The notes under the pieces are model-generated. The model saw nothing but the letters and a program-made list of their open reading frames with translations. It was not told the origin of the DNA and made no database searches. A program made the translations under genes and the position numbers. A DNA stretch of 64,000 bases, taken from the IMG/VR virus record IMGVR_UViG_3300020048_002944; one strand, 5' to 3'. How positions within the stretch are numbered: the first letter of the stretch is position 1; every line of letters starts with the position of its first letter. This document shows, piece after piece, positions 1 through 64,000 of this stretch. This stretch comes from a virus (lineage: Duplodnaviria > Caudoviricetes).

Positions 1-616
1 TAGTAGTGTATTCCATAATTGTAAATTATTAACATCCATCACATTACCTAATAGTATAACAAGTATTGGTTACGATGCATTCTATAATTGTGCATTATTA
101 ACATCCATTGTATTACCAGATAGTGTAACAAGTATCGCAGACCAAGCATTCTATGATTGTAAATCATTAACATCCATCGTATTACCAAATAGTATAACAA
201 GTATTGGTTACGATGCATTCTATAATTGTAAATCATTAACATCGATCATATTACCAAATAGCATAACAAGTATAAGCAGTAGTATCTTCTGCTATTGTAC
301 ATCTCTATCTTCTATAACAATACCTAATGGTGTAACAACTATTCGCAGTTCAGCATTTCAAGGTTGTACAGCATTAACATCAATTATATTACCTGATAGT
401 ATAACAAGAATTTATAATTATACATTCCAAGGTTGTACTAATTTAATCAATGTTACATGTAATCCAGTAACTCCGCCGGTAATTGACAATCCTAATGTAT
501 TTGGAAGCACTGTTAATCCTCTACTCGTGATAAGTGTACCAAGTGCATCGGTAGACGCATATAAAACAGCAAGTAATTGGACCACATTAGCATCTAGAAT
601 ACAAGCAGCTGCTTAG
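1..616 (+). CDS. BspA-type (LRR_5/TpLRR) leucine-rich repeat protein, C-terminal part (5'-truncated; absent from ORF track)
   Basis: Frame starting at nt 2 is open to TAG 614-616. It reads 23-aa repeats LTSIxLPxSITSIGxxAFxxC plus a typical cap (CNPVTPP...VPSASVDAYKTASNW). Confidence 0.92.
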   Translation, partial: SSVFHNCKLLTSITLPNSITSIGYDAFYNCALLTSIVLPDSVTSIADQAFYDCKSLTSIVLPNSITSIGYDAFYNCKSLTSIILPNSITSISSSIFCYCTSLSSITIPNGVTTIRSSAFQGCTALTSIILPDSITRIYNYTFQGCTNLINVTCNPVTPPVIDNPNVFGSTVNPLLVISVPSASVDAYKTASNWTTLASRIQAAA

Positions 617-638
617 TTAATTTAAAAGGAGAAATATA

Positions 639-2309
639 ATGAATATTTCAAGTGCTTATAAGTTTTTATCACCCATTGTATATCCCGGAGCTTTTATTAC
701 TCCAGTACAAGGTGTCCCAAGTAAGATAGCTCTTACTGATTCCCCGAGTCTTGTGGTAGTTTATCACAGTACTTTAGGTAACATACAAGTATTTAATGGA
801 ACATGTCAGTTACAACACTCATTTGGGTATGCTGATCCTTCTGTTACTCTAGAAGAAATGAACGCCCATCCAAACAGGTTCAATGTTATTAACAATGTAA
901 TCGTTTTCAATAACAGAATACATGTAATAACAGGAAATAATAGTCTTATTAAGATATTCAATTTAGCTACTGGTGCATTTATTGAATCTATAGCTGATTA
1001 TTTGCCGGATGATTTAAGATATATCACAGATATGGATACCGATTTTCTATACGGAATCAAAGATGATGTTATCACAGTATACTCTAAATCTTTTAAGTTT
1101 ATTAAATCTATTAAACTAACAAATAGTGCATGGACAGTTACCGGTAAAGTTGTACAAGTAGCTAACGGTTATGCTTATGTAACTAATGATGGGTCACAAG
1201 TTCATAAAATATCTATGACTAACCCGCTCAATAAATCAACAGAACCCGGAACATCAATAACTTCCACAAGTCCTATACTTTATAGACGTGGTAATAGTAT
1301 AGTATTAATAGTTAACGGTAAATCTAAAATTTATAATCTTTTAGATTTTACGAACAGTCCAGAAACAGAGTCAAATGTTTCTTCTACTATTTCTGGTATA
1401 TCTTCTACTACTTCTGGAAATGCTGCAGTATTACTAATAGACGGAACTTTATCTATTTACGATAACGAACCAAGTCTTGATGTAACGATATATGGGGTAG
1501 CAGACAGCACAATTTCTGGAGAAGGTATTATGTTTGACCCTAAGAACGTAGATCTCACAACAACAGTAGTAAGATCAACTGGTAAATATGTAATAGCTCT
1601 TTGTTCAGATGAGGGTAATTTCAGAAGACTTGATATTCTAAAAGATGAAAGTACTGGCGCGGTTGCAAAACTTACACCTGTTAAACAAATCTACTTAGAA
1701 GACATCGTAGGTCTACCAGAAAATTTCAATCCGACATCTATATCGGTTGGTAAAAATGAAGTTGGTGATAATATCACTATGTATATGGTTGAAGGTAATA
1801 TTATTTACATACTGAATATTGCTACGGAAACATTGATCGATACAATAACCCTTACTGGGTATACTAATGTAAAATCTTTACTTGTTGAGACAAATGAAGA
1901 TCCATTGGTTATAACAGACTTAAAACTTTGGACTATTGCTGATAATAAGCTTATATCTATTGTTATAGATACATCTGTTATAACTGAACGTCTTGATAGT
2001 ATTTCCCTAATTGGTACTAACGTATCGATACAGGAAGCTTTACATATCGGCGATCCTACTATTACACATAAGATATTTGTAGGACTATTGGATGAGACTG
2101 CTAATCCCGGTGCTAACACTCTAAGAGTATTTAACATCAAGACATCAGCATTCGAATCAATACCAAATAGTGACATATCAACAATATCAAACAAACCAAT
2201 TGTTATTAAAGGTAAGTATATCTACGTAACAACTCAATATGAAGTATCATACTATACATTTGCAGGAATTTTCGTTGGAAAGTTCGGTACTCAATTTATT
2301 AACGGATAA
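639..2309 (+). CDS. beta-propeller-like putative tail/baseplate protein
   Basis: AGGAG RBS; beta-strand-rich blade-like repeats; NHL-like ending (YTFAGIFVGKFG); lies in structural block. Confidence 0.55.
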   Translation: MNISSAYKFLSPIVYPGAFITPVQGVPSKIALTDSPSLVVVYHSTLGNIQVFNGTCQLQHSFGYADPSVTLEEMNAHPNRFNVINNVIVFNNRIHVITGNNSLIKIFNLATGAFIESIADYLPDDLRYITDMDTDFLYGIKDDVITVYSKSFKFIKSIKLTNSAWTVTGKVVQVANGYAYVTNDGSQVHKISMTNPLNKSTEPGTSITSTSPILYRRGNSIVLIVNGKSKIYNLLDFTNSPETESNVSSTISGISSTTSGNAAVLLIDGTLSIYDNEPSLDVTIYGVADSTISGEGIMFDPKNVDLTTTVVRSTGKYVIALCSDEGNFRRLDILKDESTGAVAKLTPVKQIYLEDIVGLPENFNPTSISVGKNEVGDNITMYMVEGNIIYILNIATETLIDTITLTGYTNVKSLLVETNEDPLVITDLKLWTIADNKLISIVIDTSVITERLDSISLIGTNVSIQEALHIGDPTITHKIFVGLLDETANPGANTLRVFNIKTSAFESIPNSDISTISNKPIVIKGKYIYVTTQYEVSYYTFAGIFVGKFGTQFING

Positions 2310-2316
2310 TAAATAA

Positions 2317-2328
2317 AACATTAATATG
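2317..2328 (+). promoter_or_regulatory. late-type motif AACA-N6-TG
   Basis: AACATTAATATG; lies just upstream of a hairpin, so function is uncertain. Confidence 0.35.
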
Positions 2329-2329
2329 A

Positions 2330-2362
2330 GCTCCCATAGCTTACTATGGGAGCATCTTTTTT
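2330..2362 (+). terminator. intrinsic terminator
   Basis: GCTCCCATAG-ctta-CTATGGGAGC followed by T tract. Confidence 0.75.
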
Positions 2363-2395
2363 ATTAAAAAATATTATATACAAGGAGATAATATT

Positions 2396-4090
2396 ATGGG
2401 ACTGAATTCGTGGTTTTCCGAATTATTTGGGATACATAGAGAGTATATCGACGAAACAGATAAACATCGATTCGTATTTACACCTCTAAGAAAAAACAAT
2501 CAAACACTATCTAAAAAAGGCGAAATTATGGTAGATGATACCGATAATGGAGCAGTTTATTACAAAAACACAGATGGAGAAATAGTTTCTAAAGATAAGG
2601 AACTAGAACAGAAAATACAAGACCTTCACGATGCGGGTATTGTACAATCCGCAATAGCCTTTCAAAACAATATTGGTATTTACCGAGTATTTGTTAAGGA
2701 CAATAAAGTTAGACTTGACGATGATTTAAGAATCTCCAGAAATTATAGATATTGGGCATTACGAGGTCCAAATCCGATTAATGGAGAAATGATATATTTG
2801 ACTGGAAACTTGGTTGCAGGTAATAGAGTTGAGAATGTGTTATGTGATGTAACTCATGATTACTCTGATCCTTCTATTTCTTATTCCGGAACAGCTGAAC
2901 AGGGAACATTACATACACCGTCATGGGTGAATGATAATCATATATACTATATCGATTTCTTTGACGATAAGAGAGTTCTTAGGACTTCTATTTCTTGTCA
3001 AAGTATTTTCGTATCCGCATTAGATTTCGCATTAGCACCAGAGAAGAACATTCTATGGTTATCTATTACGACAAATCAAGACGATTTAGATCCTATTACT
3101 GGCGAGAATGTTTGTTTCTTATACGAAGGTCAATCATTAGATTCCCTTAACGTATATGTACGAGCACATTATGCGGATGGTTCATATAGAAATATAAATC
3201 ATGAGATAGCAATCTCTAGATTAGTATTAAATATGCCTAATATACCTAATACTACGCAGGTTGGTGATGAATTTACAATAAGTGCTAAGTATTTCACAGA
3301 AGAATTAAATATCGGTGGAAATACTTACGATGATTCTAATTTCGCATCTATACATGTCAGCAAAAAACTAAGAATATATACAGATGTATACCTAAATGTA
3401 ATGGAATTATTACCTATACCATTAGTTGTTTCTAATGCGCCAGGTGTACGACAAATAGTTCTTAAAACATTTGCAAGATATGAGAATGGTTCTATCGAAG
3501 ATGTAACATACAATTCAAGATTAATTGTAGGTCCGCAATTTAGTGCTTATAACTTTGGTACATTGATGCAATTTGATGTGTCCATAGGACTAGGAACAGC
3601 TAATTATAAATACTTACAGTCTAATGTAGCATTGCGAATGAGTAGCATAGATTTCTCTTCGTGGGAAATGTTAACAGCGAGAAAAGAGTTTCCGTGCGAC
3701 ATCGCAAGATTCGATTACACATCAACACCAGGTGAGGTATACATGAGACTCGCCATCAAGGCAAACCCGACAAATACAACGACTACGGACATTATAAACA
3801 TGGGGCGAATCCCTGATGGAACAGGTGGATGGATTACTCCGACACATTTTAGAGTAAGGTCTATATTAGACACTTCTTTTACACATACACCATTGCCTAT
3901 AGCTATACAAGATTTTAATAAATTCAGAATAGAAGACCATAGTGTACCGAATAAGAAGTTATCTATGTATTCTTCAACAAATAATAATATACCTTATCCT
4001 GTATTACTAGAATTCGGGATATTTGAAGGTGAGGATTTTAAAAAGATATCTATGCATCCAGTATTAACGATGTATAATATTATAAATTAA
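2396..4090 (+). CDS. putative virion structural protein with Ig-like repeats
   Basis: Two Big-domain-like motifs (VRAHYADGSYRNI, FARYENGSIEDVT); AGGAG RBS. Confidence 0.55.
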   Translation: MGLNSWFSELFGIHREYIDETDKHRFVFTPLRKNNQTLSKKGEIMVDDTDNGAVYYKNTDGEIVSKDKELEQKIQDLHDAGIVQSAIAFQNNIGIYRVFVKDNKVRLDDDLRISRNYRYWALRGPNPINGEMIYLTGNLVAGNRVENVLCDVTHDYSDPSISYSGTAEQGTLHTPSWVNDNHIYYIDFFDDKRVLRTSISCQSIFVSALDFALAPEKNILWLSITTNQDDLDPITGENVCFLYEGQSLDSLNVYVRAHYADGSYRNINHEIAISRLVLNMPNIPNTTQVGDEFTISAKYFTEELNIGGNTYDDSNFASIHVSKKLRIYTDVYLNVMELLPIPLVVSNAPGVRQIVLKTFARYENGSIEDVTYNSRLIVGPQFSAYNFGTLMQFDVSIGLGTANYKYLQSNVALRMSSIDFSSWEMLTARKEFPCDIARFDYTSTPGEVYMRLAIKANPTNTTTTDIINMGRIPDGTGGWITPTHFRVRSILDTSFTHTPLPIAIQDFNKFRIEDHSVPNKKLSMYSSTNNNIPYPVLLEFGIFEGEDFKKISMHPVLTMYNIIN

Positions 4091-4115
4091 TGAGTAATTT
4101 TAAGGAGAATTTGCT

Positions 4116-7100
4116 ATGAAACGAAAATTTCTAAAGACAATGGATAAAGATACAATTCTTTTTGTCATGAATGGACGTATGTCATTAGCATATCACTGGG
4201 ATTATTATCAACAGATAAAAAATAACATTATGAAGGAATTTCAATACGAAATTCCTTCTTGTATTTTATTTAAGGCTGGTGATACGGTTGATTCTTGGAT
4301 TGATATGAATTATGCACATGCTGATGGTAAAGCCATCGGTATTTTAAACTTCCGACAACAAGCCATTGATGCATATAATAAACAAATAAGACAAGTACAA
4401 AGTATGGGTGGAACTATTCCTCCGGCAATATACACAGATAAAGAAGGATATGAATTCTTCATCGCTGTTAATGACGGAGAATACCAAAATATTAACAAAG
4501 AATTAATAGAAATTGGTAAGTATGTTGATATTTCACAATATAGTATATCTAGACCATATACACCATTCGATGATAGACACTTAATGGATGATATTAAATT
4601 AACATTCAAAGACGGTAAGAAACCGCTAAATTCTATCATTACATTTAATATGATGATGTACCCACATATAATAGATAAAAATAATGATAATATAGTATAC
4701 ATTCCTTATGGTTTAAGATTATCTACATATATGACAGTTGGGGAAATTGACGAGGTTCGATTATTTCCTAATATGAACGTAGTTAACTATGTAGTGAATG
4801 CACATAGACCAAGCAAAGTTTTCAAAGGGTTAGATAGACTAATAAGAATTTCTTCATCTGATGGACAAACCGACCAGTCAAAAGATTTTAGAAATTTTGA
4901 AGCACATACAATTAACCCATATGTTAAAGAAAGAATGGGTTCACTTCGTAAATTAGTAGAGTATTCTGTTACTGATGCTAAAGAAATTACTGGTCTTCCT
5001 ATTGTAGAAGTGACTGATGTTATTGAGATGCATAAAGACAATATATTTATACTTGTTAAATTAGACAATGGTAAATATAAATATTATGTACACGATATAA
5101 AAACTAATTTATTTAGAATAAATAACCATTCATTCGCTGCAAAAGAAATATCCAAATTAAAAATAGTAGAAGATAGTGTATTCGTTTATTATACTACTAT
5201 TAATAATAAATTGTATAATCTACAAGTATCTATAAAAAATATAGACATGTATGATGAACGACTTATATACAGTTCCAATTACGACATATCAAATCCCGAT
5301 TTTGATATTATTAGTAACTCAGAATTAATATTCAATTATAGAGAAGACGTTCCAACTGATAATATATCAGAAGCAAACAGTATAGAATTAAGAAAAGAAA
5401 AAGAGCTAGCAATAAATTCTTTTAATAATGAGAATCTTATTGCTATATGTGATAATACATTAATGATATTAGAAAAATATACACACAATGAATATAAATT
5501 ATATATAAGAAACACAAACAGTACAAATATAGAAAATATCGACTACTCTAGTTATTTAACATTTTCCAGTGATACTGAAGGAGCTTCAGATATTCAAAAA
5601 GCCGGGGTGTGGTATACTGGAAATAATAGATGGGTTATTAAAATAGGTTATTCATATTGGACTAGTGATGACGAAGGCGTCACTTGGGTAACCAATGTTT
5701 TTTCAGAAGATATATTAAAATCGCTAAACATAACATATGAAAATATAAACTACACAACCCCACCAGAAATTTCAGCGTACACCAATGTAACTTATAATGT
5801 TTATATATACGATGAATATATTATATTTTTGGTTTATATCGGTAACGGTTCGATTGTGCGTAGATTTTACGTATATAATAAATCAACAATGGAAAAAATT
5901 GGTGAATTCGGTGAATTCGGTAACTTTCCTGGGGGACAGTATGAAAGTTATTTAAGCTTAAACAATTTTAAATTTACATATACTGGTAATATATTCTTGC
6001 GTGTTTATAATAATTTAATATATATATATGATAGTGACTGGAAGAAGCTGCGAGTATTCTCAATGACTGGTGAATTAATATCAGTTAGAATATGTAGAAT
6101 ATGTACATTTGGTGAAAATTTCATAGTTGCTATGCAGTACGATGCAGTATCTCCATATAACGCCACTGTAAATAATACTGTAGATATATACGACACTAAT
6201 CTAACAATAGTTAAAAAAATAACAATAGGTGAAATATTCTATGATACAAGTGATCCACTAAACCCAATACCAAATATTCAAGCATTATATATTAATGGTA
6301 TTGTAGCGGATGATAATTATATTTATTTTCTAGATAACGCAAAAACGTTAAAATATGATTGGGTAAATAAGGTGATTGTAAAATATATAAATACTCGATT
6401 ACCGCTTAATTATTCTGCTACTTTATTTAATAATATTACTTATCAGATTAACAATAATAATATTACCGCATATTTAGAAGATCAAATGTTAACAGGACAA
6501 CCCCAAATACCCCAACCATCTGGTAGACATTTATATATATTAAATAACAACTTATATATGGTGAATAATAACAGCACATATAAATTATCAATAACGTATT
6601 ATAGAAATATATTAGATAATTTAAAAAACATCCAAACATTCAAATTCCAAAGTAATAAAGTATGTACGAATTACATATCCCAAAAAAATTCATACTATAC
6701 GTTCAATGAATCATACGGAACATGTAATAATAGATGGTCACACTATAATTATATCAAATTAACAAATAACAGGTATATTTTTATACCGAGTGATATATTT
6801 AATAATGACTATTACTTATTAGATGTTAATGGGGTTATGAAACTTGCTTCGAATTCATCATTTGTAGCGTTCTTTTTAAATAATAATCTTTACCCTGTTA
6901 AGTCGTTTGAATTTAACGAGGTACAATACGTTATAACATCAAACGGTAATATATATAAATATACAGATGGTGTATGTGAATTATATGATACATTGTCTTA
7001 TATAAATAACATAACACACGATGTAATTATTAAAGTTGTGGAAAATATATTATTTATAAATATATTGGATAATGTTATATCATATGATATAGATGCTAAA

Positions 7101-10100
7101 CAAATAATGCAAACGTCATATAATGAACTACAACCATTCCTCGACATACAGAAAAATACTAATGATATGTTGGTAAAATGTACTGACTCTATACAATTTT
7201 ATAATATATCGATGTATAAATGCTCTAATATAATAAATAAACTTAATTATAAATCAAATATAAATAATTCTAATATTGTAGATTTTTGTTTTGATGTGAA
7301 AGGTAACACTACATCGATAGCAATTGGTTCTGATTATTATATAATATTACACCCGGATTCTAACGTTAATAAAAATTCTATCACATGGTGTAGATATAGT
7401 AACATTAACAATACACTAGAATTATCAGACAGTGGAATTCTAAAAGATATAGAAAATAATATAGAATATATGGCTAATTATATATATGACAAACATTCGT
7501 TTAATATTTACACTATAGATAAATATATTTATATTTTAGGTGTATTCACAAATAAAAATAATGATAATATGTATTATATGTACAGATTAGGCGACAGAGG
7601 AGTTGCTAAAATATTCTCGATAGTACACAATTCTAATAAATTAATAAAAAGACCAAAAGACATACTACATATTAATAAATATTTATATCTTTTTAATGGT
7701 GATGATTTATTAGAATTAGATTATAATGACAGGGATAACGATCTATACATAGAAATAAAAAATAACACCATACTCGAAAACACTGGAGATATAAAAGGTG
7801 TAATCAAATTTAATGATAAGACGTTAACTTACGAAAACAACCAAGTGAATATATTCAATAACCAATACACCCTCGAACAAACAAAAAATATACAGAATAT
7901 AATAAATATTTCATTTTATGGTGATAATTTTTTAGTTATAACTAATGATAGTATTATATTATATGATGAAAATTTTGAAATTATCAACAATATGACAATA
8001 CCTGAGGTATTTGTGGATTGTTCGAACATATCCAATGTAGTGAGATATTTAGATTTTATATTCGTAGTTAAATATTTTAACGACGCATATGATAAAAGAT
8101 ACACACTATATAAATTCAAAATCGAAGGTTCGGAATTATTAGAAATAAATAAACTTGATATACCGGCAATCGCGGCAACAGTTACATTATCTATTGAGAA
8201 TAGTATTATATACATAACATATCAAACAACGAATAATATATCTATATTTAAAACATATTTTGATATAATGCAATTACAACAACACACCTTTAAAAATATC
8301 GAAATATCTAATAATTATCACAATATATTTATTGAGAATAAATTTTTATTTATTTCTAATGGAAGTATAAAAATATTCGATAATGATTTAATGGAATTAC
8401 ATGCGATAAATGCAAATGTGATTAAACCAGACCAAGTGTGTTATTATAATGACATATTATATATCGGTGGAATTGGTGTGTTACATGAATTTAAATTTTC
8501 TCTAACTACACCAGGAAATAAACCTTTAAAAATAACAGCTATTATAAACAACGTTAAATATTCGCAAATAAAATTAGATAGTAACATAGATTACATGTCT
8601 AATTTTAAGCATCGCAAAATATTAAAAAATACACTATCTAACAAACAAGTAATCGATATTCACAATAATACCCCAACTACAATAAATGTAAAACAATCGG
8701 TAGATAATATCGAAGATTATATTATTGTAAATGATGACGAATACCCAATAAATGGTCAGAGTATAGTAAGACAATATGATGATGCAGATCAAATAATAGA
8801 TATATTTGGTAATGCTGGTAGTCTCGAATTACATATAGATTCAGGGGATAGAATAAAAACAATTAATGATAATATTATCGATGATGCTCGAATCGAACGA
8901 AAAATCGAATTTGGTGAGTATAACGAAATATCTGATTATGTAGCACATTCTTTTAATGACGGTATAGAAGTAAGTCTTAATAAAAATACGTCAAAAATAT
9001 TAATGGATACAAAATATAATATATCAGGCAAGATACTTTTTACACACATACGAGAAAATAACACATATCTAATAGTTGAAAATACAGCAGCTCAAAGAAA
9101 ATTATACCGTATACTTAAGTTAAATTCAACCCATGAATTATTAGAACATGCTGTAATAGACAGTATATCTAATGTGATAACAAGTAAACAAATAGAGCAA
9201 CTTGTATTAAATTTAGTAGATAATAAATTGCGGAATTCGTCTATCATATTTAAATTAGTTGGCGATAATACACTATATGAATTAAATATAAACACAAATG
9301 AAGTATCGGATATATCCCACATCTTCGCAACAAATCAAGAAGTATTAGATATATATGATATATTACCTATTATTAATTATAAATACTTTATAATGATGTC
9401 TGATAATAATGAATTATTTCTCATTATATATTACAGGACGCGTCAAACAACTACCAATTCGGGCCAGATATGCACTATACTTTTCAAATATGTAACAGTA
9501 AATAATAATTTTCAGTTATTATGGATTAAAAGATTAGAAGATATATTATATAATAACGATGATGTTCCGTTATATATATCGTATAATATCATAATACAGG
9601 GTCAAAATATAATGATAGACAACAGTGGACCTTATTACACATGTATAAATATTAATAATTTAAATAATGTTAAATTTTTAAATAAAAATAATATTATCAA
9701 TTACGATATACACAACAATCAGTTCAATGTTATCGATCAGAAGGTCACTAATACTATATATGAAATAACCGATGATAAAATATTTGCAAATACGAGACTA
9801 TGCAATAGACCACAATCTCAGTTAACCGATATTATAAAATGTACTAAATCACAAACAACCGCTGAAGTATATTTAAAACATAAGGCCACATACAACGATT
9901 TTAATATAATAGAAAATACTAAATACATAGTAGATCAGGTAATATTTAATGGTAAATTATTAATATTATCTAATGAAGATGTCCCTAAAATATACATGTA
10001 CGATACAGATTTAAACTTCATACGAGTAATCAGTATACCAGAAGCATACAATGTAACAAATATATCTTCAACTGATACTAAGATATGTGTTTTCGGACGG

Positions 10101-13100
10101 AGAATTAGAAACAGCGATAACTATATAAATATATTTATATTGAATTCACAATTTCAAGTAGAAGAAATAATACCAACTGAGATTATGTTAGGCTATTCAG
10201 TTATTCGAATAATAGTATTTAATAATATAAACGGATTGTGTATACTAGTACAATTTGGTCTAGGTACAATATATGTATATAGTTATAATAATACACAGGC
10301 TCGGTATATTATGACACGTGTATTTTTTAGTGGTAATAATATTACATGTATAGATATTAGTGTAAATGAAAATAACATATCCATTATATATAATGAACAT
10401 ACTAACGTTAATGCCTGCCAATTATGGTCTACGATATTCGATAAAAATACATTGCAACCTATTCAAAATACATCCAAAGATAGTTTTAACATATCACAAT
10501 ATACTACAAATAATAATAATAATATACTCGCTAAAAATATAAATAATAAAACATACGTGTGGTTTGTAAATACATTATATAATAATAGAACGTTGAAAAA
10601 TATAAATAATAATAGTTTAGATTTTATATATTATAATAGTATGAATAGACAACTGGATATAACTCGACACAATATTCCATTGTCCGTAGAGCAATTAAAT
10701 CTACTAAATTTCAATATTCCACAAAACGAAATTAATTATATTAATTATATTGATGATAATTTATTAATATTGGAAACCCGATATCGCTACACCGTCAAAT
10801 CATATATAATAAATAATTCTATATTATATGAATTTACTAATAGTATACATTGTTTTGATGGTAATCACATATACAGAGCTAGTACAGTGTTACATAGTAG
10901 TGGGAATTATCGTGAATTAATAATAACTAAGCTCGACAAAAATAACCTCAGTGTACTAGAAACATACAATTTTGGAAATGTTTGGTTTGATGGATTACGC
11001 GATATAACAATTTATAAAAATAAAATATATGTTGTTATGCAGTTTGATGAGGATTATTCTAATACATTCATCATAATTATAGATATGGTGTCACATACAA
11101 AACAATCGTTTAGAGGTAAAAATTACGGAATATGTAAATATCTTATATATCGTGATAATATCTACATATATAACAGGGGGGCTTATTATAGTCGTTACGA
11201 TCTCAATATGAATTATATAGACTACCGGACACCAGGTATTCCTCCGCTTAATAGTGATATGCTTTGTAATTATAATGATGAATTTTCATATGTAGTATAC
11301 AATGCGCGTAACATACTATCATCAAATATAAAGAATATATACATACAACCATTAGAAGACGAAAATATTAAATGCGCTACATTCCATCAACATAATATGT
11401 ATTTTTTAAGCGGCACGTCAATTTTTAAGATAGTAAATCAATATGATACACAAATTATATTATCTACTAATAATATAAATAAAAAAGACACAGTTATATT
11501 AAAATCAAAAATATATGGAAACTTCAAACTAACACTAACTATCAACACGGTTACAAATATTTTAAATTGTCATATATTAAATACCTCAAATAATCAAGTA
11601 TATTCTAATGATGTAAATTTAAATACAAGCGATTACTTTACACCAAATTGTATAATTGATGATAAATTATTGCAGTTTCGAGATACTGATAATACTACGA
11701 TAATTAGATTAACTGATTTAAATTTTAATGTCGTGAACGAATTAACAATACCAACATCATATAGAATACAAAGTCACTCAAAGTCAAATTACCCTTATAA
11801 TATAGTAACAAATGATATATTTACATATGACCAATCGTATATATATACAGTATTATTAATTTATCGCAGCGGGTATAAGATATCTGGAATTTGTAAAATA
11901 TCAAAAGATCTCAATACTATTATACCAGAAGAATTCAATATTATAGGTAATGTATCTTATATGTTTATTAATATAATAATACACAATAATAAAATATTTC
12001 TTACCACTCCTAACTATATGGTTATTATAGATATCGATTTATTATCATATGCTCCACAAGACAGACCAACGATTACAGCCAACAATATAGAGGGTGGCCT
12101 AAGGAAAACTCCTGATATATACAATGAATATATTATATATCCCGGCAATCAGTATATTATGTTATATAATACTATATCACAATCGCAAAAAGTAATAAAT
12201 ATTGGTTCGAAATTTGAAAACGGTGCATATGATATCGCGGATATAAGTATATCAGATAATATATTGCCAGATGTACCACATTCTGATTATTTTCTAGCAA
12301 GATTAAGTGTATTTGACATATTTAAACAGCGTAATATAGTTTTTGATTTATGTCGTGATTATGTATACGAATTATCTGACACTATAACAATACCATTAGT
12401 TACTAATGGTGGCGATTTCGAGAAATGTAAATTAATATTCGATGGTGACAATTTAGTATATGATAGATTCGACCTAGATAATAATAAAATAATAACAAAT
12501 ATAATAGATTCTAATAATAATGTATCTGCGAACAGTATTTTACAATTAGATACAACAGCAGTAATAGTAAAATATATAAACTTAAAAATTTCAAATAATA
12601 ATGCATATTTATTATCAGATGCCAATGAAATACATATTATAAATTGTGATAATTATAATAAAATTAATGAAATATCATACGATACATTAAAACCAATAGT
12701 TCAACCAGCATTTAATTATACAAATCCTCAAAAATGGTTATATCTCTATATTTTAAATAATGATTTATATATAGTAGAAAAAAATAGAATATTGGTTATA
12801 GATAAAGATACATTTATTGGTAAAGCGATAATAACTGCACCGGCAAGTCAATTAGTCGGAGAAGAATCGTTTAATGAAATATATGTAGATATTAATAATT
12901 ATATATATATACGTATAAAGAATACAAATAAATTTATTATATATAAAGAAAATATTATAAACACTATCGTTACATTTGATTATGAGTTAGATATTGAACT
13001 TGAAATAAAAATAAAATGTGTTAATAATAATAATTTTTATCTAATAAATGGACTAAATACATATCATTTAGGTACCACTATAAATATTATATCTGGTAAA

Positions 13101-16100
13101 ATACAAATACAAACGTCAAGAAATCACTTCATTAATACATCAAATCAAGGTTTACCAGCAAGACAAAATTCCGAGACTGTATTTTATAATAATAAATACT
13201 ATATCTTCGATAAGCCAATGAGGCGAATTAACGAGTATAATATAGATTATTCTTTAAACAGAACACTAAACAATATACCTATTCCTAATTCTTTTACAAA
13301 CAATATACAATCGTTTAATATATATGATAATAAATTATACATATATACGTATAGACAAGTAAATGATATTTATACACATACGATATTAACATATAATATG
13401 GACGGTGTACTAATAGATACTAATGATATCGTTGGATTAAATGTAATACCGAATGAGATATCTCACATATTAGTATATAGTGATGCTGCTTATATTTCGA
13501 CAAACACAGAAAAAATATTCGTTAAAGAATTATCGAATAGTAACTCAACAAAAACAAAAACTGTTGTAGATATACGTAAATATTTCGATTTTATTAAATT
13601 GAACGTATTTGTTATATTTAATAACAAATTCTTCTTCTTATGTGAAGTAAGTGAAAATATATATAAAATTATAATAACTGATTATAATTTAAATACTCTT
13701 TCTATGTTAGATACTGAAAAGATTAATAAATTCTATCCTGATGGTGATAAATTATACTATACTATCGGTGATACTATTTATGAAATAGTAGAAAGAGAAA
13801 ATAACACATATATAAATAAACAAATAAAAAATAATGAGTTTATTCTTGTTTCTAAAGACGAGAACAATAAGTTTAATTATAACATATTTAAACCATATGA
13901 AGAAATATCTACATATAAGTTTATAGATGCGATAGCTAATGGTTCCGATTTCTTAATATATAATAGAACTAATTTAAGTAATGATATACTAATATCTCAC
14001 AATTATGGAGAGACGTTCCTAAATACAGGATTCGACAACGATAACCTATACCAGAAACATTTATTATTAACAAGTGGTAAATGTTATATATGGGATAGTG
14101 TTAGGTCTTTAGGTAATTCTAAATTCATCGAAGCTAATATTAAAGGTGTTATTAACCATAATGGTAAATATTTAACATATCCACAAATAATAAGATCTGA
14201 AAATACATTCACGACTTGGTCTAACCTTGGGCATGTGTATAAAAAGATTATATCTATTAACGATAAAGTAATCGGTATTTCTTTAACCGGTGGCATATAC
14301 GTCTCAGGTGACGATGGTGTTACATGGGATACTTTTGATATATCTAATACTATTGTATATGATGATATAATTCGTTTTAATAATGGATTTATTGTATATA
14401 ATTCTACAAATACACATATCTATAGAAATATTGAGAGTAATGTGATGGAAGTACTATGTGATGCGACAGGTGTTATAGATGTTCAAGTATTTAAAGATAC
14501 CATCATATTGAAATACGAAGAAGAATCAAGAATAATAAATAATTCTAATGTTGATATATATTTATTTAGAATATATGATGTGTTAAAATTAACAGACCGT
14601 GTAATTCTAAGTACAGATAAAGGTGTACATATATCATATAATGGTATAGAATACTTTAAACGATTAGATACGGTTATGTATAAAGCAATTAGTATAGTAA
14701 ATGGAATAATGTTTACAGATACTGATAATGTTATATACACTACAGACTTAGATTGTAGAAATATGACTACTTTACACAATCCGGATATATTGATAGATTT
14801 AACACCTGATGAGTTTTTCATATATAAATATGGAAATGTTATATTTACGAATCATGCGGTTTCATTAAATAATGGATTCACATGGAGTACGATAACCTCG
14901 CCATCACTAACATTAAAATCAGTATATCATATATCTAATAAATTCATGATATCAACTAAATCAGGATCAACATATTCGATAGAAGATGACGGTCCGGTTA
15001 TAAGTGAACTAACACCAGGAAATATAATATCGAATAGTGTCATACTAGACGTTATCCCAGTAACAATCAATATTAATAAACTGATATTATTGGAAGAACT
15101 AAGTAAACAGGAAATATTACCTACATTAACCGAAGATATCGTTGATATGTGTGTTTACGATTACTATATAGTATTACGGGACTCTACATATAAACATTGG
15201 TTAATAGATCTTAAAACTAAACAGAGTTTTGATTTAGGTGTTAACGGTGATCCTATACTAGACGAGAATTACAAATCAATTGTCATCAGAATGATAAATG
15301 ATGGAACAGTGACAATACCTTATATATTTATAAACCTAAGCGACGGTATACATATCGTGAAAGCTTCAAATATTACAAATAAACGTATAATAAATATAAC
15401 TGATGTAAAATATTTATCTGTTGATTCTGATGGGGATATGTATCTTATTAAAAATACACCAGCCTGTCTTATAGATAAAATAGATTTTCAAGGTAATCAT
15501 ATACTTACGTTTGGCGGAAGTGGATCTACAAATGGAGTATTTGGACAATCGTTTGACTTATCAAATAGTTCAAATATAATAACTGTAGACAAATCTGATA
15601 ACGTTTATATATTCGACGAATTGAATTATCGCGTACAGAAGTTTGATAGGAATGGATTATTTGTAACTAACATTGGTGAATTTGGCGAAGATCCATCACA
15701 ATTAAATTACACAACACAACAAAATGTCGATTTACAAATAGACGATAATAATAATATTGTTATATATTTTAAAAATTCTGACATTATTAAGAAGTATAGA
15801 AACTATGGAACATTTATTTCATCTAATAATGATAAAAATTATGACATAGATTTATCTGCTGAAAATATACTAAAAATATCACCAACAGAACCTTCTGTGT
15901 TCACTATATTACAAGATGGAGATACATTCTCTATTAAGAAATATAATAAAATGGTAGATATGTATTATAGACGAGCTATCGTTAAACTTGGTAATAACTT
16001 ACTTTGTTTAATGTATGATAAAGATGAAAAATTAATAAAGAAATATGTTATAGATACATATACTGATAATATGACGGAATTTAATTCTAACGTATTTGAT

Positions 16101-17330
16101 GATGTTAATTTAGTAGACTTGTTTGAAAAATATAACAACCTCTGTCAGTATAATCCTAGTGATACCTCACAGCGAACAGGAAACAGAACTAATTACATTT
16201 TAACAATCGAAGATAACAGGTTTAGAATATACACCAAGTTCGGACAAGCAATGGTCTGGACGAGAAGAGGTGATTTCGATCCAGTTAGAATGGTTGATGG
16301 TGTAACTGTTAATTTCGAAAGAGTTACTTCTTCTATGTATGAAGATAGTGAGGGTGTGTATATAGCAGTATATAATAATTCTAATTTTTCTACAGTTATA
16401 TTAAGATATGATATAGTTGCTAATACAATACATCTAGTTAAAAATATAGATGATAGAAATATTTACATAACTCATATGAAAAAATATTTCGATAGAATTG
16501 CTATATATGATGAACTATCACAGTCTCTTATAATCACTACCCCAGATTTTCAAACTTTCTATTATAATAATACAGATCTAGACAATAGGTATATAGTAGA
16601 CACAGAACAAAAAACAAACGTGCTATATTTACCAAGTCAAATAATAATCAATGACCCTAATAATGAAAATTATTACAATATAAGACTTCCTAAAAAGAAG
16701 GATTATAGATATGCGTTTAGACCTAGAATATATAAATGGAAAGATATAAACATATCTGAACCAATACAACCAACAGTAATCAGTCCTTATCTTGGAAACA
16801 ATAAGCATAAGAAATTATTGTCTATTAGATTTCCTACTAAGATAAATAAAAATGCATATATACTAGTATATAACGGTATACCTTTATTCTTTAATAACAG
16901 AGTAAACCCTAAAGATGATCATGAAATACTATTGGATGATCTTGATCTTTATAGAGCTATATTAAAATATAGTAATCCTATAAGTGTACATAAAGATACA
17001 TCTTACGAATCCCATAATTTTACATTGATTAATGCTTCTACTGATAATCTTTCGAAAGAAGTTTATTTGTATTTAGATAGAGCAAATGTAGAATATAGAG
17101 GAAAAGAAATTGTCGCTAGATTCTCAGCTCCTATATATGGAGAATGTATATTGTTAAATGGAATAGACCATGAATATATAATAGAAGACCCACATACTAT
17201 TAAATACATACCATCTAGATTCGGTATATCTGAAAAGATAGATGAATTAAATGATGTTGGTACTTATAATATGGAAGTAGCTAAAGAACACGTTGTATGT
17301 AAATTACAATTTATACTAAAAGATAAATAA
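4116..17330 (+). CDS. giant 4404-aa putative tail/baseplate-associated protein with many beta-propeller (Asp-box/BNR, NHL-like) repeats
   Basis: Single 13.2-kb ORF; Asp-boxes (TSDDEGVTW, SHNYGETF, SGDDGVTW, SLNNGFTW); NHL-like VYIFDELNYRVQKFDRNGLFVTNIG. Confidence 0.75.
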   Translation: MKRKFLKTMDKDTILFVMNGRMSLAYHWDYYQQIKNNIMKEFQYEIPSCILFKAGDTVDSWIDMNYAHADGKAIGILNFRQQAIDAYNKQIRQVQSMGGTIPPAIYTDKEGYEFFIAVNDGEYQNINKELIEIGKYVDISQYSISRPYTPFDDRHLMDDIKLTFKDGKKPLNSIITFNMMMYPHIIDKNNDNIVYIPYGLRLSTYMTVGEIDEVRLFPNMNVVNYVVNAHRPSKVFKGLDRLIRISSSDGQTDQSKDFRNFEAHTINPYVKERMGSLRKLVEYSVTDAKEITGLPIVEVTDVIEMHKDNIFILVKLDNGKYKYYVHDIKTNLFRINNHSFAAKEISKLKIVEDSVFVYYTTINNKLYNLQVSIKNIDMYDERLIYSSNYDISNPDFDIISNSELIFNYREDVPTDNISEANSIELRKEKELAINSFNNENLIAICDNTLMILEKYTHNEYKLYIRNTNSTNIENIDYSSYLTFSSDTEGASDIQKAGVWYTGNNRWVIKIGYSYWTSDDEGVTWVTNVFSEDILKSLNITYENINYTTPPEISAYTNVTYNVYIYDEYIIFLVYIGNGSIVRRFYVYNKSTMEKIGEFGEFGNFPGGQYESYLSLNNFKFTYTGNIFLRVYNNLIYIYDSDWKKLRVFSMTGELISVRICRICTFGENFIVAMQYDAVSPYNATVNNTVDIYDTNLTIVKKITIGEIFYDTSDPLNPIPNIQALYINGIVADDNYIYFLDNAKTLKYDWVNKVIVKYINTRLPLNYSATLFNNITYQINNNNITAYLEDQMLTGQPQIPQPSGRHLYILNNNLYMVNNNSTYKLSITYYRNILDNLKNIQTFKFQSNKVCTNYISQKNSYYTFNESYGTCNNRWSHYNYIKLTNNRYIFIPSDIFNNDYYLLDVNGVMKLASNSSFVAFFLNNNLYPVKSFEFNEVQYVITSNGNIYKYTDGVCELYDTLSYINNITHDVIIKVVENILFINILDNVISYDIDAKQIMQTSYNELQPFLDIQKNTNDMLVKCTDSIQFYNISMYKCSNIINKLNYKSNINNSNIVDFCFDVKGNTTSIAIGSDYYIILHPDSNVNKNSITWCRYSNINNTLELSDSGILKDIENNIEYMANYIYDKHSFNIYTIDKYIYILGVFTNKNNDNMYYMYRLGDRGVAKIFSIVHNSNKLIKRPKDILHINKYLYLFNGDDLLELDYNDRDNDLYIEIKNNTILENTGDIKGVIKFNDKTLTYENNQVNIFNNQYTLEQTKNIQNIINISFYGDNFLVITNDSIILYDENFEIINNMTIPEVFVDCSNISNVVRYLDFIFVVKYFNDAYDKRYTLYKFKIEGSELLEINKLDIPAIAATVTLSIENSIIYITYQTTNNISIFKTYFDIMQLQQHTFKNIEISNNYHNIFIENKFLFISNGSIKIFDNDLMELHAINANVIKPDQVCYYNDILYIGGIGVLHEFKFSLTTPGNKPLKITAIINNVKYSQIKLDSNIDYMSNFKHRKILKNTLSNKQVIDIHNNTPTTINVKQSVDNIEDYIIVNDDEYPINGQSIVRQYDDADQIIDIFGNAGSLELHIDSGDRIKTINDNIIDDARIERKIEFGEYNEISDYVAHSFNDGIEVSLNKNTSKILMDTKYNISGKILFTHIRENNTYLIVENTAAQRKLYRILKLNSTHELLEHAVIDSISNVITSKQIEQLVLNLVDNKLRNSSIIFKLVGDNTLYELNINTNEVSDISHIFATNQEVLDIYDILPIINYKYFIMMSDNNELFLIIYYRTRQTTTNSGQICTILFKYVTVNNNFQLLWIKRLEDILYNNDDVPLYISYNIIIQGQNIMIDNSGPYYTCININNLNNVKFLNKNNIINYDIHNNQFNVIDQKVTNTIYEITDDKIFANTRLCNRPQSQLTDIIKCTKSQTTAEVYLKHKATYNDFNIIENTKYIVDQVIFNGKLLILSNEDVPKIYMYDTDLNFIRVISIPEAYNVTNISSTDTKICVFGRRIRNSDNYINIFILNSQFQVEEIIPTEIMLGYSVIRIIVFNNINGLCILVQFGLGTIYVYSYNNTQARYIMTRVFFSGNNITCIDISVNENNISIIYNEHTNVNACQLWSTIFDKNTLQPIQNTSKDSFNISQYTTNNNNNILAKNINNKTYVWFVNTLYNNRTLKNINNNSLDFIYYNSMNRQLDITRHNIPLSVEQLNLLNFNIPQNEINYINYIDDNLLILETRYRYTVKSYIINNSILYEFTNSIHCFDGNHIYRASTVLHSSGNYRELIITKLDKNNLSVLETYNFGNVWFDGLRDITIYKNKIYVVMQFDEDYSNTFIIIIDMVSHTKQSFRGKNYGICKYLIYRDNIYIYNRGAYYSRYDLNMNYIDYRTPGIPPLNSDMLCNYNDEFSYVVYNARNILSSNIKNIYIQPLEDENIKCATFHQHNMYFLSGTSIFKIVNQYDTQIILSTNNINKKDTVILKSKIYGNFKLTLTINTVTNILNCHILNTSNNQVYSNDVNLNTSDYFTPNCIIDDKLLQFRDTDNTTIIRLTDLNFNVVNELTIPTSYRIQSHSKSNYPYNIVTNDIFTYDQSYIYTVLLIYRSGYKISGICKISKDLNTIIPEEFNIIGNVSYMFINIIIHNNKIFLTTPNYMVIIDIDLLSYAPQDRPTITANNIEGGLRKTPDIYNEYIIYPGNQYIMLYNTISQSQKVINIGSKFENGAYDIADISISDNILPDVPHSDYFLARLSVFDIFKQRNIVFDLCRDYVYELSDTITIPLVTNGGDFEKCKLIFDGDNLVYDRFDLDNNKIITNIIDSNNNVSANSILQLDTTAVIVKYINLKISNNNAYLLSDANEIHIINCDNYNKINEISYDTLKPIVQPAFNYTNPQKWLYLYILNNDLYIVEKNRILVIDKDTFIGKAIITAPASQLVGEESFNEIYVDINNYIYIRIKNTNKFIIYKENIINTIVTFDYELDIELEIKIKCVNNNNFYLINGLNTYHLGTTINIISGKIQIQTSRNHFINTSNQGLPARQNSETVFYNNKYYIFDKPMRRINEYNIDYSLNRTLNNIPIPNSFTNNIQSFNIYDNKLYIYTYRQVNDIYTHTILTYNMDGVLIDTNDIVGLNVIPNEISHILVYSDAAYISTNTEKIFVKELSNSNSTKTKTVVDIRKYFDFIKLNVFVIFNNKFFFLCEVSENIYKIIITDYNLNTLSMLDTEKINKFYPDGDKLYYTIGDTIYEIVERENNTYINKQIKNNEFILVSKDENNKFNYNIFKPYEEISTYKFIDAIANGSDFLIYNRTNLSNDILISHNYGETFLNTGFDNDNLYQKHLLLTSGKCYIWDSVRSLGNSKFIEANIKGVINHNGKYLTYPQIIRSENTFTTWSNLGHVYKKIISINDKVIGISLTGGIYVSGDDGVTWDTFDISNTIVYDDIIRFNNGFIVYNSTNTHIYRNIESNVMEVLCDATGVIDVQVFKDTIILKYEEESRIINNSNVDIYLFRIYDVLKLTDRVILSTDKGVHISYNGIEYFKRLDTVMYKAISIVNGIMFTDTDNVIYTTDLDCRNMTTLHNPDILIDLTPDEFFIYKYGNVIFTNHAVSLNNGFTWSTITSPSLTLKSVYHISNKFMISTKSGSTYSIEDDGPVISELTPGNIISNSVILDVIPVTININKLILLEELSKQEILPTLTEDIVDMCVYDYYIVLRDSTYKHWLIDLKTKQSFDLGVNGDPILDENYKSIVIRMINDGTVTIPYIFINLSDGIHIVKASNITNKRIINITDVKYLSVDSDGDMYLIKNTPACLIDKIDFQGNHILTFGGSGSTNGVFGQSFDLSNSSNIITVDKSDNVYIFDELNYRVQKFDRNGLFVTNIGEFGEDPSQLNYTTQQNVDLQIDDNNNIVIYFKNSDIIKKYRNYGTFISSNNDKNYDIDLSAENILKISPTEPSVFTILQDGDTFSIKKYNKMVDMYYRRAIVKLGNNLLCLMYDKDEKLIKKYVIDTYTDNMTEFNSNVFDDVNLVDLFEKYNNLCQYNPSDTSQRTGNRTNYILTIEDNRFRIYTKFGQAMVWTRRGDFDPVRMVDGVTVNFERVTSSMYEDSEGVYIAVYNNSNFSTVILRYDIVANTIHLVKNIDDRNIYITHMKKYFDRIAIYDELSQSLIITTPDFQTFYYNNTDLDNRYIVDTEQKTNVLYLPSQIIINDPNNENYYNIRLPKKKDYRYAFRPRIYKWKDINISEPIQPTVISPYLGNNKHKKLLSIRFPTKINKNAYILVYNGIPLFFNNRVNPKDDHEILLDDLDLYRAILKYSNPISVHKDTSYESHNFTLINASTDNLSKEVYLYLDRANVEYRGKEIVARFSAPIYGECILLNGIDHEYIIEDPHTIKYIPSRFGISEKIDELNDVGTYNMEVAKEHVVCKLQFILKDK

Positions 17331-17334
17331 TATT

Positions 17335-17366
17335 TACAGAGGGAATAATTCCCTCTGTATTTTTTT
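17335..17366 (+). terminator. intrinsic terminator
   Basis: TACAGAGGGAA-taa-TTCCCTCTGTA + T7. Confidence 0.85.
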
Positions 17367-17368
17367 AC

Positions 17369-17392
17369 AAAAAAAGAGGTTGTTGCACCTCT
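17369..17392 (-). terminator. intrinsic terminator on minus strand
   Basis: AGAGGT-gcaaca-ACCTCT followed by T tract on minus strand. Confidence 0.75.
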
Positions 17393-17640
17393 CTAAACAT
17401 TTTTTTAAACTGGTTCGTTTTTCCAGTCGTTGTAACTACTCCAACCACCGTTTTTAAATTTCAAATATCAGTAGTCAATTGATATTTACTATCCCGTGCA
17501 ATTACAAGGGTTACTCCTTACTTTATAACTACTCGCCAGGATCGGTCAAGCCAAACCTTCTACTGTGTTTGGACAGCTATTGTATTTACAATAGGTACAT
17601 TATTTGTGGTCCTATCTTAATTAGGATAGATCAATGTACA
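17369..17640 (-). ncRNA. candidate structured non-coding RNA (~270 nt)
   Basis: Early-type promoter upstream (17643-17658, -) and own terminator (17369-17392, -); at least 6 hairpins; no credible ORF. Confidence 0.6.
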
Positions 17641-17642
17641 AT

Positions 17643-17658
17643 ATTATTATATATATTT
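17643..17658 (-). promoter_or_regulatory. early-type phage promoter motif
   Basis: AAATATATATAATAAT on minus strand, same variant as at 29887. Confidence 0.5.
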
Positions 17659-17702
17659 ATATAGTAATTAATTACTATTTTTTAATATATAAATATATAT
17701 AA

Positions 17703-17714
17703 AACATGTATATA
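17703..17714 (+). promoter_or_regulatory. late-type promoter AACA-N6-TA
   Basis: AACATGTATATA upstream of the RBS of 17741. Confidence 0.6.
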
Positions 17715-17740
17715 CATTTAAATTAAAAAGGAGCTTACAT

Positions 17741-20005
17741 ATGGTGTACAAATTAGAAAAAACAACAAAACTACCAACAAATGGATATGATATGTTATCA
17801 TTAAACATTTCCGGTCCTGAATACATATTCGGATCATTATTCGGACATATATTCCACTCTCTAAACAAAGGTAAAACATGGGAGAAATATCCAGAGAATA
17901 TTTTAAAGAATCAAAATGTTAGAATGATTAAACAATTCACAGACCCATTTAAAACTACATATATTGCTATTGGTGATAACTGTATTGCTAAATACGAATG
18001 TCGTTATGTAGAAGAAATTAAAATAGACCCGTACGACATCAACTTCAATACAGGAGTAAGTGGTAATATATACATAACATCTAAACCAGATTGGCAAACT
18101 GCGGAAATATTTGAAGATAAGAATCACATCGTATTAGATATTGTTAGAATAAATACTATCTCCGAAGGATCTGTTTATTATATCCTAACAAATCAAAATA
18201 AGTTATTTTCTTGTTCGTCTGCAAATATAATTAATTTTGATGGGTGGAGAGATGTTAGTCATATATTAGAAAATCTTAACCAAGCAGTAAGTATTGCTTC
18301 TGATTTAACTTACCTTTATGTATTACTATCATCTGGTGACTATATGAAAGTATTACCAGAAGGAAATCATTCTAGTGAACTACGAGATAAACAATTAACA
18401 GTGACTGTTAATAATATAAATTTACCTCTTATACGCATTGGGAATAGCCGAGAAGTAGCTAAGAATTTCTATTCTGACAAAGTATCATTAACAAAAGAAT
18501 GGGTGAAAGAAAATGGGAAAAAATTCAATATTGATGTATCCAAAATCCCAGAAGGCGAATCCCAAACATTTCAAGCTCTATGTTATTTAATAACTACAAC
18601 ATTTGGTCGCGTATTCATGTCGTTAGATTTTAATACTTGGGTTGAAATACCTGTTCCATCTAAAACCTTGAAAGTCACAGAAGACAAGTTTATAACAATT
18701 CCAATATGTAATAATATTTTATCTGTTACTTTTACTGGTATGAAGATTTATCTATTAACTAGTGTTGGTGTTTATATAAATATCGAACTGGAGAAATTCT
18801 CACTATATATGTCAGATGTAAATGTATATATACACGATGCTGATATAGTAACGCTGTCAGACAAGGTTATTCCATCGACCGACCTTAACACTAACCCTCT
18901 CATGAATCTTACTAAAAGATGTATAGCTATAAATAAAGAAACTATATTAATAGGATGTCAGTATGGTATAATTATAAGATGTGAATTTAAAAAGACATCA
19001 GATAAATTATCAGTTAGTGAGTGGTTTACTGGTTATCCTGACGTGGGTGGAGATATTAAACGTCATATCACTAAAGGAGATATTTCATATAGACTGTATG
19101 CTTCCGCAGAATATTCTGAATTTCGTAAAAAGATAGGCTTATCAAAAAGCACAGCATCGCTACCAATATCAAATTCAACACTCGTAATAACCCATCAAGG
19201 TGTATCTTATAAGTTAGAATTAAGAGATCCGACTTTACGCGGATCTATATCTACATTAGAGGGATATGCTGCGGTGTCTAATGTAATTGACGAAAATATG
19301 TTTATTGGTGATATTCGGGATGCTGGTGGAGATACTATATATTTAATATATGATAATGGTGTTATTATTAAATTATCGTGCACTGTATCACAAGCTGGGG
19401 AAATAATCATTAATGCATACTACGATGACGTTTATTCTAAAAACAATGATGAAAAAAGACAACTTACTTACATAGCGTATAATAAATATTCTGGTAAAGT
19501 TGAGACGTCTTTCGCCCTATCTAAAACAGAAAATTCTAATCCACAATTACCGGAATTTAATAAATTCGAAGAAGATATTAAACAACAAATGTTAGCCAAT
19601 CCAAAAGTATTTTCACTCATGGAAAAAGCTAAGTTAGAAATGTCTAATTCTATAATGGAAATAGTTCATACTAAAGATTCTGATTATGGATTAAATGCTG
19701 CAAACGAAATTGTCAAATTAGATAAAGATGGAAATGGTACTGGTGTTGCGATTATAAACGTAAACTTACCACCAAACTCTTCTGTTGTATTGGACGATGA
19801 TACGGCAATTATAAATACCGACCAATCCCATTATATGATAAAAAATGAGAAAGCAACAGCACTATCAGAAAAAGATTTCAATATTCCTATGCGAAATACT
19901 TTTTTCTCTACAATGCTTGAGATGAAGGACGATAATTTGGAGCTTTCTAAATTGGGAAGCTTAGATACCTTTAAGATTAAAACTAGTGATTATTACAAGA
20001 TTTAA
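17741..20005 (+). CDS. Asp-box/beta-propeller protein, putative virion protein
   Basis: FHSLNKGKTW and FMSLDFNTW Asp-box-like motifs; AGGAG RBS. Confidence 0.55.
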   Translation: MVYKLEKTTKLPTNGYDMLSLNISGPEYIFGSLFGHIFHSLNKGKTWEKYPENILKNQNVRMIKQFTDPFKTTYIAIGDNCIAKYECRYVEEIKIDPYDINFNTGVSGNIYITSKPDWQTAEIFEDKNHIVLDIVRINTISEGSVYYILTNQNKLFSCSSANIINFDGWRDVSHILENLNQAVSIASDLTYLYVLLSSGDYMKVLPEGNHSSELRDKQLTVTVNNINLPLIRIGNSREVAKNFYSDKVSLTKEWVKENGKKFNIDVSKIPEGESQTFQALCYLITTTFGRVFMSLDFNTWVEIPVPSKTLKVTEDKFITIPICNNILSVTFTGMKIYLLTSVGVYINIELEKFSLYMSDVNVYIHDADIVTLSDKVIPSTDLNTNPLMNLTKRCIAINKETILIGCQYGIIIRCEFKKTSDKLSVSEWFTGYPDVGGDIKRHITKGDISYRLYASAEYSEFRKKIGLSKSTASLPISNSTLVITHQGVSYKLELRDPTLRGSISTLEGYAAVSNVIDENMFIGDIRDAGGDTIYLIYDNGVIIKLSCTVSQAGEIIINAYYDDVYSKNNDEKRQLTYIAYNKYSGKVETSFALSKTENSNPQLPEFNKFEEDIKQQMLANPKVFSLMEKAKLEMSNSIMEIVHTKDSDYGLNAANEIVKLDKDGNGTGVAIINVNLPPNSSVVLDDDTAIINTDQSHYMIKNEKATALSEKDFNIPMRNTFFSTMLEMKDDNLELSKLGSLDTFKIKTSDYYKI

Positions 20006-20036
20006 TCATTATAAACCAGTATTAAAAACTATATAA

Positions 20037-20068
20037 TAGAGTGAGGTTTTCCTCACTCTACATTTTTT
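20037..20068 (+). terminator. intrinsic terminator
   Basis: TAGAGTGAGG-tttt-CCTCACTCTA + T tract. Confidence 0.85.
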
Positions 20069-20094
20069 ATGTAAAAAATATATATGTATAATAT

Positions 20095-20109
20095 AAGTAT
20101 ATATTATAC
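20095..20109 (+). promoter_or_regulatory. early-type promoter motif
   Basis: AAGTATATATTATAC upstream of LRR gene. Confidence 0.6.
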
Positions 20110-20143
20110 TAATATCTAAGACCTAAAATTTAAGGAGGATTAT

Positions 20144-21238
20144 ATGAAAGAAGAAAAAATTAAAGAAATTGTAGATGCGATTAATAATTCTACATTAAAA
20201 TCAATAGATCTAGTTTTACCAGAACTAGATCACAAAGATTTTTATAGGATTAGGGATGCTATAAAATCAAAGGGTATCGAAAACCTCACGATTCATAGTA
20301 AGAATAGTGGAAAACTCCTATCCAGTATAGACTTATCTGGATGTAGATCGCTAATCAGTGTTTACTTGCCAGATGTTGTAAACCTTGGACGTAGTACATT
20401 TGTAGATTGCGAATCACTAAAACAAGTATCTATCCCAAAAGTAAAAAAATTTACACCATCTGCATTCAACGGATGTAAATCGCTCGTATCGATAGAAGCA
20501 CCGAATCTAGAAAAAAATTACGATGAAATAACAGGGTTTGAAGGATGTGATTCGTTGAAAAATGTACAATTACCTAAATTGAAAATTGTGAATTATTTGA
20601 TGTTTTCCAATTTAGTAGGATTGGAGTTTGTTCGTTTACCGAGCGCAAAAATCGTTGAGCCCGACGCGTTTAAAGGATGCACTAATCTCGCAATGATTAA
20701 ATTGCGATCAGTAAAGACTATTGGCGATGGTGCTTTTACTGGGTGTATATCGTTAGAAACAGTATATGCTCCGAAATTGGAAACACTTGGCAAAGACGTT
20801 TTTCGTACAGCATTATCTTGTACATCTGAAAATTTTAAATTACGTGTGTTAAACTTTCCTAAATTGCGATCTATTGCCGGTAACTTTTTCTCACATTATA
20901 AAGCATTAAAATTTATAAATCTCCCTAAGCTTAAAAAGATAGAGGAGAACGAAATGTTTCAAGGATGCTCTGCTTTACAAGACGTTAAATTACCAAATAT
21001 TATATATATTGATCACAATGCTTTTAGAGATTGTGTATCATTAACATCCATATCCCTACCAAAAGTCACCGAATTTGGCAACAATGTGTTTTGTGGGTGT
21101 ACGAACCTAAAAACTATTTCAGCCCCAAAATTAAAATCTATTGGACTTGACACATTTGAAGAGTGTACGTCTTTAATAGATGAATGTATAAATTTACCTA
21201 AAGTTGCGTACATTCGCGATGCTGAGCAGTTAAAGTAA
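20144..21238 (+). CDS. BspA-type leucine-rich repeat protein
   Basis: About 12 repeats of F.GC..L..V.LP.L..I; no signal peptide seen. Confidence 0.9.
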   Translation: MKEEKIKEIVDAINNSTLKSIDLVLPELDHKDFYRIRDAIKSKGIENLTIHSKNSGKLLSSIDLSGCRSLISVYLPDVVNLGRSTFVDCESLKQVSIPKVKKFTPSAFNGCKSLVSIEAPNLEKNYDEITGFEGCDSLKNVQLPKLKIVNYLMFSNLVGLEFVRLPSAKIVEPDAFKGCTNLAMIKLRSVKTIGDGAFTGCISLETVYAPKLETLGKDVFRTALSCTSENFKLRVLNFPKLRSIAGNFFSHYKALKFINLPKLKKIEENEMFQGCSALQDVKLPNIIYIDHNAFRDCVSLTSISLPKVTEFGNNVFCGCTNLKTISAPKLKSIGLDTFEECTSLIDECINLPKVAYIRDAEQLK

Positions 21239-21245
21239 TATAGTG

Positions 21246-21277
21246 GAGTGAGGTTTCGTCCTCACTCTATTTTTTTT
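21246..21277 (+). terminator. intrinsic terminator (near copy of 20037)
   Basis: GAGTGAGG-tttcgt-CCTCACTC + T8. Confidence 0.85.
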
Positions 21278-21279
21278 AC

Positions 21280-21295
21280 AAATATATATTATAAT
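21280..21295 (+). promoter_or_regulatory. early-type promoter motif
   Basis: AAATATATATTATAAT. Confidence 0.65.
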
Positions 21296-21323
21296 AGTAT
21301 CTTTTAAATATAGGGAGTATATT

Positions 21324-21719
21324 ATGGTATTTATTGAAGAGTTGAGAGAAGTAACAGCTAAGAAAAAAGAAGAAACGATCCAAGTAGAAGATAGAAAAAG
21401 AGAGGAGCGAGACTCAACCATTAAAGCATTCAAAGAGATGTTGATGAGGGAAGATTTGTTATTGGATTATATGAATTCGCTTCGCACATCGGCTTCGTAT
21501 GGGTTATATTCCTCAGAAGAATTATTTCTATTCGAGGAATTCTGTACGCGAAACAGTAGCAGCATAACCGAGGATCAGGTTATAAAATATAAAGATCTAT
21601 TAAAAGACGAATATATCCGTGCTTTAATAAGCAATCTTATTAAAGCAAGTTTCAAGGTTGACGTAAAAGGTGACTACATGATTATATCATGGGCACCTGA
21701 AGGAGCGAACAATGAATAG
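21324..21719 (+). CDS. hypothetical protein
   Basis: GGGAG RBS; overlaps next start. Confidence 0.75.
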   Translation: MVFIEELREVTAKKKEETIQVEDRKREERDSTIKAFKEMLMREDLLLDYMNSLRTSASYGLYSSEELFLFEEFCTRNSSSITEDQVIKYKDLLKDEYIRALISNLIKASFKVDVKGDYMIISWAPEGANNE

Positions 21720-22632
21720 AGTTATCATAGTGTATCACAGAGCCGACTTTGACGGGTTGGCATCCGCTGCAATAGTTCACAAAAGATACAGCGGTAATGT
21801 AGACGTATCGTCGATTAAATTATGTGGGGTAAATTACAATTTAACCCATTCGTTAGATCACATACGCTTAACATCAGATGACATTGTTGTTATTGTCGAC
21901 TTTTCTTTCTCTAAAGAAAGAATGAACGACATAGCTCAACAAGTACAAAAATTAATATGGATTGATCACCATAGTACCGCTATTGACGAGATAGGTGAAG
22001 ACTCTTATCTCGGACTATCTAGAAAAGATACAGCAGCCTGTGTTTTAACATGGATGTATTTCTATAGAGATGTACCCGTACCGGAAAGTGTTAAATTGAT
22101 TGGTGAATATGATATCTTTAATACACATGGTGAAGAATGGGAAGACAAAGTATTACCCTTTCAATATGGGTTGCGAACAATGCGGGATAAATTAAATCAG
22201 GTGTGGGATCCCGCAGTAATCGGTAGATGGGATACACTATTTCATTCAACATTCGATATAAATACAATTATAGATAAGGGTAATATTATATTGGAGTATA
22301 ACGACAATTCATACCGGTCAATGTCATTGTTGATGTTTGATGGTGTATTGACTACTCCGTCCGGTAAAGTGCTAAGAGTTAAATGTTTAAATATACCTAT
22401 GAGTAACTCATTAGTATTTAAGCATGTTGAAAAAACTGGAACGGATGTATTCATAACATTCTCTATAACTCCAGACAGAACTAACGTTACGTTCTATAGT
22501 GACACTGTACATTGTGGACAAATAGCTAAAGAATATGGCGGAGGAGGACATGCAGGTGCAGCTGGATGTGCGTGTAAAAAGTTTAACATAACACAAGAAT
22601 CCGGTAATACCATCATATCATTGATTACATGA
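21712..22632 (+). CDS. DHH/DHHA1 family phosphoesterase
   Basis: YHRADFDG, IVDFS, WIDHH and GGGHAGAAG motifs. Confidence 0.93.
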   Translation: MNRVIIVYHRADFDGLASAAIVHKRYSGNVDVSSIKLCGVNYNLTHSLDHIRLTSDDIVVIVDFSFSKERMNDIAQQVQKLIWIDHHSTAIDEIGEDSYLGLSRKDTAACVLTWMYFYRDVPVPESVKLIGEYDIFNTHGEEWEDKVLPFQYGLRTMRDKLNQVWDPAVIGRWDTLFHSTFDINTIIDKGNIILEYNDNSYRSMSLLMFDGVLTTPSGKVLRVKCLNIPMSNSLVFKHVEKTGTDVFITFSITPDRTNVTFYSDTVHCGQIAKEYGGGGHAGAAGCACKKFNITQESGNTIISLIT

Positions 22633-22659
22633 GAGAGCCAAATCGGCTCTCTCTTTTTT
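22631..22659 (+). terminator. intrinsic terminator
   Basis: GAGAGAGCC-aaatc-GGCTCTCTC + T tract. Confidence 0.85.
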
Positions 22660-22690
22660 ATATTAACATATATGTTGGTATACTTACAAA

Positions 22691-22990
22691 TTATGTATTT
22701 ATAGTTATAGTCTTATCTATTTTATCATATATTGCATCGATACACAATAGTAAATTATCAAACATACTTAATTGACCTGTAATAACTGTCTTTCTATCAT
22801 CTATAACCGTTAATGGTCCAATTAATGTAGGTACGAGTTTATCATCCTTTAATAGCGCAAGTTCCTTTGCTTTTTTTTCTATAAGTAATGCTTTTAACTC
22901 AGCATTCAGAGTTACTTTTGAAGCTGTGAGTTGAGTTTTAAATAAATCTACTAATGTTTTAGCTGGATTTACGATTGTTGCTGATCCCAT
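22691..22990 (-). CDS. hypothetical protein
   Basis: 99-aa ORF, last gene of minus-strand operon. Confidence 0.7.
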   Translation of the reverse strand: MGSATIVNPAKTLVDLFKTQLTASKVTLNAELKALLIEKKAKELALLKDDKLVPTLIGPLTVIDDRKTVITGQLSMFDNLLLCIDAIYDKIDKTITINT

Positions 22991-22992
22991 AA

Positions 22993-23679
22993 TTATTCAC
23001 CATCCCCTAGTTCTGGTACATCCATCATATTCATTCTAGCCATTATACTAGTTAAATAATTAGTGACATCCGTAGTAAGTTTTTCGAAATCTATTGTCTG
23101 TGCGGCAGCTATTAATGGCTCTATTCTATCCATAGATTTAACATTCTCTATTAGTGACATAGATAGATCATATGCTTTACGCAATCTCTCCAACTCACTC
23201 TCTCCCTCAACAGTCATATCTTCGAATGTAATGTCTGCAGATACATTACTATTTAATATTAAAGTTTTTACTTGATTTAAAACAGTATCCGCAGATGGAA
23301 TAATTCTCGAACCTGCTGTAGGGGTTGGTATTATTGTCATTCTGAATATTTTTCGTTTTACTATATATTCAGTTTTTTCATGATCTATAATATCATCCCA
23401 GAAAACTCTCGTGGTTCGTACAAAATTTTGTTCATTTAATAGATTTAGATCATCGCATATATAGAAGATCTTTTCTTGTTTATCTGTTTCTGTTAAGTTC
23501 TTGCTAAAATAAATAGCCTTCATATCAACGTTATCTTGCATTTTAGCAATATCATAATTCGCTAAGCTTATAATCTTTACATGATACACCATACCTTGTT
23601 TATCTACAAGTTTAATCATATCATATAAGTTATATTTTAACTTATCTACCTCTTCAGCTTGTTCGACTAATGTTCCCAT
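22993..23679 (-). CDS. hypothetical protein, possibly virion
   Basis: AGGAG RBS; operon with head-protein-like genes. Confidence 0.7.
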   Translation of the reverse strand: MGTLVEQAEEVDKLKYNLYDMIKLVDKQGMVYHVKIISLANYDIAKMQDNVDMKAIYFSKNLTETDKQEKIFYICDDLNLLNEQNFVRTTRVFWDDIIDHEKTEYIVKRKIFRMTIIPTPTAGSRIIPSADTVLNQVKTLILNSNVSADITFEDMTVEGESELERLRKAYDLSMSLIENVKSMDRIEPLIAAAQTIDFEKLTTDVTNYLTSIMARMNMMDVPELGDGE

Positions 23680-23687
23680 TATTCATT

Positions 23688-23718
23688 CTCCTTTATATTT
23701 TATCTAACTCTGTTTTAA
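23688..23718. repeat. 31-bp direct repeat, copy 1
   Basis: CTCCTTTATATTTTATCTAACTCTGTTTTAA; 29/31 identical to 24829-24859. Confidence 0.85.
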
Positions 23719-24823
23719 TACCTATATATAATCGTTCATTACCATTATTAACGTCACTAACTAAAAAATCAAGCTTGTATTTTTCTACAATATCTTTGTA
23801 TTCTTTTTTAATATAGTTTATTACGCTATTGTAGAATTTATCATATGTTTCTATCATTTTTTTATACTGAGGGGAATCTTCTTCTTCTGGATAATTATCT
23901 GAAGTAGGTATCAATTTCACCCAGAAATATCCACCCTGTCCAAAATCCCAATAACAATCATTCTCATGAAAATATTTATTATTATAATTGTTTTTTATAA
24001 ACCATGCTATTACTTCACCCATCATATTTTCGATATTTTTATAATATTCTTTTGATTCTTCGGACAATTCTGACTTTTTATCTACTTTCTTTTTTCGGAA
24101 GAAATCAAAAACTCCCTCTGATTGTAAATCATCTATCATTGGTTCTATACTATCTCGATCCAATATACTAGAAGTAGATGACCCCAAATATACGTTCAAT
24201 GGAATACCCGGATTAGCATGTCCATCACCTATCATATATTCACCGTTTAATATATACCAACTATGTTTATTTGTACATGTACGATGACCTATTTTACACC
24301 TACATCTAGCCACAGCAATACCATTACATATAGGACATACATCTGGATTAACCATGTTATGATCTGGTATAACTGCGGATGCTGTATCCTCTACTAATGG
24401 TATTCGATTGTTTTCTATTTTGAATATCATTTTCATTATTTTATTTTCACAATCAGGATCAAATGGACTAACTGCTTTATCATCAAGTATAACATCATAT
24501 AATGGTTTCATACTCATTTCTTGATAGTTATATTTTAATGTATTTATATCGTGGTATTTAACACCGTTTGTATTTAACCATTGTCTTAATTCTGGCGAAT
24601 CTTTCCTACATGTGAATATATGAATTATAACTCCAGAATCATACATCTTGTTTACTATGTTTATCATTTTCTGTATAGGTTTACCGAATACAGTAGGACC
24701 TTCCCACTTTTCAAATGTCGAAATTGTTTTATCGAAGTCTACTGCTAGGATTTTTAAATCCTTTTTAATAGTATCTTCTACTGTGATCATATCTATCAGT
24801 CGATCTAATTTATTAGATATCAT
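23693..24823 (-). CDS. multidomain protein: HAD-superfamily phosphatase + Cys/His Zn-finger-like + unknown domain
   Basis: AVDFDKTI, FTCR and K..YDVILDDKA HAD motifs; CPIC...CRC.....C..KH.W. Confidence 0.8.
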   Translation of the reverse strand: MISNKLDRLIDMITVEDTIKKDLKILAVDFDKTISTFEKWEGPTVFGKPIQKMINIVNKMYDSGVIIHIFTCRKDSPELRQWLNTNGVKYHDINTLKYNYQEMSMKPLYDVILDDKAVSPFDPDCENKIMKMIFKIENNRIPLVEDTASAVIPDHNMVNPDVCPICNGIAVARCRCKIGHRTCTNKHSWYILNGEYMIGDGHANPGIPLNVYLGSSTSSILDRDSIEPMIDDLQSEGVFDFFRKKKVDKKSELSEESKEYYKNIENMMGEVIAWFIKNNYNNKYFHENDCYWDFGQGGYFWVKLIPTSDNYPEEEDSPQYKKMIETYDKFYNSVINYIKKEYKDIVEKYKLDFLVSDVNNGNERLYIGIKTELDKI

Positions 24824-24828
24824 AATTA

Positions 24829-24859
24829 CTCCTTTATAGTTTATCTAATTCTGTTTTAA
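24829..24859. repeat. 31-bp direct repeat, copy 2
   Basis: CTCCTTTATAGTTTATCTAATTCTGTTTTAA. Confidence 0.85.
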
Positions 24860-24869
24860 CTTCATCTTT

Positions 24870-25844
24870 TCAGTTTACTGTTATAGTGTTGAAATCTTTT
24901 ATAATTTTCATAAGATAGTTATATTTTTGAACTGTTAAGTTGTACAGATGTACTGAAAATTTTACTCCTTTAACTGCCATAAATATAACCTTTTCGCCTT
25001 TTTTCATAACATCGTAATCTTTATCCGTAATTTTTAAACTACCAAATACTCGATTAATCGCGTCTATACTTTTTTCCAGTTGTTCGAGATATTTTGGCAT
25101 CATATCATATTCTTTTAAAATCGGTAATATATATTCTTTTTCTACTTTATTGAAATCTACCTCGTTACCCAGATCGTACTCTTCCTCACCATCGAAAAAA
25201 TCTTCAAAATGTACACCTAAATCTTTTTTGTTTTCTTCAAAATCTGCTTCCATTTTTTTAAATGTTTCGTCAGGAACAAACCCAGCCATCATCTTTGTGC
25301 CCATTTTAATAAGTTCTGCGTATTTTTCAATTCCTTTCGCACTTTCCTTCATATCATCTATATGCTTCTGGTTTTTTGTTACATCTTGTATAAACGCATT
25401 GAAATCTTTGAATTTTTTAATTCTTATTATTTTAGTCTTGGTTGGTTGATTATCGTCGTTTATCGGGGTAACATTTGATGTTAATTCATCTTTTACTTTG
25501 GCCATATCGGTTCTTTTTACTTTTTCTATGATATTTTTATCTTCGGTTTGTCTTTTCTTTCTAAATATTTTAGTAATAAAATCCCATACTTTTTTTAACA
25601 TCTCTTTAGCTTTCTCCCATAACCATTGAACGCCTTCTTTAATCTTATCTACTAATCCTTCCATAGTAATACCATTATTCTCCATACTAGTTAATAAGTC
25701 TAATACATTATTACTATTCTCTAATTCTAACATACTATCGTGTATATCATTTAATACATCTTCATAAGATACTTCTTCTATATTATTATCTTCACAAGAT
25801 ATAATATTAAGAGCATCTTCTAGTGTAAAGTTATTGTAATCCAT
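24870..25844 (-). CDS. putative internal head protein, acidic-leader paralog family
   Basis: MDYNNFTLEDALNII...ITME/G leader followed by W/F-rich amphipathic helix. Confidence 0.65.
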   Translation of the reverse strand: MDYNNFTLEDALNIISCEDNNIEEVSYEDVLNDIHDSMLELENSNNVLDLLTSMENNGITMEGLVDKIKEGVQWLWEKAKEMLKKVWDFITKIFRKKRQTEDKNIIEKVKRTDMAKVKDELTSNVTPINDDNQPTKTKIIRIKKFKDFNAFIQDVTKNQKHIDDMKESAKGIEKYAELIKMGTKMMAGFVPDETFKKMEADFEENKKDLGVHFEDFFDGEEEYDLGNEVDFNKVEKEYILPILKEYDMMPKYLEQLEKSIDAINRVFGSLKITDKDYDVMKKGEKVIFMAVKGVKFSVHLYNLTVQKYNYLMKIIKDFNTITVN

Positions 25845-25864
25845 AATTAATCTCTCCTTAAATA

Positions 25865-25988
25865 ATCGAATTTACCCGACTTAATATTGGCTGCACATCT
25901 GAGAATATTCCCCACAACCAAATAAAATTTCTCTAATTACTCCTTAATCTGACACAAGTCAAGATACTATATCGTCAAAAGCATCTTG
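25865..25988 (-). promoter_or_regulatory. candidate structured 5' leader or small RNA
   Basis: Four hairpins; three contain G-U pairs that only work on the minus strand. Confidence 0.45.
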
Positions 25989-26046
25989 TATTTTAAAAAA
26001 TATAAAAAACGGTAATAACATTAATGTTCGAAATAACTTTTTCATT

Positions 26047-27207
26047 TTATTGCCCCTTAAAATTCTTAGCTATAAACAAAATAAGATAAATAAAGATAGT
26101 TTTCTTAAAATTTATCTTTGTTGCTTCTCTATTAGTTTTAGTATAAGCTTCACTATACTGTGAAAGCCATATGTTTAATAGTTCCTTCATTCTTAGTATA
26201 GTTGGATCCTTTGTATTGCTTATAGAAAAAGCATCTACGTTGAATTTATAGAATAATACTGTCTTAATAGTATTCACTTTATGGTTATTAGTGAGAAAGT
26301 ATTGTAATATGAGTGTTATCATTTCTTTTAATTTCTCTGTTTCGTTTTCTAATACACTTATTAAAGCATATTTTGAACTATTGAAACTTATTGCGGTCCG
26401 TTTAGTAGCTTCTCTAAGGATTCTTTCATCTAAAGATCCATTTTTCATATAAGAATATATCTTAGTTGCACCTGATGTTATAATAGTTGATATGTTTTCC
26501 ATATCTCTTAGTTTATCATCTTCGTGTTTTTCAGATTCTTCATTGAGATATCGCTTATGTAAGTTATTTTCTACATATTCTCTATATATGTTTTTAAGAA
26601 TACCTCTTACTTTAGTATTCATATTGGTTATATAATATACTATCTTACTATCCGCATGTGTAGATATAATATCTTTCATAATAAGTGTATCGTTACTAAC
26701 TGCTATATGTTTAACTACTTCATACATGTTTTTCATAGTTTTAATTATATACTTATTTGATAAGTTGTTAATAGTATATTCCATTATTCGTTCATTAGGT
26801 AAATAGTGGAATATAATTAAGTGGTTAGCACTATACATTTTTAAACAAAAGTATATCTTCGCCAATTCGGCAGCTTTAGTTGCATTTTCTTGCGAGTATA
26901 CAAGACATAACATAGTAAAAGCAACATGTATAGTATCATTCAATAATCTCCAAGCAGGATTGATACCTGGAGCTTTTGATATTCCTTCTAGTATTTGTTT
27001 TTCGGTTATACCTAGCGTATTAAATACTATTTCTCGGTCCTTCTTACCAAAATATACCCTCTTAGTCGGACCGACTACAAATAAGTTGGATGCGTTTTTA
27101 TCTATAAATTTAACTACTTCCCTTGAGAAGGTTTCTTTATTTTTTAAAGCGTTATCTTTTACCAATGGGTAAAAATAATCATATAACACAGTGGATTCTT
27201 GCTGCAT
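26047..27207 (-). CDS. alpha-helical hypothetical protein (late-type promoter)
   Basis: AGGAG RBS; AACA-N6-TA at 27232-27243. Confidence 0.75.
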   Translation of the reverse strand: MQQESTVLYDYFYPLVKDNALKNKETFSREVVKFIDKNASNLFVVGPTKRVYFGKKDREIVFNTLGITEKQILEGISKAPGINPAWRLLNDTIHVAFTMLCLVYSQENATKAAELAKIYFCLKMYSANHLIIFHYLPNERIMEYTINNLSNKYIIKTMKNMYEVVKHIAVSNDTLIMKDIISTHADSKIVYYITNMNTKVRGILKNIYREYVENNLHKRYLNEESEKHEDDKLRDMENISTIITSGATKIYSYMKNGSLDERILREATKRTAISFNSSKYALISVLENETEKLKEMITLILQYFLTNNHKVNTIKTVLFYKFNVDAFSISNTKDPTILRMKELLNIWLSQYSEAYTKTNREATKINFKKTIFIYLILFIAKNFKGQ

Positions 27208-27231
27208 ATGTAATTCTCCTTATAATTAATA

Positions 27232-27243
27232 TACTTTAATGTT
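27232..27243 (-). promoter_or_regulatory. late-type promoter AACA-N6-TA
   Basis: AACATTAAAGTA on minus strand. Confidence 0.65.
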
Positions 27244-27249
27244 TTTATT

Positions 27250-27265
27250 AAATATATATTATAAT
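27250..27265 (+). promoter_or_regulatory. early-type promoter motif
   Basis: AAATATATATTATAAT. Confidence 0.65.
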
Positions 27266-27294
27266 GATAGAGTAAAAAACAAAAGGAGAATTTT

Positions 27295-28371
27295 ATGACT
27301 TACAACGAATTCAATAAGGATCTCTCAACAAATGAGAAGATCCAGTTTATCCATTTTGGATTACAAACTGGAAAAGATTTAGCTGTTTCAGGGTTGACTA
27401 ATAGGTTGGATGCGAAAGCAAGAAAACTTATGGTTGAAGGTAAAAATCCTGAAGGAAAAGCGTTTCCGAACATAGCCGGTGCAATAGTATATGTTGACGA
27501 CCCGACAGATGAAGAAATCAAAGAAGCGATTCGTTCAATCCCTGAGTTGGGGGTGTATATGCACGACGCATTCGGAAATTTAGATTTTATGATAGAAACA
27601 CTATCAAAGAATCCGCATCTATATCACAACTTCAAAACTGAAGACATCCCGGAAAAAGCAACTAAGCTTATTCTCAAGACATCGGCGATCGACCTTGTAT
27701 TCTCAAGACTTCAACCGAATAATATTTACTCATTAGTTGAAGCCGAAACAGCCTTTACATGGTTCAGATTTCCAGACGCTGATCGGTTAAAGAGAATGTT
27801 CGAAGAAGATCCGTTTAGAGCAATGGATTACTACAACGTTCCGATGACCGATGCTCACAAGGAAGAAATAAAAGAAATTGTGCTGTCTGAGGAAGCTGCG
27901 GAACATATTCATGGTATTATGGCAAGAATATTGCTATATTCTGTGTATAAATTCGACATTAAATTTTCATCTGAAGAATGGATGAAAATTGTAAGCTTGT
28001 ACGGAATACAAGCACTGTCTATATTGTCAGTTAAAGAGCTAATGGAAATTGACCCAATGGATATTCCAATAGCACCTGAGACGTTCCAGATTCTTCCGAA
28101 TGTCTATTCAAATCAGACAAATTGTGAGGTATTGCGAACATGGCTTAATATAGTCATAAATAGATGGTTGAAATTCATGTTCCCGAAATGGTGTGACGGT
28201 GAAATAGCATCATTCGGAGATGCGGTGAGAGCATCTATACCAGAGGAACAAACAATGCCGTTAGATAGTGGTTCTGATGATATACGGGGAATCATTACAA
28301 AAGATGATTCGACAGATGATTCGACAGCTGGCGATCATTGTGCAACTGGAACATTTACTCCAGCCGGATAG
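27295..28371 (+). CDS. hypothetical early protein, possible helical (DUF4116-like) repeats
   Basis: AIVYVDDPTDEEIKEAIRSIP-type pattern; visibly higher GC than neighbours. Confidence 0.7.
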   Translation: MTYNEFNKDLSTNEKIQFIHFGLQTGKDLAVSGLTNRLDAKARKLMVEGKNPEGKAFPNIAGAIVYVDDPTDEEIKEAIRSIPELGVYMHDAFGNLDFMIETLSKNPHLYHNFKTEDIPEKATKLILKTSAIDLVFSRLQPNNIYSLVEAETAFTWFRFPDADRLKRMFEEDPFRAMDYYNVPMTDAHKEEIKEIVLSEEAAEHIHGIMARILLYSVYKFDIKFSSEEWMKIVSLYGIQALSILSVKELMEIDPMDIPIAPETFQILPNVYSNQTNCEVLRTWLNIVINRWLKFMFPKWCDGEIASFGDAVRASIPEEQTMPLDSGSDDIRGIITKDDSTDDSTAGDHCATGTFTPAG

Positions 28372-28391
28372 ACTCCTTTAGTATTTTATTC

Positions 28392-28427
28392 GACAAGGTG
28401 ATATTATTTCACCTTGTCACTTTTTTT
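28392..28427 (+). terminator. intrinsic terminator
   Basis: GACAAGGTGA...TCACCTTGTC + T7. Confidence 0.8.
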
Positions 28428-28440
28428 ACAAGGAGAATAT

Positions 28441-28665
28441 ATGACAGATGCTGTAACTAAGTTAGTATCTAAAATTGAATCACTGAAACTATCTCAAACT
28501 GATAAACAAAGTTTAGTTGATGGGGTTATCGATATGATAAGAGATTCTAAGAATCATTCTCTAATACGATTGGGTGAAGAGCTTAAATTTTTATCATTTT
28601 ATAGTGAGTGTAAAAAAGAACTAGTAGAGAAAGAGAGAACTAGAAAATTAAAAAGAAATAATTAA
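28441..28665 (+). CDS. small hypothetical protein (start reassigned to ATG 28441)
   Basis: AGGAG immediately upstream of ATG 28441. Confidence 0.7.
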   Translation: MTDAVTKLVSKIESLKLSQTDKQSLVDGVIDMIRDSKNHSLIRLGEELKFLSFYSECKKELVEKERTRKLKRNN

Positions 28666-28693
28666 GTAGAGGGAATATCCCTCTACTTTTTTT
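28664..28693. terminator. terminator between convergent genes
   Basis: AAGTAGAGGGA-ata-TCCCTCTACTT + T tract. Confidence 0.8.
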
Positions 28694-29846
28694 ATGCAAC
28701 TGCTCTATACATAGAGTAATAAGTACTGACTATTTTTGTTCTCATAGAAATCAACTTAGTAGTCTCGGAAATTCTTCGCCTCAGTTCAATTACTGTTTCG
28801 TGAATATATTTACCAGTTGCAGAGTTTATATTCTGATCTTTTAGTAAAGTGGAAAATTCTTTGTGTTGTTTTTTAAGAGTCTCTAATGTCTTATCCAAAT
28901 GAGAAGTATCGGCTATTTGTTCAATAGGTATACATAAAGCACCAATGACAAGATGTTTAGGTTTTATACTAAGCTTAGAAATAAATTCATAATCAGGATC
29001 GGACGGAGACACTCTAGTACCTGTATCTTCGTGTGTAGTCATACCACTAGAATTCCACAACATGTCCAATTCTTTGTTTATTTTTCTACTTTCTTCATCT
29101 AATTTCATATACTCTTGGGTTTGTTCCGGATTGTCTACAGTAGACCAAACCATCTGAAATTTTTTACTGTGTATTTCGTTTAATCTGCCGAGTAGCACGG
29201 TTCGTTTTTTATGATTATCTTGCATTGTTTTGAATGATTCATCGAAATTTTTAAAGTTGTCATCCATACTATTAAAAGCGCTCGCCATTTTTGTAGCTTT
29301 ATTGTATAACCCTGTCATGTTAGGAGCATTCTTTTCATTATCATCGACGATTTCGTAATTTTCTGAATTATCTTTTTCGTTCGATTTTGTAATTTTTTCT
29401 AAATTATTAAATAAACGATCATTATTAGATATGTTTTCGTTATATTTATCAACAGTTTCAGGACTCCAATCTTCCGGTACGTTCTTCTTAATATCTTCTG
29501 CTGCTTTAGTCATCTTTGGTTTAGACACTTTAGCCATAACAAATTTAAAGAATTTAATTATCTTCTCTGCTATCCATTTGATTATTCCTGATATAAAATC
29601 GAGAAATCCTGCTATTAGTTTCCTAATACCATCAGCTACAGCACCAACAACACCTTCAGTTGTTATATTTTCTAATTGTTTATATATAGAAGAACCCAAT
29701 TCCAGTGCATTTGATTGCTCCATGATTAATGATTCATTTTCATATATCTCATTGAGAGCTTCTTCATAATTTACATTCTCTAGTTCTTCGTGTGTTTCTA
29801 AAATAGATAGTACACTTTCTGCGTTAAAATCCATATAGTGATCCAT
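28692..29846 (-). CDS. putative internal head protein, acidic-leader paralog family
   Basis: MDHYMDFNAESVLSI...ITTE/G followed by amphipathic helix. Confidence 0.6.
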   Translation of the reverse strand: MDHYMDFNAESVLSILETHEELENVNYEEALNEIYENESLIMEQSNALELGSSIYKQLENITTEGVVGAVADGIRKLIAGFLDFISGIIKWIAEKIIKFFKFVMAKVSKPKMTKAAEDIKKNVPEDWSPETVDKYNENISNNDRLFNNLEKITKSNEKDNSENYEIVDDNEKNAPNMTGLYNKATKMASAFNSMDDNFKNFDESFKTMQDNHKKRTVLLGRLNEIHSKKFQMVWSTVDNPEQTQEYMKLDEESRKINKELDMLWNSSGMTTHEDTGTRVSPSDPDYEFISKLSIKPKHLVIGALCIPIEQIADTSHLDKTLETLKKQHKEFSTLLKDQNINSATGKYIHETVIELRRRISETTKLISMRTKIVSTYYSMYRAVA

Positions 29847-29886
29847 ATAAACTCCTTTTATTATATTTCTATTTATATAATGTTAT

Positions 29887-29902
29887 AAATATATATAATA
29901 AC
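29887..29902 (+). promoter_or_regulatory. early-type promoter motif (variant)
   Basis: AAATATATATAATAAC. Confidence 0.5.
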
Positions 29903-29927
29903 ATTACAATTAAGGAGGATATATAAT

Positions 29928-30989
29928 ATGTATACAGTAAATTTTATAGAGCAAATGTTTAACACAAGCAAATGTAAATATGAATTAATGGATAAACATT
30001 TCACAACTGATAAGAAATACAAAAAATCGTTTATACTAATAAACGTAAATGAAATAATTCACCCAATAACATCTCTTTTCTTAAAGGATTCACCGGAGTC
30101 ATTTGATCCGTTGTTAGTTGCTTCAAATATATTAAATATAGTTGGTCATTATAGACATTATTTTAATAAGAAGAAGATTTCCAATGATAGCTATGTATTT
30201 TTATACTATAGTGACGATATAATACCAGTACCACCAAACGACTCAGGTATTGAATTTGATCCGTTACAGTATAAACCGATAGAAAATTTATATTTAATCG
30301 ATAAGGAATTAAAGAATTCTATTAACTATGGATTAGGACTAGTTAAGCAAATATGCGCATTTATACCAGGTGTGTATTTTGTACATACTGGTAATTTAAA
30401 TCCTGCTGTGTTTCCTTATTACATACTCATGAATATATTACAAAAACACAAACAACAAGATTTCAATGCTCTACTAGTATCATCCAATCCAGTAGACTAT
30501 CAAGCAATACCACTAGTTCAAAATATCCATGTGTATAAGAGAGCCAACCAACATGGATTGATGACACAGAGTGAAATAATACCAGAGATATTCTTTAAAG
30601 GGTATATTGATTCTAATACTAATTGTGGATTTTCATACTATAAACACTTACTTGTATTACTTGGTTGTGATAGGTATAAGATACCTGCATTAGTAAGCGG
30701 AAAGAAAAATAAATATAATTTAATAAAGTCTATTATAGACCATCCTTTATTTGATGTTGATGATGTGGTGAATATGATATTACAGAAATATAATATTGAT
30801 AGGGAACTATATGATATGTGTTACAACTATGTATCTATGGACGCATCGTTTATAAAAAATAAAGGTACACTTGATAATGCTAAGTCACATTGGGCAGTTG
30901 ACTTAGTCGACTATGAATTAGAATCCATCAATGAGCAATACTTTAGAAAATATAAAGTATTTACCGATTGGTTGGTTCCGATAAAATAA
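29928..30989 (+). CDS. divergent 5'-3' exonuclease/FEN-like fold protein (possibly inactive)
   Basis: LLVSSNPVDYQ and LLGCDRYKIPA resemble FEN motifs SxDxDxxQ and LxGDxxDNIPG. Confidence 0.4.
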   Translation: MYTVNFIEQMFNTSKCKYELMDKHFTTDKKYKKSFILINVNEIIHPITSLFLKDSPESFDPLLVASNILNIVGHYRHYFNKKKISNDSYVFLYYSDDIIPVPPNDSGIEFDPLQYKPIENLYLIDKELKNSINYGLGLVKQICAFIPGVYFVHTGNLNPAVFPYYILMNILQKHKQQDFNALLVSSNPVDYQAIPLVQNIHVYKRANQHGLMTQSEIIPEIFFKGYIDSNTNCGFSYYKHLLVLLGCDRYKIPALVSGKKNKYNLIKSIIDHPLFDVDDVVNMILQKYNIDRELYDMCYNYVSMDASFIKNKGTLDNAKSHWAVDLVDYELESINEQYFRKYKVFTDWLVPIK

Positions 30990-30994
30990 AATAA

Positions 30995-31018
30995 GTAAGT
31001 AGGGAATTCCCTACTTAC
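30995..31018. terminator. perfect 24-bp palindrome at convergent gene ends
   Basis: GTAAGTAGGGAATTCCCTACTTAC. Confidence 0.7.
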
Positions 31019-31538
31019 CATTTCCATCCAGTATATCCCAATATTTTTTTGGGTTCGCACAAAAATCCAATGGATCAACCCAGTGTCTAATACTATTATC
31101 GTATCCAAGATATCCAACAATAGGGTTATGATATAACCATACACCAAAATGAATATGTGGACAATAAGTTTTTCCATTATAGAATGGAATTACTTTTCCT
31201 ATAACTTGACCGGCTTCTACTCGCATCCCTTTTCCAGCTGATTTGTCTATTACTAAATGACCGTATAATAGATGAACAACTTTTCCCTCAAACTCTGAGC
31301 GAATTATTATACAACCACCTGGTCCATCTGGGTTTAATCTACCGAAACCCATTATGTCTTCCGAGCGTATGACGGTACCTGGTAATGTAGCTATTACATC
31401 TGTTCCTACTTCTGCAAAAAGATCTGTACCTAGATGTATTTTGTTTGCTCTCGGTCCCGCAGCTGTAGGTATATATCCGAATTTATATTTCGTATATTCT
31501 GGATACGTGTCGACTACTGGTAATTTAAGTTTTTCCAT
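31011..31538 (-). CDS. M23 family peptidase (peptidoglycan endopeptidase); start reassigned to 31538
   Basis: HLGTD (HxxxD), YGHL and PHIHF (HxH) motifs; AGGAG RBS before MEKLK. Confidence 0.9.
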   Translation of the reverse strand: MEKLKLPVVDTYPEYTKYKFGYIPTAAGPRANKIHLGTDLFAEVGTDVIATLPGTVIRSEDIMGFGRLNPDGPGGCIIIRSEFEGKVVHLLYGHLVIDKSAGKGMRVEAGQVIGKVIPFYNGKTYCPHIHFGVWLYHNPIVGYLGYDNSIRHWVDPLDFCANPKKYWDILDGNGK

Positions 31539-31554
31539 TTTATCTCTCCTTATA

Positions 31555-31593
31555 TATTTTAATGTTTTAACTAAGCTATAGAACATTACATTA
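31555..31593. promoter_or_regulatory. back-to-back late-type promoters AACA-N6-TA
   Basis: AACATTAAAATA (-, 31555-31566) and AACATTACATTA (+, 31582-31593). Confidence 0.65.
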
Positions 31594-31619
31594 AATATGA
31601 ATTTATAGGAGGCTATACT

Positions 31620-32699
31620 GTGATAGTTTTTGAAGACTTAATGTATGGAGAACTAGGACTCACTACTGAAGATTATGATAAGTGTATATTCGAATCTTTT
31701 AATGATTATAAAGATAGTGATTTTTCTTTGGTTGAATTAGAAAATACATATGATTTAATTGTAGGGATACATAATACTAAAGATATTACTACTGAGGGTC
31801 TAGTTGAATCATTACAAGTAATAGGTTCGAAAATACTTAAGGGTATCGTGGCAGCATGGAATTACTTAATTAAGTTTTGTATCGATGCATATGATTTTTT
31901 CGTTAAGCGAGGACTTATAAATAGATGTAAAAAAGCTATTAGTAAGATAAAATCAAATAAGCTCGCAATAACTGAAGACGCGCAATTAGAGATGATTACT
32001 AAGATAGTAAATATATCTAATTCATCAACAATAATGCTACCAGAATATAAAAAAGAAATCTCTCAAATACTAGACGATTTTCATATCTGTACATTAGATA
32101 TTAACGATGCGGTTAGAGACCTAGCAAACGCAGTATACTCTGCAAATGAACACTATAACAATTATTCCGGGGATAGAACAGGCAATGATTACTCCAAGTA
32201 TTTATTTTCTAAAACATTAGAATTAAATAAAACCGTAAATACATACAGCAAATCAGCAATTAAATTTGGACAAATTAATGTTATTAAGTTAACAGATATG
32301 ATGACTAATTCGATCGTTAGAGATGCAATACAAGCAATAAAGAAAGAAATGTATACCAATGACCAAAAGTCCCCAATAGATATCAACGGTGCTAATTTAT
32401 ATATATTGTTGGGAGATATCGATAACTTCGAGAATAATCTCATACAGTATGAAAATATTACACCAAATACAATAAAACAATGCAAGAATATGATAGATAA
32501 TTTATTACAAATAGGTAATAAAATGGTCGAGTCATATTATATGATAGTATATGATAATTTTATTCATAGATCCATATCTAATTTACAACAGTTCATGACA
32601 AGTATGTTTAGTTTACAAACACGAACATTCTGTGATGCAACTATAGTAGTGTCTAGATTGGAGAGATTTTTCAGCGAACAACAAAGGAGCATAGCATGA
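31620..32699 (+). CDS. putative internal head protein, acidic-leader family (divergent)
   Basis: Acidic N-terminus with LTTE/D and ITTE/G, then amphipathic W/F helix. Confidence 0.55.
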   Translation: MIVFEDLMYGELGLTTEDYDKCIFESFNDYKDSDFSLVELENTYDLIVGIHNTKDITTEGLVESLQVIGSKILKGIVAAWNYLIKFCIDAYDFFVKRGLINRCKKAISKIKSNKLAITEDAQLEMITKIVNISNSSTIMLPEYKKEISQILDDFHICTLDINDAVRDLANAVYSANEHYNNYSGDRTGNDYSKYLFSKTLELNKTVNTYSKSAIKFGQINVIKLTDMMTNSIVRDAIQAIKKEMYTNDQKSPIDINGANLYILLGDIDNFENNLIQYENITPNTIKQCKNMIDNLLQIGNKMVESYYMIVYDNFIHRSISNLQQFMTSMFSLQTRTFCDATIVVSRLERFFSEQQRSIA

Positions 32700-33145
32700 T
32701 ATTCGGAAGAGATATTACTAATAATCACAGTAAACCACAACAAGAGATGGCGTTTGAAGACGTTGATCTTAACATGATGAAAGCTATAGTATACAGTACA
32801 CCTGAGATTACAACAGAAGACGTTAAAGGTCTTGTGAACTCTGGTAAATTAAGGGAAGAAGACGGTAAAGAAATAATTACTAAAATGGAAGGGAGTATGT
32901 TTACTCTCGATAAGAACATGAAAAAAGATCTTATACATAAAAAAGCAGTAGTTGTTCTTGCAACCGAAAGTAATGATCCATTAATAACAAAACTACAAGA
33001 AGTATATGCAGAGAAAAATAAAATAATGTCTACATTGGAACAGAAATACGGCATGGAAGCAACAAACAATACCGCCGAGTTACTTAATAAGGTTTCTAAA
33101 GAACCAATTGCAAATAAGATATATAAACTCGGAAGAAAATTTTAA
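32696..33145 (+). CDS. putative virion protein
   Basis: ATGA overlap with upstream stop; ITTE/D and KME/G motifs. Confidence 0.6.
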   Translation: MIFGRDITNNHSKPQQEMAFEDVDLNMMKAIVYSTPEITTEDVKGLVNSGKLREEDGKEIITKMEGSMFTLDKNMKKDLIHKKAVVVLATESNDPLITKLQEVYAEKNKIMSTLEQKYGMEATNNTAELLNKVSKEPIANKIYKLGRKF

Positions 33146-33181
33146 TTGTGTTTATATTTAAATAATAGGAGATATTAAATT

Positions 33182-34150
33182 ATGGATTATAATAACTTTA
33201 CACTAGAAGATGCTCTTAATATTATATCTTATGGAGTTAATGATGTAGAAGATATATCTTATGAAGATGCTTTAAATGATGTTAATGACAATATATTAGA
33301 TTTAGAGAATAGTAATAATGTATTAGACTTATTAACTAGTATGGAAAGTAATGGTATTACTATGGAAGGTTCTATAGGTGATTGGTTTAAGAAAGCCTGG
33401 GAAGCAATTGTTAACTGGGCTAAAGAGTTCGCTACGAAAGTACAGATATTCTTCCAAACTAAATCAATCAAAGAAACAGCTGAGAAATATAAAAAAATTA
33501 AACCTATGTTAGGTAATATATTACATGGTAATTCACCATCTGACGAATTCGACATAGAAGTATCTACTTACAAATACACTAAGGATTGTGAAAAATATTT
33601 GCGTGGTCTTACTAAGATTCGTAAAATACATATCCCAACTGCAGCTAATACAGGACCAGCAACATTTAAAAAAGCTGTATCTATTAGTGACATCTATAAG
33701 ATATTAGGGGATACTTTTATTACAGAGGTAGATTTAAATAATATGATAGAAGCAGCTAATATAGGACCAGCAACATTTAAAGTAACTTATAAAAAATATT
33801 TAACAGATTTACAAAATAATATGCTATCAGAAGATACTAAATCTTCTAAAAAATTAAGTGAACTAAATCTAAATATATCGGTATTCGATATCGTAATGGA
33901 TACATCATCATATAAGAATATATCAGAATCGATCAAATTAACAAGCGGTATAATGAAGGGTTTTAAATTCATGAATTCCTCACCAGCCGATATGGATGAA
34001 TCAAGACAAAATGCTAAAAATGTAATAATAGCTTTCAGGTTAGCAAATGATTTAAATGCATTTGTAATGAAAGCGTTCGTAAAAATATATAGAGATCTTG
34101 CTCCTATAGTAAACAGAATTCACGCAATGCGCGAACCCAAATCAACATAA
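33182..34150 (+). CDS. putative internal head protein, acidic-leader paralog family
   Basis: Leader nearly identical to that of 24870..25844; ITME/G then WFKKAWEAIVNW. Confidence 0.65.
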   Translation: MDYNNFTLEDALNIISYGVNDVEDISYEDALNDVNDNILDLENSNNVLDLLTSMESNGITMEGSIGDWFKKAWEAIVNWAKEFATKVQIFFQTKSIKETAEKYKKIKPMLGNILHGNSPSDEFDIEVSTYKYTKDCEKYLRGLTKIRKIHIPTAANTGPATFKKAVSISDIYKILGDTFITEVDLNNMIEAANIGPATFKVTYKKYLTDLQNNMLSEDTKSSKKLSELNLNISVFDIVMDTSSYKNISESIKLTSGIMKGFKFMNSSPADMDESRQNAKNVIIAFRLANDLNAFVMKAFVKIYRDLAPIVNRIHAMREPKST

Positions 34151-34160
34151 GGAAGAATTC

Positions 34161-35171
34161 ATGAATTATACTAATTTTACATTAGAATCAGTATTATCAA
34201 ATCTCGATGTTAGCGATGTTACGTCCGAATCAAATATTGAATGCGATGATTCTTTTTCGGAATTATTAAATGATATAAATGATGATATATTAGCATCTGA
34301 AAGTCAAACATCTGCAATATCTCTAGCATTACGAATAACAAATTGTGGACCAACAATGGAAGATTTAAATAATAACCCATCATTAGTTGGAACTCTTTCT
34401 ACAGTATGGACTAGTATAAGGAAATTCTTTTTAACATTATGGGAAGCTATAAATGCATTTATAGGTCGAATCATTATGTTTATTAGAAAAGAAAACATGA
34501 GAGCACAACAGAACATATATCACACATATGGAAGAAAAAATATACTTAATCTAATAAACGGCACATCAATTAATGCAGATGAAATGAAAATTACATCATA
34601 TCCATACACAACATCAACAGCAAAATATTTAAGTCTGTTGTTAGAGATAGGTTCTCGTTTTGAAGCTAAGACATCAGTTAATGAAACAAATATTGTCGAA
34701 ATATCAGATGAATTAATTAAAGAATTTGCGATAACTGTAACAGGTGAATCACATGTTAATAGAATTGGTGTTAATCGAATATTTGAAGAAAGAATATACA
34801 CTAGTATTTTTGGTAGTAATTTACCGCAAAAAACTTTACAGTCTACAAGGGAAGTCGCTACGAGAATTGGTATATCTGGATTTGATGTGATATATAATTA
34901 TGGTAAATGGGATAACTTTGCAGACAATCTTAAAAAACTGAGTTCTATATTTAGATTAATTAATGTATATATAGACGGAGTAAAAGATATAATAAAAGAC
35001 CCAGAAACAGATCATTCTGCTACGATTATTGAAAAAATGCGTGATGTAATAACAAAGGTGCAATTAGCCAGAGTAGTAAGTCAACGAACATTTATTTGGT
35101 TGTGGAAAATCTATTCTGATACTAAAAATATTATGAGTTCTGTTAACGCACTTAATGGCGGTAAACAATAA
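34161..35171 (+). CDS. putative internal head protein, acidic-leader paralog family
   Basis: MNYTNFTLESVL...PTME/D then VWTSIRKFFLTLWEAI. Confidence 0.6.
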   Translation: MNYTNFTLESVLSNLDVSDVTSESNIECDDSFSELLNDINDDILASESQTSAISLALRITNCGPTMEDLNNNPSLVGTLSTVWTSIRKFFLTLWEAINAFIGRIIMFIRKENMRAQQNIYHTYGRKNILNLINGTSINADEMKITSYPYTTSTAKYLSLLLEIGSRFEAKTSVNETNIVEISDELIKEFAITVTGESHVNRIGVNRIFEERIYTSIFGSNLPQKTLQSTREVATRIGISGFDVIYNYGKWDNFADNLKKLSSIFRLINVYIDGVKDIIKDPETDHSATIIEKMRDVITKVQLARVVSQRTFIWLWKIYSDTKNIMSSVNALNGGKQ

Positions 35172-35180
35172 ATAACAAAG

Positions 35181-35212
35181 GTTACAGGAATAATTCCTGT
35201 AACTCTTTTTTT
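35181..35212 (+). terminator. intrinsic terminator
   Basis: GTTACAGGAA-taa-TTCCTGTAAC + T tract. Confidence 0.85.
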
Positions 35213-35232
35213 ATAGTATATGTAGGTATATT

Positions 35233-35247
35233 AAATATATATTATAT
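35233..35247 (+). promoter_or_regulatory. early-type promoter motif
   Basis: AAATATATATTATAT. Confidence 0.65.
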
Positions 35248-35271
35248 TAATAGATAAATAAGGAGGATATT

Positions 35272-35517
35272 ATGAAAATTTTCAATCCGAGTTACGACCT
35301 GAAATCACCAGCGGCGAGTCTTAGATTGGCTCAAAGCTGGGTCAAGGTTGGAGGGAAAGATACAGATGTGGCTTTAATGATATTAAAAAAGTTTTGTGAA
35401 GAAAACGGTTTTGATTTCGAAGCCGTTGAAAACTGTCTCACTGCATTAGGGTGGGGTGGGAAGTATGAGTGGGAACGAGCCCTTGAAAAACTCGTAACTA
35501 CTGAAGGGGTGGCTTAA
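35272..35517 (+). CDS. small early hypothetical protein
   Basis: AAGGAGG RBS; own promoter and terminator (35504-35532). Confidence 0.8.
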   Translation: MKIFNPSYDLKSPAASLRLAQSWVKVGGKDTDVALMILKKFCEENGFDFEAVENCLTALGWGGKYEWERALEKLVTTEGVA

Positions 35518-35551
35518 GCCCCTCTTTTTTTTACCATTTTAAACTTTCTAT

Positions 35552-35563
35552 AACATATTTATA
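35552..35563 (+). promoter_or_regulatory. late-type promoter AACA-N6-TA
   Basis: AACATATTTATA. Confidence 0.6.
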
Positions 35564-35594
35564 TAACAATGGTTATTTTATTTAGGAGATATCT

Positions 35595-37676
35595 ATGAAA
35601 AAGCTAAACGAAAATCTATTTATACAGAAATGGGAAGATTCAATGCTATCCAAGTTAAAAAATATATATCCTAATACAGATGTAAATATTTTACATAAAT
35701 TATTAAGAGATGAAGTAGTGAAAAATATAAAGAATCCAAGAGTTGTCATAAAGAATACTTATGTGAGGAAAGAATCTCAAACTAACTTACTAAGTATAGT
35801 GGATTTTTTATTAAGAGAAAAGCCAATCATTTGTGCTAACGGTAGTTTCTACCGAAGACAAGACCAAGATATGGCGCCGACAACAAAGATGATATCATTT
35901 CAGATGGATAATAGAAAAGCTATTAAACACGAAATGTTTAAATATATTAAAGAAGGTAATATCGAAATGGCAGATAATAAAAACCTAGCGCAAAATAATG
36001 AAAAGATTAAAACAAATTCATCATATGGTGCAATGGGGTGTCCTTCTTCTTTTACATATAATGTATCTACTGCCGGAGCAATAACCGGTCAAGGTAGAAG
36101 TATAATATCCACAACTATGTGGTGTACAGAATACTTCATTGCAAATAATATCAAGTTTGATAATTTTGATGACTTGTTAGTATATGTAACTAACATAGTA
36201 CAGGAAAATAACAATGAAAATATGAGAGACATAATAACTTATATACCAGAAGATATAAAATTAATTAAATATCTTATGAGTAAACTAACATATAAAAGTA
36301 CTAATCCTCGATTACATGCTGCAACTATATTAAAAATATTAAAGAAATGTGATCCAATAACAAAGGCTAAATTATATTATAAAAATAATATACTGGAATT
36401 TGTTAGACAGAATACACCTATTAGAAATCTAATATCGAATATGTTAGATTTGCCAGGAGTTGAATTTTGTAACCCTTACGAGATACCAGAAACATATGTT
36501 CCAGGTATGACAGAATTTACAAACCTACTGTTAGAGTACGTATATTACCCGCATATTGTATATGACAAAGTGCATAAATACAAGCACTATCATCGTAAGG
36601 CGGTAATAGGTAGTGATACTGACTCGGTCTTCATTAATCTCGGCCCGTGGACATTCAGTATAGCTGATATACACATGCAAACATCCAATGTAGTCAAGAA
36701 TGTATTAAACGATAATCAATATGCATTCAAGATAGTTAATATTATTACAAATATCTTACAAATAATAATTCATAATTATTATAAAATATTATGTACTAAT
36801 GTAAACATGCTCCCAGAATATCATAAGAGAATATCTATTAAGTCAGAATACTTGTTTGATAAGTTTATTCTTTTTGCTAGTACTAAAAAGAATTATATAT
36901 TTAGAAAACTATTAAAAGAAGGTGAATTATTAGACCCTCCTGAGTTTGGAACTACTGGCGGTAATTTAAATAGCAAGAGTAAGAATAAACAAGTATCCAA
37001 AAGAATACAAACTATTCTACAAGAGTGCTTAATAACACCAGATAAAGTAGAACCAGTTCAATTATTAGGTGAGATATTTAGATTAAAAAATGATATTATT
37101 GAATCGTTAAAAAGAGGTGAGATAACATATCTAGAACCTTCTAAAATCAAATCACACCTAGAGTATAAACCAGAAGTGCAAACATTGGCTAATGTGGGAG
37201 AGGGATTTAATGTAACTGCAAAGGTTGGGGAATTATTGGAATATGAGAGAAATAGTAAGAACGAGGTAGTATTTAATAGAGCACCTCTTAAAATAAAAAA
37301 GTTTAGGGGTTATCTAACATACATTATTGCTACTGGCGATATGGTATTTTCGCCACCAGCCCCTACTAATATAGTAGACCTTATTGAATTAACTAAGGTT
37401 GAACAATTGGACTTAATAAAGGATTCCCATCCAGGTATATATAATAATTTAGTTAATGGTTTCTTTGGTGATTCGTTGCTAAAGACGTATGGTATTTCCA
37501 CTATGTCTTTACCAGTGGCACTAGATAGAATACCTGAGTGGTTGGCTCCTTATATAGATTATGAAGGTATAGCCAGAAAACATATATCTCCACTCATAAC
37601 TCTATTACCATCAGTCGGTATTCATATTGATAATATACGACAAAATAATTATTATAGCACTGTATTAAATGTGTAG
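35595..37676 (+). CDS. divergent family B DNA polymerase (phiKZ/AR9-type polymerase-domain subunit)
   Basis: Motif B (R...K...Q...KIKTNSSYG) and motif C (GSDTDSVF), KSE, KKNY; no exonuclease or motif A recognisable. Confidence 0.85.
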   Translation: MKKLNENLFIQKWEDSMLSKLKNIYPNTDVNILHKLLRDEVVKNIKNPRVVIKNTYVRKESQTNLLSIVDFLLREKPIICANGSFYRRQDQDMAPTTKMISFQMDNRKAIKHEMFKYIKEGNIEMADNKNLAQNNEKIKTNSSYGAMGCPSSFTYNVSTAGAITGQGRSIISTTMWCTEYFIANNIKFDNFDDLLVYVTNIVQENNNENMRDIITYIPEDIKLIKYLMSKLTYKSTNPRLHAATILKILKKCDPITKAKLYYKNNILEFVRQNTPIRNLISNMLDLPGVEFCNPYEIPETYVPGMTEFTNLLLEYVYYPHIVYDKVHKYKHYHRKAVIGSDTDSVFINLGPWTFSIADIHMQTSNVVKNVLNDNQYAFKIVNIITNILQIIIHNYYKILCTNVNMLPEYHKRISIKSEYLFDKFILFASTKKNYIFRKLLKEGELLDPPEFGTTGGNLNSKSKNKQVSKRIQTILQECLITPDKVEPVQLLGEIFRLKNDIIESLKRGEITYLEPSKIKSHLEYKPEVQTLANVGEGFNVTAKVGELLEYERNSKNEVVFNRAPLKIKKFRGYLTYIIATGDMVFSPPAPTNIVDLIELTKVEQLDLIKDSHPGIYNNLVNGFFGDSLLKTYGISTMSLPVALDRIPEWLAPYIDYEGIARKHISPLITLLPSVGIHIDNIRQNNYYSTVLNV

Positions 37677-37692
37677 TTAATAAGGAGTATAT

Positions 37693-38007
37693 ATGATTAA
37701 GAAGATTATTTTGTTATTAAAAGAAGGGTATAATCCATACCCTTTTTATTGGTTTGATTTATTAACGGAAAGACATTTAAAATATCGCAAAGGCGAATGT
37801 GTTGATTGCTTTGATTGTTGTAAATATGACGAATTCGCATGTTGTGAGCACGTAGAAATAAACCAAAAACGATGTAAAATATATAATAACCGCAACTGTG
37901 ATCAATGGTTTCCCATCAGCCCGAAAGAATTAGAATTCATGAAAAGTTGGAAACCATGGATGAACTGTAAATACTCATTCGATTACAAAAATAAAAAACC
38001 AAGATAA
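37693..38007 (+). CDS. YkgJ-like CxxCxxCC metal-binding protein
   Basis: CVDCFDCC...C...CKIYNNR..C..FP. Confidence 0.75.
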   Translation: MIKKIILLLKEGYNPYPFYWFDLLTERHLKYRKGECVDCFDCCKYDEFACCEHVEINQKRCKIYNNRNCDQWFPISPKELEFMKSWKPWMNCKYSFDYKNKKPR

Positions 38008-38020
38008 ATATATATTATGT
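38006..38020 (+). promoter_or_regulatory. early-type promoter motif
   Basis: AAATATATATTATGT. Confidence 0.6.
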
Positions 38021-38035
38021 TAATAAGGAGTATAT

Positions 38036-39277
38036 ATGATTGAGGTAATTAATACGTTTATAACACAAGTCCAAAGCAATGCTTTGCTTGGAGGATTTGT
38101 TGTAATTTGGTTAACAACTGTTGCGGGTGTTCTTCTCAGAGAAATACCAATAAAAATTATTAATTTTATTAAGCATCACACTACAGTTACAGTATATGTA
38201 TATAGTACGCATGTTGTATTTCATAAGCTTATGGAACATTTAGACAAAGTCGGTATATCCGGGAAGTTCAGAAATATAAAGCTACGCTCTGGACGATGGG
38301 GCGTAGGTGACGATACTACTAAAGGGTTAGGATATGGGTCACAGTTACTCTGGTATAATAAAAAACCAATTTGGATATCATTGAAAAATGATGATAAATC
38401 AAGTGGAGAGATGGAAAAGGATGCTTTATCATTAACTGTTATAGGGAGGTCTCATAAATTTATAGATACATTTATTATAGATGTAACAAAAAAAGATTAT
38501 GTATATAGAGAGAATTTCCTTGATATAACTATGAGAACCGGAGATAATTCATACGAATGTATAAAGTATCAAGCTAAACGAAAACTTGATACCGTGTATA
38601 TACCGGAAGCAAATAAGAAAAAAATAACAGATACTATAACTAATTTTCGTAACAATGAACAATGGTATATTGATCATGGTATTCCGTATAGATTGGGTAT
38701 TATGTTTTATGGCCCACCTGGAACTGGTAAAACATCGTTAGCTAAAGCGATAGCTTCACATTATAACCACGATATTGCTATTGTTCCTTCGTCTAAAATA
38801 GACGGTGATTTATTAGGATTCCTAATGAATGTGGATAAAGATAGTTTAGTAGTAATAGAAGATATCGACAGATCAGCAGCAGTTAAAAATAATGATAAAT
38901 CAGACAAGAATAAAAATTCACAACAAAATCCCTTATCTGATACTATTAGTGCTATATCACAGAGTAATTTTGGGGATATTTTAAATGCTATCGATGGGCT
39001 CGTTTCTACACATGGTCGAATTCTAATCATGACGGCTAATAACATAGATAAAATAGATCCAGCGTTATTGAGACCTGGTCGAATAGATCTATGTTTAGAG
39101 ATTGGATATTGTTGTTATGAATCCTTTGATGCGTGTATGCGCGCATTCTTCGGACCAGAATATAAAGGATCAGATACCCGTACGGAATTAAACGGTGAGT
39201 TTACAAACGCACAGTTACAAAATGATATTCTGTTAGGATTATCTGCGCAAGAAATTATGAACTTGCGATTAAAATAA
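38036..39277 (+). CDS. BCS1-like membrane-anchored AAA+ ATPase
   Basis: N-terminal TM helix; WY..HGIPYRLG..FYGPPGTGKTS; IEDID; LNAIDG; DPALLRPGRID. Confidence 0.9.
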   Translation: MIEVINTFITQVQSNALLGGFVVIWLTTVAGVLLREIPIKIINFIKHHTTVTVYVYSTHVVFHKLMEHLDKVGISGKFRNIKLRSGRWGVGDDTTKGLGYGSQLLWYNKKPIWISLKNDDKSSGEMEKDALSLTVIGRSHKFIDTFIIDVTKKDYVYRENFLDITMRTGDNSYECIKYQAKRKLDTVYIPEANKKKITDTITNFRNNEQWYIDHGIPYRLGIMFYGPPGTGKTSLAKAIASHYNHDIAIVPSSKIDGDLLGFLMNVDKDSLVVIEDIDRSAAVKNNDKSDKNKNSQQNPLSDTISAISQSNFGDILNAIDGLVSTHGRILIMTANNIDKIDPALLRPGRIDLCLEIGYCCYESFDACMRAFFGPEYKGSDTRTELNGEFTNAQLQNDILLGLSAQEIMNLRLK

Positions 39278-39309
39278 AAATATCCGGAATTTATTTCCGG
39301 TATTTTTTT
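39276..39309 (+). terminator. intrinsic terminator
   Basis: CCGGAA-tttat-TTCCGG + T tract. Confidence 0.7.
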
Positions 39310-39391
39310 AATGTGTTATAACAGTTATTGTAAGTCTTATCGCTGGTAAATTCCCACCAAACCGATAAAAATAAGTATTTAAAAGTACAAG

Positions 39392-39403
39392 AACATCTTA
39401 ATG
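39392..39403 (+). promoter_or_regulatory. late-type promoter AACA-N6-TG
   Basis: AACATCTTAATG. Confidence 0.55.
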
Positions 39404-39423
39404 ATTCAAATTCAAGGAGAAAT

Positions 39424-40209
39424 ATGATGAACAATACAGACTCAGGTAATCAACCAACTAAAAAGGCATCAGTGTCACAACAACTGCCATATATTTACAG
39501 TGGAAACAAAGCATTAGGCATGTCATTTTGGAAGAATAACATTATTCTTTCTATTGCTAAACAAGGTGACAATAATGGTAAACAAGTTTTTGACTATGAT
39601 AATGGAGAAAAGGTAATTCTCGATTTTCAAGACATGATATTAATTTATAACATATGTGTAAATCTAATGTCTGCATACGTAGCAAAACAAAAAAAGATAT
39701 CATCAGATATAAGTTCAATAACATACGGCACTATGCCAATTGTTAATAAGTTCGAAAATAAAACTTACGGTTTAATAACAATTGGTTATTATACTGATAA
39801 TAACACAAGAGCAGATGTATTCTATTTAAAGTTAGAATACCAAGAAAAAACCGGTGCACAGAAAACAGGAATGTATACATTCTATACAAATCTTAAGCCT
39901 ATAACATATTTTAATAGCAGTGATGCAGAAGTATTCTCATCTGTACCTAAGCTATTAGGCTTCTCAGAATTTGTCAGAACTATTAAAAGTATACTTGAAT
40001 TTGGTAAACTTATGTTTAGCAATACACAGAAGACTGCTGAACTTATGTTTGCTGGTAAAAAGGCTGAAGGTGGTGGTAACAATTATTCTGGTGGTAAGAA
40101 GTATAATAATTATAACAATAATAATAAATATAACAACCAATCTTCAGGTCAATCATCCGGCGGTACACCTGCAAGTGGATACGGGGACGATGACGATATT
40201 CCATTTTAA
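39424..40209 (+). CDS. putative single-stranded DNA-binding protein
   Basis: G/N-rich linker and C-terminal DDDDIPF, matching the bacterial SSB tail. Confidence 0.65.
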   Translation: MMNNTDSGNQPTKKASVSQQLPYIYSGNKALGMSFWKNNIILSIAKQGDNNGKQVFDYDNGEKVILDFQDMILIYNICVNLMSAYVAKQKKISSDISSITYGTMPIVNKFENKTYGLITIGYYTDNNTRADVFYLKLEYQEKTGAQKTGMYTFYTNLKPITYFNSSDAEVFSSVPKLLGFSEFVRTIKSILEFGKLMFSNTQKTAELMFAGKKAEGGGNNYSGGKKYNNYNNNNKYNNQSSGQSSGGTPASGYGDDDDIPF

Positions 40210-40219
40210 AAGGTAGCAT

Positions 40220-40987
40220 ATGGAAACAGGGAAAATCGATATTAATAAATTAATCCCATCGGATCTTTTAGAAAAACCCAATGTTCATATACGATATGAT
40301 GAAATGATTCAATCGTTTGATTTTGGTTTAATCTATATGATTTCGGTTTTCTATAGCGATAAGAGATTACCATTTAGATTCATAGATGATATTATTTTAA
40401 AAAATATTACTTATGAATCTATTAAATCTCGAAAGATATATGATATTTGGGAATGGTTATTGAAATTGCATCAGGATACAAATGTAAAGACACAATACAT
40501 TGAAGATGTATTACATGAATGTAAAACCACAATGAACAAGATACTTCAAAATGATGATTATTTAATATCTTGCTCACCTAAGTTAATATTATATAAAATA
40601 TTGGCGGAATTACAATTGACTGATACTATTAGGAGTATTAACTTTTATATAGATGACAAGTTCCTAATCAATGGGAACACTGATCCGATAATGGATATGT
40701 TGTTAGAAATATATTCCCCAACTAAGATTTGTCCTGTTGGTGTTGATGTTTATTCTGGAGATTTTGTCAAGCATGTAAAGGCATATACAGAAAAAGATCC
40801 TGTAATAATTATAGGGTCTTATGATTATCGAGATGTAGTTAAATTATTAGAATATGAAAAAATAAATATATTATATCCAGATAATTTTATTACTACTATG
40901 GGAAGAGAATCTAGAATAAGAGATATCTCACTAGTAGCTGCCGATATACAGTTTATTAAGTACGAGAATACAATAATTGCACGTTAA
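40220..40987 (+). CDS. hypothetical protein
   Basis: 255-aa ORF co-oriented with SSB-like gene; terminator 40991-41022. Confidence 0.75.
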   Translation: METGKIDINKLIPSDLLEKPNVHIRYDEMIQSFDFGLIYMISVFYSDKRLPFRFIDDIILKNITYESIKSRKIYDIWEWLLKLHQDTNVKTQYIEDVLHECKTTMNKILQNDDYLISCSPKLILYKILAELQLTDTIRSINFYIDDKFLINGNTDPIMDMLLEIYSPTKICPVGVDVYSGDFVKHVKAYTEKDPVIIIGSYDYRDVVKLLEYEKINILYPDNFITTMGRESRIRDISLVAADIQFIKYENTIIAR

Positions 40988-41023
40988 AGTTATAGGGTTA
41001 ATCACCCTATAGCCTTTTTTTTG

Positions 41024-41035
41024 AACAACTTATTA
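41024..41035 (+). promoter_or_regulatory. late-type promoter AACA-N6-TA
   Basis: AACAACTTATTA. Confidence 0.65.
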
Positions 41036-41049
41036 TAGGAGGTTTTAAT

Positions 41050-42639
41050 ATGATTATAGATATAATGGACACTAAAAGATTTGTTAAATTTAACGATTTA
41101 AAAGAAGTGTCTTCTTCTTTATTTTTCGATAAGTCCGGCACACCATATCAAGATGGGTTGTTTTCATATGATATATTTGGGTTACCTGGAAGTTATAATA
41201 GAAAGAATGCGTTTGGATATGTTGACTTAAAAGGTTTATATATTCATCCATATATGTATAATTTATTTGTTTCTTTAAATAGAAAATATGTAGATTTATT
41301 TACAGGTGAGAAAATGTTCATTTTTAATGAAACACTTAAGGATTTTGAAAAAACAGATGATGACAATCCAAATGGAGTTACAGGTATCGCTAGTTTTTAC
41401 AAATTCTACGATAAAGTCGAGTTTAGAGAAACCGACTCCAAACGAAGAAGTGATAAAATAGAACTAATTAAAGCTATGAAGAAAGAAGAAGTGTTCATAG
41501 ATAAATTCCCAGTTCAACCACCATTTTATAGGGATGCTAATTTCGAAACGCAAGCCACAAGTGAAATTAATAAGTTTTATAAAAAGATTATAATATCTGC
41601 AGAGAGTGCGAGAACAGTGTCGGAAGAAGATACATTCTTTTTTAATTATGCTAAGAATACTGTACAGACACAGTTAAATGAATTACATAATTTCATATTA
41701 GGATTAATAGAATTGAAAAATGGATTTCTTCACAAAGGTGTTATGGGTAAGACTGTTGATTACGGTGTAAGAACACTTATATCAGCCCCAACATTTACAT
41801 CCAATACATACGAAGAATTACCAGCCAGCTTCAGTCATGCATCGGTACCACTAAGTCAGATAGTAGGATTATTTACAATATTTATGCAAACATGGGTACA
41901 TGACTATATACATTCATATGTAGCAGATAGAAGCAATTTGTTTATCTATGATCCACGGGGTAAAACGGTAAAAAGAGTAAACCTTGCAAAAGATTGGGGT
42001 GACGATTATACATTTGAAGAGATGTTAAAGAAAATCAATTTATATAAGAGTTCACCAGAACATAGATTCGACCCAGTTGTTATAAAACTTGATAGTGGAG
42101 ATTATGTTCCTTTTATGTTTATTACTGATAATAAAGATGTTAATATAGTAGATGGTAAATATGATGCAGCTTCGCTTAAACATGTTAGATATATGACATG
42201 GACTGATTTATTCTATATTGCAGGTGTAGATGTTGTGAAAGATAAACATGTATTAATTACTAGATATCCATTAACAGATCACCATAGTGAATACTTTGCA
42301 AAGATTAAAATCAGAACAACATCCAGGACCATGAATATGTTAATAAAAGATACAATGTACAATCAATATCCAGTTGTAGATATTACTATACCTAAGCATA
42401 AACTAAGTAGTTATTTTATAGATAGTTTAGAAATATTCCCTCCATTTATCGGAACACTCGGTGCAGACCATGACGGTGATCAAGTAGCAGTAAAAGGAAT
42501 ATTTACAAAAGAAGCTAATGAAGAAGCAGATAACTATATATTTAGTATAGCAAACATGCTAGGTATAAACGGCGCAAGCGTTCGTAAACCTGAGGATATT
42601 GCAACACATGTGTTATATAATCTAACAAGAGATCCATAA
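41050..42639 (+). CDS. rpoC: multisubunit RNA polymerase beta' N-terminal/catalytic fragment, likely virion RNAP (phiKZ gp180-like)
   Basis: GLFSYDIFG, FGYVDL, MGKTVDYGVR, TRYP and catalytic GADHDGDQ motifs. Confidence 0.92.
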   Translation: MIIDIMDTKRFVKFNDLKEVSSSLFFDKSGTPYQDGLFSYDIFGLPGSYNRKNAFGYVDLKGLYIHPYMYNLFVSLNRKYVDLFTGEKMFIFNETLKDFEKTDDDNPNGVTGIASFYKFYDKVEFRETDSKRRSDKIELIKAMKKEEVFIDKFPVQPPFYRDANFETQATSEINKFYKKIIISAESARTVSEEDTFFFNYAKNTVQTQLNELHNFILGLIELKNGFLHKGVMGKTVDYGVRTLISAPTFTSNTYEELPASFSHASVPLSQIVGLFTIFMQTWVHDYIHSYVADRSNLFIYDPRGKTVKRVNLAKDWGDDYTFEEMLKKINLYKSSPEHRFDPVVIKLDSGDYVPFMFITDNKDVNIVDGKYDAASLKHVRYMTWTDLFYIAGVDVVKDKHVLITRYPLTDHHSEYFAKIKIRTTSRTMNMLIKDTMYNQYPVVDITIPKHKLSSYFIDSLEIFPPFIGTLGADHDGDQVAVKGIFTKEANEEADNYIFSIANMLGINGASVRKPEDIATHVLYNLTRDP

Positions 42640-42649
42640 ATTATATTAC

Positions 42650-42665
42650 AAATATATATTATTAC
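42650..42665 (+). promoter_or_regulatory. early-type promoter motif
   Basis: AAATATATATTATTAC. Confidence 0.65.
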
Positions 42666-42691
42666 TGTATAATATATAAAGGAGTTTAATA

Positions 42692-43240
42692 ATGGAAAAG
42701 ACAAAATTTAAATTTAAGAATGGAGAGATGGTTGAAGATCTATTAACCGGATTTTCTGGTATGGTTGTATATCAGATAGACTATTTGACCGGATGTAACA
42801 GATATGGTGTAAAACCTACTAAACTTGATGAGAAGGGACAACCACTATCGGACATATCGTTCGATGAAGCAATGTTGGAACGTATGGACAGAGTTCAAAC
42901 CTCAAACTTGGTTAAAATAGCAGAGGACAAATTTAAACCATTCCAATACGACACTGGAGATTTAGTTAAAGATAAGATCTCCGGGTTTAAAGGGGTGGTT
43001 ATCGGCAGGGTACATAAGATCACAGGGTCTAATTCGTACCTCGTGACCCCAACAGACTTAGATAAAGAAGGAAACCCAAAAAGTCATTCTATGATAGACG
43101 AAGCTATCATAGAACTTTTGGATGCGAATCTGTTTCACAAGATAGAAACAGATATGAAAGAAAAAACCACCAAAATAAAAAATAACACCGACAAGAATAA
43201 AGGTGGTCCAGGGGAAAAACTCCCCATGGATATGTATTAA
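42692..43240 (+). CDS. protein with tandem duplicated small beta-barrel (SH3/KOW-like) domain
   Basis: Two ~60-aa copies G..V.D..TGF.G.V......TG...Y.V.PT.LD..G.P......DEA. Confidence 0.75.
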   Translation: MEKTKFKFKNGEMVEDLLTGFSGMVVYQIDYLTGCNRYGVKPTKLDEKGQPLSDISFDEAMLERMDRVQTSNLVKIAEDKFKPFQYDTGDLVKDKISGFKGVVIGRVHKITGSNSYLVTPTDLDKEGNPKSHSMIDEAIIELLDANLFHKIETDMKEKTTKIKNNTDKNKGGPGEKLPMDMY

Positions 43241-43244
43241 TTAT

Positions 43245-43271
43245 AAGAGAGACTTTCGAGTCTCTTTTTTT
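43245..43271 (+). terminator. intrinsic terminator
   Basis: AAGAGAGACT-ttcg-AGTCTCT + T tract. Confidence 0.85.
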
Positions 43272-43295
43272 ATTAAATATGAAAAAAAGGGGCGA

Positions 43296-44177
43296 ATGAT
43301 GCAATTTGATATTATGGAGAAAATAATGGAGCGATTACCTAGCATATACTCCAGTACAAATGAAGAGACTGAACCGGTGTTCGAATCATTAGATAGTTCT
43401 AATTTATTATTCGGTCACCTCAAGCAGAATATTCTAACATATGAGAACTATTTATATATTACAGAAGATCGTATTGATACTAACATAAATGAACCTATAA
43501 ATATAATAAAAGAAGATTGGGATAAGTGTATTGATAGTGTGAGTAATCTCTTAGGTACTATTAATAATTTTTTTACAAATCCAGATAATTCTATAATTCC
43601 AACAAAAGGTGTACAATTATCTATGGTTGAAGAGTATTTAACAACATCTGAAGATGTTATAAATATTTGTAAATATGAATTAGAACCTGAGAAAACAATA
43701 TCCGATATTATAATGAATATTTCACCGGATCTTATGCCATATATGAAAAACATTACTATGTTAGGTGATAATTTCGATCCCATTGGTGTGTCTGCTTCTT
43801 ATAAATTAGATTACGATAACGTTAAACGAGATCTTTATTTAAAATTATATGGAGAAGATAATCCGAGAAACATACAGGTACCTACAAAAAACAGTAATAT
43901 AACAATAACTACTATACAATATATTTTAATATCGAGAGATGAATGGATTTCTTCTTATAAGAAGTTTGCTTCTATTGTAGATAAATTAAAATCTATGTAT
44001 ATAATAAACCAGAAAAACAAAGACAATAGATTAGAAATTACTAATAATTTAGTTTTCCTAAAAAAAGTAATGAATATAATAGATGCCTACAGACGACTAT
44101 GTATACTTAAATGGTTAACATATAGTAAACTTAGAAGTGACTGTAAATTAATATTAAATAAACTCCTAGGAGTTTAA
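43296..44177 (+). CDS. putative internal head protein, divergent paralog (start reassigned to 43296)
   Basis: Acidic N-terminus, YITE/D; body resembles 33182/34161/44523 (LYLKLYG vs IYTSIFG/IYSKIYG). Confidence 0.55.
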   Translation: MMQFDIMEKIMERLPSIYSSTNEETEPVFESLDSSNLLFGHLKQNILTYENYLYITEDRIDTNINEPINIIKEDWDKCIDSVSNLLGTINNFFTNPDNSIIPTKGVQLSMVEEYLTTSEDVINICKYELEPEKTISDIIMNISPDLMPYMKNITMLGDNFDPIGVSASYKLDYDNVKRDLYLKLYGEDNPRNIQVPTKNSNITITTIQYILISRDEWISSYKKFASIVDKLKSMYIINQKNKDNRLEITNNLVFLKKVMNIIDAYRRLCILKWLTYSKLRSDCKLILNKLLGV

Positions 44178-44270
44178 CAAACATTTGAATTATTCTATTA
44201 TTTAATATAGACTAAGTCTCGCATGAGATTTATATATTTTATTAAATAATATTCTAAACAAGGAGAAATT

Positions 44271-44504
44271 ATGTTCGCACATATCTTAGAAAAGTACCAA
44301 ATACCAGCAGTAGCTATAGTTATAATTATTGCGGTATTGTTGTTAATTATCATAAGCGGGTTTATTTCGAGCGCAGTATTTAGTACACGCACATACAACT
44401 CGTCAAAAAAGACAATTAAAGATAAGATTTTATTCATATTGTCGATATTTTTAAACTGGTTCGGTTTAATAATATACGTTATTCGTAAATGTATGAAAAA
44501 ATAA
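44271..44504 (+). CDS. small membrane protein (2 TM)
   Basis: AGGAG RBS; two hydrophobic segments. Confidence 0.75.
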   Translation: MFAHILEKYQIPAVAIVIIIAVLLLIIISGFISSAVFSTRTYNSSKKTIKDKILFILSIFLNWFGLIIYVIRKCMKK

Positions 44505-44522
44505 TAATAGGAGAGATTAATT

Positions 44523-45560
44523 ATGGATTATAATAACTTTACGTTAGAGAGTGCACTTAACATTATTGATGAAACTACTACAGGGACATCTGGATGTACA
44601 TCTATAGAAACAGAAAATGTTATACTTGATGCTTATAATAATATGGGCGACGATATATTGAGTCTTGAAAATGCCTTCCAAGCATTAGACCTTCTCACGA
44701 CAATCCAATCATCATTAGGATTAGAATCAGCTGAACTGAACGTTCAACTTGAAGGTGTTATGGAAAACATACGAGTAGGTATTCACAGATTTGCAGAATC
44801 TTGGAGAAACTTCTTCGTAGCGTATGCTAATTACTATAAGGGTGAAATATATGACGATGATAGAAACTCATTTGACGCAGTTAAAGGTATATTGGATACA
44901 GCATTGAAAGAATCCGACGCAGTGGTCACAATATCAGAATATTCAACCGATCCAAACGCTATGGTTAAAGCACTTGTTTCTGATAGTGAAAAAGCTGGAA
45001 AAGATATTAAAGACGGTATCGTTAATATTATTAAAGACACCGCTGCTAAAAAAGGTGAGAATGTTACAACTAAAGATGAAGTGGAAATCTGGTCTAATTG
45101 GTTTGGTAAATCTATAACTTTATATAAAGTTCCATTATATAATACCGGTAAAAAATGGTTCCCAATGGTAAATGCGCGTTTAGTTGATGATATTTACTCT
45201 AAAATTTATGGTGGTAAAGTTCGTAAAACTAAAAAAGTAGCAATTAAAGATTGTGGTATAACTAAAGAGACTATAGAAAAGTGTCTCGTCGGAGAATACG
45301 TTAGCTATTTCAGAGTAAATCTGCAAAAAATAATGAGCGAATTTGATACACACCTTAAAAAACTTGAAGCTATAGTGTATACTAATGAGAATGGCGAAAC
45401 AAGCACATCGATGGGAACAAACAGAAAAGCGTACAAAGGTATAGTTACTTATTTCGATGCTTTTAGAACATGTGTTGCTACGACTTGGAATATATATGGT
45501 AGAGTGAGAGCAGAAGCCAGACAAATATGTAAAATAGTTGCTAAAAAATATCAAGAATAA
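44523..45560 (+). CDS. putative internal head protein, acidic-leader paralog family
   Basis: MDYNNFTLESALNII...VQLE/G. Confidence 0.65.
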   Translation: MDYNNFTLESALNIIDETTTGTSGCTSIETENVILDAYNNMGDDILSLENAFQALDLLTTIQSSLGLESAELNVQLEGVMENIRVGIHRFAESWRNFFVAYANYYKGEIYDDDRNSFDAVKGILDTALKESDAVVTISEYSTDPNAMVKALVSDSEKAGKDIKDGIVNIIKDTAAKKGENVTTKDEVEIWSNWFGKSITLYKVPLYNTGKKWFPMVNARLVDDIYSKIYGGKVRKTKKVAIKDCGITKETIEKCLVGEYVSYFRVNLQKIMSEFDTHLKKLEAIVYTNENGETSTSMGTNRKAYKGIVTYFDAFRTCVATTWNIYGRVRAEARQICKIVAKKYQE

Positions 45561-45566
45561 TAAATC

Positions 45567-45591
45567 TACAGAAGGTCATAGACCTTCTGTA
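45567..45591. terminator. hairpin terminator at convergent gene ends
   Basis: TACAGAAGGTC-ata-GACCTTCTGTA. Confidence 0.75.
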
Positions 45592-46304
45592 TTTTCTTTT
45601 TGTAAATATTCTAATAAATTAGTATTGTTTCTAGTAGTGATACATGGTATTCCTTCTATGTTAAGACTAACATAGTTAACTCGTAATATTTCTGGTATTT
45701 CGTCTAATTTAGAATTCTGTAAAGATTTTATTTCTTCGTATTTCATTCTAACTTCATCTGAAAAGAATGGACTATACCGCTCTACAAACTCATTCCATTC
45801 CCCTTTGGGCTGAGATGGGTGAACATCTACTTTAAAATTATGTACTAGTTGATGTACTGTTGGACTCAGCGGTATTAATCCAACTATATTTTCATAGTGT
45901 AAATACATAACCTCATTTGCAACATCGAATTCATATGCATATCCATGATCTTGTATGTGTCGATTAACTACTGATTGAGTTATATCGAATAATGTAAATG
46001 GTGCATGGTGTAATTCTATTCTTAAAGTTTTAGATGCTTTAATATTATGAAAGAAACTACACATGTTCATATTTAAATTATTTTTAAGATACTGTGTATA
46101 TTTATTATATTCATATGAGCATCTAATAAGTGTTTCTATTTTTTTAATACCTTTAACATCATTAGGATCTGTTAATACTGTCATATTTTGAAATGGTGGA
46201 ATTTCTTCTACTTTAATTATTGTCTTATTACCTATCTGAGTTACTTGACCAGTCTTTTCTATAATAGATAATTCAGTTGATTCTTTTTTATTTTTATTCC
46301 TCAT
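45576..46304 (-). CDS. HNH-like (His-Me finger) protein
   Basis: CSFF...IELHHAPF...LIPLSPTVHQLVH; AACA-N6-TA at 46318-46329. Confidence 0.6.
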   Translation of the reverse strand: MRNKNKKESTELSIIEKTGQVTQIGNKTIIKVEEIPPFQNMTVLTDPNDVKGIKKIETLIRCSYEYNKYTQYLKNNLNMNMCSFFHNIKASKTLRIELHHAPFTLFDITQSVVNRHIQDHGYAYEFDVANEVMYLHYENIVGLIPLSPTVHQLVHNFKVDVHPSQPKGEWNEFVERYSPFFSDEVRMKYEEIKSLQNSKLDEIPEILRVNYVSLNIEGIPCITTRNNTNLLEYLQKENTEGL

Positions 46305-46330
46305 AATATACCTCTTATATCATTATGTTG

Positions 46331-46360
46331 AAAAAAAAGAGATGGGTATATCCCATCTCT
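46331..46360 (-). terminator. intrinsic terminator
   Basis: AGAGATGGG-atata-CCCATCTCT + T tract on minus strand. Confidence 0.85.
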
Positions 46361-46625
46361 ATTTGAGCATACATAGAATGATATGCTCTATTACGAGATT
46401 AAAATCTCGTAACTCTACCTCTGTGGTACATGGGGTTCCACAGTGATTAGTAATAGTAGACAACGACTGAACGTTGTCACATACGAATGGGATCTTAATC
46501 CCATTCGTATTAGTAACATAAAACGTTCCACTATCCACTTCTATAGTGGATATATCCTGTACACGGATGAAGGTTTTTCTTCCTTCATCCTCTTTTTCTT
46601 TTATGTATAATATTGTCTTTTCCAT
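46359..46625 (-). CDS. small early hypothetical protein
   Basis: AGGAG RBS; TATATATTAT motif at 46653-46665 (-). Confidence 0.75.
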   Translation of the reverse strand: MEKTILYIKEKEDEGRKTFIRVQDISTIEVDSGTFYVTNTNGIKIPFVCDNVQSLSTITNHCGTPCTTEVELRDFNLVIEHIILCMLK

Positions 46626-46726
46626 ATTAAACTCCTTTTTGTTTATCTACTAATATAATATATAACCAAATACAAGGTAGATACTATTAGTTTTATACGA
46701 TTATATTATCCTAGTATTTAATATAA

Positions 46727-46738
46727 AACATTTACTTA
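46727..46738 (+). promoter_or_regulatory. late-type promoter AACA-N6-TA
   Basis: AACATTTACTTA. Confidence 0.65.
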
Positions 46739-46764
46739 TACTTATTGTAAAAGGAGAACAAAAT

Positions 46765-48960
46765 ATGTCACTTCCAGATTTTAACTATGTGATAGAAGAT
46801 GTAGAAGTATTAGGTGAAATTAAAAAACAACTAATAATATTTATAATGCGAAAAGAAGCAAAGATTCAATATATTGTAGATAAGTGTCCTTATGATATAG
46901 GTACATTTCATGCAGTAATAATGCGAGTAAAATTCGACCCAACCAAAGATATAGTAATACCAAAAGAAGAAGATGCTCAAATAACAACACAAGAATCAAA
47001 CAGACCATGCACATTAAACTTCACCAATATATTTAACGCTATATTATTAACAAATATAACAATAGACATCCCAGAAATATTTAATATTAAGATAAAATTA
47101 TCATTATTAGACAATATTACAAAACCACAAGATTCATTGATGAATCTTAAATCATTAACATTAAATAACTGTATATTAGAAGATGGGTTTAATATATCTA
47201 ATAAAAAGGATTTAGTGTTAGAGTTTAATAGTTGTAAGATATATAAAGAATTCTTTATTGAATCTGTTAATAAAAAAAGAAATGATAATTTGTTTGTTAC
47301 TTTAAATGGATGTATGTTGATCGATATTTATAAATTAATCGTAAATCATTGTGCGTCGTTAAATATAGTAGGACTCAATGTACAATGTGGCGATAGAAAT
47401 GAAACAACCATGTTACCACTATTAGTAAGTTTTAATGATATTATACAATGTAATATAACCAATATTAAATTAACAAATATGTGGAATGAAATGACCATCA
47501 CAACATGTGATAACTTATTAATAAATAATATTAGATTTTCACACAAAGATAAAACCAAACCAATACCTACTCTTTTAAATATATCCAAATCAAAGATAGT
47601 TAAATTAATACAAGTGTATGGTAATGGATTATTTGTATACGAATGTGACGACGTCGTAATTAGCGAACATGTTGTCAATAGTACAATATGTAATGATGCT
47701 GAGTATGGTTTACGATGTATAGATATACGAGAGAAGTTAGCTTTAAGTAGATTAATGTATAAAGATGGTGGGTGTGGTACAGGAGTTAATCTAACCGCTA
47801 TCACAGCAAAATCATCTCTATCATATGCAGAAATCAAAGATACAAAAACAGCTATAAAATTAATGTTAATAGACGGAACAATTTCCATTATAGAATCGAA
47901 AATATCAAACAATAAAAAAGGTATAGAGATGGTTGATTCTAAAGGTAAGTTAAATATAGCGAGCAATTCGGAAATCTTCGATAATGAAGTCAATATAATA
48001 TTAAAAACTGTATCGACGTTTGCTATGTTAAACTCTCACTGTACTAATATTAATAATATTCAAACTAAACCCAATTTTGCTATTAATGATATTGAGTTGA
48101 AAGATGTTAACTTTATTAGGTTATCTGAATGTGTACTAGATAGGGTTAAGTTATCTATAACTGATTCGTTTGATGTTGAATTGAATGCGAATGTTGTGCT
48201 AGATGCTATTGTACACGTAGATAAAGGTATAGATCTTAAATATACATATAATAATTTCACACAGTCAGATATTAAAACAGATCCGACTAAACATGCTTTA
48301 AACATAAGTAATTTAGAGAAGTTTATTGCAACAGGTAATACTTGTATAACTCACCCATTCATGATATACAGTGTAGATATGGTAGATATTCGCAGTAACG
48401 ATCTACATACAGGTATACTACTGGAAGGATGTGGTGGTATAGTATGGTCTAAATTAAATATTAACACTATAGGTAAAGCGAGCGAGAAGAAATATAAGTA
48501 CGGCGTATTTATGAAAGATTGTAAAGGAATAGATGTATCTACCAATACATTCGATATACCATCTCAAGGTAATGCTATAACACTAGCTAATTCTTTCTTT
48601 AATACTCTTATGGATAATGTATTCTTAAATGAAAAGAATAGGGTGGTTTTAGATAAAGCTCCAGTAAATCTAAATCACATATCAGTCGATATAAATAGTG
48701 CAAATATCCCCTTAATTCGTTCAACGAATATGTTCAGAGAAGCGATGTTTATATATGACAGGGGATACTATAACACAATGGTAAATAATGGCGAATTACC
48801 TGTTGTTGAGAAAGAAGAGGACTTACAAGCATTGAATTCTAATATTATTTCGATATTAGATCCTTCAAATGAATTTGCTGTACGATTTATACGTAAAGTG
48901 AACAAGTTAATAGATAAATCTTTTAATGATTACATGAAAGCTTTATCAACTGGAGAATAG
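46765..48960 (+). CDS. right-handed parallel beta-helix (pectin lyase-like) protein
   Basis: Repeating I.I.N..I..N..GI strands (ISIIESKISNNKKGIEM; YGVFMKDCKGIDVSTNTF). Confidence 0.7.
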   Translation: MSLPDFNYVIEDVEVLGEIKKQLIIFIMRKEAKIQYIVDKCPYDIGTFHAVIMRVKFDPTKDIVIPKEEDAQITTQESNRPCTLNFTNIFNAILLTNITIDIPEIFNIKIKLSLLDNITKPQDSLMNLKSLTLNNCILEDGFNISNKKDLVLEFNSCKIYKEFFIESVNKKRNDNLFVTLNGCMLIDIYKLIVNHCASLNIVGLNVQCGDRNETTMLPLLVSFNDIIQCNITNIKLTNMWNEMTITTCDNLLINNIRFSHKDKTKPIPTLLNISKSKIVKLIQVYGNGLFVYECDDVVISEHVVNSTICNDAEYGLRCIDIREKLALSRLMYKDGGCGTGVNLTAITAKSSLSYAEIKDTKTAIKLMLIDGTISIIESKISNNKKGIEMVDSKGKLNIASNSEIFDNEVNIILKTVSTFAMLNSHCTNINNIQTKPNFAINDIELKDVNFIRLSECVLDRVKLSITDSFDVELNANVVLDAIVHVDKGIDLKYTYNNFTQSDIKTDPTKHALNISNLEKFIATGNTCITHPFMIYSVDMVDIRSNDLHTGILLEGCGGIVWSKLNINTIGKASEKKYKYGVFMKDCKGIDVSTNTFDIPSQGNAITLANSFFNTLMDNVFLNEKNRVVLDKAPVNLNHISVDINSANIPLIRSTNMFREAMFIYDRGYYNTMVNNGELPVVEKEEDLQALNSNIISILDPSNEFAVRFIRKVNKLIDKSFNDYMKALSTGE

Positions 48961-48961
48961 A

Positions 48962-49750
48962 ATGGGGAATAAACAGTTTTATACAAATGATTCCATAAAA
49001 TATCTACTAAATAAAAACATCTTCGAATACGATATTAAACGAGCTGGTGTCACTATGTTATACGAAATAAACTATTTCGATAAAGATACTTATAATAGTT
49101 TAATAAATATGCACAAATTAGAATTGGATATAGCGTTAGGTAAATATCTAAACCCTGCAACATTTAAATTAATAAACGAAAATATTGCTATAAAAATGAA
49201 CGAATTCATAACAGCTAATAACATATCAAAAGATAATATTATAAGTTTAAAAAAAGATGCGCTATTCATTTATAATATAAATCCACATATCGTAACGTTT
49301 GGTAAAAAGGTAGAATTCGTACGGAAGAATATTTATACATCATTCTTTAAACTAGGTGATTTAGAACTATACTTCAATTCAAATACCGGTAACATAGACA
49401 TTAAAGGTGTGTCTTCGGATAGTTCATATAAATTACATCCATTAATATACGTTGTAAAAGATATATGTAAACGATTAGAACATCTAGAATTAGGTTTGGT
49501 ATCATATAACGATGTCTTTTCATTTATACAAAAAGTCAATGATGAATATCTTGATGGACGTATGGTTAAAGATACGTATAGAGAACTAAACGCTACATTA
49601 AAATTTAGATCCTCATTCAATAGTAATGTAGTGTATTTCGACAATCTCCCAGATTTAGATTCTTTTAAATTGGATGTATCTTATAATTGGAAAACATTTA
49701 TTGCACCATTCGTGTCACTGTTATCAACCATTGACCCGTATAGGGGGTAA
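48962..49750 (+). CDS. small DNA-polymerase-palm-like protein
   Basis: IFEYDIKRAG (motif A-like) and ISLKKDALF (motif C-like), IDIKGV. Confidence 0.5.
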   Translation: MGNKQFYTNDSIKYLLNKNIFEYDIKRAGVTMLYEINYFDKDTYNSLINMHKLELDIALGKYLNPATFKLINENIAIKMNEFITANNISKDNIISLKKDALFIYNINPHIVTFGKKVEFVRKNIYTSFFKLGDLELYFNSNTGNIDIKGVSSDSSYKLHPLIYVVKDICKRLEHLELGLVSYNDVFSFIQKVNDEYLDGRMVKDTYRELNATLKFRSSFNSNVVYFDNLPDLDSFKLDVSYNWKTFIAPFVSLLSTIDPYRG

Positions 49751-49752
49751 TT

Positions 49753-50211
49753 GTGATGGCATATAAGCACAATATATATAATTATTTGAATGGGAATACG
49801 ATGGCTATGCTTAAAGCGGCTTTCGCATCCCACGATTATTATACTCTTGGTAGAATGATGAAAACTCATATCATGACAAAAGTATTTTACAGAGATCTTA
49901 TAGATTGTGCTATTTTCAACAATAACAAGATTGGATTAGAGTGGTTATTAGAGACATATCCCCAATTGATTAATTTAAAATTAGGGGAATTCATATTAAA
50001 AGCTGCGCAACAATATAGAGGTTTTTGGGCAGCTTATTATGTTGATAAATATGATATGTTGAATCCGGATAGGCGAGTGAAAATAGATCAATCTAAAATA
50101 TTACCGGCAGAAGAAATAACAGAAACCCACGATACAGAGAACAAAACAAATAATATACTTACAATTTGGAAAAATATTAAGAAATTAATTTTAAGAAAAA
50201 ATGAGAAGTAG
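49753..50211 (+). CDS. hypothetical helical protein
   Basis: In operon; weak ankyrin-like AIFNNNKIGLEWLL. Confidence 0.65.
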   Translation: MMAYKHNIYNYLNGNTMAMLKAAFASHDYYTLGRMMKTHIMTKVFYRDLIDCAIFNNNKIGLEWLLETYPQLINLKLGEFILKAAQQYRGFWAAYYVDKYDMLNPDRRVKIDQSKILPAEEITETHDTENKTNNILTIWKNIKKLILRKNEK

Positions 50212-50227
50212 GGAATTCCCTACTTCT
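50204..50227. terminator. perfect 24-bp palindrome containing both convergent stop codons
   Basis: AGAAGTAGGGAATTCCCTACTTCT. Confidence 0.7.
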
Positions 50228-51533
50228 TTCTATTTTTTATTCTGATTAGTAACTTATCTACAATCTCATCGATATCGCTCATATGATATGCATTTATTAA
50301 TGGTTTCATAGTTGCTTCGCTGATAGATATTATTATTTTATATGCCTCATTCATCTTAGCACTATTCATATGTATCTTATATGTAGAGTTATTTATAGTG
50401 AAGTCTTTTGTCTTCGCCATCGGTACTCCGTTATGATATAACATAATATCAAAATACTCAAATATGGGATGACCTGCTTTTAGTAATCTATCATATGTAT
50501 ACATATAATCAGCGGCTAGAACTTCCGAAAGATCTATTTCAAATTCTCCATTCTGTGGAGTAACGTAGTCCTCATTAAGTATTATCTTCCAACCCATAGG
50601 TTTAATCTTTAATGTGTGATTATCGTTTAATAGTGCTTTCTTGATTCTACTATCAACAACATCACTTCTAGTAATAGTGTGTCTATACTTCTTAGGTATT
50701 TTCTTACCATTAACTATTTCTGGAGATTTGACTATATAACACATTGGAATATGTGGTTCTAATTCCATAGTGTGATTTATACGGAATATATCTGGAACCA
50801 TGTTTTTCTTATCTCCACGTTCAGGTTGAGGATCTTCTGGTTTACGCAACTGACATTCGTGCATATTATATTTTAAGAAAAACGTATGCACATTCATATC
50901 AGTTATAAGTTTTTTATTACTTATTAATCCAGATGAATATTTCTCTATATCAGAATAGTGTTTTTTCTTAAGTTCTTCATTTTTAAGATTATATCCTTGT
51001 AACATACCTATATAATCTATCATAGATTGAGGTATAGCCGCTAACCCAGGAAAATCGTTTAATATAGTAGCAGGTTCGCCGAATCTAAAGTTATTGATAA
51101 GCCATAACATCATGTCTTGTTGTTCTCTAACAGATGCCACACCTATTGAAACGTTGAATGTTATTTTTATTCTCGTAAATGGAACAAAAATTTGCATTCT
51201 AGAATTCGGATTATAATAAATCCTCAAATAATGATTCTCAAAATTACCAGCCAAATAATGACTTCTATAATTCTGTAAGAATTTCATTTGACCTGTTGTA
51301 TTATTCGCATCATAATCTACATCATATGTTATGTATATATATGGTAATTTCTTTTTATTAATAATTTGATTTCTAGTATGTGTATCATTATAGTGAATTT
51401 GATCTTCTAGATATAGATGTTTGAAGTAACCTTTTGGAAACTGTCTAGTGTACACCTTAGCTAAAGTATTTATCAAGTTCTCTATAGTGATATGGGTATG
51501 TAATATAGGAAAATCCATTATTACGTCTTGCAT
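50220..51533 (-). CDS. putative virion structural (tail completion-like) protein
   Basis: AGGAG RBS; late operon; IKITFNVSIGVASVREQQD-type alpha/beta pattern. Confidence 0.5.
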   Translation of the reverse strand: MQDVIMDFPILHTHITIENLINTLAKVYTRQFPKGYFKHLYLEDQIHYNDTHTRNQIINKKKLPYIYITYDVDYDANNTTGQMKFLQNYRSHYLAGNFENHYLRIYYNPNSRMQIFVPFTRIKITFNVSIGVASVREQQDMMLWLINNFRFGEPATILNDFPGLAAIPQSMIDYIGMLQGYNLKNEELKKKHYSDIEKYSSGLISNKKLITDMNVHTFFLKYNMHECQLRKPEDPQPERGDKKNMVPDIFRINHTMELEPHIPMCYIVKSPEIVNGKKIPKKYRHTITRSDVVDSRIKKALLNDNHTLKIKPMGWKIILNEDYVTPQNGEFEIDLSEVLAADYMYTYDRLLKAGHPIFEYFDIMLYHNGVPMAKTKDFTINNSTYKIHMNSAKMNEAYKIIISISEATMKPLINAYHMSDIDEIVDKLLIRIKNRKK

Positions 51534-51545
51534 AAAATGTACTCC

Positions 51546-51947
51546 TTATTTTTTTCGTCTACTTGGACGTTCAGTACTTTTTAGTTCCTTCAATGTCTTT
51601 AATATAAGTAAACAATTAGTTGAAAGGGTTCCGATTAGACCTATTATGACGGATAAAGTAGTTAATAATACTTGAAAATTTATTCCTTCTTTTTCTTTAG
51701 TTGGTATATTAGTCGATTGTATTTGATAATTGGTTGATTTAATCTGTTCGTTATTATTTATTTTTTCCATAGTTTTTTGGTTTTCTAATAATACAATATC
51801 ATCTGTTGCTTCTTTTACTTTTTCATACATATCCAAGTTGATGCTACTGGCTTTTTTTATTGTCAAATTTGATACAATTAATTGTATTCCGCCCCATACT
51901 ATAGATAAAACTAATATTACCCCAAATATTATTCTTATAATTTTCAT
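51546..51947 (-). CDS. membrane protein with two TM helices (start reassigned to 51947)
   Basis: N- and C-terminal hydrophobic helices, basic tail; AACA-N6-TA at 52019-52030. Confidence 0.7.
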   Translation of the reverse strand: MKIIRIIFGVILVLSIVWGGIQLIVSNLTIKKASSINLDMYEKVKEATDDIVLLENQKTMEKINNNEQIKSTNYQIQSTNIPTKEKEGINFQVLLTTLSVIIGLIGTLSTNCLLILKTLKELKSTERPSRRKK

Positions 51948-52063
51948 TTTTCCTCTCCTTTTATTATTTGGTATTTGTAACATTTTGATTTTTTCATTTT
52001 TTCTCCTTAATTTATAGTTAATTAAATGTTCTTAAAATAAAAAAAAGAGGCGTTCAAGCCTCT

Positions 52064-52366
52064 TTAATTTCCGAAGAACGACAATTCGTCGTCTTCGAAT
52101 TTTTCCCTGTTTCTCACAGGGAAATTCCTATTTGGGGTCAGTGTTCGGACGAACTTATCCCACTCCCCCAAATCTTTATATATAGCATTTCGAATTTCGA
52201 TCTCTGCGATCGATTTTGAAATACTATATAATTGTCTCTCTATCTTTTTTATCAAGACAGAGAGACGACTGTCATCGACACCGACAGTCTCTAGAGTCGT
52301 TGTTTGTAACAACAACCCTTCCAATTCAGATTTCCTCATTTTGAGAAAATCGATATCGTTTGTCAT
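52064..52366 (-). CDS. small early hypothetical protein
   Basis: GGGAGG RBS; early motif 52392-52404; terminator 52040-52065. Confidence 0.8.
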   Translation of the reverse strand: MTNDIDFLKMRKSELEGLLLQTTTLETVGVDDSRLSVLIKKIERQLYSISKSIAEIEIRNAIYKDLGEWDKFVRTLTPNRNFPVRNREKFEDDELSFFGN

Positions 52367-52484
52367 ATAATCCTCCCTAGGTTTATCACCTATATAATAT
52401 ATAATTATAAAGGACGGTAGTGCTAAATATTTATATTTATATACTTTTAAAAAAAAGCAGTCATCTCAGACTACTTTTTAATTA

Positions 52485-53390
52485 TCACCAACAAATCTTA
52501 AGCCAACCGGTAAATGGATCATACTTAAATTCGTTATTATAATACGTCCTTAATCTTTCCGAAATAAATACATTCATACCCCTATCTTCCAATGCCTTCA
52601 CTAGATATGTAAGTATAGGTAGATTTAATATATACGTCATCTTAGGATATGATTGATTGATACTTTGAAATATCTTATCGTTTACTTGACCTCTGGGTAA
52701 ATTGGTAGTGATATTGAGATTAGTTATTATATTTTTTAATACTTTTGATTTGTTATGGGAAAGCGACACACATCTCAAAAATCCAATTTCTGTAAACTCG
52801 CGTTCTATCCATATAATATGATTGTGTTTAGCAGTTTTTGCTACTTCGTAACACTCGCATAATACACCACTCAGTATTCGTTTACCATACATATCAACAT
52901 ATGCAATACCGCATTCTCTTATAAACTCATCAAGATGACTACTCACAAATTCATCTATATTATCATTTATTTTTTTATATGTATTCGAAACATCGACCAA
53001 AGAATTAGCATCTATAAAACCGCTGTTTTTCGATGTTAAATAACGATATGCAAGTATATACTCTAAAATATCCTTATGAATTATTGTATTATTTAATATC
53101 GCCTTAATAATATTCATCATCGCCGTAGTTCTATTGTGTTTTCTGGCTACAATAGATACATCTACATCGTTGTAAATCACAGCTGATATAATCTTGAGGA
53201 TGTATTCTAGACAATCATCGCTTTCATTATTACACAATATAGAATCGAATAAAAAATGACATAATATTTCTCTTTTTACTTCTTCGCCTATACTACCCTT
53301 TGCAGTTTTAGCAATACACCCCAATGTATTCACATCCTTCCCAATAACATCCAAAGCTCTTCCTAATATTATACTATCTATAATATCCAT
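52485..53390 (-). CDS. early hypothetical protein
   Basis: AAGGAGG RBS; AAATATATATTATA at 53429-53442 (-). Confidence 0.8.
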   Translation of the reverse strand: MDIIDSIILGRALDVIGKDVNTLGCIAKTAKGSIGEEVKREILCHFLFDSILCNNESDDCLEYILKIISAVIYNDVDVSIVARKHNRTTAMMNIIKAILNNTIIHKDILEYILAYRYLTSKNSGFIDANSLVDVSNTYKKINDNIDEFVSSHLDEFIRECGIAYVDMYGKRILSGVLCECYEVAKTAKHNHIIWIEREFTEIGFLRCVSLSHNKSKVLKNIITNLNITTNLPRGQVNDKIFQSINQSYPKMTYILNLPILTYLVKALEDRGMNVFISERLRTYYNNEFKYDPFTGWLKICW

Positions 53391-53494
53391 AGTATATCCT
53401 CCTTTTTTATTAAAATACTTATCACATGTATAATATATATTTTAATTTATATTTATACGTATGGGTTAACATTCTAATAAATGGAGTAAAAAAT

Positions 53495-54622
53495 ATGAGA
53501 ATTTTAGCTATTTCTGATATACATTTTGGTCTACAGAATAATATAGAATCTTTGTACCAACAAATAGATAAATTATTCTTTTCATATATACAAAAAGATC
53601 CACCTGATTTGATAGTGGTGTGTGGAGACGATACTGATTGTAGACTCTCATTAAATCAACTTGTAGCGAGATATTATTTAATGTTTGTTAATAGATTAGC
53701 ACATATGAAAAAATTAGATGGTTCACCAATTCCTATTAGATTTGTATCTGGAACTGATTCCCATCAAAAGAATCAATTAGGAGCATTTACATATCTTACT
53801 ATGAATACTGATGTAAATGTTCGTATATATGAAACAGTCGGAGAAGAAATTATAGATGGAGTAAGATGTTTATTTATACCAGAAGAACCAGTTATAGATA
53901 AGAATGAATACTATAGGGAATACTTTAGTAAAGAATATGATTTCTGTTTTGGTCATGGTATGTTTTCATTTGTATCTGCTGGATATGGTGAACAACAAGA
54001 ATCATCTTTAAAACAATCACCTACGTTTGAGTACGATGATTTTAAAAATGTTATTAAACAGTTAGTGATATTCGGGCACATACATATATCACAATTATAT
54101 AAAAATTTCATAATATATCCCGGTAGTTTTTCGAGAGATTCATATGGCGAAGAATCAGCAAAAGGGTTTTTAGATATATATTATGATATTGTAAAACAAA
54201 AATCTAAATTTAAGTTTGTAGAAAATATATACGCACCTAAATACGACTCAATTCGTTTAGATAAAGTGGATTCTAATATAGAAGAATGGATTAACAATAT
54301 CCTTGTATATAAGAATTCTAATTTAATTTACAAGTTGCGAATTATTTTATGCGATATAGAACCAGTAACAGTAAAAATAATACAAACTTATTTTAGAAAT
54401 AACCGACATCTAAACATAGATATTCGGGTTAATAAAACTACAGAGACAGGGGAGGAAAAAAATGAAATAGTAGAAGACGAAGAAGATTCTAGTACATCTA
54501 CAACATATAGCAATCCATTGGACTTCATGGGAAATACTGTTATGTATGCACAAGAAGTTTACAATGAACTCTTTACAACAGAAGAGGTCACTGAAATACT
54601 AGTGGAGGCAAGAAGTCTCTGA
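53495..54622 (+). CDS. sbcD: SbcD/Mre11-like metallophosphoesterase nuclease (start reassigned to 53495)
   Basis: ISDIHFG, VVCGD, SGTDSH, GHG, FGHIH and YPGSFSR..YGE...KG motifs; AACA-N6-TA at 53468-53479. Confidence 0.9.
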   Translation: MRILAISDIHFGLQNNIESLYQQIDKLFFSYIQKDPPDLIVVCGDDTDCRLSLNQLVARYYLMFVNRLAHMKKLDGSPIPIRFVSGTDSHQKNQLGAFTYLTMNTDVNVRIYETVGEEIIDGVRCLFIPEEPVIDKNEYYREYFSKEYDFCFGHGMFSFVSAGYGEQQESSLKQSPTFEYDDFKNVIKQLVIFGHIHISQLYKNFIIYPGSFSRDSYGEESAKGFLDIYYDIVKQKSKFKFVENIYAPKYDSIRLDKVDSNIEEWINNILVYKNSNLIYKLRIILCDIEPVTVKIIQTYFRNNRHLNIDIRVNKTTETGEEKNEIVEDEEDSSTSTTYSNPLDFMGNTVMYAQEVYNELFTTEEVTEILVEARSL

Positions 54623-54656
54623 GATAAAAAAGAATCGAAAACACAGGAGAGAATTT

Positions 54657-55781
54657 ATGAGCATTAAATTGAAAACACAGTTACAAGATGTATTAAAGAC
54701 AGCATTAATGAGGGATGATGAAATCGATACCCTTATTGGAAGTTTTGGAGACGCATTAGTATCAGAGAAAGACATGGATGTATACCACATGTCAGGACAT
54801 CTCTGTTTGAAATATAACCCCAGTATGACATGGGATATAATTGCTGAAATTCGAAAGAAGATTGGTAATTATGCAGCCGGTGATAAAATGTACTCAAGAA
54901 TCGGTGTGACAATTGCTCCGTCAGAAAATGATCTCATCAATAAAAGATCATTAGTTGCAATTGTGTCTGATATTAAGAAAGACAATTGTATTATTTATCC
55001 GGGTAAACTAAAGGAATCTTTGGCCATGGTCACTGAAGAGGATGAGGATAACATCGCTGACAGGTGTGCGGATACAGGTGTGTTATTCGGGTCAAGAAGA
55101 CACGCCAACAGATCAATGGTTATTGTCGGATTGACGCTGTTAAAAAGACAAGATGACACAGCAACATTCAGACTAATGCTCAACATGGAATACTTCGCAG
55201 CAGATAAAAAGTTTGCAAGGATCCGGGAAATCACAACAACATACGATTACCAGATCGAAGAAACAAAACACGGTGGTGAGTTCTGTAATATAATGAAACC
55301 GGTGTTTGCGAAGGTAAATACATTACCTCCGTATATCGTCGAAGAACTCATTGACAGAACTCAAGTTATGAGTAAATCGTTGTTAAAATCTAATCCAGAT
55401 GCAGACCTTGATGATGTATTTAAAACAACCGAAGTTGTCGTAGATCCTGTGTGCGTTAACGACGCGCTTGTTACAGAATACTCTGTTATTGGTGCATCTT
55501 CAGACAGTGAAAGAAAACGTAGGTATGGTTCATCTAAACCAGTATTAGACGGTAGAAGTAAGAAGACGAATAGTACGGGAAAGAAAACTAAATCTAATGA
55601 AAAACCGAAAAAAGCCGGTGCAACGAAAGGACTCACGCCAGTTCAAACAGATGCTGATGCGAAAGACGATGAAATTGAATTTCATAACAAGGGATCAATT
55701 GAAACGGAGATACCGGTGGATAACACAACAGTCGACCAATCAGTTCAAGTCGAAGACGACCAAGTCGAAGACGCAGTATAA
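54657..55781 (+). CDS. hypothetical protein with basic then acidic disordered tail
   Basis: AGGAG RBS; terminator 55794-55828. Confidence 0.8.
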   Translation: MSIKLKTQLQDVLKTALMRDDEIDTLIGSFGDALVSEKDMDVYHMSGHLCLKYNPSMTWDIIAEIRKKIGNYAAGDKMYSRIGVTIAPSENDLINKRSLVAIVSDIKKDNCIIYPGKLKESLAMVTEEDEDNIADRCADTGVLFGSRRHANRSMVIVGLTLLKRQDDTATFRLMLNMEYFAADKKFARIREITTTYDYQIEETKHGGEFCNIMKPVFAKVNTLPPYIVEELIDRTQVMSKSLLKSNPDADLDDVFKTTEVVVDPVCVNDALVTEYSVIGASSDSERKRRYGSSKPVLDGRSKKTNSTGKKTKSNEKPKKAGATKGLTPVQTDADAKDDEIEFHNKGSIETEIPVDNTTVDQSVQVEDDQVEDAV

Positions 55782-55845
55782 ATAAAACAAATAAGTAAAC
55801 CCCAATTTAGGGGTTTACTAATCTTTTTCACAATAGGAGCAACAA

Positions 55846-56472
55846 ATGCAATTAAATGTAAAGAGAATCATAAAAGATCCTAAACCTGAGGTGGTAAACC
55901 ATATTAAAAGAAGTAATGATTACCATCACAATAATAACATAAGATTATTTGTAGAAAAAGATAATCCTAAGTTTATTACGTATTCCGAAATATTCTTATC
56001 GAAGTTAAATAAGGCTCAAACCTCAGCCGATATTAACAATGTAGTAAAAACTATAGTTAATAAGATATCGACAGATGCAGAGCTTTCCACTGAAGAAAAG
56101 GATAAATTATTAAAAACCATTATGGTTCAACGAATTTATCCTTTGAAAAATATTTTATTTCCTGAGGGTTTCCCGCACATCACATCTCAAGTTAAGATAG
56201 AAGTGGCGATAGTCGAATCCCTAAAAAAGATAACAAAACTTAGACCGAAAGATGTACTTGTTTGTTATCCTATCGATAAGCGAGCAAATATGCTTGCTGC
56301 CGGTGATAATATTGTACCATTTCATTATTTGGGTATACGAAGTATACATAATGATAAAGACGTTGATGATGTGTATAATGTATGGCAACATATACTAACC
56401 AGATTATCACATGAAAGATTTGCAAATCTTTCATTAGTTATAGACAAAGCAATAAGTCTAATAACTATATAA
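55846..56472 (+). CDS. hypothetical protein
   Basis: AGGAG RBS. Confidence 0.75.
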   Translation: MQLNVKRIIKDPKPEVVNHIKRSNDYHHNNNIRLFVEKDNPKFITYSEIFLSKLNKAQTSADINNVVKTIVNKISTDAELSTEEKDKLLKTIMVQRIYPLKNILFPEGFPHITSQVKIEVAIVESLKKITKLRPKDVLVCYPIDKRANMLAAGDNIVPFHYLGIRSIHNDKDVDDVYNVWQHILTRLSHERFANLSLVIDKAISLITI

Positions 56473-56496
56473 TATAACTATAGAGGAGGGAGTATA

Positions 56497-56886
56497 ATGA
56501 CAGATGTAAAAAAAGTAGTAATAGTAAAACCACAAATATTTAAAGCCGGTGAACATATTGTAGTGATAGTAAATTCTACTGGTTCAATCCCGGATATCAT
56601 TTCTGATAAGAATGTATACGTATTCGGTAATGGTGTGGAGAAGGTATCTGTGAATGCGATTGTATGTGATTCACTTGTATTATGTGGTGTGCAGCTCGTA
56701 GTTTCTAAAAGATTCTATGTTAGAAGAGACATCAGAGTAAACGATCAAGCCTCGTTTGCTGGTAGAGGTGCGATAATTCATGTACCGAAATGTTACAGAG
56801 TTAACAATGATATACTTACCAAAATCAAAACTAGATTAATAAAAAAGAAAAAGCAAGATCTGGTTGGTTATGGTGGTATTCGTTAA
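56497..56886 (+). CDS. hypothetical protein
   Basis: GGAGG RBS. Confidence 0.75.
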   Translation: MTDVKKVVIVKPQIFKAGEHIVVIVNSTGSIPDIISDKNVYVFGNGVEKVSVNAIVCDSLVLCGVQLVVSKRFYVRRDIRVNDQASFAGRGAIIHVPKCYRVNNDILTKIKTRLIKKKKQDLVGYGGIR

Positions 56887-56895
56887 TATAAAAAG

Positions 56896-56921
56896 TCTAC
56901 AAGGGAAATTTCCCTTGTAGA
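56896..56921. terminator. bidirectional terminator
   Basis: TCTACAAGGGAA-at-TTCCCTTGTAGA between convergent genes. Confidence 0.8.
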
Positions 56922-56926
56922 TTAAT

Positions 56927-59900
56927 TTATTTTTTTTGTGTTTTGAAATCGCTATACATAGCTTTAATTTTATCTTTTAATCCCCATACAAGTTTGTTTC
57001 CGTATAGTGCATATATTATAGATGTAACCATACGAGCATTAACACTTATAGGACTTAGTAATGCATCTAAGTGCTCACTTGGATTACCATCTATATAAGG
57101 CATCTCTTCGTTTGAGAGGACTTTCTGTAAAACAGATTTCATAGAAGCATAAAATACAACTTTATCACCAGCACCAGGATAATCAGTATACCTAATAAAT
57201 ATTTCTATTAGTACCTTACCGACAGTTACCTTCTCACCATTAATAATTTCACCTTTTATAGGCTTAGTTATACCAGTGAAATCAGTTGTCATACTTAAAT
57301 CATTAACGGTATTGAATTTCTTGAGTTCATTCTTGCGTTTATTGATTCTTGATGTGTATGTTGTAACTACGCTTTTAACCGACTCAGACATATCTTCCAT
57401 TGGTACAGTGTAATAAACTTTAATATCGTATATAGTTCCAGAATATTTAGATTTCGGAGAATGCTTAACAAGATCACTTATTACAGAAGAATCATCATCG
57501 CTCATACTCGCTAGAACCTCGGTAACTTCGGCGTTATCTAGCTCATCTTCGAATGTTATGAGGTGTTCTCCTGTTTGGATGTAATCTCCTATTTTTACGA
57601 TGTTTGAGATATTAGATTTAGCACCTAAAACGATAGATTTCTTAACAAGTACGTCGGCTGATAATTTTTCAGCTAGCCTATCCGATATAACAGCACTATC
57701 TTCAAATGTCTTAGATGACATCATTATGCCGATATTAGCTAATGTGCCTGGATGGTACTCCGGTTGACCTCTTCTTGTGGAGAAATAACTAGGATTAGCT
57801 ACTAGTACAGCATTTTGCTCGAACTTATCTCCGACTTTAAAGTTAAATTTCTTCTTATTGAGTATATAAAACCCACCACCGCCATTTTTATCAACCCTAT
57901 GTTTAATATCTATCGCCTCTGTTTCACCAGATGAGTATTTAACTATAGCAATACCTGTTACTTCATTGACACTTAGTACTTCACCTTTATCTTTAGCTAT
58001 CTGTATAAAGTCAGAACTCGCCATAAACGGTAAAGCTTTCTCCACACCATTAGTTATTAACAATGGATCACTGTGTGCGACTGGAATAATGTGTTTACTT
58101 TCCTTTGTAACAAATGATAATCGTTTGGGATCATCGTGATCTATTGCAAAAGGAGTCGTTAACTCAGCTATATTACCCATACTAGCAAAACTTATATCAC
58201 TTGTATCATTACCAGATTTAACAAATCCTAAAGTGTTAATTATTCTAGGATTCATTGTAAGATATTTTTGTATACCTACGTTACCCGAGTCAGGTGCAGA
58301 TGCAGCTATTATACCTACCATAGAATTATTATATGCTCGCTTCTCTAAACTATATGCATCGTCAGTATTAATACCACCTGGTCCTTTAAATGTGATTGCA
58401 GATTGTGATTCCGCTTCACGTATAGGATTAATAGTATCGTATTCATTAAATAGTCTACTTTTAACCATTTCTTTAACTACGCAGTCTGGTTTAATAGACA
58501 TACTATTTTTCTTAGTTACGTTATATTTATACTTGTAATTGACATATGCTTTAACGAGTTCCTTATAAATAATTACAGGGACTAATTCCATCCCTCGTAT
58601 TCTATTTATACTAACATCTGTTTCTGTCGTATATGAATTATCCTCCAATAATGAGTTAGCATATAAATAAACCTCCAAGAATTCAGTAGGTAAACCAAGT
58701 CCTTCTAGTACAGTTACTGTTACTGGGTCTATCATTAGTTCTTTAGCGTTAGAAAAACCTTTTGCCATTTGTCGTGTACCGAACAAGTCATCAAACACAT
58801 CTAAATACGAGTCAGGATTATTCATTTCCTCGAACTCGTAATCTTCGGTACTCATTTCAGCACTTATTCCATTTAATACTAATGCGTGTCGCAAAGGGTA
58901 TATATCATAATATAAAAACCCATCTTTAAACTTAATAACGCCTGTATCTAGGCCTTCTTCCTTCGTTAATTTTTCTTTATCTTTAACGAATCTATACTTG
59001 ACACCCATTGTATCGAGTAAATGTTTTAATCCATATGTATAAGATAAGAAAATCCCTATTGATATATTCCTATCTAGATACTTTACTCTGGTATACATTA
59101 ATCGTTTCGGTATATTTGTTTTAGCTATCAATGCATCAACATTTTCCAATGATGAGAATTCCTTGATATAGAATGTAATTAAATCGCATAATGATAATTT
59201 AGATTGTAAATGTAATCCACTTTTAAGATCTATGGAGATTACATTTTTATTATTAAGAATAGCTACTGGTATCTCCTTAGGATCTTCCTTATATTCGATA
59301 TCTAATTCTTCCATAAGAATTCGTATATCATGTTGATTAAAACAAAATTTAATACACCTAGGAGATTCGCCTATATCTATACTATATACACTTCCAGACA
59401 GCTCGTCATATTCTAGTGTCGATAAATAATTTTTATTTATATCCGATGAATCACCAGGTTTATATACTATCTTACTATCATCACCTTTGTTAATATCGCC
59501 TAATATTTTCTTTAACATTTCTGTTTTCGGAGTAGCCTTTCTACCAAACCTTTCGAGAAATGCTTTATTATAGTTTGTAATAATTTGTACTTTATTAGGA
59601 GCAACTTTAACTATTGGTATAAGCACTATTTGTTTAGTAAGTGCTTTCTTAGTACCATTTATAAAGAAGAATTTATTATCTATTAATTTCGGCATGTCAA
59701 AAGTAATATTGTGAGTAATACCTTTTTCATCCTCTAAGTTAAACTTATATCGTATTAAAGCATTTAGATTATCGCTTATGTCTTCTTTGTCTGCTTTGAT
59801 AATATGCATGGGGATAGTTTTATTAGTAGAGAATGATTTAATCATAGACAGTATAGTAGGATCTAACTGTTTCTCATAATAACTCCTATCAAAATCCGCC

Positions 59901-61318
59901 AATGTATAACTTTTAACATCTTCTTTATTTATAGAATTTTTAATCGGTAATTCTTTATGATCAATTTGAGTTTTGTGAAAATCATCAAGAAGTTCTTTAA
60001 TAGACTTGCCATTCTTACCGAGAGTTGCAGATTTATATTTATCTTTAATAATAGCTATTCGCTTTAACCTATCTCGCAATTCTTTATTCATAGTTGCATC
60101 TTTGGTGTCATTGATGACTTCTGTTATTAGTTCTTGATTTATTTCGATTTCATCGTCATCTGTATCTAATGACGCTAATAGTTCGTCTTCATCTATATCT
60201 TCCGGTTCTTCTTTCTCGTCTTCTATATGCTCATCTATTACTGGATCAACATCTTTATATTCAGGTTCATCCACAATTTCATCGTCTGTTTCATTATCTA
60301 AATATTCATCGTAATCACTATCATCTTCATAGTTATCTAGCCTACTCTTTACACCATTTTGTAAATTCGGAACTATTTTAGATTTCTTTTTTATTATACT
60401 TGCAATCTTGGTTTTAATAAAATCGTGCGCAGTATTGTCCAATGTAGATGTATTTGAAACAATTGCATCCTTTACAAATTTCTCCAATTTGCCACTAGAA
60501 TCTATATCTTCTTCATATTTCTCATCTGGTACATTTTTATCATCGAAGTCATTATCGTATTCTCGCAATTCCTCAACGTTACTAAGATTAGCTGCAACCA
60601 TGATTTTTAAATATCTCATAAGTGTAGATTTATCATATCCCTCAGCTATTATATCATCGGTTATCTCAAACCAAGTTATTATACCTGTCGTATTAATAAA
60701 TATAACTTTTACACCCTTCAATTGAATCAGGGATGCTGGATCGTTTATTAACTTATAACAAAAAACTTGTAGAGGCGTTGTTAAATTAGTTTTCATAAAA
60801 TAAGCAGCACTAATTCCAGGAATATCGTCTATTCTAAATATGAGATACTTGTTAATATACCCACTTAAACCTTCATTATTTAACACTGTATCAAAGTAGT
60901 TAGATAATTGTTTATAATATAATATGGGTGATGAAAACTTAATATTATTTATTAAACCTAATTCATTATGTATACTATAAATAAGGTTTCTATTTTTGTA
61001 TGATGATAGTGTCGGTAGTGTGATATTAATTTGATTTAATGATTCTCTAACCTCATCGTATATGGGTTTAACCATTGTTCGTAATGTTTTAATCATTCCA
61101 TTAACAAGTTTCATTTTAGATACCCTGTTAACAAAGAACGCCGCGTAATATCTGAATATGAAATTTTTACTACTTATAACATCGATTATTTTCCTTAAGT
61201 CATCTGTGAATACTAAGACTAAGTTTTCGATTCTTTTATTCTTAGGGTTAGCGTAATCTAGTAATACACTCCTGTTTCTGTATATTTTAAACTGCCTTAG
61301 TTTACTAAGTAAAATCAT
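56927..61318 (-). CDS. rpoB: multisubunit RNA polymerase beta subunit, large fragment, likely virion RNAP (phiKZ gp178-like)
   Basis: FFINGTKK, FKGPGGIN, APDSGNVG, HDDPKRL, TFEDSAVIS, GDKVVF..SMKSV and SPISVNARM motifs; AACA-N6-TA at 61373-61384. Confidence 0.92.
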   Translation of the reverse strand: MILLSKLRQFKIYRNRSVLLDYANPKNKRIENLVLVFTDDLRKIIDVISSKNFIFRYYAAFFVNRVSKMKLVNGMIKTLRTMVKPIYDEVRESLNQINITLPTLSSYKNRNLIYSIHNELGLINNIKFSSPILYYKQLSNYFDTVLNNEGLSGYINKYLIFRIDDIPGISAAYFMKTNLTTPLQVFCYKLINDPASLIQLKGVKVIFINTTGIITWFEITDDIIAEGYDKSTLMRYLKIMVAANLSNVEELREYDNDFDDKNVPDEKYEEDIDSSGKLEKFVKDAIVSNTSTLDNTAHDFIKTKIASIIKKKSKIVPNLQNGVKSRLDNYEDDSDYDEYLDNETDDEIVDEPEYKDVDPVIDEHIEDEKEEPEDIDEDELLASLDTDDDEIEINQELITEVINDTKDATMNKELRDRLKRIAIIKDKYKSATLGKNGKSIKELLDDFHKTQIDHKELPIKNSINKEDVKSYTLADFDRSYYEKQLDPTILSMIKSFSTNKTIPMHIIKADKEDISDNLNALIRYKFNLEDEKGITHNITFDMPKLIDNKFFFINGTKKALTKQIVLIPIVKVAPNKVQIITNYNKAFLERFGRKATPKTEMLKKILGDINKGDDSKIVYKPGDSSDINKNYLSTLEYDELSGSVYSIDIGESPRCIKFCFNQHDIRILMEELDIEYKEDPKEIPVAILNNKNVISIDLKSGLHLQSKLSLCDLITFYIKEFSSLENVDALIAKTNIPKRLMYTRVKYLDRNISIGIFLSYTYGLKHLLDTMGVKYRFVKDKEKLTKEEGLDTGVIKFKDGFLYYDIYPLRHALVLNGISAEMSTEDYEFEEMNNPDSYLDVFDDLFGTRQMAKGFSNAKELMIDPVTVTVLEGLGLPTEFLEVYLYANSLLEDNSYTTETDVSINRIRGMELVPVIIYKELVKAYVNYKYKYNVTKKNSMSIKPDCVVKEMVKSRLFNEYDTINPIREAESQSAITFKGPGGINTDDAYSLEKRAYNNSMVGIIAASAPDSGNVGIQKYLTMNPRIINTLGFVKSGNDTSDISFASMGNIAELTTPFAIDHDDPKRLSFVTKESKHIIPVAHSDPLLITNGVEKALPFMASSDFIQIAKDKGEVLSVNEVTGIAIVKYSSGETEAIDIKHRVDKNGGGGFYILNKKKFNFKVGDKFEQNAVLVANPSYFSTRRGQPEYHPGTLANIGIMMSSKTFEDSAVISDRLAEKLSADVLVKKSIVLGAKSNISNIVKIGDYIQTGEHLITFEDELDNAEVTEVLASMSDDDSSVISDLVKHSPKSKYSGTIYDIKVYYTVPMEDMSESVKSVVTTYTSRINKRKNELKKFNTVNDLSMTTDFTGITKPIKGEIINGEKVTVGKVLIEIFIRYTDYPGAGDKVVFYASMKSVLQKVLSNEEMPYIDGNPSEHLDALLSPISVNARMVTSIIYALYGNKLVWGLKDKIKAMYSDFKTQKK

Positions 61319-61413
61319 TAGTTTCTCCTTTTGTGTATAATTTTAAAAACTGTAAACATTATATTGGAATATTATATTAATGTTTCAATAAACTTATCTT
61401 CATATAATTTTTT

Positions 61414-61428
61414 AAGTATATATTATAT
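61414..61428 (+). promoter_or_regulatory. early-type promoter motif
   Basis: AAGTATATATTATAT. Confidence 0.6.
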
Positions 61429-61453
61429 TTTTGGATCAAGAAAAGGAGCTTTT

Positions 61454-62158
61454 ATGAATGATTTAAATGAAGGACTCCAAACCTTCCAATTCGGAGGAGG
61501 GTATGGAGACATTTACGGTGATGACCTAGACATAGGTTCAATCCCGGCTAATCTGACAGATACGCTGTTGGGTAATATTGATGGAGTAGAATTTAATTCT
61601 GCACTGGGTGATCCGGCGTTAGATGAGTTCGAACAATATTATCAAGGAGAAGGTGGAGTTGCAGACATTAAACTTGCTGCATTTGACTCTGCTCTAATAC
61701 AAGAAGCCGGTATTGGTAAAAACTTCATACAGGATATTGATATGGACGAGGAAGAATTCCGACGATCCATAGGTATCAAACCTGGTACGCCGTCTACAAA
61801 AGATAAAGACAAAACCAAAAAAGAAGAAAAACCTAAAGAAAAAGAAGAAAAACTAGAGAAACAGGTAACAGTAGTTGAAAAGGCAAAAGAAACCAAAGTA
61901 GATGAGTTACCATCAGATATAGAATCCTTATTTAAGAATATGGGAACCCAAATGTACATGGGTACATTCTTCAATAAAGCTGCAAATAGAGAATATATGC
62001 ACTTTGAAGATGGGACATATTCTATTGTCGATGAAGTTTACATCACCGAAGATGGAAACATTATTGATACTGAAGATGAGGTATTCGAAGAAGATTTTGC
62101 TGAGACAACAGCTGCTGAATGGGCAGCATTGTGTTCTGGTGAATGTTCCGAAGATTGA
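61454..62158 (+). CDS. highly acidic early protein (start reassigned to 61454)
   Basis: AAGGAG RBS; D/E-rich halves around a K/E-rich linker. Confidence 0.8.
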   Translation: MNDLNEGLQTFQFGGGYGDIYGDDLDIGSIPANLTDTLLGNIDGVEFNSALGDPALDEFEQYYQGEGGVADIKLAAFDSALIQEAGIGKNFIQDIDMDEEEFRRSIGIKPGTPSTKDKDKTKKEEKPKEKEEKLEKQVTVVEKAKETKVDELPSDIESLFKNMGTQMYMGTFFNKAANREYMHFEDGTYSIVDEVYITEDGNIIDTEDEVFEEDFAETTAAEWAALCSGECSED

Positions 62159-62165
62159 TCCAATT

Positions 62166-62197
62166 TGTAGGAGTATAATACTCCTACATCTTTTTTT
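62166..62197 (+). terminator. intrinsic terminator
   Basis: TGTAGGAGTA-taa-TACTCCTACA + T tract. Confidence 0.85.
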
Positions 62198-62275
62198 GTT
62201 TTTTTATAACCTGTCGGATAAATATCTAAAAAAGAACATTATATAGTATAAATAATAAATAGAGGGAGTTAAATT

Positions 62276-64000
62276 ATGTCTGTATTCGGAGATGATTTTG
62301 AAGATTTTGATATGGATTCCGAAGACCCCTCTGGCGGGGGAGCAGGTGGATCCGGAAAGAAAAAATCTAGTATGTTTAAAGATCTAGCTAAAGGATTCAT
62401 TGTAGGATCCACCGATAAATTAAAAGAATACGTACCAGCGATAGATGAGTCATTAAGTGAGCTTGGTGATTTAAGTGGTAATATTCGCGATGCTGGAATG
62501 GAAGTAAAAAAATACGCCCACAAAGCTGGACAGTATATAAAAACTATTAAATCTGATGTTGATGATATAAAGAGAGATATGAAAGGTAAATCGATAAGAG
62601 ATAAAATCGAAACCCTTCAGAAAGGTATATCCGAATCAAGAAAGAAAGTAGCGTTTCAATTAGCAGATGATCTAGGATTAGACGAGTCAGAAAAAGAAAT
62701 GCTAACGATGATGACCGGAGACATGGGTGATGATATGGGTGATATGGGTGGAGATTCACCTGTGTCAAAAACAGCAGATACTAGTAAAACTAACGTCAAT
62801 GTAATGCCTACTAAAATATTCTCAGTAAAAGCAACAGCACCAAGAGATGATACACCATTTAAAACAACAGGTATAATGGTTGATGCTTTAGAAAATAGTG
62901 CAGCATACCAGATTAAAAACACTAACCAAACTTCACAGAATATGATAATCATTAACGAGAAACACCATACTGAAAAGATGGAACAACTTGTTAAAATGAG
63001 CACAGTATTAGAAACATTTGGTAAATTCACTGGTGAATTATGGGCACCTTCTGTTAAACAACAGGAACAATTCTATAAAAAATTCGAAGCTCAGCTTACA
63101 GATTTAATCGATTTGAATAGGAATGATGGGTCTGGTAAATTTTCTGGCGGATTATCATCACTGTATCAAGGAATGACTGGCGGTGGTCAAACTAACGGTA
63201 GAAAAAACGTATTCGATTTTACTACTAGTAGTGGCGGATTATCATTTGGTAAACTAGGTGATCACGTAAAAGGTCAGTTTAAATCTGGTATTGGTGATTC
63301 ATTGGGTATGCTTGGTGACATGAAAGGTATGTTACCTATGATGGTTGCTGGTGGTGGTGGTAAAGGTTTAATGCATTCGGTTGGGTCCGGATTAGGTAAA
63401 CTTGCCGCGATGCCGTTTAAACGTAAATTAAATAGGTTACAAGATAACATTAAAGAATTTACACCATCTATGCTTACTAAAGCTAATGAATTTATGAAAG
63501 ACTCAGATAATCCTATGCTTAACTATATGGCTGAGATGTTGAATATCGATACGTCTGTTAAACAGGGCGTAAGTGTTAAAGCTCAGAATAAGAAAGTACC
63601 ATTTGATATGGTTACTAGAAGATCTATAGTTGAGGTAATACCTGGATATTTAGCTAAGATTCACGCAGCTTTAACAGGTGGTGAAGAATTAACCTTTGAT
63701 CATAAAGAAGGTAGATATACATCACTGAAAGCGGCAAAAGAAAAGAATCAGATGGACATAGAGTCAGCAGGTCTAGACTCAATGGGGTATTCCAGAGCAA
63801 AAGTTTCAGAATACGAAACAGTTAGATCAGCTGCAGAAATAGAAAAAGAAGTATTAGCATATAAACAATCAGCTGGTATATCTGATGATACGGATGAAGG
63901 TAAGGAATTACTAAAGAAAAAATATGAAGAGTTACAGGGATCACATGCTGAGAGAACGTCAAGCTTTAAAAAAGACATGGATATTATATTCAAGAACATC
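62276..64000 (+). CDS. large tail / tape-measure-like protein (phiKZ gp181-like), 3'-truncated; absent from ORF track
   Basis: GGGAG RBS, ATG 62276; G/M/K-rich helical sequence running off the window; VPFDMVTRRSIVEVIPGYLAKI motif recalled from gp181-like proteins; next to the beta gene. Confidence 0.7.
   Translation, partial: MSVFGDDFEDFDMDSEDPSGGGAGGSGKKKSSMFKDLAKGFIVGSTDKLKEYVPAIDESLSELGDLSGNIRDAGMEVKKYAHKAGQYIKTIKSDVDDIKRDMKGKSIRDKIETLQKGISESRKKVAFQLADDLGLDESEKEMLTMMTGDMGDDMGDMGGDSPVSKTADTSKTNVNVMPTKIFSVKATAPRDDTPFKTTGIMVDALENSAAYQIKNTNQTSQNMIIINEKHHTEKMEQLVKMSTVLETFGKFTGELWAPSVKQQEQFYKKFEAQLTDLIDLNRNDGSGKFSGGLSSLYQGMTGGGQTNGRKNVFDFTTSSGGLSFGKLGDHVKGQFKSGIGDSLGMLGDMKGMLPMMVAGGGGKGLMHSVGSGLGKLAAMPFKRKLNRLQDNIKEFTPSMLTKANEFMKDSDNPMLNYMAEMLNIDTSVKQGVSVKAQNKKVPFDMVTRRSIVEVIPGYLAKIHAALTGGEELTFDHKEGRYTSLKAAKEKNQMDIESAGLDSMGYSRAKVSEYETVRSAAEIEKEVLAYKQSAGISDDTDEGKELLKKKYEELQGSHAERTSSFKKDMDIIFKNI

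Follow-up and report, generated by a model that had tools for sequence, protein, structure and literature searches.

The early genes of AR9/PBS1-like jumbo phages are read by an injected multisubunit RNA polymerase. In phage AR9, the early promoter of this virion RNA polymerase is described as AAATATATATTAT-(N6)-G(+1) and the late promoter as AACA-(N6)-TA/G (PMC5312081). The AR9 transcriptome lists 292 ORFs and one tRNA (PMC5312081), and we found no description in the literature of a non-coding RNA in AR9/PBS1-like jumbo phages. In other jumbo phages, small RNAs without known function have already been documented: among phiKZ-like phages, 201phi2-1 possesses 11 sRNAs, three of which are intergenic, while phiKZ carries an sRNA upstream of gp182 and PA5oct has four ncRNAs (PMC11512511, PMC7318152).

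Here we consider a locus in a 64,000-nucleotide stretch of DNA from an uncultured jumbo phage (hereafter the window), which has a GC content of 30%; metagenome assemblies are the only source of this phage. The window encodes an RNA polymerase beta-like subunit (PHROG 3148, E 1e-179) whose best tblastn matches, at 34-35% identity, lie in the Bacillus phages Goe21/PBS1, Staphylococcus jumbo phages, Listeria LPJP1 and Yersinia phiR1-37; judged by these matches, the phage is of the AR9-like (AR9/PBS1-like) group. No close relative of the subunit was detected among viral contigs. An attempt to deduce the host from an LRR protein was uninformative, the protein showing 29% identity to a Prevotellaceae MAG. 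Within the window, a 410-nt gap between two large genes carries the signals of a transcription unit on the minus strand, and the best reading of these signals, on balance a probable one, is a stand-alone gene, in an AR9/PBS1-like jumbo phage, for an early-expressed non-coding RNA.

Boundary signals of the candidate gene

The gap separates a 4404-aa ORF (4116-17330, plus strand) from a 754-aa ORF (17741-20005, plus strand) and is the longest ORF-free stretch in the window, the remaining long gaps of which all contain small ORFs. Because genes in the window end in all three stop codons, the standard genetic code applies; with these three stops in use and many stops in every frame of the gap, an alternative code or a hidden ORF was ruled out. 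Neither flanking protein has a Pfam match. The 754-aa protein matched only itself in a word search of 5.8 billion clusters and in an exhaustive HMMER search of 1.84 billion representatives, and no relative was found by tblastn of phages or in viral contigs; for the C-terminus of the 4404-aa protein, protein searches likewise returned only the self-match. Another assembly of the locus does not differ from the window and thus offers no population variation.

Two intrinsic terminators stand back to back in the gap, as the preliminary description of this DNA had claimed. T1 (17335-17359, plus strand), an 11-bp stem followed by TTTTTTT, ends the 4404-aa gene. T2 (17369-17394, minus strand) has a canonical hairpin of eight pairs, with its stem at 17394-17373, and a run of seven U at 17375-17369, which forms the predicted 3' end of the RNA. 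The further claim that T2 faces the minus strand although no gene ends there was borne out: neither the ORF list nor a scan of all minus-strand frames contains an ORF ending at T2. Strong terminators elsewhere in the window mostly lie directly behind ORF ends, to which T2 is the exception; terminators like it follow genes at 52044-52065 and 46338-46360. A 2-kb scan counted three terminator-like sites within 17331-17740, compared with 0.4 expected from shuffles.

Facing T2 is the promoter that had been described as an early-type variant pointing into the gap, and it is indeed present. The motif AAATATATATAAT (17646-17658, minus strand) agrees with the AR9-type early consensus AAATATATATTAT at 12 of 13 positions and is followed by the 6-nt spacer AATATT (17645-17640) and a G at 17639, the predicted +1 on the minus strand. 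The locus therefore contains each element of an AR9-type early unit: promoter, 6-nt spacer and purine start. Exact copies of AAATATATATTAT occur six times in the window (at 21280, 27250, 35233, 38006 and 42650 on the plus strand, and at 53442-53430 on the minus strand), every one just upstream of a correctly oriented gene and followed by A-N4-T and a purine. The other promoters of the window and the candidate have this spacer pattern in common, with A first, T sixth and then a purine. Ten other intergenic matches with zero or one mismatch all appear to be aimed at a nearby gene start, and a further seven matches, each with one mismatch, fall inside coding sequence and are probably due to chance. 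The variant AAATATATATAAT itself recurs in the window at 29887-29899, before gene 29928, and in AR9 the same sequence is active at a mapped early start site, that of g157 (PMC5312081, Table S2). According to the AR9 study, however, the virion RNA polymerase does not tolerate every departure from the consensus, and certain single changes abolish activity (PMC5312081).

On account of the spacer pattern in the window, the variant before gene 29928 and the activity of the variant at AR9 g157, the promoter call is credible, though unproven. Chance matches come more easily here because the motif sits inside an AT-only near-palindrome, and we estimate, by judgement and not by calculation, that a motif made only of A and T has a non-trivial probability of finding a 12/13 match by chance in a near-palindrome of 10% GC. 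This near-palindrome (17647-17702, 10% GC) lies in a spacer (17640-17740, also 10% GC) that carries divergent promoter-like motifs, with early-like motifs on both strands of the near-palindrome. Late-type AACA-N6-TA motifs occur in the window as well: one at 17703-17714 (plus strand) serves the downstream 754-aa gene, is divergent from the early promoter, and overlaps with its AACA the plus-strand copy of the early-like motif. Both promoter classes seem to be common to this phage and Bacillus phage AR9, judging by these motifs, despite RNA polymerase beta subunits that are only ~35% identical.

The RNA body and the search for relatives

Transcription from G17639 to the U-run of T2 would yield an RNA of ~271 nt (17369-17639, minus strand; 35% GC). 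It contains no credible ORF, with many stops in every minus-strand frame. The longest frames that have both a start and a stop comprise 8 codons (from UUG) and 19 codons, neither with a Shine-Dalgarno sequence, and a 26-codon frame, also without one, meets no stop before the RNA ends. On the opposite strand of the gap, a 61-aa frame starting at TTG lies behind two terminators and is equipped with neither promoter nor RBS. What is usually looked for in an sRNA gene—its own promoter, its own intrinsic terminator and no translatable ORF between them—is thus found at this locus. The body is also comparatively rich in GC, at 35% versus 14-30% in 12 other intergenic spacers and 27% and 31% in the flanking genes. 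This gene-like architecture of promoter, +1, terminator and ORF-free, GC-richer body is real, and its elements are unlikely to have come together by chance; from such sequence signals we infer that the candidate RNA is transcribed, and likewise its timing, stability and function.

The preliminary description portrayed the enclosed sequence as a chain of hairpins. The listed hairpins do exist. H1 (17595-17639, minus strand; RNA 1-45) begins with an 8-bp outer stem at the predicted +1 and encloses a 5-bp inner stem; H2 (17577-17594, minus strand; RNA 46-63) is a perfect 7-bp stem, CUAUUGU/ACAAUAG; and H5 (17463-17487, minus strand) is a perfect 8-bp stem with a 9-nt loop, AUUGACUAC. As a chain, however, they rise only modestly above shuffled sequence. 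The minus-strand body without the terminator folds at -53.6 kcal/mol (z -2.43), which 2 of 200 shuffles equalled, compared with -46.4 kcal/mol (z -1.63) for the plus strand of the same body. Set against the genome's own 275-nt windows, the fold ranks at the 9th percentile after GC correction (z -1.25). It is accordingly modestly better than shuffles but ordinary against the genome background.

Two features lie among these hairpins. An orphan Shine-Dalgarno-like sequence, UAAGGAGUAA (17511-17520, minus strand), is followed by UUG-UAA, placing a start directly before a stop. The same 10-mer occurs at 25937-25946 (minus strand), in a 202-nt leader upstream of gene 25844; this is one of many 10-mer matches and may be chance. 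The second feature is the 9-mer GAGUAGUUA, which was said to occur twice and does, at 17526-17534 and at 17433-17441 (both minus strand), although the copies are not part of any significant internal duplication of the RNA. The loop AUUGACUAC was proposed to pair with either copy. It can do so, over 7-8 bp including one G-U and at about -9 kcal/mol, and a third, G-U-rich partner site is also present. Such pairing is nonetheless no rarer than chance allows: in 300 dinucleotide shuffles, 30% contained a hairpin loop with at least two such 7-bp partners and 14% one with at least three. With duplexes of only about -9 kcal/mol, the alternative pseudoknot or switch that had been proposed on this basis falls within chance, and the pairing of loop and 9-mer is no evidence of anything.

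The statement that the RNA was not recognizable as a tRNA, tmRNA, 6S RNA or RNase P held up under an Rfam scan, which had itself been put forward as a check. Searched with Rfam 15 at E values up to 10, the gap gave sub-threshold matches only, the best of them (at most 25.6 bits) on the two terminator hairpins and the others at 8.9-22.9 bits, far below gathering; across the whole 64-kb window no match reached gathering level. The families in scope included 6S, tmRNA, RNase P, riboswitches, CRISPR repeats and ROOL/GOLLD. ARAGORN found neither tRNA nor tmRNA at the locus.

Searches for relatives were similarly empty. The DNA of the locus had no blastn match among 50,697 phage records, and no homologue emerged from exact and gapped pattern scans of the viral contigs of IMG/VR or from one pattern scan of JGI metagenomes. 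A single gapped-pattern hit (L002) was rejected as a chance match to unrelated tandem-repeat, satellite-like sequence of higher GC. A covariance model built from the single sequence (R1) matched nothing in AR9, PB50, LPJP1 or phiR1-37 and revealed no paralogue within the window, and between the predicted RNA and the other genes of the window no nucleotide similarity extends beyond one 16-mer. This absence of relatives is not evidence against function.

Hairpin-rich early genes and rival explanations

Two small minus-strand early genes elsewhere in the window consist almost wholly of consecutive near-perfect hairpins across the coding sequence and are stranger than the candidate RNA. One encodes 88 aa (46625-46359, minus strand, in the region 46330-46640) behind the RBS AAGGAG. 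Its mRNA forms about eight perfect hairpins of 7-13 bp plus a terminator, with an MFE of -112.8 kcal/mol for 311 nt at ~33% GC (z -12.1), and nowhere else in the window are perfect palindromes so dense. The protein has no Pfam or PHROG match, and the Atlas returned unnamed clusters only. The other gene encodes 100 aa (52366-52064, minus strand, in the region 52040-52400), and its mRNA reaches an MFE of -144.4 kcal/mol over 361 nt (z -14.2). That stretch folds ~10 kcal/mol more weakly on the plus strand and only three of the stems are perfect at the DNA level, which together point to selection at the level of RNA. No family match was found for the 100-aa protein, and its coding sequence and extreme RNA structure appear to be maintained together. 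Both genes have in common with the candidate a layout of early promoter, hairpin chain and terminator.

That resemblance bears on the possibility that the locus is merely the remnant of an early gene, its promoter and terminator surviving while the ORF has been lost and the remaining RNA does nothing. We consider this unlikely, though several observations would fit. Elsewhere in the window, early units take the form of small genes that each have a promoter and a terminator; the hairpin-rich pair at 46.5 kb and 52.2 kb retains its ORFs within the same layout; a GC content of 35% resembles coding sequence; and the RNA includes an AAGGAG that looks like an RBS and a UUG start, its stop following directly. 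Against decay, the three minus-strand frames are interrupted by many stops, the longest open runs of ~20-31 codons being near random for 30% GC, and the sequence resembles no phage record and no gene of the window beyond the one 16-mer. Compact phage genomes, furthermore, are expected to delete dead DNA quickly. It is rather unlikely, too, that the gap makes no functional RNA at all, in which case the promoter would be a by-product of the AT-rich palindromic spacer, T2 no more than T1's guard or bidirectional partner, and the body simply spacer. The two 26-nt arms of the near-palindrome (17647-17672 and 17677-17702) are 88% complementary, and a weaker early-like motif, matching at 11 of 13 positions, lies on the plus strand at 17691-17703; these features, the seven one-mismatch matches inside coding sequence and a structure ordinary for the genome are consistent with this account. 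The minus-strand copy is nevertheless the better match and has the correct N6-purine geometry, other intergenic matches of such quality appear to precede gene starts, and the first stem starts exactly at the predicted +1. A guard terminator, moreover, would have no need of 240 nt of comparatively GC-rich sequence separating it from the promoter.

Two further accounts are very improbable. The locus might act as DNA, for instance as a replication origin or protein-binding region, which early transcription might switch on; T4 and T7 are known to have origins activated by transcription. The sequence AGTAGTYA occurs three times, twice in one orientation and once inverted (17433-17441, 17470-17477 and 17526-17534), beside the very AT-rich stretch 17640-17740, a possible site of unwinding. 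Three 8-9-mers are within chance, however, and there are no iteron-like tandem arrays and no turning point of GC skew at 17.5 kb; the AT-rich stretch, besides, lies upstream of the promoter and not downstream. We give just as little credence to a micro-peptide gene, such as the 8-codon UUG frame after AAGGAG or the 19-codon frame. The strong Shine-Dalgarno-like AAGGAG inside the RNA speaks for it, as does the early transcript of AR9 g214, which holds an unannotated ORF of 15 codons with a good Shine-Dalgarno sequence. In the candidate RNA, by contrast, the start at correct Shine-Dalgarno spacing directly precedes UAA, the 8-codon frame begins 12 nt past the Shine-Dalgarno sequence, the 19- and 26-codon frames have none, and the latter runs on without a stop ahead of the terminator. 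The early non-coding RNA gene thus remains our preferred reading. What stands of it from the preliminary description is a predicted ORF-free unit of ~270 nt on the minus strand, with an early promoter and a terminator of its own, that matches no Rfam family, tRNA or tmRNA; the accompanying interpretation as a switch is not supported.

Possible role and comparison with known systems

How might such a non-coding RNA come about and act? Upon infection, the injected virion RNA polymerase would recognize AAATATATATAAT at 17658-17646 on the minus strand, start at G17639, transcribe ~271 nt and stop at T2 (17394-17369), a terminator that would also block an antisense run of minus-strand transcription into the giant late gene. 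The RNA would then fold into about six short hairpins. With its first stem opening at +1 and the terminator as its last, the RNA would be base-paired at both ends, an arrangement that protects RNAs from 5' and 3' exonucleases in Gram-positive hosts of low GC. The internal orphan Shine-Dalgarno sequence could add to this stability by binding 30S subunits, in the manner of STAB-SD elements. An RNA dedicated to this early phase would appear among the earliest products once the DNA is injected, and would therefore be a candidate for a part in host takeover or counter-defence.

As to the activity of the RNA, regulation by base-pairing in trans is our preferred guess. The longest exact match of the RNA to other DNA of the window is a 16-nt complement (17402-17417, minus strand; RNA 223-238), which spans the H6 loop, 3' arm and A-run and could pair with an mRNA at 44448-44463; it extends to 21 of 23 positions, at -22 kcal/mol. 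The mRNA in question would encode a hydrophobic protein of 77 aa (44271-44504, plus strand) with two apparent membrane-spanning stretches and a good RBS, an ORF that falls below the 100-aa threshold for ORF listing. A match of 16 nt was reached by 5 of 300 Markov-shuffled sequences with the same dinucleotide statistics (p ~0.02, for a match found post hoc), and the complement lies deep inside the coding sequence, near its 3' end and 27 kb from the candidate RNA. As a specific target, the mRNA of this small membrane protein at 44448-44463 is a weak lead that will probably prove wrong. Pairing with the ribosome-binding regions of 45 window genes was no better than that of shuffled RNAs.

A broader proposal, quite unlikely at present, is that the candidate is the first of a new class of virion-RNA-polymerase early regulatory or decoy RNAs in AR9-like jumbo phages of the uracil-DNA type, maybe linked to the 46.5-kb and 52.2-kb transcripts. 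On this proposal several strongly folded early transcripts of the phage would work as RNAs, for instance by serving as decoys for RNases or defence systems, and the candidate would be the one that lacks an ORF.

Among known systems, RNA antitoxins (type I, and type III ToxI) come to mind, as an ORF-free small phage RNA that could pair over 16 nt with the message for a small hydrophobic protein has some likeness to them. The antitoxin-like role once suggested for the RNA gains no support from ToxI-type features, however: the body contains no tandem repeats of ~30-40 nt of the ToxI type and no toxin gene is adjacent. From type I antitoxins it also differs in that its possible target is 27 kb away and the pairing would fall near the target's 3' end. 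The STAB-SD 5' stabilizers of Gram-positive mRNAs, reportedly described for cryIIIA by Agaisse and Lereclus in 1996, offer another parallel, in that an orphan Shine-Dalgarno sequence without productive translation is combined with a 5'-terminal stem. In the candidate, though, the Shine-Dalgarno sequence sits ~120 nt from the 5' end.

The early units of AR9/PBS1 (Lavysh et al. 2017, PMC5312081) are a further comparison, with the same consensus AAATATATATTAT-N6-purine(+1) as the candidate. Like the candidate, some AR9 early start sites have long stretches lacking an annotated gene, such as the one of 340 nt ahead of g214. Annotation treats the AR9 units as 5' UTRs belonging to same-strand genes, whereas the candidate would stand alone. 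The 340-nt g214 leader (L004:325-600; AR9 181724-182000) folds at z -4.2, has a GGAGG Shine-Dalgarno sequence before its unannotated 15-codon ORF, and contains a strong hairpin before a late AACA-N6-TA promoter; unlike the candidate it is without a canonical adjacent terminator, and the two have no sequence similarity. The AR9 transcript assigned to the late virion gene g214 may, for its part, represent a short early unit in its own right and not a 5' UTR.

With the sRNAs of phiKZ-like jumbo phages, finally, the candidate has in common a short unit that runs from start site to terminator, without a CDS or a known function. Transcriptomics revealed those sRNAs, one of which is shared between genera, whereas the candidate, from the AR9-like rather than the phiKZ-like lineage and with no detectable homologue, is predicted from sequence signals only. 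It gives, for this lineage, a precise prediction: an early minus-strand transcript that starts at 17639 and ends near 17369.
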